The notes beneath the pieces were generated by a model. That model was not told the DNA's origin and did no database searches. It was given only the letters and a program-made list of their open reading frames with translations. A DNA stretch of 21,908 bases from Candidatus Heimdallarchaeota archaeon (GTDB lineage Archaea > Asgardarchaeota > Heimdallarchaeia > JABLTI01). The stretch is taken from positions 1 through 21,908 of the forward strand of contig DXJV01000010.1 of NCBI GenBank assembly GCA_019056785.1. The letters are read 5' to 3'. This document shows positions 1 to 21,908 of this stretch, one piece after another (positions within the stretch are counted from its first letter, which is position 1; the number at the start of each line of letters is the position of its first letter). The position numbers and the translations under genes were made by a program.

Positions 1-485
1 TCTGGACTCAAGGCAATCTGTTCAATTGGCATTCCAGTACTTGCTGTCCCCTCTAGAAGACGGAAAGGAATAGAACTTGAGATGTATGGCGGGGGGAGGA
101 TTACAGCCATGATGATATCGCTTGGATGTAAAATATTTAATAATCGTTTTCCAATCGCTTCTTTGCTACGATTAATGTCGTTATATGTCCAAGCCATCCA
201 TTTTTTCTTTCCCATCGAGCCAGAAGTGCAGAACCAAAAGGCAACATTTTTTGTGAGGATTATTTCTTCAATAGAATATTTTTCCCACGTTTGTCGGAGG
301 TCATCCGCACTTATAAAGGGCAAAGATTGTAAACCGGAAAACCCTTTTAGCCGGTCAATTGGAATCCCTGCCTTTTTCCATCTCTCAGAATAAAGCGCGG
401 ATTTTGCCGCTCGCTGAAAGAAGCTTGTTTTCTCGAGTAGTTTTTCATGTTCTTGATAGCGTTTTTGAAATTCAATTGATGCCAA
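1..485 (-). CDS. Phenylacetate-CoA ligase (PaaK)-like adenylate-forming enzyme, N-terminal part (runs off the window start)
   Basis: Not in the ORF track; translated by hand from TTG at 485: MASIEFQKRYQEHEKLLEKTSFFQRAAKSALYSERWKKAGI...LQSLPFISADDLRQ...FWFCTSGSMGKKKWMAWTYND... open to base 1. It has the PaaK-type N-terminal Y..rw..aGi..l..LPf..ddL pattern and the AMP-binding P-loop TSGSxG. Confidence 0.85.
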   Translation of the reverse strand, partial: MASIEFQKRYQEHEKLLEKTSFFQRAAKSALYSERWKKAGIPIDRLKGFSGLQSLPFISADDLRQTWEKYSIEEIILTKNVAFWFCTSGSMGKKKWMAWTYNDINRSKEAIGKRLLNILHPSDIIMAVILPPPYISSSIPFRLLEGTASTGMPIEQIALSP

Positions 486-666
486 CTTTAATCAACCGTC
501 TAAGTATAATTTTTGACAATCTAACTATTTGATTCTTTATTTTTAACTTGTTCTCTTTGACTAAAAACAATGGCACCTATTAGGATAAAGCATCTTTTAA
601 AGGATATTTTCATTATTAAAAAGATATTAAAAGAGAATTGCTAAATACTTTTTAGAGGAAATAATT

Positions 667-3084
667 TTGTCAACCACTATTACTAAATCACGAATGATAG
701 CAACCCTGGTATTAATAGTATCACTTCTAACAATCCTTACAAATAGTATGAATTTAAAATATGTAGAAAATGCAACTGAAAAGCAGGCAATGCAAAAAAG
801 TTCTTTGCAATTAGAACCTATTACTCTTAAAAGCGACCCGAAAGACAACAATTGGACTTTTATAGGTAAAATTAGTCAGTTAGATGATGATTATGGAGAG
901 ATAAGAAGGATCATTATCGCCGAGGATTTTGCATATGTTATCCACACCTATTATGGAATAGAAATAATAAACATTCAAAATACACTAAACCTCGAAAAAG
1001 TCTTTATCTATACCCCTGCTGAAATACCGATGAGTTTTGATTTTAAAGATGGTTTTCTTTACTTAACCGATACTAGCAGAGATTTGTGTGTTATAAATGC
1101 CACCGATAATAGTAATTTGCAGACAATGGGGATATACGACGATAATACAGGCAATGGCTATGATGTTGCGGTGCAAGGTGAATGCGCTTTTATAGCAAAT
1201 GGGTTGGATGGTTTGGAAATTTTCAATGTTTCAATAAAAAATAACATCAAGAAAATTGCAACCTATAAAATTACCGGGGAATTGGCTATTCGTGTCACGG
1301 TGGCTGGAGATCTTGCCTTTGTTTCTTTTTCAGACTATGGCCTTGTTGTTCTTAATATTTCTGACATTACACACCCAAAGAAAATTATAACCCTTGCCAA
1401 CTCTCAAAGTGTCGGGAGTGCAACTGTTTCAAACGAATTTTTATATCTCACTTTAATGGAGGGGGGGTTTTCGATTTACAATATCACTAATACAACAAAT
1501 ATTGAAAAAATGTCCAGTGTATTTTTAAGCTCTGACACTCATGCTATTTCCATTATGAATGGCAATTACTCTTGTGTTGCCAACGGAGGGGATGGTGTCT
1601 CTTTCTTTAATGTGACAAACAAAAATGAACCTCAAAAAATGGGCACATTTTATGATGGGGGTAATGCAAATGATGTCGCGTTTGATGGGAAATTTATTTA
1701 CGTTGCAGATTTTGAAGATGGGTTAGAAATCCTTGGTAAGGATTCAGACGGAGATGGACTAGCGGATTATCTCGAAACTGAAGTTTATGGAACGAACCCC
1801 AATTTGTACGATACAGATTCGGATGGATTAAGTGATGGAGATGAGCTGTCTCTTGGAACAAACCCATTCGACTTAGACACAGACAATGATCTATTGGACG
1901 ATTTCTGGGAAGTTACTTTTGGAACGAATCCACTAGAGGCAGATGCTAATGAGGATCCAGATGGTGACGGGATACCGAGTCTCCTTGAATATCACCTCCA
2001 GACAGAACCTTTGAATGCAGATACAGACGGCGATAACTTCACAGATGGAGATGAGTTTCGCTATGGAACAGATCCCCTTAACCCAAATGACTTTCCTCAA
2101 AAAGAAGAAGAAGAAGAAGAAAGCAACCCTTCAAATTGGTGGGTTTGGGTTATTTTCGGTGGTGTTGCTTTTGTGCTAATGTTTCTTTTAACCTTTATCA
2201 TTATCTTTGCAAAAAATAAACGACAGCAAAGGAGAGTCATGCCAGATAAACCTGTTTTAGAACAAGAGAGTGAGGATGAAGAAACCCTTGAACCGGCAAT
2301 TTTCAGAGAAGAGGAAAGTAATGAGAGCTTACCGGAAAATGAAATTAGAAAAACCTTTCCTGTGCTACAAAAAACAAGTGAAATACCAAATCCGAGTGGT
2401 TTCTTGAGTGACTTGTTATTGGTTAGAACAATTTTAATTATTTATAAAAATGGCATTCCTTTATTTTCAGTTAATTTTGATGAGGAACTTGACTCTACAT
2501 TAACAGCAGGGTTCATTACAGCAATAACTAATTTTAATGAAGAAATGATTATGCAGAAAAAAGGGCCAAGAAGCAATTTTACACAAATGGGACAAGAAGG
2601 GGGTATTTTCTGGATCTTTGATGGCTCTTTCGTAAAACTCGCTTTGTTGCTCAAAAGTGAACCTTCGAAGCAATTTAAGAAACCAATTAGAACCTTTTTA
2701 CGACAGTTTGAGAACATCTTTGAAAACAAACTAAAGAACTTTAGTGGAAATGTTGTGGATTTTCTCCCTACACACAAATTATTAGAGAAATACCTTCATA
2801 CATATTACCTTTCACCAATGAAGATTGATCCAAACTTTATGAGAAGGAAAATTATTGCTAAATTACACATACGAAAAACGCTCGAGTATTATCAAGAGAA
2901 TTTTAATGAAGAACATACAGTCTATCTTCAGCAATTAATCGAACACTCATTCAAAAATTTGAAAACTTTGTCTTATGATGCTATTATTAGTGAGATAATT
3001 ACTCTTGTAAATGAGCGAATACTTCTGCCTGTCAAGAGCGAAGAAGATGTTGAACTAGAAGAGTATCAAAACATTGATGATTAA
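667..3084 (+). CDS. Single-pass surface protein: LVIVD-repeat beta-propeller, DxDxDG Ca-binding repeats, TM helix, acidic linker, cytoplasmic longin-like domain
   Basis: N-terminal hydrophobic signal (IATLVLIVSLLTIL). About 7 repeats of the type DVAVQGECAFIANGLDGLEIFNVS / DVAFDGKFIYVADFEDGLEIL. Tandem DSDGDGL..E..GT.P...DTD repeats from about nt 1741. TM segment WWVWVIFGGVAFVLMFLLTFIIIF followed by KNKRQQRR. C-terminal ILIIYKNGIPLFS...LTAGFITAITNF...FE..F...L..FSG pattern typical of longin/roadblock-like domains. Start may be ATG 694. Confidence 0.85.
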   Translation: MSTTITKSRMIATLVLIVSLLTILTNSMNLKYVENATEKQAMQKSSLQLEPITLKSDPKDNNWTFIGKISQLDDDYGEIRRIIIAEDFAYVIHTYYGIEIINIQNTLNLEKVFIYTPAEIPMSFDFKDGFLYLTDTSRDLCVINATDNSNLQTMGIYDDNTGNGYDVAVQGECAFIANGLDGLEIFNVSIKNNIKKIATYKITGELAIRVTVAGDLAFVSFSDYGLVVLNISDITHPKKIITLANSQSVGSATVSNEFLYLTLMEGGFSIYNITNTTNIEKMSSVFLSSDTHAISIMNGNYSCVANGGDGVSFFNVTNKNEPQKMGTFYDGGNANDVAFDGKFIYVADFEDGLEILGKDSDGDGLADYLETEVYGTNPNLYDTDSDGLSDGDELSLGTNPFDLDTDNDLLDDFWEVTFGTNPLEADANEDPDGDGIPSLLEYHLQTEPLNADTDGDNFTDGDEFRYGTDPLNPNDFPQKEEEEEESNPSNWWVWVIFGGVAFVLMFLLTFIIIFAKNKRQQRRVMPDKPVLEQESEDEETLEPAIFREEESNESLPENEIRKTFPVLQKTSEIPNPSGFLSDLLLVRTILIIYKNGIPLFSVNFDEELDSTLTAGFITAITNFNEEMIMQKKGPRSNFTQMGQEGGIFWIFDGSFVKLALLLKSEPSKQFKKPIRTFLRQFENIFENKLKNFSGNVVDFLPTHKLLEKYLHTYYLSPMKIDPNFMRRKIIAKLHIRKTLEYYQENFNEEHTVYLQQLIEHSFKNLKTLSYDAIISEIITLVNERILLPVKSEEDVELEEYQNIDD

Positions 3085-3173
3085 GTAAAATATTAAAACT
3101 CTTTAAGAGTAATCTTTAAAGAGAAACAATTCAATAAAAAAGCAATTTAAAAAATCCCCCAGGTAACTTAACA

Positions 3174-4547
3174 ATGGCTCTTGAAAAATTCCTATTCTTT
3201 TTCATCCAACGAAGAATAAAACGAATGCGAAAGCGCATACAAAAGAATGATATTGCCTTTCTTAAAAAAGAGATTACAAAGATTACGCCAAAAACAACGG
3301 ATTATCTTTTACGGTTTAATATTATTAACGGACTAAAACATGCAGCAAAAAATTCTCCATACTACCGGTCGCTTTTACAACCCATTCTAAAAGAGCTTTC
3401 CTTTAAAAACTGTAAAACGATTTTTCGAAAAATACCCTTTACTACCCAGGAAATGGTAAAAGAACACCCCGAGCAATTCCTCGCTGTTCCCAGAGAAAAG
3501 ATTGCTGCGTTAGATTTCACTTACGGGAGTACTGGGCATCGAAAGGTGATTTATAACTCCCCTTGGGATTTAACAGCAATTATCAATAGTTATGTGCTTG
3601 GCTTCATCAATTGTGGCTTAACCGAAAAAGAAGTGGTACAGATTGTTTATTCTTTCGGCATCTGGGGAGTTGCGAACAATATTCTCCATGCAACATTGAA
3701 ACTTGGCTTTTTAGCTTTGCCAACCGGAAATTATCTCAGCTTTCAGGAACAAAAGGAGTTTATTGAGAAATTTGGCACAACGGCCATTCTAGGCACGCCC
3801 TCCTATATTTATAATCTTGCAAAAGAAATTACTCTTACTCCTGAAAGTAAGAAGAAAATCAAAGTTATAATGATGGGTGGTGAAGGTTTACCAAAACACC
3901 GTAGAAAAGTTATAGAAGAGTCACTTGGTGGTGAGATTTTTCTTAATTATGGGCTAAATGAATTAGGTGGTGGTATTGGTTCAGAATGCAAAGAGCATGC
4001 TGGCTATCACATTTTTCCAAACTTTCTCTTTGAAATTGTTAACCCTCAAACCGGCGAGCCCGTTCCAGATGGCGAGTTTGGAGAGCTGGTCATCACGACT
4101 TTAAAACGTGAAGCAATGCCACTTATTCGATATAGAACTGGTGACATCACTCGAGTTCTACCTGAACCATGTGCTTGTGGTCTCCCTCTCCCCCGGATAG
4201 ATTATCTAAAAGGGCGTGTTGATGATCGTATTGTTATTGGTTCAGCAGAAAAGTATTATCCCAGCCATTTCGATGAAGTACTAGACCCTCTTGAAGAGGT
4301 TAAAGATTATTGGATAGAAGTCACAGAAGAAGACGGGAGAGACACACTTAATGTTTATATCCTCACTAACAATGGCTCAGGAGAGCTTGAAGAGAAAGTC
4401 ATTCAAAAACTTTTAACCATTAAATCTCTAAAAATAGATATTGAACAAACAAAAACAGTAAATACACCAAACATTGTTTTTGTTAGTAAAGCTCCTCCAA
4501 GCGCAAAACGAAGAAGATTGGTTGACAAGAGAAAGAAAGGACGGTAA
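3174..4547 (+). CDS. Phenylacetate-CoA ligase (PaaK)-like ANL-family ligase
   Basis: SPYYR; P-loop variant FTYGSTG; GTPSY; NYGLNE; GELVITTL.REAMPLIRYRTGD; CACG; GRVDD. AGGT SD-like sequence upstream of the ATG. Confidence 0.9.
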   Translation: MALEKFLFFFIQRRIKRMRKRIQKNDIAFLKKEITKITPKTTDYLLRFNIINGLKHAAKNSPYYRSLLQPILKELSFKNCKTIFRKIPFTTQEMVKEHPEQFLAVPREKIAALDFTYGSTGHRKVIYNSPWDLTAIINSYVLGFINCGLTEKEVVQIVYSFGIWGVANNILHATLKLGFLALPTGNYLSFQEQKEFIEKFGTTAILGTPSYIYNLAKEITLTPESKKKIKVIMMGGEGLPKHRRKVIEESLGGEIFLNYGLNELGGGIGSECKEHAGYHIFPNFLFEIVNPQTGEPVPDGEFGELVITTLKREAMPLIRYRTGDITRVLPEPCACGLPLPRIDYLKGRVDDRIVIGSAEKYYPSHFDEVLDPLEEVKDYWIEVTEEDGRDTLNVYILTNNGSGELEEKVIQKLLTIKSLKIDIEQTKTVNTPNIVFVSKAPPSAKRRRLVDKRKKGR

Positions 4548-4553
4548 ATTATT

Positions 4554-5177
4554 ATGAAAAAAGGTGCAAAAATCACTCTTTTTATTTTCCTTGGGTTTGT
4601 TGTTCTTTCAGGGATTTTTATCCCAATTGCCCCGTATATATTTCACTTCAATCCAAAATATGGCACCCCTTCCCTCGAATTTCCCATGCTCGAACCGATG
4701 AACATCACCCGTTTAGCAGCATATCATACACCAGACTGGGGTGAACCCGGCAAATTCCATAATGGCATTGACTTGGCAATCAATGGCCCAACGAAAGTTA
4801 TTTCTCCCTGTTATGGTTGGGTAACCCGCATCCGGTACAATATTAACCCCTATGCCGGCAATGGCGAAGTTGCTATGATCCATGTTTCAATAATGATCAA
4901 TTATGCCTGGAGTGTGAAACTTGTTTTCGAACCTTGGGCGAATACAACGGAATTTCGTGAGAAACAATTAGCAGCGATTATTGTAAAGCCAGGGATGTTT
5001 GTTACTCCTGGCGACTTAATCGGTACGCTTCTTTATAATTATCAATATCCTCATTTGCATTATATGGTCATGAAATTCGAGCGAGATGTTTGTCCTTATA
5101 CTTTTTCCTCCCCAACGGCAAAAAGCATTTTTGAAGACATTGCGGAACGAACAAATTCCACCATTTGTTACCCATAA
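4554..5177 (+). CDS. Membrane-anchored M23-family (LytM-like) zinc metallopeptidase
   Basis: N-terminal basic + hydrophobic anchor; HNGID (HxxxD) and PHLHY (HxH) zinc motifs; VKPGMFVTPGDLIG is the typical M23 strand. Starts 6 nt after the ligase stop, suggesting an operon. Confidence 0.8.
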   Translation: MKKGAKITLFIFLGFVVLSGIFIPIAPYIFHFNPKYGTPSLEFPMLEPMNITRLAAYHTPDWGEPGKFHNGIDLAINGPTKVISPCYGWVTRIRYNINPYAGNGEVAMIHVSIMINYAWSVKLVFEPWANTTEFREKQLAAIIVKPGMFVTPGDLIGTLLYNYQYPHLHYMVMKFERDVCPYTFSSPTAKSIFEDIAERTNSTICYP

Positions 5178-5241
5178 ATTTTGAGAGAAAGCAAATGATA
5201 TTAGAATAGCCAACCGTAACATCCCCTAAGAGTTGATTCCC

Positions 5242-5973
5242 TTGTGTGGAAGATTTGCCCGATTCTCCCCTGCTCATGTTTTTCGCCTTCTGTTTCAGCT
5301 CGAAGAATTTACTAATCTCCCACCACAATACAACATCTCTCCCGGACAAAATATCTATGCCGTTCGTGGAATTGTCCTTCGACAAGAGCGAACACCTAAC
5401 GAAAATTCCCTCAAGAGAATACAGAAGGAAGTAGTTCCTTTACAATGGGGGTTAGTTCCCTTCTGGACGAAAGAACCAACTTTAGGACCAATAAATGCTC
5501 GCGCCGAGACACTCACACAAAAACCCTATTTTAAAACCGCTTTTAAACGCCATCGTTGCTTGATTCCTGTTGATGGTTTTTATGAATGGCAAAAAACACC
5601 AGGCGGGAGCAAACAACCATACTTTATTCGTATGGCTAATGCGAAACCGTTTGCCCTCGCTGGTATTTGGGACCGGTGGGAAGGACCGAACAGCCGAATC
5701 ATCGAATCTTGCGCCATTATCACCACAAAACCGAATAAATTACTTAAAACAATCCATAATCGCATGCCGGCCATTATTCCTCCCTCGGCTTTTGATACCT
5801 GGCTCGACCCTTCACCTGAAAGTCAAGAACGCGCGCTTGCTCTTCTTAAGCCATTTGAGGCCCAGAAGTTAGAAGCCTATGCTGTTGGCGATTATGTTAA
5901 TAATACTAAAAACGAGGGGGAACAGTGTATTTTGCCAAAAAGTGACCGTTACAAACAGCAGAAACTATTCTAA
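5242..5973 (+). CDS. yedK: SRAP family (YedK/HMCES-like) abasic-site DNA-protein crosslinking protein
   Basis: Start moved from 5233 to TTG 5242, giving the family's MCGRF N-terminus with catalytic Cys2; GAGTTGAT SD-like sequence just upstream. Motifs YNISP, WGL, INARAET, RCLIPVDGFYEW, IHNRMP. Confidence 0.95.
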   Translation: MCGRFARFSPAHVFRLLFQLEEFTNLPPQYNISPGQNIYAVRGIVLRQERTPNENSLKRIQKEVVPLQWGLVPFWTKEPTLGPINARAETLTQKPYFKTAFKRHRCLIPVDGFYEWQKTPGGSKQPYFIRMANAKPFALAGIWDRWEGPNSRIIESCAIITTKPNKLLKTIHNRMPAIIPPSAFDTWLDPSPESQERALALLKPFEAQKLEAYAVGDYVNNTKNEGEQCILPKSDRYKQQKLF

Positions 5974-6140
5974 ATACCTCCTGCGTTTTTTCTCGGAATT
6001 TTTCTCCAGAAACATACTCTTCTCTGCATTTCTTCCGACAAAAATACTTACAGCCGACTCTCACTTTCCCAGATTTTCTTATAGAATCTGCTACTAAGAA
6101 TAGTAGTACTTCAACCGCCACGAAAGAAAAAGGTAAATGA

Positions 6141-9140
6141 GTGAGAGAAACGGATGGCGAGCATCATCAGGAGATCCCAAAAGCCATGAGTAAAAAAAAG
6201 GAGCTACTCTTCCTATTGACTGATCTCTCCTATGAGATTCCGGAAGAGAAGGACCTTCCAATCATTTATCTTTATGGCAGGAGGAAGGAAGGGGAAGTCC
6301 TTGTCAAGGTTCATGGATTTGCACCTTACTTTTATGTTAAAAAAACTCCTGAACTTCCTTTTATCCTTCAAAATGATCCGAAAATTAGTCAATGGCAAAG
6401 AGCTACTGAAGAGCGAACCCTTCGTCAGTATTTTTGGGGCGGAACACCCATCCGGCTTGTAAAAGTTCTAGGAACAAATCCTCGGAAAGTTCGAGAGATT
6501 AGCCGTACATTCGAAAAACTTGGCATAAAAACCTTTGAAACAGACATTCCTTTTTTGAAACGTTTTCTTATTGATAATGACATTAAATGTCTAAATGTTA
6601 TTAAGGTCCGAAGCTCGCAGCTGAGAACCGCCGGAAGAAGAATCTACCTCGAGGTAGGGTATCAAGACGTTTCGCGTGTTTCCGAGGAGGAACTCCCTCG
6701 AGCAACCGATTTTTACCCTTTAAGATTACTGAGTCTAAACATCAAAATTGCTCGCGAAAACGAGAGTTTTGAAGAACTTATGCAGAAAAAGGACAAACCC
6801 ATTCTTGCAATTACCACCATTCTTGGCACAAGCACCAAACCGGCTAAAGCAAAAGTTTTCTTCTTAGAAGACTACTCTCCTGAAGGCGAAAGGAAAATGA
6901 TTCAAAAGTTTCTTGCATTTCTTCAGGAGGTGCAACCCGACATTCTCTGTACCTTTCATGGGGATAACTTTGACCTTCCGTATCTTCTTCACCGCATGAA
7001 ACTCTTGCAAGTGCCAAGCCATGCTTTTTCTTTATTCAATGACGAACCTTGTTACTATTCAAAGAGCTTGCATTCTTTTCGAATGATGGGGCGGATGGTC
7101 TTTGATCTTGCCCTGCGCACTTGGGGCATTCATCCTCCCTCTGGGAAGAAGGGGCTCTACGATATTGCGGAAGTGCTATTGGGGAGAGGAGCCCCAGCAA
7201 CAGTAAGAACGAACCATTCAAACTATTACAAACAAACGCCAACGTTTGAAGAAGTGAACGCTGCGAGAGATTTTTTACACCTATGGCGGCAAGGGTTCTG
7301 CGAAAGAAGAAAAGAGCAGATTAAAGCACTTGCTACCCGTTGTCTTTATGATGCAAAGCTAATTTATGACCTCTTCTGGGAACTGGGAATGTCAGGTTGG
7401 ATTGAAACCTTGCGCGTGACAGGTTTCCCACCTGCAGAAGGAAATAGCTGCACGGAACGGCTGAATGGCGAGTTTGAATTGATGCGGTACATGCGCCGGA
7501 AGGGGATCATCATCCCAAAGCGGCCGGATGCCGACCAAGTAGAAAAGAATCGCCTCATTCGTCAGCAATATCCCCATGAAGGGGGAACCGTTTTGTATCC
7601 GAAAGGGACACTTCATATTGGCGTGCTTATCGCCGACTTTCAATCAATGTACCCCTCAGTGATGATTGCCCAAAATATCGGTGGCGAAACAATCAAACAA
7701 TGGGTTGAGGGGAGTGATTATGGCGACCCTAAGAAACTTTTTGAGCAGCAGTCACGTTCTTGTCTAGCGATCATGGAAAAGGCTCTCATTAAAAAACGAA
7801 TGGCAAAGAAGAAACAGATAAATCAATTGCAAGAGCAGCTAAAACAAACGACAGATGCTGTCGCACGAAGGACACTCGAAGAAAAGATTGCAATTCTCCA
7901 ACGAGAACAAAATTCAATGAAAATAGTTGCAAATAGCATGTATGGGGCCCACTTCTACATTCGAAGCCGCTTCTACACTCAAACTTTGGCTGCAGCCATT
8001 GCCAATAGCGCGCGCGATTATCTTTTAGGAATTGAAAAACAGCTCGAAATACTCAGCAAGAAGCTGGTGCCATGCGAGCTCATTTACGGTGACACAGACA
8101 GTGCATTTATTAAAATTCATGCAGAAGAGCTCTTTACAAAAATACACGCGGAACGAGACGCTCCCCGGCGAGAACAACTAATTGCAAAACTAATGCTCCT
8201 CGTAAATGCCCTTTTAAAAGCAATTAATGATAATTTGCCTTCTCCTGTCCAATTGAAATTTGAGGATGTAGCTTACCGCATCATTTTCAAACCCGAGCGC
8301 AAAAAAGCATACAGCTACTCGAGTCTCCTTTCAAACGAATTCGTAATTAAAGGCTTTGAAGCGGTCCGCTCTGATTGGTCGCCTCTTGCTCGGCAGGCGC
8401 AACGAAAGGTGCTTGAAATACTATTAAATTACCCGAAAGCTACTGCAGAAACAACTTTAACCGAATTCCAACTTGCAAAACGATTTCTTATTGCATTGGG
8501 TGTGAAAGTCCTTCAAATGCCCTCGGAACTGCTTCTCCCAAAAGTTGTCATCCTTTCACCGATTCGACAACCACCAGAAAACTATAAAGGGAAAACACCG
8601 GCTGTCGTGGCCTTCAGCCATTTTGCTCAAATGGAAGGAGTAGATGTATCAAAAGCATGGATGGATTATGACAAGTTTCCATGGGTTATCGTTGCCGGAA
8701 AGGGAAGCATCTATGAACGTGCGAGACACCCGAAATTTGCCGAGGAAATCGATCGCGAACATTATGTCAAGGAAATGCTTCGTTGTTGCGAAGGGCTTGG
8801 TGTCAAAGTTTCTTTAGCAGAAGTAAAAGGCGCCCTTCCCACAGGTCGATTGCCCCATGCCTTTGAGCGTGCACGAGACAAGGGATTGCTCTTGCCCGCA
8901 GAAGAAAAAAGTCCTCTCTCTATAGAGCCCATCAAAACCGGAGAATTAGAGTGGCAAAGGAAAAGCAAAAAGCCAAAACAACGCAGTGTTAGAAGAAAAC
9001 CAGCTGGGCAGTTGGCATTAACACAATTTTCTCACTTGCCAACAAAAGAGGAGGAAAAAGGAAGAACGAAGAACAAGAACCAGACCGAGCCAGAGCAAGG
9101 TGAGGGAAAACTCGTTCCCCAAAAACTCATTGTAAAATAG
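6141..9140 (+). CDS. polB: Family B DNA polymerase (archaeal PolB3-like layout) with degenerate 3'-5' exonuclease
   Basis: Polymerase motifs A ADFQSMYPS, B KIVANSMYG, C YGDTDS, and KGFEAVRSDW. Archaeal N-terminal domain (GFAPYFY, FETDIPFLKRFLID). ExoI reads LSLNIKI instead of aFDIET; ExoII TFHGDNFDLPYL; ExoIII RCLYDA. Start may be ATG 6186. Confidence 0.95.
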   Translation: MRETDGEHHQEIPKAMSKKKELLFLLTDLSYEIPEEKDLPIIYLYGRRKEGEVLVKVHGFAPYFYVKKTPELPFILQNDPKISQWQRATEERTLRQYFWGGTPIRLVKVLGTNPRKVREISRTFEKLGIKTFETDIPFLKRFLIDNDIKCLNVIKVRSSQLRTAGRRIYLEVGYQDVSRVSEEELPRATDFYPLRLLSLNIKIARENESFEELMQKKDKPILAITTILGTSTKPAKAKVFFLEDYSPEGERKMIQKFLAFLQEVQPDILCTFHGDNFDLPYLLHRMKLLQVPSHAFSLFNDEPCYYSKSLHSFRMMGRMVFDLALRTWGIHPPSGKKGLYDIAEVLLGRGAPATVRTNHSNYYKQTPTFEEVNAARDFLHLWRQGFCERRKEQIKALATRCLYDAKLIYDLFWELGMSGWIETLRVTGFPPAEGNSCTERLNGEFELMRYMRRKGIIIPKRPDADQVEKNRLIRQQYPHEGGTVLYPKGTLHIGVLIADFQSMYPSVMIAQNIGGETIKQWVEGSDYGDPKKLFEQQSRSCLAIMEKALIKKRMAKKKQINQLQEQLKQTTDAVARRTLEEKIAILQREQNSMKIVANSMYGAHFYIRSRFYTQTLAAAIANSARDYLLGIEKQLEILSKKLVPCELIYGDTDSAFIKIHAEELFTKIHAERDAPRREQLIAKLMLLVNALLKAINDNLPSPVQLKFEDVAYRIIFKPERKKAYSYSSLLSNEFVIKGFEAVRSDWSPLARQAQRKVLEILLNYPKATAETTLTEFQLAKRFLIALGVKVLQMPSELLLPKVVILSPIRQPPENYKGKTPAVVAFSHFAQMEGVDVSKAWMDYDKFPWVIVAGKGSIYERARHPKFAEEIDREHYVKEMLRCCEGLGVKVSLAEVKGALPTGRLPHAFERARDKGLLLPAEEKSPLSIEPIKTGELEWQRKSKKPKQRSVRRKPAGQLALTQFSHLPTKEEEKGRTKNKNQTEPEQGEGKLVPQKLIVK

Positions 9141-9178
9141 AGAAATCACCTTAGTCTTTTTTTATCAGAAATAGATTC

Positions 9179-10165
9179 TTATCGTTCAGCAAGCATCTTT
9201 TCTTCAAATTCCTCTTCATGCTTTTTTAACCAGAGGAGGGTTATGTCCTCAATGCTAATTCCTGAAGTTTTAATGTCAATAAATTTCCCCCACTGGATGA
9301 TCCGCTCGTGAATTTCGGTTGCTTCAGAGCGGTTGCTGGCAAAAAAGCGGCACATACCACCGATCATTTCATAACGCGGCCAAATCTCCTCGGCTTCTTT
9401 CTTTTTAATAGTACCTTTTGGGATGAGCATTATATCATACATATAATTAAATTCTGATTGTAATTTCGCCACATCTACCATCCCTTTCACCGTACCGCCT
9501 AAAGCAATGAGTAAGATTTTATCACATAAAACATCTACAACCTCTGGGTCGTGGTCCACCAGTACTAACGTTCGCTCGCGTCCTTGTTTCTCGAGGAAAT
9601 CTAGAACAACTTGCTTCCGGCGAAAATCTATACCATTTGTTGGTTCGTCTGCAAAAAGGATTTCAGGGTTTTTTTGGAGGCCCACACAGAGCCGAGTGAT
9701 AGCTTTTTGCCCCTCACTAAATGTCTCGAGTTTTGTATGCCAGAGATGGTCGAGTTGTAATTCCTCGATAAACTCTTTGGCAAGTGCCATGTCGCCATTT
9801 GTCACTTTAACGAAAAAGTCAATAGTTTGTTTTAAAGTGAGTTTCTTTTGAAAATCCATTGCTGGTGAGACAAAACTAATCCGTTTTCGTACCTCAGGTG
9901 TTTCCTTCATAATGTCATAGCCACAGACAAACGCCTCGCCGCCATCTGGTGAATAAATGGTAGAAAGGGTTTTTAGGAGGGTTGTTTTTCCGGAACCGTT
10001 GGGGCCTAATAAAGCAAGCGAAAGCCCTTTTGGCAGGTCAAAGCTGATGCCATTTAAGACACGTTTCTTCCGTTCCTTTTGAGTTTTTTTCTTTGAGAAT
10101 AAAGTAAAACTTGTAGGGAATTCTTTAATCAACCCATTTGAGACGATAATTTCACTACGTACCAT
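9179..10165 (-). CDS. ABC transporter ATP-binding protein (ABC-2/drug-exporter type)
   Basis: Walker A GPNGSGKT, signature variant FSEGQ, Walker B ILFADEPT, H-loop VDH; AGGTGA SD upstream. Confidence 0.93.
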   Translation of the reverse strand: MVRSEIIVSNGLIKEFPTSFTLFSKKKTQKERKKRVLNGISFDLPKGLSLALLGPNGSGKTTLLKTLSTIYSPDGGEAFVCGYDIMKETPEVRKRISFVSPAMDFQKKLTLKQTIDFFVKVTNGDMALAKEFIEELQLDHLWHTKLETFSEGQKAITRLCVGLQKNPEILFADEPTNGIDFRRKQVVLDFLEKQGRERTLVLVDHDPEVVDVLCDKILLIALGGTVKGMVDVAKLQSEFNYMYDIMLIPKGTIKKKEAEEIWPRYEMIGGMCRFFASNRSEATEIHERIIQWGKFIDIKTSGISIEDITLLWLKKHEEEFEEKMLAER

Positions 10166-10179
10166 TTTTCATTTTCACC

Positions 10180-11139
10180 TTAATAAAACTCGATTGTTCC
10201 TCTTCGTCTTGCAACTTGTGTTAGGATTTTTGCTATGAGAAATGCTCCCAAGAGGAATAAACAACTAACTACAAAATTAATGAGAAGCATATAGCCATAA
10301 TTCAAGCCCGTGAAAGAGAGAGGGGCAAACCCATTTTTAACGCGATGATCATTAATAACTTGCATGTCTGGAAATCTTACTGTGGTATCATGTTCTATCA
10401 AGTATTTTCGAAAAGCATATTGTCCTGAAACGATAGGAAGAGCAACGAAAACCACCGGCAACCACCACAAGCCACCATAAGCGGCAAACGATTCGATCAT
10501 AAAGAAGTAACCACCAACAATTCGGATAAGATAAAGCATAATTCGAACGATCGTAGTCGTTTGTTTGACAAGTAAAGAAATGGAACCCATTATCACGCTT
10601 ATACTCATCATAAATAAATAAGAAAAGAAAACTAAAGGGAGAAGCATGAAAAATTCTCTTGCGGTATGTGGGAGCAAATTTCCAGCAGCGCCTTTAATGA
10701 GGGCAAAAGTTGGGATAGTAGTCACCAGGAAAATCGCCAGAAATTTGATGCTGGAGGAGAGATATCGCCCTACCATTATCCCAAGAGTGTCAACGTTATT
10801 TGTAACAAGATAGCCCATCGTCCCGCGGGCTGCTTCTTCTCGTAAACAAAAAGCTGTCTCTTCATAATTACCTGTAAAGAGAGTCCAAAAAGCAGAAGAG
10901 GACAGCAAGAAAAGTGAGAAGGAATAATTCGGCGCGAAATCTCCTGTCCCCTGCCCAACAGACAGGCCAAGAAATCCATATGCTACAAGATTTGTGACTG
11001 TCCACAGAAATTGTATAACAATATCCGACTTGTATTGCCAATCAGTGATCAAATTTCTTTTTACCGTGGCAAGCGTGACATCAAAAATAGATGAAAGTCG
11101 AGGGTCCTTGGTTGTGGGGGATCGCTTAAATATACTCAT
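10180..11139 (-). CDS. ABC-2 type transporter permease
   Basis: About 6 hydrophobic segments; REEAARGTM motif; C-terminal RRRGTIEFY; 14 nt upstream of the ATPase. ATG 11139 preferred over the ORF-track start at 11202. Confidence 0.85.
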   Translation of the reverse strand: MSIFKRSPTTKDPRLSSIFDVTLATVKRNLITDWQYKSDIVIQFLWTVTNLVAYGFLGLSVGQGTGDFAPNYSFSLFLLSSSAFWTLFTGNYEETAFCLREEAARGTMGYLVTNNVDTLGIMVGRYLSSSIKFLAIFLVTTIPTFALIKGAAGNLLPHTAREFFMLLPLVFFSYLFMMSISVIMGSISLLVKQTTTIVRIMLYLIRIVGGYFFMIESFAAYGGLWWLPVVFVALPIVSGQYAFRKYLIEHDTTVRFPDMQVINDHRVKNGFAPLSFTGLNYGYMLLINFVVSCLFLLGAFLIAKILTQVARRRGTIEFY

Positions 11140-11245
11140 TATTGCACACTCGAGGAAAAATAACTTTTTTGCTCTTCCTACTAATTTCGCAAAAGAAAAC
11201 AAAAACTTTGTGTAAAAAAGAGTGAATGGTTGAGAAACTCACCCC

Positions 11246-11674
11246 TTACCATTCTTCATCGAAATCGTCGCTGTCCCAGTCGATATCCTCATCCTCCACT
11301 TCCCAGCTCTCTTCTTCGAGCCAAAGATCCTCATCAGAAATGATTTCTAATGGTTGTGGAATGGCTTTTGCTTTCCCAGATTTTGCTACTGCTTGACCTT
11401 TCTCAATTTTCGCTTTGGTTCTTTTCTTAGACTCTTCCACCTTTGCTTTCTTTGCTTCAGAAGTGATCCAGCTAATCTTAATTGTAAATTCTCCACCCTT
11501 TTTTGTTGAGATGTAATTAATGTCCGTCTTAACTTTCTTTTGTTTTATTGCCACTTCAAATTCCGAGCCTTCCCAAACGACGTCCGGAATGCCTTCATCA
11601 AAAGAGTCAGAAAGGTTCAAAAAGAGTTCAACAAGTGCTTTCTTATCAACTTGTTTGGTCAGCGAATATTTCAT
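11246..11674 (-). CDS. Amphi-Trp-like domain protein with lysine-rich linker and acidic Trp-rich tail
   Basis: Amphipathic helix (KALVELFLNLSDSFDEG) followed by beta strands ending FTIKISW, matching my recollection of the amphi-Trp domain; tail DEDLWLEEESWEVEDEDIDWDSDDFDEEW. Confidence 0.6.
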   Translation of the reverse strand: MKYSLTKQVDKKALVELFLNLSDSFDEGIPDVVWEGSEFEVAIKQKKVKTDINYISTKKGGEFTIKISWITSEAKKAKVEESKKRTKAKIEKGQAVAKSGKAKAIPQPLEIISDEDLWLEEESWEVEDEDIDWDSDDFDEEW

Positions 11675-11877
11675 TTTTGCTTACAACGTCCTTTTTTCGA
11701 TTCGTATAGTAACTCTTTGTTTTTTTTGGAGTTTCTAACATTAAAACTTTGCCATATTGGTTCATTTGAAAAAAGAGGTTTCTAAAAGTTGAAAAATGCA
11801 AGAAAAGGAGTATTAATAAAAGTATGAGGAAATAGTACTACTTTATATAGAAAATCAATCATCTCGAGGTAAAAGAC

Positions 11878-13122
11878 TTGTCAGAAGCAGCAGAAATCTA
11901 TACAGCTCTTGAGGAAGCATGCGTGAAAAAGCAATTCAATACTGTTGAAGAGCTCTTAAAGAAATTAGCAGAAATAATTGCTGAAGAAAAAACCTCACAA
12001 GAATTATATGTAAAAGGGATCATTAAAGCTCTTACTACTTTTAAAGGGAAATTCCCTGTGTCAAAAATACGAAGCTTTATTGAAAATGTGGAACAAATTG
12101 TGAAGGAAAATCCAACACATGAAGAATTAGCTATTTCCTATGCAAAAACATTACGAAGCTCCCTCATTGCCATTAAAACTAAAGGGCAACCTTACTTGAT
12201 GCGAGAGATTATTACTGACCTCGAGAATTTCGCTAAAAACTATCCTGAAAACGTGACAATTTATGAAGAACTTTCTATGGCTTCTAACGAAATAATTAAT
12301 TATTGGAAAAAGCGTGGCGATTATAAAGCATTGCAAGAGCAGAGTAAAAAGTTACGAGAATTTGCGAAAAAATTCCCGGAAAATGAGACGATTCAATTAC
12401 AATTATCAAAATCCATCGTTGCTGAGATTGGCAGCATTAGAAAACTGGACATTGGGAAGATTGACAAACTATTACTTGAAATTCAAAACCTTTCTGAATC
12501 TCGCCCAACCAATAAAGGGTTACAACTTGAATGGGTTCACGCTTATCGAACAGCAATGGACCGGAGCGAAGAAAAACCTAAAGATGCAAAGCGATGGCTT
12601 GAGTCGATGAAAAAAATTGCTGGGGACAAGAAAGACATTGCATTCAGAATTGAGCTGGCAAAAGGATACAAAAATGCAATAATTGTCCTTGGCGCGAAGA
12701 GTGAAGAGCTTAAAAAATTACTCGCTGAGTTTAATGCTTTGATAGATAATACTACACCAAATGTAGAATTATACACGGTATATGCTCAAACATTGCTAGA
12801 AGCCTTAAAGATTATTGGGATTACTAATTATCAACATACGAAGGAAATTCTGGGGCGCTTAAGAAAACTACTTGATGACTTTCCAGAAGCAAAACCCATT
12901 CTCAACGCCTATTTAGAATCTCTCGTGGGCATCATTGGCCTGCTCTCTAACGAAAAGAAAGGAGAAGAAGTTTACGAGTTGCTAAAATCTTTTGAAGATT
13001 TACAACAAAGATTTCCCAAAGATAAAACGGTTCAACTAGTTTATCAACAACTCACAGACATACTTCGAATGCTGGGATTTAAAAAACAAAAAAGGAAAAA
13101 TGTTCGACCGGAATATCTTTGA
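11878..13122 (+). CDS. Hypothetical alpha-helical repeat (TPR/HEAT-like solenoid) protein
   Basis: 414 aa, all-helical character, ~43-aa periodic motif (NYPENVTIYEELS, KFPENETIQLQLS, DFPEAKPILNAYL, RFPKDKTVQLVYQ); GAGGT SD before TTG. Confidence 0.8.
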   Translation: MSEAAEIYTALEEACVKKQFNTVEELLKKLAEIIAEEKTSQELYVKGIIKALTTFKGKFPVSKIRSFIENVEQIVKENPTHEELAISYAKTLRSSLIAIKTKGQPYLMREIITDLENFAKNYPENVTIYEELSMASNEIINYWKKRGDYKALQEQSKKLREFAKKFPENETIQLQLSKSIVAEIGSIRKLDIGKIDKLLLEIQNLSESRPTNKGLQLEWVHAYRTAMDRSEEKPKDAKRWLESMKKIAGDKKDIAFRIELAKGYKNAIIVLGAKSEELKKLLAEFNALIDNTTPNVELYTVYAQTLLEALKIIGITNYQHTKEILGRLRKLLDDFPEAKPILNAYLESLVGIIGLLSNEKKGEEVYELLKSFEDLQQRFPKDKTVQLVYQQLTDILRMLGFKKQKRKNVRPEYL

Positions 13123-13156
13123 AACAATAATCCAGGCTGGGCAGCCAATTGTTCTA

Positions 13157-13663
13157 TCACTTTTTTTTCAGAAGACAGGAAACTATTTCGCCAATATACA
13201 TTCGATGGAAATTCCCTTGTTTATAAAATTGCGCTGTTAGATCATGAAGAAAATGGCTTTTCTCCAAGTCATGATAGTAAAGTTTTTTGCAGATAAGAAC
13301 AAGTCGTGCTTCTTCAAAATAGATTGTTCCTTCCCTTTCGATGGGCGTTAAAGCTACTTCTTCCATTTTGTTGATGTTGCGACCAGATTTTGCACCACAA
13401 AAATTAAGGATAGAACGATAGTCAGAGTCAAAAAATGAGAGGCTAAAGTTTTGATTATTCTCTACAAACTGAAAAGTATGTCTACTTGGACGAACAAAAA
13501 TGAAACAAACTGGCTTATGCCAGAGGACACCCAGACCGCCCCATGAAGCAGTCATCATATTGTACTTTTCTTTGTTTCCTGCAGTTAGGAGCATCCAGTC
13601 CAAGCCAATGAGTTTGATGGCATTTTCTTCCAAATCTTTTGGATTGATTTCTGAGAAGGACAT
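13157..13663 (-). CDS. Flavin reductase-like FMN-binding protein
   Basis: WMLLTAG...NMMTASWGG.G.LW.KP...FVRPSRHT...FSLSFF...G.KSGR...H.MYIGEI, typical of the flavin reductase domain family. Confidence 0.9.
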   Translation of the reverse strand: MSFSEINPKDLEENAIKLIGLDWMLLTAGNKEKYNMMTASWGGLGVLWHKPVCFIFVRPSRHTFQFVENNQNFSLSFFDSDYRSILNFCGAKSGRNINKMEEVALTPIEREGTIYFEEARLVLICKKLYYHDLEKSHFLHDLTAQFYKQGNFHRMYIGEIVSCLLKKK

Positions 13664-13737
13664 AATGGACTAAACTAATGGAATTCTGAATAATAAACCT
13701 ATGGAAAAAATGGTTCGGTGCAAGACTTGCTTGCTAC

Positions 13738-14256
13738 CTATACCCCAAATGGAGAATCCCAGGGTTTTATTTGTTCTTCAGTAAAGGAATTGCCTATTTT
13801 GAAGAGCACCATATCAAGTTTCAATGAGGTTTCTACTAGAATGTGCATTTCTCCATCTTGTATGGCAAGAACGGCAATGTTCTCTGTCATATTAATTTCA
13901 AGCATCCCTGAGTAGGTTGTCCCTTTTGCCACTTCAGCAATGGCATTTACTCCTTCTCCTAGAAGGATACCATTAAGACTACTGATCGAGAAGTTTTGCC
14001 CATAAACTTTCAAAGAAATTTGCATATCTACAATATTATATAAGCCATTGTTTATTATCTCAATAGGAACTGACACAACGATATAACCGGTATAGCTTGT
14101 AAATGAAGGGAGAATATAACTAGTAATCGTAGCATCTCCAGTTGAATGCGAAACATTATTTTTCGTATAAAGCAAAGTGCCAACAACTGCTGAACCACCG
14201 GCAATAATAAGAATTATCGGGAGGACAATCAAGGTAATTTTTAATCCTCGTTTCAT
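13738..14256 (-). CDS. Membrane-anchored hypothetical protein, possible LEA_2/WHy-like beta-sandwich
   Basis: N-terminal TM helix, then beta-rich domain with VPIEIINNGLYNI; GTGTGAT SD-like sequence upstream. Confidence 0.7.
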   Translation of the reverse strand: MKRGLKITLIVLPIILIIAGGSAVVGTLLYTKNNVSHSTGDATITSYILPSFTSYTGYIVVSVPIEIINNGLYNIVDMQISLKVYGQNFSISSLNGILLGEGVNAIAEVAKGTTYSGMLEINMTENIAVLAIQDGEMHILVETSLKLDMVLFKIGNSFTEEQIKPWDSPFGV

Positions 14257-14555
14257 ATTTTATCACACTCTTATTCCTGCAATGCAAGAATTGTTATTAG
14301 TTATAGGCATTAATTGCATATTTATTAAAAATTCCCTTTTTAATCTTGAGTGACCTGTTTGTTGGAAACTTCACAAACTAATAGAGAGTATTTTTAAGGG
14401 CTGAGAAGTTTGGAGCAGAAATATGAGATTCCTCCAAAAACACGAGAGGAAGTGCTTGTTAACAATACCGGTTTCTTACAAAAATGGTTGTCTAATGAAG
14501 AAATGAAACTTATATCCATGAGGGAGCTGCGTTTATCATGTAAAAAAAAACCTCA

Positions 14556-15005
14556 TTAGAAACGAATTTCCAAAGTTAATTTATTATTCTTTTGAGATAC
14601 CTCTTTTGAAAATAATCCCCCTCCTTCTTTGGACGGAAAATTAGAGCTTCGTGTTAGGAGGTCAATTTCAGTAATTAGCTCCTCTTTGGAGATCGGTTTC
14701 ATTTTTAATTTAATTCCAATTTTTGAGGTTTGTAATTTATCCACCCGAGGATCACCTGTTATCATGAGAATTTTTAGGCGAGGATTGCGTTTAATAAACT
14801 CTTTACTTAAATCCAAACCATTTAATTCCGCCGGTAAGCGATAGTCAACTATGATGATCTCGGGTTTCTCTTCCGCTTGATCAAAAAGCTTCAAAGCATC
14901 TTTGCCATTTATGGCTTTTAGGACTTTATAACCTCGTTCCGTTAAAATGCGCTTAAATAACTCATTAGTGAGCAAATCATCTTCTACGAGTAGAATGGTC
15001 TTCAT
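14556..15005 (-). CDS. Stand-alone response regulator receiver (CheY-like)
   Basis: ILLVEDD acidic pocket, phospho-acceptor in IIVDYRLP, NGLDL, MITG, KP; no output domain. Confidence 0.92.
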   Translation of the reverse strand: MKTILLVEDDLLTNELFKRILTERGYKVLKAINGKDALKLFDQAEEKPEIIIVDYRLPAELNGLDLSKEFIKRNPRLKILMITGDPRVDKLQTSKIGIKLKMKPISKEELITEIDLLTRSSNFPSKEGGGLFSKEVSQKNNKLTLEIRF

Positions 15006-15283
15006 TCTTTCAAACGCATCTCCGGCTATTTAATTTAATTATACAGATAAAGCTAAGATAAAGGATAATAGTTGAGGTTGTAACATCAGCAATAGAAAGA
15101 AGGGTGAAAAGGCGCTTATTTTATTTGCTTTGGAGGTAGAACGAATTTTTTAGATGGAAAAAACAACCGTTAGAAAATTGTAAACCGATTTTTTGGCTAT
15201 AAAAAACAAACTCAAAAAAGGGGCGTCTTTAACTTCTCAGAAATTCACCATAATTTAACCCTAGCTATTCTTATAAAGAGAAG

Positions 15284-15310
15284 AAAAAAGGAGCTAAAGA
15301 TTAGCTCCCT
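15284..15310 (-). terminator. Hairpin + U-tract terminator for the small peptide gene
   Basis: Minus strand reads AGGGAGCTAA-TCT-TTAGCTCCTT-TTTT: 8-bp perfect stem extended by G-U/A-U pairs, then a U-run, about 75 nt after the peptide stop codon. Confidence 0.7.
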
Positions 15311-15384
15311 CTCAAGAAATGAGTGTTTCAATTTCCTTTTTCGTCGCAAAGATTCTCCAGCATAGGTGCAGTCAAGTGATTTTC

Positions 15385-15537
15385 TTACCAAAGTCCAGTA
15401 TCTTCTGTGTCGCCACCGTCGGGACCTGCAGTGGTCTCGCCCAGACCATTCTTGATTGCTAAAGTAGCTCCTCCAGCAATTAAAACACTCAAAATAGCAA
15501 TAACTATTTTACTTATTTTAGGGTTTAACTTTTTCAT
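15385..15537 (-). CDS. Small (50 aa) putative secreted pro-peptide
   Basis: Below the ORF-track cutoff. MKKLNPKISKIVIAILSVLIAGGATLAIKNGLGETTAGPDGGDTEDTGLW*. GAGGTTGA SD just upstream of the ATG; signal-peptide n/h regions; own terminator; paralogue at 21771. Confidence 0.8.
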   Translation of the reverse strand: MKKLNPKISKIVIAILSVLIAGGATLAIKNGLGETTAGPDGGDTEDTGLW

Positions 15538-15639
15538 GTCTTCAACCTCAACTATTTATATGCAACACATACGAACTACAAATCGTTCGTAAGGGAACGC
15601 TCTGGTAGTTCCAGAGTGCTCGGTACAAAATGCTTTCGT

Positions 15640-15665
15640 TTGGTTATTTAAAAACTTTTTTTGAA
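15640..15665 (-). promoter_or_regulatory. Putative archaeal BRE/TATA promoter of the peptide gene
   Basis: Minus strand A-run then GTTTTTAAATAA, about 110 nt upstream of ATG 15537. Confidence 0.4.
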
Positions 15666-15774
15666 AATGCTTCCGACAAAAATATTTTTTCCCCCCAGAA
15701 GTCTTAAAAAAGAACCTATTATCAGCGTGATATCTAAAGAATGCGCAAATAAACTGCAGAATTAAAAGTAACGT

Positions 15775-15792
15775 GAAAAGAATTATTATAAG
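15775..15792 (+). promoter_or_regulatory. Putative BRE/TATA promoter of the 592-aa regulator
   Basis: GAAAAG-AA-TTATTATAAG about 30-40 nt upstream of the start codon. Confidence 0.4.
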
Positions 15793-15820
15793 CAATGGAT
15801 GTTAAAAATGCTCACAATGT

Positions 15821-17599
15821 GTGAAGTCCCTCATGAAAGAACGATTAACGACATTGATAAACAAAGTAGAAGTACTCCTACCAGACGACCGTAACCAAAT
15901 CTGCAAAATTTTAAATGCTGCTTTAAAGGATGTAATAGTATTTCTTTCCAAAACTATTGGTTACAAGCCGATTTTAGAACAACGACAGATCGTCCTCGCA
16001 CCATTAATCGAGGGATATGATGTTAATGTTGGGATAAAGTTCAGAGAACAAACTATAGAATTTGCCGAATGGATCTTTAATTTGCAACCTCGGCCAAAAG
16101 TGAATTTACTTTACTTTTTAATCGTAAAGTTAGCATTCCACCATTTTCTGCCGGAACAGCCAAATGAGGTTAAAGATGCATTTGTCAATATTGTAGCATT
16201 ATTGTGGTTGAAGGAACATTTTGGTATCAATTCACTCGATAACCCAATTTATGCATCAGTTACTACGAGAATTTATCCTGAAAGAATTGCAAAGTATTTC
16301 TATGTTCAATTTAATCGATTGTTAAATATCTTATTTATCAAGAATATCCCTTACCACGAAGTTTTTAAAGTTTTAGCAGAAATAGTAAGCCAACAGAACA
16401 TAGACTCGGAAGGAATTTTCAAGGCATTTAATGGCTGGGTAAACAGTTTAATAACTGAAATTGATGTCATTGCACCAATTTATTTAAAACCAAAATTAAT
16501 CCCAACTCTCGAGTTAATCGTAAAATGGGGCTACTCGAGAGGAACCACAGCAAATATTGCTAAAAAACTAAATTATCACATTAATTCTGTCGCACGGCAG
16601 TTTAGGGAATTGTCAACCAGGAACACTGCCTTCTGGAGGCCAATACTTAATCTGGAAAAATTAAAGTTAAATAACTATTTCTTGAAGGTAGTCCTGCCAG
16701 AACGAGGAGAAATGTACGAAAGAATCTATAAAATGCTCTGGGAAGAGCAGTATTTGAAATCCATTTACACCGGAGAGATCGAAGAGGGTAAAAAGGTCAT
16801 CTATTCTCCATCATTAATTTGTCCCCATCTTGTAAGTGAGCGGTTGAATGAACAATTGAGAAAATTTCAGGGTAAAGGATGGATTGACGATTTTAATTTA
16901 CAATTGATACGCGAACGAAATCATTACGGAGTAATCACCACAACAGAACAGAAACCGACCATTGAAACTATGGAGAAATTGTTATTTGAAAAGCAACCGG
17001 CATTTGATTTGCGAAAATTCGTCTTTGCAAGCGAAAAGAGAGATTTCTCAATGGAATTTGATGACCGGGACATTGTTCTAGATTACAACTTACTCTTCTT
17101 CCTCTCAGTACTAAAATGCAAATATTTGTTAAAATCCCGCTACGCAGCATATGTAAATGAGCTCCCAAAACTCTACAAGAAAAATAATATCCCCTTAACG
17201 GATGTAACCGCTCAGATAGTCTTTTTGAACCAGATTGAGATCCGAGCAAGAAGACGGAAAATACTTTCCTATGCACTTTTTATGAAGCGCTTCATTCCAA
17301 ATCGAGCAGACATCTTCATTTTTGAAATAAAGGCACTAGATGAGCAAGAAGAACGAAAAATAAAGCGTTTGGTAAAAGAATTACAAGTTTTCTCTTTCCT
17401 CGGCGAAATGGTCTTAGCAGACAAACATGTTTTTCCCCTCCCCGGGATATCAAGCAATCATCCAATAAAAGACTTAATCCAAAAGAAAATAGAAAAAACA
17501 GGTCTGGAATCAACTTATTATACTATAAGGCAGAGTAATAAAAAACTAGTGCCACTCCATGAACTCTATGATTACGAAAGTCAAAAATGGAAACTCTAA
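15821..17599 (+). CDS. Large putative transcriptional regulator: N-terminal ~210-aa domain, central HTH, Lrp/AsnC-like C-terminal domains
   Basis: HTH-like TTANIAKKLNYHINSVARQFREL followed by the Lrp/AsnC-type linker PILNLEKLKLNNYFLKV and beta-alpha-beta segments; a second similar module near the C-terminus. Start may be ATG 15833. Confidence 0.65.
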   Translation: MKSLMKERLTTLINKVEVLLPDDRNQICKILNAALKDVIVFLSKTIGYKPILEQRQIVLAPLIEGYDVNVGIKFREQTIEFAEWIFNLQPRPKVNLLYFLIVKLAFHHFLPEQPNEVKDAFVNIVALLWLKEHFGINSLDNPIYASVTTRIYPERIAKYFYVQFNRLLNILFIKNIPYHEVFKVLAEIVSQQNIDSEGIFKAFNGWVNSLITEIDVIAPIYLKPKLIPTLELIVKWGYSRGTTANIAKKLNYHINSVARQFRELSTRNTAFWRPILNLEKLKLNNYFLKVVLPERGEMYERIYKMLWEEQYLKSIYTGEIEEGKKVIYSPSLICPHLVSERLNEQLRKFQGKGWIDDFNLQLIRERNHYGVITTTEQKPTIETMEKLLFEKQPAFDLRKFVFASEKRDFSMEFDDRDIVLDYNLLFFLSVLKCKYLLKSRYAAYVNELPKLYKKNNIPLTDVTAQIVFLNQIEIRARRRKILSYALFMKRFIPNRADIFIFEIKALDEQEERKIKRLVKELQVFSFLGEMVLADKHVFPLPGISSNHPIKDLIQKKIEKTGLESTYYTIRQSNKKLVPLHELYDYESQKWKL

Positions 17600-17661
17600 T
17601 TTTTGAAAAACAAACGATATTAGAAAAACAGATTATTACAAAAAAGGAGGAAGAGAGGGGT

Positions 17662-18177
17662 TTAGATATAGAATATTATCGAAATAATAATTGCTATAAC
17701 ATATAAAGCAAAAGTTATCCAACCAAGAATAACTGCTGTAGTTCCTGTAGGAGTATCAGCCGCTTTCTGACCAAGCGTAATAGCAAGGATGGAACCAAGA
17801 CATGGTAAAATACCTACACATGAAAGAATCGCAAAGATTAGAGCGAGGGTCCCCTCGGAAGAATTCCTCGGACGAGTATTTGGAATATAAACAACCTTTT
17901 GTGGCGGGGGCATAGGATGTACAGGTTGATAAAAAGTGCCTTGAGCGGCGGGAGACTGTTGTTGAGTTGGCCCATAATAGTCCCGGGAGGAAGCCACCTG
18001 AGAAGAGCTATAGACAGAGACAGGTGAAACCTCATGGGTCTTAGATGGAATACCATCTGAAACTACTGGCTCTGAAAGTGCGTCTAATGAAGCACCACAA
18101 TTCGGGCAAAACTTTCCATCACTTGGAACAGCAAAAGCACAAAAAGGACAAATGTTTCTGAACTCATCTTTGTTCAT
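17662..18177 (-). CDS. Zinc-ribbon + Ser/Pro/Gln-rich linker + two-TM (DUF4190-like) membrane protein
   Basis: CPFC...FCPNCG zinc ribbon; low-complexity linker; ALIFAILS...LAITLG...AVILGWI TM pair. CAGGAG SD precedes ATG 18177, preferred over the ORF-track start at 18342. Confidence 0.85.
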   Translation of the reverse strand: MNKDEFRNICPFCAFAVPSDGKFCPNCGASLDALSEPVVSDGIPSKTHEVSPVSVYSSSQVASSRDYYGPTQQQSPAAQGTFYQPVHPMPPPQKVVYIPNTRPRNSSEGTLALIFAILSCVGILPCLGSILAITLGQKAADTPTGTTAVILGWITFALYVIAIIISIIFYI

Positions 18178-18606
18178 AATTTCTCTCCTGAAAGAAATTT
18201 CATTCCAATTTAAATTAGAAAAAGAAATTAATATACACTTTGATTTAGGAGCATCTACCTTCACTAACTTCACTCGTAAATTAAAAACCGGCCTAAACGA
18301 TCTTTTCAAATCAAAATAGCTCAGTATCTCATTAGATAGCAATCCACAAAACTCACAGATGAGTTAGAAAGAAGCCAGAGAGAAAATAAAAAACAAAAGA
18401 AAAGTGTTCTGAAAAATACCCTGAAAACACGAAAAAAAAGTGTTATTGTAATGCGTAAGAAATACGACGTAAATCGTAAGATGTAAGAAAAAGGGCTTTG
18501 CTGAGAAATACCACAACCGTCGCATTTATATGTAAAAAATAGAAACATAAGAACACAAAATAGTTGAGAGAAACTATGAAAAAAATCCCCGAGGGGAAAA
18601 AAGACA

Positions 18607-19746
18607 ATGTCTGAAGAAATTTTACAAGAAAAAGCCTTAGTAATAGATAACGGAACGGGACTATCGAAAAACGGCTACGCAGGAGAAGACCAACCAAGAA
18701 GCGTCTTCCCAACACTTATTGGTTATCCTAAATACCAATCAATTATGACTGATGTAGAACATTACGTGCGAGAGTACTATATCGGCGAAGAAGCTCTGAA
18801 TCTTCGTGGTGTCCTTCGCTTACTCTACCCCATTGCCCACGGTCAAGTTACTGACTGGGAGGCTATGGAGCGCATCTGGCACTTCACTTTCTACAATGAC
18901 TTACGAGAGAACCCAAATGAACACCCTGTTCTTTTGACTGAAGCTCCATTGAATCCTGAGCACAACCGTGAGAAGATGGCTGAGATCATGTTCGAGACTT
19001 TTGATGTTCCAGCTTTGTATGTTAGCATGCAGGCTGTTCTAAGTCTTTATGCCAGCGGTCGTACCACAGGTTTGGTTGTTGACTCTGGTGATGGTGTTAC
19101 TCACATTGTTCCAATTTACGAAGGTTTTGCTTTGACTCACGCTATTGACCGCATTGATTTAGCCGGTAGAGACATCACCAATTACTTCCGTCGACTCCTT
19201 CGTCAGAAGGGTTATTCATTGACCAGCAGTGCTGAGCTTGAAATCGTTCGTGATATCAAAGAGAAGCTCTGTTATGTTGCATTAGATCCTGAGAAGGAAT
19301 TACAATTAGCTGAAAAAGTCAGCGGTATGGAGAAGACCTATCAGATGCCTGATGGCAATGTTTTGACTATTGGCACTGAGCGTTTCCTTGCTCCTGAAGT
19401 TTTCTTCCAACCTCAACAGATTGGTAAGGAAGCCATGGCTTTGGACGACGCTATTTTCCAGGCTATCAACAAGTGCGATGTTGACCTTCGCCGCGAACTC
19501 TACCAGAACATCGTTTTATCTGGTGGTTCTACCATGTTCAGTGGTCTCAAAGAGCGTCTTCATAAGGAATTGACTGAGCAAGTTCCTGAAGGCATTGAAG
19601 TTAAGATCATCGCTCCTCCCGAGCGACGCTACTCTGTCTGGATTGGTGGCTCCATTCTCTCCAGTTTGAAGACCTTCCAGAAGATGTGGGTTACCAAGAA
19701 AGAATACAAAGATCTTGGTCCCAGCTCTGTTCTTCGATGCTTCTAA
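18607..19746 (+). CDS. Eukaryote-like actin (Asgard actin, Lokiactin-like)
   Basis: [114 protein letters not shown]-terminal RCF; 379 aa, no introns. Confidence 0.98.
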
Positions 19747-19765
19747 TTTGCTACAAGCATTCCCC

Positions 19766-19800
19766 CCTTTTTTCTCTTTTTTTACTCACTCTTTTCTTTC
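19766..19800 (+). terminator. Oligo-T terminator region after actin
   Basis: Successive T-runs (TTTTTTT-CTC-TTTTTTT-ACTCAC...TTTTCTTT) 20 nt after the stop codon, as in archaeal terminators. Confidence 0.5.
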
Positions 19801-19966
19801 ACAGTTGTTTTGGTACCATCACAATTGTTTTCCCTAAAATAGTACATTCACCTTTGGTATGGTTGTGTCGCAACAATTCTGCTCTTCTACTCTTTAAAGT
19901 GAAACAGCTTTTAGACGTTTTATCTCATGAAAAGAAAAATAAACCAGAACGTTCTACTCTTCTCTT

Positions 19967-20260
19967 ATGACACTTCAAAAAGATGAAGAAATGCTCATTT
20001 TCCGTCTTAATAACCAGAAAGACACTTTCAAGCTTCTTATTATGCTCTGGAACCGTGGCAAACTTTATGGCTCAAAGATTCGCCGCTTGGGGATGAATGA
20101 CCGGACTCTCATCAAGGTTCGTGAGGTATTAGTTAGCTTTGGCCTTTTAAAGCTCACCACCATAGAGGGCTCTCGTCGCCTTTACTATGAACTTAGCGCC
20201 AAGGGGAAACGCGTTGTTGAAAAGCTTGTTGATCTGGAACGCACATTGCTTGCCGATTAA
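19967..20260 (+). CDS. Small winged-helix DNA-binding protein (MarR/HxlR-like)
   Basis: MNDRTLIKVREVLVSFGLL helix and the wing RRLYYELSAKGKRV. Confidence 0.8.
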   Translation: MTLQKDEEMLIFRLNNQKDTFKLLIMLWNRGKLYGSKIRRLGMNDRTLIKVREVLVSFGLLKLTTIEGSRRLYYELSAKGKRVVEKLVDLERTLLAD

Positions 20261-20320
20261 TTTTGTTTTGAGGAGGAGATGGGTAGTAATCATCTAATAC
20301 ATGGGGTAATAAGATGAACA

Positions 20321-20758
20321 TTGTGGTGGTATTCATTGTATCTTGCTGTTGATGGTATTCTCTTTCGTGAGGGGGAAGTGCTCCTTATTCGTCGTGCCGG
20401 TCGAACTTTTCATAACTATTGGGCCCTTCCCGGAGGGCGTGTTGAGGAAGGTGAAACTGTAGAAGAAGCATTAATTCGTGAAATCAAAGAAGAGGTGGGT
20501 GTTAATGCAATACCGGCAGCTATCCTTGGGGTTTATTCAAATCCTGAACGGGACCCGCGGGGGCATACAATTTCCATCGTTTTTATTTGCAACTTTTCTG
20601 GTGAACCCTCGGCTGGATCGGATGCTGCTATGTGCCAACTTGTCTCCCTTTCAAAAGCGCTCACACTCCCACTGGCTTTCGACCACCATCAAATCCTAAC
20701 TAATTTCAAACGCTGGCTTACCACCAAGGAAACGTTTTGGTCCACAAAAGTAAAATGA
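20321..20758 (+). CDS. NUDIX hydrolase (ADP-ribose pyrophosphatase-like)
   Basis: Nudix box GGRVEEGETVEEALIREIKEEVG; YSNPERDPRGHTIS; AGSDA; LAFDH. True start may be TTG 20336 (GGTGGT upstream). Confidence 0.93.
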   Translation: MWWYSLYLAVDGILFREGEVLLIRRAGRTFHNYWALPGGRVEEGETVEEALIREIKEEVGVNAIPAAILGVYSNPERDPRGHTISIVFICNFSGEPSAGSDAAMCQLVSLSKALTLPLAFDHHQILTNFKRWLTTKETFWSTKVK

Positions 20759-20819
20759 CTTAATCAATATCCTTTTACCAGAGAGGAGGCCTTATAAAAA
20801 CTATGAAAAAAATTCAGAT

Positions 20820-21317
20820 GTGAAAACTTTGGTTATAACCATTCGTGAACTCGAGGAGAAGGACATTCCTTCCTGCGTTGAAATGACCATAACATCTTTT
20901 CCTTGGACAGCTTACGGTCTGACAGCAGGGCAAGCCACGAAATTTTTCTTAGAACGCCTTTCCAAACAACTCGTTTTCGTTGCGGAAAACGAGGGAGAAG
21001 TAGTCGGCTTTATTGCACTAAAAAAGAATGTCCTCTTTGCAAACTATATTAGAAGGCTTGTTGTAAGTGAAAAGCACCGTAGCTTAGGCATCGGCTCAAA
21101 ATTACTTACATTCGTTGAAGAACTCACTTTAAAGGAAGACCACCTCCCAAACGTTTTCCTTCTCACATCAACTCAAAATTTACGCGCAATTACCTTTTAC
21201 CTCAGGAACAACTATCAAATCATCGGTAAGATAAAAGACTTTGTGGACACTGGCTTAGATGAGTACATTCTTTGGAAATCTTTTGGAACTATTAATGGTC
21301 TTGGAAAGTACCATTAA
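20820..21317 (+). CDS. GNAT family N-acetyltransferase
   Basis: IRELEEKD; VFVAENEGEVVGF; acetyl-CoA motif A VSEKHRSLGIGSKLL; N.RAITFY.RNNY. Confidence 0.92.
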   Translation: MKTLVITIRELEEKDIPSCVEMTITSFPWTAYGLTAGQATKFFLERLSKQLVFVAENEGEVVGFIALKKNVLFANYIRRLVVSEKHRSLGIGSKLLTFVEELTLKEDHLPNVFLLTSTQNLRAITFYLRNNYQIIGKIKDFVDTGLDEYILWKSFGTINGLGKYH

Positions 21318-21322
21318 TAATA

Positions 21323-21502
21323 CTACACCAAGGAACATAATAGTAAAAAGAATGACAATCTAAAAAAAAGGATATTCCCCCTTTTTTCACCGGAGAGCTC
21401 CAAACGGCGAATGTGAAGGGGGACGAAAGTCAGGAGATCGACCCAATAAGAACAAACAGAAGAGGAGAAAAATACCATGAGACCGATTAATAATTCCCTC
21501 AT
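21323..21502 (-). CDS. Possible 59-aa hydrophobic protein
   Basis: AAGGT SD-like sequence 4 nt before ATG 21502; MRELLIGLMVFFSSSVCSYWVDLL...FFRLSFFLLLCSLV*. No recognisable family. Confidence 0.3.
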   Translation of the reverse strand: MRELLIGLMVFFSSSVCSYWVDLLTFVPLHIRRLELSGEKRGNILFFRLSFFLLLCSLV

Positions 21503-21770
21503 TTTTACCTTTTTATTCTTTCAAAAAATTACTTTGATTTTTCTATAAAAAGTCTGCTTTTTCGGTGTTTGATTCTTTTAACTAACCAACATGAGGTTTC
21601 ACTGAATCGTTTAAGAAAATAGGCAGACAACTTTCAACAAGAAAACCCCCGTTCTAAAAAAATTGCACAGAAACTACAGTTTATCATTGTTTTTGTCTCA
21701 GTTTTTGCTCTTTTAATAGCCCATTCTCAAATAATTCATTGATAAACACTTAAAGGAGATCAACAACAAG

Positions 21771-21908
21771 ATGAAGAAAATTTCCCCGAAAATCGTTGCC
21801 CTTGCAATGTTAATACTGTCCTTTGTTGGTGCCAGCGCCTTTGGCATCAAAACCGCAGTCGCAGGCCGAAACTCCGGCGGCTTCGATAACGAATATGGTG
21901 ACGGCTCA
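21771..21908 (+). CDS. Second small putative secreted pro-peptide (runs off the window end)
   Basis: AAGGAGAT SD then MKKISPKIVALAMLILSFVGASAFGIKTAVAGRNSGGFDNEYGDGS..., open to the end. Same MKKxxPKI / hydrophobic core / IK / Gly-Asp tail layout as 15385-15537. Confidence 0.7.
   Translation, partial: MKKISPKIVALAMLILSFVGASAFGIKTAVAGRNSGGFDNEYGDGS

Follow-up and report, generated by a model that had tools for sequence, protein, structure and literature searches.

The SRAP protein HMCES has been reported to carry a C-terminal PIP box, and the coordination of HMCES-type protection with translesion synthesis is still debated in eukaryotes, close to which recent phylogenomic papers place the archaeal class studied here. 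SRAP genes cluster with UmuCD, DinB and ImuAB-DnaE2 (PMC3765255) and also with PolB2 operons (PMC11791011), and the exonuclease-less PolB2 is a damage-inducible translesion polymerase of Sulfolobus (PMC7544198, PMC8764526). Here we analyse DNA of Candidatus Heimdallarchaeota archaeon (GCA_019056785.1, contig DXJV01000010.1, positions 1-21,908, forward strand; this whole stretch is called the window). In one family of the Heimdall group of Asgard archaea, a SRAP gene is almost always the close upstream neighbour of the gene for an additional family-B polymerase (hereafter PolBx) that has lost proofreading and kept an intact polymerase site. As far as sequence can tell, SRAP-PolBx seems to be a damage-bypass gene pair of separate evolutionary origin, and we found no publication describing it.

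Both genes had been correctly named in a preliminary description of the DNA; their Pfam domains and catalytic motifs are confirmed. The upstream gene comprises the following features.

5242..5973, + strand: SRAP (HMCES/YedK family) gene, 243 aa, TTG start, assigned by Pfam, PDB relatives and conserved residues.
5953..5970, + strand: C-terminal K-Q-Q-K-L-F motif, specific to PolBx-linked SRAPs, from a comparison of C-termini.

Pfam SRAP (PF02586) matches with an E-value of 2.4e-69, its 233.5 bits exceeding the curated threshold of 27.1, and the match spans positions 1-213 of a profile of 214. The PDB relatives are BT_1218 (8e-31), HMCES (1.6e-29) and YedK (5.5e-20 to 4.5e-19). The codon after TTG 5242 is TGT, so that Cys-Gly-Arg stands directly behind the start and Cys is residue 2. 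Residues C2, N85, E115 and H172 do not vary among 12 orthologues and line up with their counterparts in HMCES and YedK, the last three presumably corresponding to YedK N75, E105 and H160. The protein is intact, as first described: Cys2 is there, and so are the catalytic Asn, Glu and His. It is the one SRAP gene found in this genome. SRAPs linked to PolBx form a subgroup of their own (52-64% identity, versus 30-38% for other Heimdall SRAPs) and end in KQQKLF, KQTKLF, KQTTLF, RQQKLL or KQQTLE, whereas in other Heimdall families the SRAP C-terminus is a canonical PIP box, QxxLxxFF, and the gene has no polymerase neighbour.

The polymerase gene and its motifs are laid out as follows.

6186..9140, + strand: PolBx, a family-B polymerase of 984 aa and a paralogue of B3 type, with the polymerase site intact and the exonuclease dead, by Pfam, PDB search, alignment and tree.
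6729..6752, + strand: ExoI region LSLNIKIA, with DxE replaced by N185-x-K187 in the alignment.
6951..6986, + strand: ExoII region TFHGDNFDLPYL, with Asn replaced by H258 and D263 kept (FHGDNFD), from the alignment.
7338..7373, + strand: ExoIII region RCLYDAKLIYDL, with Tyr replaced by R385 and D389 kept (RCLYD), from the alignment.
7626..8108, + strand: canonical polymerase motifs A (7626-7658, LIADFQSMYPS), B (7920-7949, KIVANSMYGA) and C (8082-8108, IYGDTDSAF), from the alignment.
8922..8960, + strand: tail motif peculiar to PolBx, I-x-P-x-x-x-G-E-L-x-W and then a basic stretch, from conservation.
9009..9032, + strand: PIP-like motif G-Q-L-A-L-T-Q-F-S (QxxLxx[FY]), from conservation.

DNA_pol_B (PF00136, 5.4e-43) and DNA_pol_B_exo1 (PF03104, 8.9e-26) are both matched, and the polymerase residues D484, Y489, K579, N583, Y586, G587, D636 and D638 are invariant in 20 PolBx orthologues, with palm and finger regions as the best-conserved large domain. 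The earlier reading of a complete polymerase site beside a degenerate exonuclease holds: proofreading PolBs carry ExoI DxE, ExoII Nx2-3(F/Y)D and ExoIII Yx3D, and PolBx has NxK, His and Arg at these sites. In most orthologues the ExoI Asp has become N, T or S and the Glu has become K, the exceptions being P0012 (KVE), P0017 (KLT) and P0019 (KVI). Judged by conservation, this degeneration is not chance decay and the domain is still constrained, because the pattern recurs in each of the 20 full-length orthologues (48-69% identity) and, scaled to the palm, the exonuclease domain is conserved to about the degree seen in the proofreading clade (exonuclease/palm identity ratio 0.80, versus 0.84 there). 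Within the tail motif, I913, P915, L921 and W923 are invariant or nearly so, and the motif is absent from the proofreading paralogues. The PIP-like motif has an invariant Q942 and a nearly invariant L945, and paralogues carry KQTKLSxFF at the matching place. PolBx also retains PY, P..V and DIPF residues that align with what we take to be the uracil-sensing pocket of Thermococcales PolB.

The closest relative of PolBx in the same genome is a proofreading PolB3-type enzyme on contig C60 (44% identity). In a tree that included no named B2 or B3 reference enzymes, PolBx and the proofreading B3-type clade of the family are sister groups (SH-aLRT 100), nested inside a Heimdall B3-like clade (support 100) with eukaryotic Pol delta outside, a placement that goes against kinship with Pol zeta/Rev3. 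Sso Dpo1 (1s5j) is not among the 60 PDB matches listed for PolBx and matches the enzyme on C47 at 2.7e-223. By these comparisons PolBx is a lineage-specific paralogue of the PolB3-type enzyme, and neither a PolB2 nor a Rev3 orthologue. The separate proofreading PolB that the preliminary description had proposed to look for is present twice, as PolB1 on C47 and the PolB3-type enzyme on C60, all exonuclease motifs being intact. Since the genome keeps these two as well as PolD and a single Y-family polymerase (on contig C65), PolBx appears to be an extra, specialised enzyme.

Among solved structures, archaeal PolB3 enzymes (Thermococcales, Pyrococcus, Pyrobaculum; PDB 4flt, 4k8z, 5mdn) are the best relatives of PolBx, with E-values of 3e-38 to 1e-34, and share with it the domain order, polymerase motifs, N-terminal PY/DIPF residues and C-terminal PIP-like motif. 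Those enzymes proofread, whereas in PolBx the carboxylates of ExoI, the Asn of ExoII and the Tyr of ExoIII are gone and a GELxW-plus-basic tail has been added. The iRadA-PPB2-PolB2 (Dpo2) operon offers another likeness, PolB2 being a proofreading-free archaeal PolB additional to the replicative ones, with SRAP enriched beside it (PMC11791011, PMC7544198, PMC8764526) and a PCNA-type tail motif in some members. PolB2 is marked by a one-Asp motif C with a D(K/R) loop, a missing ExoIII and adjacent iRadA/PPB2; PolBx, at 984 aa, has instead the canonical motif C YGDTDS and a full-size conserved exonuclease domain including the ExoIII region, and has neither iRadA nor PPB2 as neighbour. This motif state, the neighbours and the branching among Heimdall B3-like enzymes point to an independent origin of PolBx rather than membership of PolB2.

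HMCES with Pol zeta (Rev3) resembles the locus in combining a Cys2 SRAP with an exonuclease-dead PolB that goes back, by duplication, to a proofreading enzyme (Pol zeta to Pol delta, PolBx to the PolB3-type polymerase), and the PIP box of HMCES has its like on Heimdall SRAPs outside the PolBx-linked lineage. However, the HMCES and Pol zeta genes do not lie together, PolBx matches Pol zeta in the PDB at only 5e-9 compared with 1e-35 for Thermococcales PolB, and it lacks both the Cys-rich C-terminal metal-binding domain (there is no Cys in the tail) and the Rev3-specific insert. Bacterial SOS associations (UmuCD, DinB, ImuA-ImuB-DnaE2; Aravind, Anand and Iyer 2013, PMC3765255) likewise set SRAP beside an error-prone or proofreading-free polymerase, but of families Y and C where ours is of family B, and the promoter architecture here is archaeal. 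Mutasome-type partners (iRadA/PPB2, UmuD, ImuA/B) and LexA were not found, and a Pfam scan of the window gave no Y-family or DnaE2 subunit with UmuD or ImuA/B.

The adjacency extends beyond one genome, as had been put up for checking: SRAP lies directly upstream of PolBx in 14 of 17 distinct contexts, namely this genome, G072, G074, G075, G076, G078, G081, G082, G022 and G073, and the metagenome contigs L014, L017/L018, L052 and L053. G022 belongs to another family and has the pair on a short contig. L014 keeps the pair despite a different upstream neighbourhood, with a spacer of only 39 nt, and both L014 and L015 keep it without the ABC transporter genes found downstream in the window. The three contexts of the clade with no SRAP upstream are P0022, P0043 and P0044, and G077 has neither gene. 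The other neighbours in the window (AMP-binding, M23-like, ABC transporter, orf142 and orf414) are also syntenic in the genus. The adjacency goes back to one event in evolution, in a block that is broadly syntenic, and common descent could explain part of its conservation. Exonuclease-dead B3-like polymerases without a SRAP neighbour occur in four independent lineages (family f3, the Promethearchaeota-type P0047-52 of the same clade, P0084 and P0096); in f3 such a PolB is the only B3-type enzyme and 30 of 31 genomes have no SRAP. The upstream M23-like gene (4554-5177) was considered as a DNA-protein cross-link protease and dropped, since its product has an N-terminal membrane anchor and it is missing from several loci. 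For orf414 and orf142, the ESM Atlas gives only weak TPR-like and Amphi-Trp leads.

The spacer, first given as 167 nt by counting from GTG 6141, is corrected to 212 nt because the likely PolBx start is ATG 6186, which is preceded by GGAG at 12 nt, is the same start as in orthologues and yields an N-terminus that aligns with the paralogue. It holds the following features.

5974..6012, + strand: T-runs TTTTTT and TTTTT directly after the SRAP stop codon, a possible archaeal terminator by sequence reading.
6025..6067, + strand: near-invariant non-coding element TGCATTTCT..CGACAAAAATACTTACAG-N4-CTCTCACTTT, about 43 nt, 5' of the A/T-rich TATA-like box, conserved across loci.
6076..6087, + strand: TATA-like box TTCTTATAGAAT, a candidate PolBx promoter, an A/T-rich box standing at the same alignment position in orthologues.
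6170..6173, + strand: GGAG Shine-Dalgarno-like site before ATG 6186, GGAGACC being conserved before orthologue start codons.

Because T-runs and a promoter-like region stand between the genes, SRAP and PolBx probably do not form a single operon in the majority of genomes and would have separate promoters. The element of about 43 nt is kept in eight loci whose proteins share only 50-63% identity, and is absent from L014 with its short spacer. No second copy exists in the 2.87-Mb genome within 2 mismatches of an 18-mer; a 13-mer of it matches on C52, inside a coding region, and one-mismatch matches occur at about the number estimated for chance. An Rfam scan of 5100-9400 gave no match near threshold. 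The Sulfolobus DNA-damage promoter motif is ANTTTC; ACTTTC occurs in the spacer here and in some loci but is ACTTTG in others, and the candidate was dropped.

The impression that the block is richer in GC than the receptor-like gene upstream was borne out by counting (0.439 versus 0.356); compared with a genome value of 0.386, the block stands at the 98.5th percentile of 3.9-kb windows. An excess over the flanks of 1-6 points recurs in 7 of 7 orthologous SRAP-PolBx loci, which makes it a property of the genes and rules out recent horizontal import as its cause. The DNA occurs in 20 DNA sequencing runs, from sediment and vent metagenomes, and the runs listed include no RNA run.

As published work associates SRAP with translesion polymerases (PMC3765255, PMC11791011), a damage-tolerance role is the most economical reading, and we put it slightly above even chances that SRAP and PolBx act as a pair in DNA-damage tolerance and that this two-gene arrangement originated within a single Heimdallarchaeial family. 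One copy of a duplicated proofreading PolB3-type gene would have lost its exonuclease metal ligands, kept the polymerase site and a PCNA-type tail motif, and been retained beside SRAP. Catalysis by either protein, lesion bypass, coupling of the two proteins and regulation are here predictions from motifs and gene order. Through Cys2, SRAP would become cross-linked, as a covalent thiazolidine, to an abasic site in the single-stranded template at a stalled fork or gap and so shield it from cleavage. PolBx, unable to excise its own insertions, would not idle at the lesion, and PCNA may recruit it for insertion opposite the lesion, extension past it or gap filling, possibly after the Y-family polymerase has inserted a base. 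A putative promoter of its own and the strongly conserved upstream element suggest dedicated regulation. The preliminary description saw in the locus a functional analogue of HMCES plus Pol zeta or of the SOS mutasome: the conserved pair and the economy of a damage-tolerance role stand, Rev3 kinship and mutasome partners do not, and we infer an analogy of function at most. A stronger version appears doubtful, in which SRAP and PolBx would be a dedicated, physically coupled abasic-site bypass machine, with KQQKLF and the GELxW/basic/PIP-like tails docking mutually or to PCNA, a damage-responsive promoter marked by the 43-nt element, and a convergent HMCES/Pol zeta axis. A complex prediction with alignments, of SRAP with PolBx residues 1-440 and 850-984, scored 0.00, which is no verdict either way.

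Several observations would also fit neighbours by descent only, with SRAP acting alone and PolBx serving non-translesion synthesis, such as primer extension after primase (Pol alpha-like) or synthesis that fills repair patches or gaps. Synteny in the genus covers the entire neighbourhood, the adjacency arose once, three members lack SRAP upstream and separate promoters are apparent; exonuclease loss does not require SRAP, as f3 demonstrates, and eukaryotic Pol alpha rows in the alignment have the same ExoI change of D to N and E to K. The retained uracil-pocket-like residues are, by alignment, typical of replicative-type archaeal PolB and count against the bypass pair. Against this, the pair persists next to differing upstream neighbours and without the transporter genes, its SRAPs have diverged as a subgroup in which the canonical PIP box was replaced, and SRAP is recurrently tied to error-prone polymerases elsewhere (PMC3765255, PMC11791011); we regard descent alone as rather unlikely. 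That PolBx is a catalytically silent scaffold for protein-protein contacts, like the C-terminal half of Pol epsilon, seems very improbable given invariant catalytic residues in motifs A, B and C and the conservation of palm and fingers, even though B-family polymerases with inactivated modules are known (PMC7544198) and the tail motifs are clade-specific. Least credible of all is a mobile element or provirus whose replication the pair would serve, its raised GC then marking foreign origin. The GC percentile and the short G022 contig might be read in this way, but throughout the genus the pair is found at one chromosomal position and beside one set of flanking genes, no integrase, capsid or other element gene was seen among Pfam-scanned flanks or precomputed Pfam matches of the fetched loci, the GC excess recurs in every orthologous locus, and the sister of PolBx in the tree is the PolB3-type enzyme of the host family itself.

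Read as a damage-tolerance pair, SRAP-PolBx would make three independent routes to a proofreading-free PolB beside the replicative ones (PolB2, Pol zeta and the PolB3-derived PolBx), with SRAP genomically tied to two of the three. The recurrent exonuclease loss in Heimdall B3-like polymerases (f3, P0084, P0096) bears on the origins of Pol alpha- and Pol zeta-type enzymes from proofreading ancestors, and the conserved spacer element may be a handle for finding an Asgard transcription regulator. Should PolBx bypass abasic sites or SRAP adducts, or extend beyond them, SRAP-PolBx would provide a simple two-protein archaeal model of the coordination between HMCES-type protection and translesion synthesis.

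The window lies in a metagenome-assembled genome of 2.87 Mb (102 contigs, of which it is C5; 82.5% complete, 4.1% contaminated), whose nearest protein relatives carry the labels Heimdallarchaeota or Asgard group. It contains an SRAP gene followed by the gene of a family-B polymerase, hereafter PolBx.

5242-5973, + strand: SRAP gene, 243 aa (Pfam E-value 2.4e-69)
6186-9140, + strand: PolBx gene, family-B polymerase, 984 aa (DNA_pol_B 5.4e-43, exo1 8.9e-26)

The SRAP reading frame begins at TTG 5233 and TGT-GGA-AGA comes straight after TTG 5242; the latter was taken as start because it alone yields the Met-Cys-Gly-Arg N-terminus required by SRAP chemistry. Five loci in the genus use TTG as start codon; more distant ones use ATG. 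For PolBx, ATG 6186 was preferred to GTG 6141 because of a GGAG 12 nt upstream, identical starts in the orthologues and a paralogue alignment that runs from residue 1. The spacer therefore measures 212 nt, which replaces the 167 nt of the preliminary description.

The polymerase motifs of PolBx are canonical (A DFQSMYPS, B KIVANSMYG, C YGDTDS) and its exonuclease motifs are altered. ExoI reads LSLNIKI, with N185 for Asp and K187 for Glu, ExoII reads FHGDNFD, with H258 for Asn and D263 retained, and ExoIII reads RCLYD, with R385 for Tyr and D389 retained. Pfu-type enzymes no longer proofread once both ExoI carboxylates are gone; the preliminary description was therefore correct in placing an intact SRAP gene beside a polymerase-complete PolB with a degenerate exonuclease. 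About two dozen orthologues, 48-69% identical, came out of a search through 5.8 billion proteins. In all 20 aligned full-length orthologues the ExoI Asp and Glu are replaced, mostly by N/T/S and K, and the ExoII Asn by Q, R or H; the ExoIII Tyr is mostly R, Q or H, and the polymerase catalytic residues are all invariant. Judged from these sequences, the degeneracy is not the decay of a single genome. The exonuclease domain, with an exonuclease/palm conservation ratio of 0.80 versus 0.84 in proofreading relatives, is nearly equally conserved and thus kept under selection as a structural part of PolBx. Clustered at 50% among 15 billion proteins, the family shrinks to one or two representatives and is therefore small and lineage-specific. 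PolBx also retains, in its N-terminal part, the residues aligned with what we take to be the uracil-sensing pocket of Thermococcales PolB.

The genome encodes three PolBs, as well as PolD DP2 and one Y-family polymerase. Besides PolBx these are a PolB1 on contig C47 (match to Sulfolobus Dpo1, 1s5j, 2.7e-223) and a PolB3-type enzyme of 918 aa on contig C60, 44% identical to PolBx along its entire length; both have intact exonuclease motifs, which provides the separate proofreading PolB that the preliminary description had asked for. The top solved relatives of PolBx are B3-type enzymes of Pyrobaculum and Thermococcales (3e-38 to 1e-34); Pol delta scores 1.5e-20. In a PolB tree of 48 rows (IQ-TREE, LG+C20 PMSF, quick search) the PolBx clade and the proofreading clade of its family are sisters (SH-aLRT 100), and both are enclosed in a Heimdall-wide B3-like clade (support 100) with eukaryotic Pol delta and alpha outside. 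PolBx thus arose within this lineage by duplication of a proofreading enzyme, probably of PolB3 type. Orthology to Rev3 was rejected, given the position of Pol delta outside the Heimdall B3-like clade and a match to Pol zeta of only 5e-9; the likeness to HMCES plus Pol zeta drawn earlier would be one of function, without orthology.

Family f3 of the class (31 genomes, two closed; loci L037, L042, L044 and L045 in G006, G024, G010 and G002) has an exonuclease-dead B3-like PolB of separate origin, its sole B3-like PolB, with intact polymerase motifs, ExoI reading FKIFI, LSLVI or LNLVI and the FD of ExoII lost (P0047-P0052 are in the same clade). A constraint that groups it with PolBx lowers the log-likelihood by 103 units (AU p = 0.0003; LG+G4, with the group chosen post hoc, after the tree was seen), and its exonuclease loss is independent of that of PolBx. 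SRAP is absent from 30 of the 31 f3 genomes. Two further B3-like representatives, P0084 and P0096, are exonuclease-degenerate; on the contig of the former (L054) the PolB adjoins a HEPN/nucleotidyltransferase pair and a Cas12f1-like TnpB gene. No SRAP was found beside the other exonuclease-dead B3-like lineages examined. Eukaryotic Pol alpha (P0072, P0074) carries N-L-K at ExoI, with Asn for Asp and Lys for Glu as in PolBx; this looks convergent in the alignment, and the Lys may substitute for the lost metal ion.

The SRAP, the only one found in the source genome, aligns with HMCES and YedK, and 12 orthologues share its C2, N85, E115 and H172 without exception. At the C-terminus every PolBx-linked SRAP has K-Q-Q-K-L-F or a close variant of it; in Heimdall SRAPs without a PolBx link a canonical PIP box takes that place (QSSLNDFF, QNSLSNYF, KKTLSEFF and similar). 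PolBx itself has a conserved tail of I-x-P-x-x-x-G-E-L-x-W, a basic run and G-Q-x-x-L-x-x-[FY], and the tail of its proofreading paralogues has the canonical KQTKLSxFF only. SRAP homologues of family f6 (L026, L027, L029; G053, G062, G068) start M-P-S-R-F, not M-C-G-R-F, and therefore are without the catalytic Cys2; they retain a C-terminal PIP box (TLSEFF).

In the spacer, T-runs lie directly 3' of the SRAP stop codon, and an element of about 43 nt (6025-6067; invariant CGAC-AAAATACT...C.C.C.CT.T) precedes an A/T-rich TATA-like box. The element occurs once in the source genome and is near-identical across loci with only 50-63% protein identity; it may be the binding site of a regulator or a PolBx core promoter under unusual constraint. 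The GC-richness previously judged by eye was borne out: the block at 5242-9140 lies at the 98.5th GC percentile of the genome, and SRAP and PolBx are 1-6 GC points above their flanks in seven of seven orthologous loci (L005, L009, L011, L014, L015, L017, L034). Three neighbouring genes deserve mention.

4554-5177, + strand: M23 (LytM-type) metallopeptidase homologue with an N-terminal membrane anchor
11246-11674, - strand: orf142, with an acidic, Trp-rich tail
11878-13122, + strand: orf414, with helical repeats

The M23 homologue, conserved upstream of SRAP in many loci, has intact HxxxD and HxH motifs in a host archaeon without peptidoglycan. The two orfs accompany PolBx, lie immediately beside it in L014 and L015/L034 and, in L051, which has no SRAP, are inverted directly upstream of it. 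Full-length orf414 was found only in family-f1 genomes holding PolBx, and both may be further module members.

Among 83 genomes of the class, SRAP lies directly upstream on the same strand wherever the DNA upstream of PolBx is assembled (G000, G072, G074, G075, G076, G078, G081, G082, G022). In G073 the contig terminates inside an SRAP 3' end upstream of PolBx, in G079 and G080 contig ends cut the neighbourhood, and in G077 (90% complete) neither gene was found. G073 has two SRAP copies of 87% DNA identity (L020 = G073:C16, L012 = G073:C45), one upstream of PolBx and the other with AMP-binding and M23 genes upstream as usual and unrelated genes in place of PolBx downstream, which could be strain mixture or duplication with PolBx loss. 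Deeper-branching orthologues on metagenome contigs also have SRAP directly upstream (P0019, P0017, P0018, P0011, P0015); P0022 and the long-branch pair P0043 and P0044 do not. The adjacency is thus not unique to this genome, the pair being present in 14 distinct contexts and absent from 3.

Within the genus the pair is part of a syntenic block of AMP-binding, M23-like, SRAP, PolBx, two ABC transporter genes, orf142 and orf414, the association has one origin, and SRAPs of other Heimdall families are 30-38% identical with unrelated neighbours. Because synteny and single origin limit what adjacency can tell, support for a functional link comes from three sides: the pair has survived rearrangements, the linked SRAP subgroup has co-diverged, and SRAP has a published tendency to accompany error-prone polymerases. 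In L014 the upstream genes differ (V4R, MFS), the downstream ABC transporter genes are missing, and SRAP and PolBx are separated by only 39 nt, a spacing that points to co-transcription at this locus. We lean, by a little, towards SRAP and PolBx working as a damage-bypass pair. SRAP would cap abasic sites in single-stranded template DNA, PCNA would bring PolBx in for insertion opposite the lesion, extension past it or gap filling, and PolBx, lacking proofreading, would not be trapped in insertion-excision cycles; extension or gap filling would be likelier than insertion because a Y-family polymerase is present. The main rival, to which the single origin and synteny leave room and which we hold possible but rather doubtful, is a neighbourhood inherited without coupling, PolBx having another proofreading-independent role, for instance Pol alpha-like extension of primers or the synthesis of patches. 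That PolBx is a silent scaffold fits the data poorly and is improbable, and a mobile-element replicase, likewise a poor fit, is more improbable still.

In bacteria SRAP genes tend to adjoin UmuCD, DinB and ImuAB-DnaE2 (PMC3765255), and in both archaea and bacteria they tend to adjoin PolB2 operons (PMC11791011). PolB2, as PMC7544198 and PMC11791011 describe it, has a single Asp in motif C and no ExoIII, and it shares its operon with iRadA and PPB2. Assignment of PolBx to PolB2 was rejected, its motif C having two Asp and its ExoIII region being present; the PolB2 partner proteins are absent from the PolBx locus, which does not belong to the PolB2 mutasome system. A full-text literature search found no paper describing the SRAP-PolBx pair, and portions of a 2025 Asgard replisome study (PMC12680538) and of a 2020 PolB survey (PMC7544198) say nothing of it. 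Neither the pairing of SRAP with a polymerase that cannot proofread nor B-family translesion enzymes with a dead exonuclease are new as such. New is this case: such an enzyme has been derived a third time and independently, here in Heimdallarchaeia and from a PolB3-type polymerase, and it has tail motifs and a candidate promoter element of its own.

Follow-up and report, generated by a model that had tools for sequence, protein, structure and literature searches.

A micro-peptide gene family and its regulator-like partner in Heimdall-group Asgard archaea: candidate peptide-signalling cassettes

Does the short reading frame that runs off the end of an Asgard archaeal contig encode a genuine peptide, and what might such a peptide do? 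The DNA analysed here, called the window, is the complete contig C5 (G000:C5; 21,908 nt) of a Heimdall-group Asgard archaeon, whose assembly totals 2.87 Mb in 102 contigs and is 82.5% complete. An earlier note on this DNA had described two micro-peptides with a common leader and a variable, acidic and Gly-rich tail, likened them to pheromone or RiPP precursors, and suggested that a cognate regulator or maturase may lie just beyond the window.

A 48-codon gene at the end of the window

The ORF at the window end is a genuine gene of 48 codons, with coding-like substitutions. Its ATG lies at 21771, downstream of a GGAG at 21755-21758, and the frame stays open up to the window's final base, encoding MKKISPKIVALAMLILSFVGASAFGIKTAVAGRNSGGFDNEYGDGS. 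A GGAG or GGTG site is found 7-10 nt upstream of the start in every homologue. The features of this gene, which belongs to the subtype that we call type B, are as follows.

21771..21908 (+): type-B micro-peptide gene, codons 1-46 of 48; product MKKISPKIVALAMLILSFVGASAFG followed by IKTAVAGRNSGGFDNEYGDGS...
21771..21845 (+): leader, residues 1-25, with n-region MKKISPK, 12-residue hydrophobic core IVALAMLILSFV, and c-region GASAFG, then IK
21846..21908 (+): tail, residues 26-46 of 48; acidic, Gly-rich, variable and fast-evolving
21658..21770 (+): upstream region, ~89% shared with the copy at 6.4 kb of contig C10
21711-21718 (+): TATA-like box TTTTAATA, a putative promoter element
21739-21745 (+): TTGATAA motif upstream of the gene

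The stop codon is absent from the window because the assembly breaks there, the window being a whole contig. Contigs C66 and C76 both start within the type-B gene and read ...GDGSGG-TAA, which yields a product of 48 aa. Positions 106-114 of C76 hold the two final codons (GG) and the TAA stop, so the stop lies 2 codons past the window end. On both contigs, the TAA is followed by a GGGGGATAAACCCCC hairpin and then by a T-run. Rfam searches detected no RNA family at the type-B locus or at its two 3' continuations. In a comparison with the closest relative, the leader sequence has three synonymous and no non-synonymous changes. An open-ended antisense frame of 64 aa (21713..21907, - strand) has no supporting homologues and was taken as fortuitous.

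The assembly broke at the window end because the type-B gene is repeated and its identical copies were collapsed. The last ~150 nt of the window recur at further places in the same assembly.

C10:1-157 (-): repeat copy, 97% identity to the window, with an identical CDS
C66:1-141 (+): repeat copy, 100% identity to the window, with a 3' continuation
C76:1-105 (+): repeat copy, 100% identity to the window, with a 3' continuation
C10:6399-6642 (-): third type-B copy (gene 6389-6535), 89% identity to the window

As there are two 5' flanks (C5 and the start of C10) and two 3' flanks (C66 and C76), the genome must contain two identical copies. The third copy, at ~6.4 kb of C10, has a conserved 115-nt upstream region of its own. 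It lacks 1 nt in a CCCC run at codon 5, which reflects either a true frameshift making it a pseudogene or an assembly error. Its leader otherwise differs by two synonymous changes and one non-synonymous change, and its tail is a variant ending in ...GGWEDEYGDGNLG. A truncated product of this copy starting at an internal Met (P0010) is on record from two contigs.

Which of the two 3' flanks continues the window was established by synteny. The closest relative, GCA_021498085.1, is listed as the Heimdallarchaeota MAG AC18 (PMC10833476) and is 95% identical. Its 402-kb contig L050 is colinear with the window and extends beyond the window end. The gene order of L050 is response regulator, 50-aa peptide, 588-aa gene, actin, 97-aa gene, NUDIX, GNAT, 48-aa peptide (+), 580-aa gene (-), HSP20 and GTPase, and it is identical in the JGI contig L051. 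In blastn comparisons, the tail of C5 matches L050 1-10138 and the head of C76 matches L050 10034-19064, at 95%. C66 shares with L050 just the 194-nt repeat. By this colinearity the end of C5 joins C76, and the window, as judged by synteny, continues into that contig. Being repeated, these genes of 45-50 codons break assemblies, and the partner of a contig-end gene can be recovered by synteny.

The peptide family and its partner gene

The features of the window and of C76 to which the following analyses refer are listed below.

15385..15537 (-): family member 1 (type A, 50 aa, tail ...DTEDTGLW), matched by the type-B ORF in BLASTP
14556..15005 (-): response-regulator receiver-domain gene, downstream of member 1
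15821..17599 (+): c0_A, 592 aa, divergent partner of member 1 and in-window homologue of c0_B
17662..18342 (-): 226-aa protein; zinc ribbon at the N-terminus (DZR, E 4e-5), then a linker rich in Pro and Gln, and a hydrophobic stretch at the C-terminus
18607..19746 (+): full-length actin homologue, 379 aa (PF00022, E 3.7e-133)
C76:154-1893 (-): c0_B, ~580 aa, convergent with the type-B gene and 43 nt past its stop

The actin protein is 100% identical in the window and in the relative. The presence of this actin gene and the identity of the closest relative place the host in the Heimdall group of Asgard archaea. The gene for the 226-aa DZR protein sits between c0_A and actin, and the version of the relative was called shorter (171 aa). 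Receiver-domain genes of the same kind as that in the window recur downstream of type-A and type-C peptides in related genomes.

The two micro-peptides of the window, whose likeness the earlier note had pointed out, are indeed related, with 15/41 identities in BLASTP (37%, E 8e-6). An HMM built from 11 homologues of other genomes, with none from this genome or from the type-B subtype, retrieved the window ORF with an E value of 5e-4 among 83,201 six-frame genome segments, with noise starting at E 0.5. A third distinct family member is encoded on contig C98. The genome thus harbours three distinct peptide types plus two extra type-B copies, and so several variants are present, as had been proposed. 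A leader-only HMM run over the genome matched the family loci alone and no long ORF. The frame thus does not open into a long secreted protein, the outcome against which the pheromone or RiPP proposal had been set, and ends at 48 aa.

We surveyed 41 related genomes. The peptide family is present in 11/11 genomes of taxonomic family f1, at 2-7 loci each, with frames of 43-50 aa. In the 29 other genomes of the class, the search returned a single weak match, to the signal peptide of a 681-aa protein. A profile of 29 sequences searched against 1.84 billion representative proteins retrieved 55 clusters at E ≤ 1e-3, all of 35-93 aa and with the alignment always ending at the C-terminus. Pfam searches with the peptides gave no match, and in a look-alike search of the ESM Atlas the top score, 0.78, was in the chance range. 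The peptide genes, of 45-50 codons, are unannotated.

Among 81 distinct members, the consensus is M(K/R)K-(I/L/V)-(N/S)-P-(K/R), then ~13 hydrophobic residues, G-(G/S/A)-(L/F/I)-(A/G/S), and (I/V/A)-(K/Q/R). Small residues are found at positions -3/-1 in ~68 of them. Together with the positively charged n-region and a hydrophobic core within the 7-15 residues typical of such signals, this agrees with the characteristics of Sec-type (class I) signals. In its n/h/c layout the leader resembles a Sec signal peptide, and it would serve export. A type-I signal peptidase site is predicted between G25 and I26, and cleavage there would release a 23-residue product. Nevertheless, the MKK(I/L)(N/S)PK motif is near-invariant across paralogues, a degree of conservation beyond the ordinary needs of a Sec n-region that export leaves unexplained and that counts against this reading. 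The hydrophobic stretch and the GG segment together span 18-20 residues, and an uncleaved membrane anchor is thus possible as well.

Other types of targeting signals were considered by eye and rejected. For a class III (prepilin-type) signal peptide, there is no Gly or Ala at -1 directly after the charged n-region; for a lipobox, there is no Cys; and for a C-terminal sorting signal of the PGF-CTERM type, the hydrophobic segment is at the wrong, N-terminal, end.

Across the family, a common leader is followed by a variable, acidic and Gly-rich tail, as the two window peptides had suggested. The tails of the 81 members have 16-22 residues, with 25% Gly, 18% Asp+Glu and a mean net charge of -2.8. 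They end with G-rich sequences (GGG, PxGG, NPGNGGE) or with D-(D/E)-T-G-hydrophobic. Cys is found in two of the 81 tails, and there is no fixed modifiable residue.

We then clustered the ORFs of at least 90 aa around 31 peptide loci. One cluster, c0 (576-600 aa), adjoins the peptide gene at 22 of the 31; the two genes are divergent (~300 nt apart), convergent (27-55 nt) or in tandem (~108 nt). Like the peptides, c0 occurs throughout family f1 (11/11 genomes), and in the rest of the class, 29 genomes, the search gave nothing but one partial HTH/RAM match. The present genome has exactly three c0 genes (15821-17599, C98 and C76), each next to a different peptide type. The other recurrent neighbours are the receiver-domain protein and unrelated genes; the clustering revealed no recurrent modifying-enzyme family. 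Of the regulator or maturase suggested to lie beyond the window, a regulator-like gene is there, c0_B on C76, and a maturase is not supported by these neighbourhoods. We looked upstream of the peptide genes for an operator common to them and saw only A/T-rich weak palindromes and the TTGATAA motif, too little for a site.

Some c0 loci depart from the simple pair. In two genomes, one c0 gene lies between two peptide genes with slightly different tails (L042, G004:C408, 5858-8018; L047, G005:C69, 5885-8042), one peptide being encoded in tandem upstream and the other convergently downstream of c0. In-frame TAG or TAA stops are found in the c0 copies G002:C288:2427-4181, G006:C106:7980-9737 and G003:C192:9734-11338, which may represent decaying cassettes. 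The stop-bearing c0 genes of G002 and G006 are still flanked by peptide genes on either side.

Two of the three copies of the type-B peptide gene in this genome have no adjacent c0, which counts against the signalling reading favoured below. The second identical copy (start of C10 plus C66) has no c0 partner and is divergent from the ribosomal L1/L10(P0) operon, and the frameshifted copy lies between uL16 and OapC. Both partner-less copies (C10:1-2100 and C10:6700-7300) thus adjoin ribosomal protein genes. A tie of peptide expression to growth-related promoters is pure speculation. A related genome, G009, has three identical or near-identical copies of its type-B peptide, one of which adjoins c0. 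The positions of the orphan copies are not syntenic between the two genomes. They are therefore not conserved extra loci, and type-B amplification recurs. That copies within one genome stay identical points to recent duplication or gene conversion.

Pfam searches assigned c0 to no family above threshold. Weak matches to HTH_5, HTH_11 and Mga were found, and a marginal one to LrpA, the best PDB profile match (E 0.0024), at residues 232-327. The AlphaFold2 model of full-length c0_A was confident (pLDDT 88, pTM 0.77). Structural comparison of its residues 224-592 returned NirDL, in which two Lrp/AsnC-type HTH+RAM modules are fused (Z 15.1 over 272 aligned residues), along with many Lrp/AsnC regulators (Z 6.6-6.9; Foldseek probability ~1.0). 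At the fold level, the layout of a winged HTH followed by a RAM domain (beta-alpha-beta-beta-alpha-beta) is thus predicted in c0 twice in tandem.

The N-terminal region of c0_A (residues 14-211) matches the catalytic domains of M1/M4 zincins over ~170 residues (Z 6.8-7.6). The N-domain of c0_B, 18% identical to that of c0_A, was folded alone (pLDDT 87.8, pTM 0.86) and compared with 48,161 chains without Foldseek. About 40 of the top 50 matches were zincins, over residues 2-213 and with Z up to 7.5. They include DPP III, thermolysin, LasB, LTA4H and other M1 enzymes, oligoendopeptidase F, neprilysin/PepO, ACE, BepA and selecase. As Z scores of 5-7.6 fall in the grey zone of the tool itself, what carries the argument is that two paralogues give consistent lists of matches. 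None of 19 c0 sequences has an HExxH or HxxEH motif, and their N-domains contain one to five His residues each, none of them conserved. On these models, the best reading of c0 is a dead zincin-like domain, whose groove could plausibly bind peptides, joined to a single-chain Lrp/AsnC-like unit for DNA and ligand binding. Its N-terminus is hydrophilic, and the protein should therefore be cytoplasmic.

We also considered whether c0 could be a receptor of the TPR type, as in the RRNPP systems. This was rejected, as the folds matched by the confident models are those of NirDL, Lrp/AsnC and zincins, and Pfam showed no recurrent TPR family, with one stray match to TPR_CAND1 (E 0.018) in one of the 19 sequences.

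A candidate signalling cassette and the alternatives

If the peptide and c0 work together, their variation might be linked. In an ML tree of 20 c0 proteins, two deep clades are supported at 100/100. Clade 1 corresponds to convergent cassettes with type-B tails, and clade 2 to cassettes in divergent or tandem arrangement, whose tails are of types A and C. Mapping the tail class on this tree requires five changes, the minimum, compared with a mean of 11.7 after shuffling, and 0/200 shuffles gave as low a number. Such congruence could be expected from physical linkage alone. Between paralogues, c0 varies most in its N-domain (26% vs 34-35% identity).

We compared substitution rates between this genome and its 95%-identical relative, which represents a single comparison.

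actin, HSP20, GTPase and the type-A c0 (c0_A): dS 0.03-0.12
NUDIX and GNAT genes: dS 0.28-0.44
type-B peptide gene, whole: dS 0.23, dN 0.057
c0_B, whole: dS 0.55, dN 0.052
c0_B N-domain: dN 0.071
c0_B C-part: dN 0.041
type-B peptide tail: dN 0.125, the highest of the region, with changes clustered at residues 38-42
type-B peptide leader: dN 0

The block of NUDIX, GNAT, peptide and c0_B genes (20321..21908 plus C76:1-1900, compared with L050:8487-11925) is therefore a local hot-spot of divergence, flanked by actin, HSP20 and GTPase genes with dS values of 0.03-0.07. This suggests an allele-like replacement by recombination. In this one comparison, the hot-spot fits the pattern expected for a co-evolving ligand-receptor locus.

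Judging from these sequence features, the pair is a credible candidate for gene-encoded peptide signalling in archaea. The reading that we favour, with a probability of about 0.5, is that a Sec-type propeptide is sensed by its cognate regulator, c0, and that each genome has three such cassettes. The type-B peptide and c0_B would then constitute one of three paralogous two-gene cassettes. The pre-peptide would be exported and cut between G25 and I26, and the freed tail, or a C-terminal fragment thereof, would be re-imported with the help of Opp-type binding proteins. The genome encodes at least nine of these (SBP_bac_5, above the Pfam cut-off), which is permissive for re-import. The tail would then bind the N-domain of the cognate c0 and thereby alter transcription, and the differences between tails would give each cassette its own specificity. 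We infer this chain of export, cleavage, re-import, binding and regulation from the architecture of the peptides and their gene linkage, which make a pheromone plausible.

A bolder version can be formulated, to which we would commit only tentatively, the odds being somewhat against it. The cassettes would represent the first known gene-encoded peptide cell-to-cell signalling of archaea, in a lineage, Heimdall, that is near the origin of eukaryotes. They would be pherotype-like, with exported 20-residue peptides, a new class of receptors made of a dead zincin and a single-chain Lrp/AsnC pair, alleles that diverge between close strains, and extra peptide copies that boost or re-wire the signal.

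The rival that survives best, which we nevertheless consider rather unlikely, is that the peptide remains uncleaved as a single-pass membrane micro-protein, with its N-terminus in and its acidic tail out. It would act with c0 at the membrane and produce no diffusible signal. For instance, it might tether or modulate c0 through its cytoplasmic MKKxNPK end, or be a small sensor subunit. The 18-20-residue hydrophobic segment, GG included, would be long enough, and the near-invariance of the N-terminal heptapeptide would be in keeping with a single conserved contact in the cytoplasm. Domains of the M1 zincin type recognise peptides by their free N-terminus, and the match of the c0 N-domain to this fold would suit such a contact too. 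However, just ~7 residues would be cytoplasmic, and no part of c0 diverges more than its N-domain while the N-terminal motif of the peptide is invariant, the opposite of what this hypothesis predicts. Furthermore, the -3/-1 rule and the helix-breaking GG are as in cleaved signal peptides, and it is the tail that diverges together with c0.

Distinctly less probable is that c0 is merely a local regulator of the peptide gene, and that the exported peptide has a separate extracellular job, such as surface cation binding, competition or antimicrobial action, or adhesion, with no feedback on c0. Regulators often adjoin their targets in divergent or convergent pairs, the low-complexity, acidic and Gly-rich tails would suit metal binding, and the extra, partner-less copies also fit. 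Nevertheless, this would leave unexplained the peptidase-like domain of c0, the presence of a dedicated c0 paralogue for each peptide type, and the joint divergence of tail and c0 N-domain between close strains. As for an antimicrobial job, anionic, Gly-rich 20-mers are unlike known antimicrobial peptides.

The suggestion of the earlier note that the family might be RiPP precursors, with a conserved leader bound by a maturase and a variable core to be modified, has very little left in its favour. The layout of conserved leader and variable tail is that of RiPPs, and the winged-helix parts of c0, with their weak HTH matches, might resemble RiPP recognition elements. However, no modifying-enzyme family recurs nearby, c0 has no catalytic motif and its predicted folds are those of Lrp/AsnC and NirDL, the tails are almost always Cys-free with no fixed residue to modify, and the hydrophobic, Sec-like leader is unlike the cytoplasmic leaders of RiPPs. 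Practically negligible, finally, is the notion that the window-end ORF is fortuitous, or is the generic signal peptide at the start of a longer secreted protein that the contig end truncates: the frame does leave the contig at its end and the antisense frame is likewise open over the peptide gene, but the stop comes 2 codons on in two independent contigs and in relatives, the 55 homologous clusters are micro-proteins throughout, the substitutions are coding-like, the ribosome-binding site is conserved and no long ORF carries the leader.

Comparison with known systems

Archaeal cell-cell signalling has been attributed to small molecules. In the literature that we searched, no archaeal gene-encoded peptide signal was reported, and gene-encoded peptide signalling with cytoplasmic receptors was described only in Bacillota and their mobile elements. 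If the reading that c0 senses an exported propeptide is true, it would mean an independent invention of the logic of peptide signalling, with an unrelated receptor and a peptidase fold reused as a sensor. It would also open the closest prokaryotic relatives of eukaryotes to studies of their social or density-dependent behaviour.

The peptides resemble small bacterial membrane proteins and type I toxin peptides in that they have fewer than 50 aa, harbour one hydrophobic helix, occur in multiple copies and are missed by annotation. They differ from them by having a protein partner rather than an antisense RNA, and by their acidic tail, their signal peptidase-like junction and their strict linkage with a regulator-like gene.

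The modelled N-domains of two c0 paralogues show a grey-zone match to zincins over ~170-190 residues. These include M1/LTA4H, M4 thermolysin/LasB, M49 DPP III, M3, M13 and inactive relatives. In contrast with the enzymes, the c0 N-domain lacks HExxH (0/19) and evident conserved metal ligands, its Z scores are modest, and it is fused to predicted DNA-binding modules. We found no description of a fusion between zincin-like and DNA-binding domains in the literature searched, with searches that were aimed at other questions. The remainder of c0, residues 224-592, resembles Lrp/AsnC (FFRP) proteins and the tandem NirDL/AhbAB proteins (PDB 4ch7, 4czc, 1i1g, 2cyy and 8q90) in its two predicted HTH+RAM modules, here in one chain. 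Nevertheless, c0 is ~4x the size of Lrp, has an extra N-terminal domain of ~215 residues, and shows marginal sequence similarity, below the Pfam threshold.

The closest parallels are the RRNPP(A) systems, which are quorum-sensing cassettes of Bacillota, their phages and plasmids (PMC10075063, PMC9765709). In Rap-Phr, NprR-NprX, PlcR-PapR, Rgg-SHP and AimR-AimP, a gene for a propeptide of 40-50 aa likewise lies beside that of a cytoplasmic receptor or regulator (PMC10075063, PMC9765709). The propeptide similarly starts with a signal sequence and ends in a short, variable part, several paralogous cassettes with different peptides are present per genome, and Opp-type importers are available. However, c0 is not homologous to the RRNPP(A) receptors and shows no TPR fold; a dead zincin-like domain and tandem Lrp/AsnC-like HTH+RAM modules are predicted instead. 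Further differences are the Asgard archaeal host and the acidic, Gly-rich composition of the tails, and the system is known here from sequences and models. Based on these predicted folds and on the adjacency of the two genes, the cassette is an analogue of the RRNPP systems rather than a member of the family.
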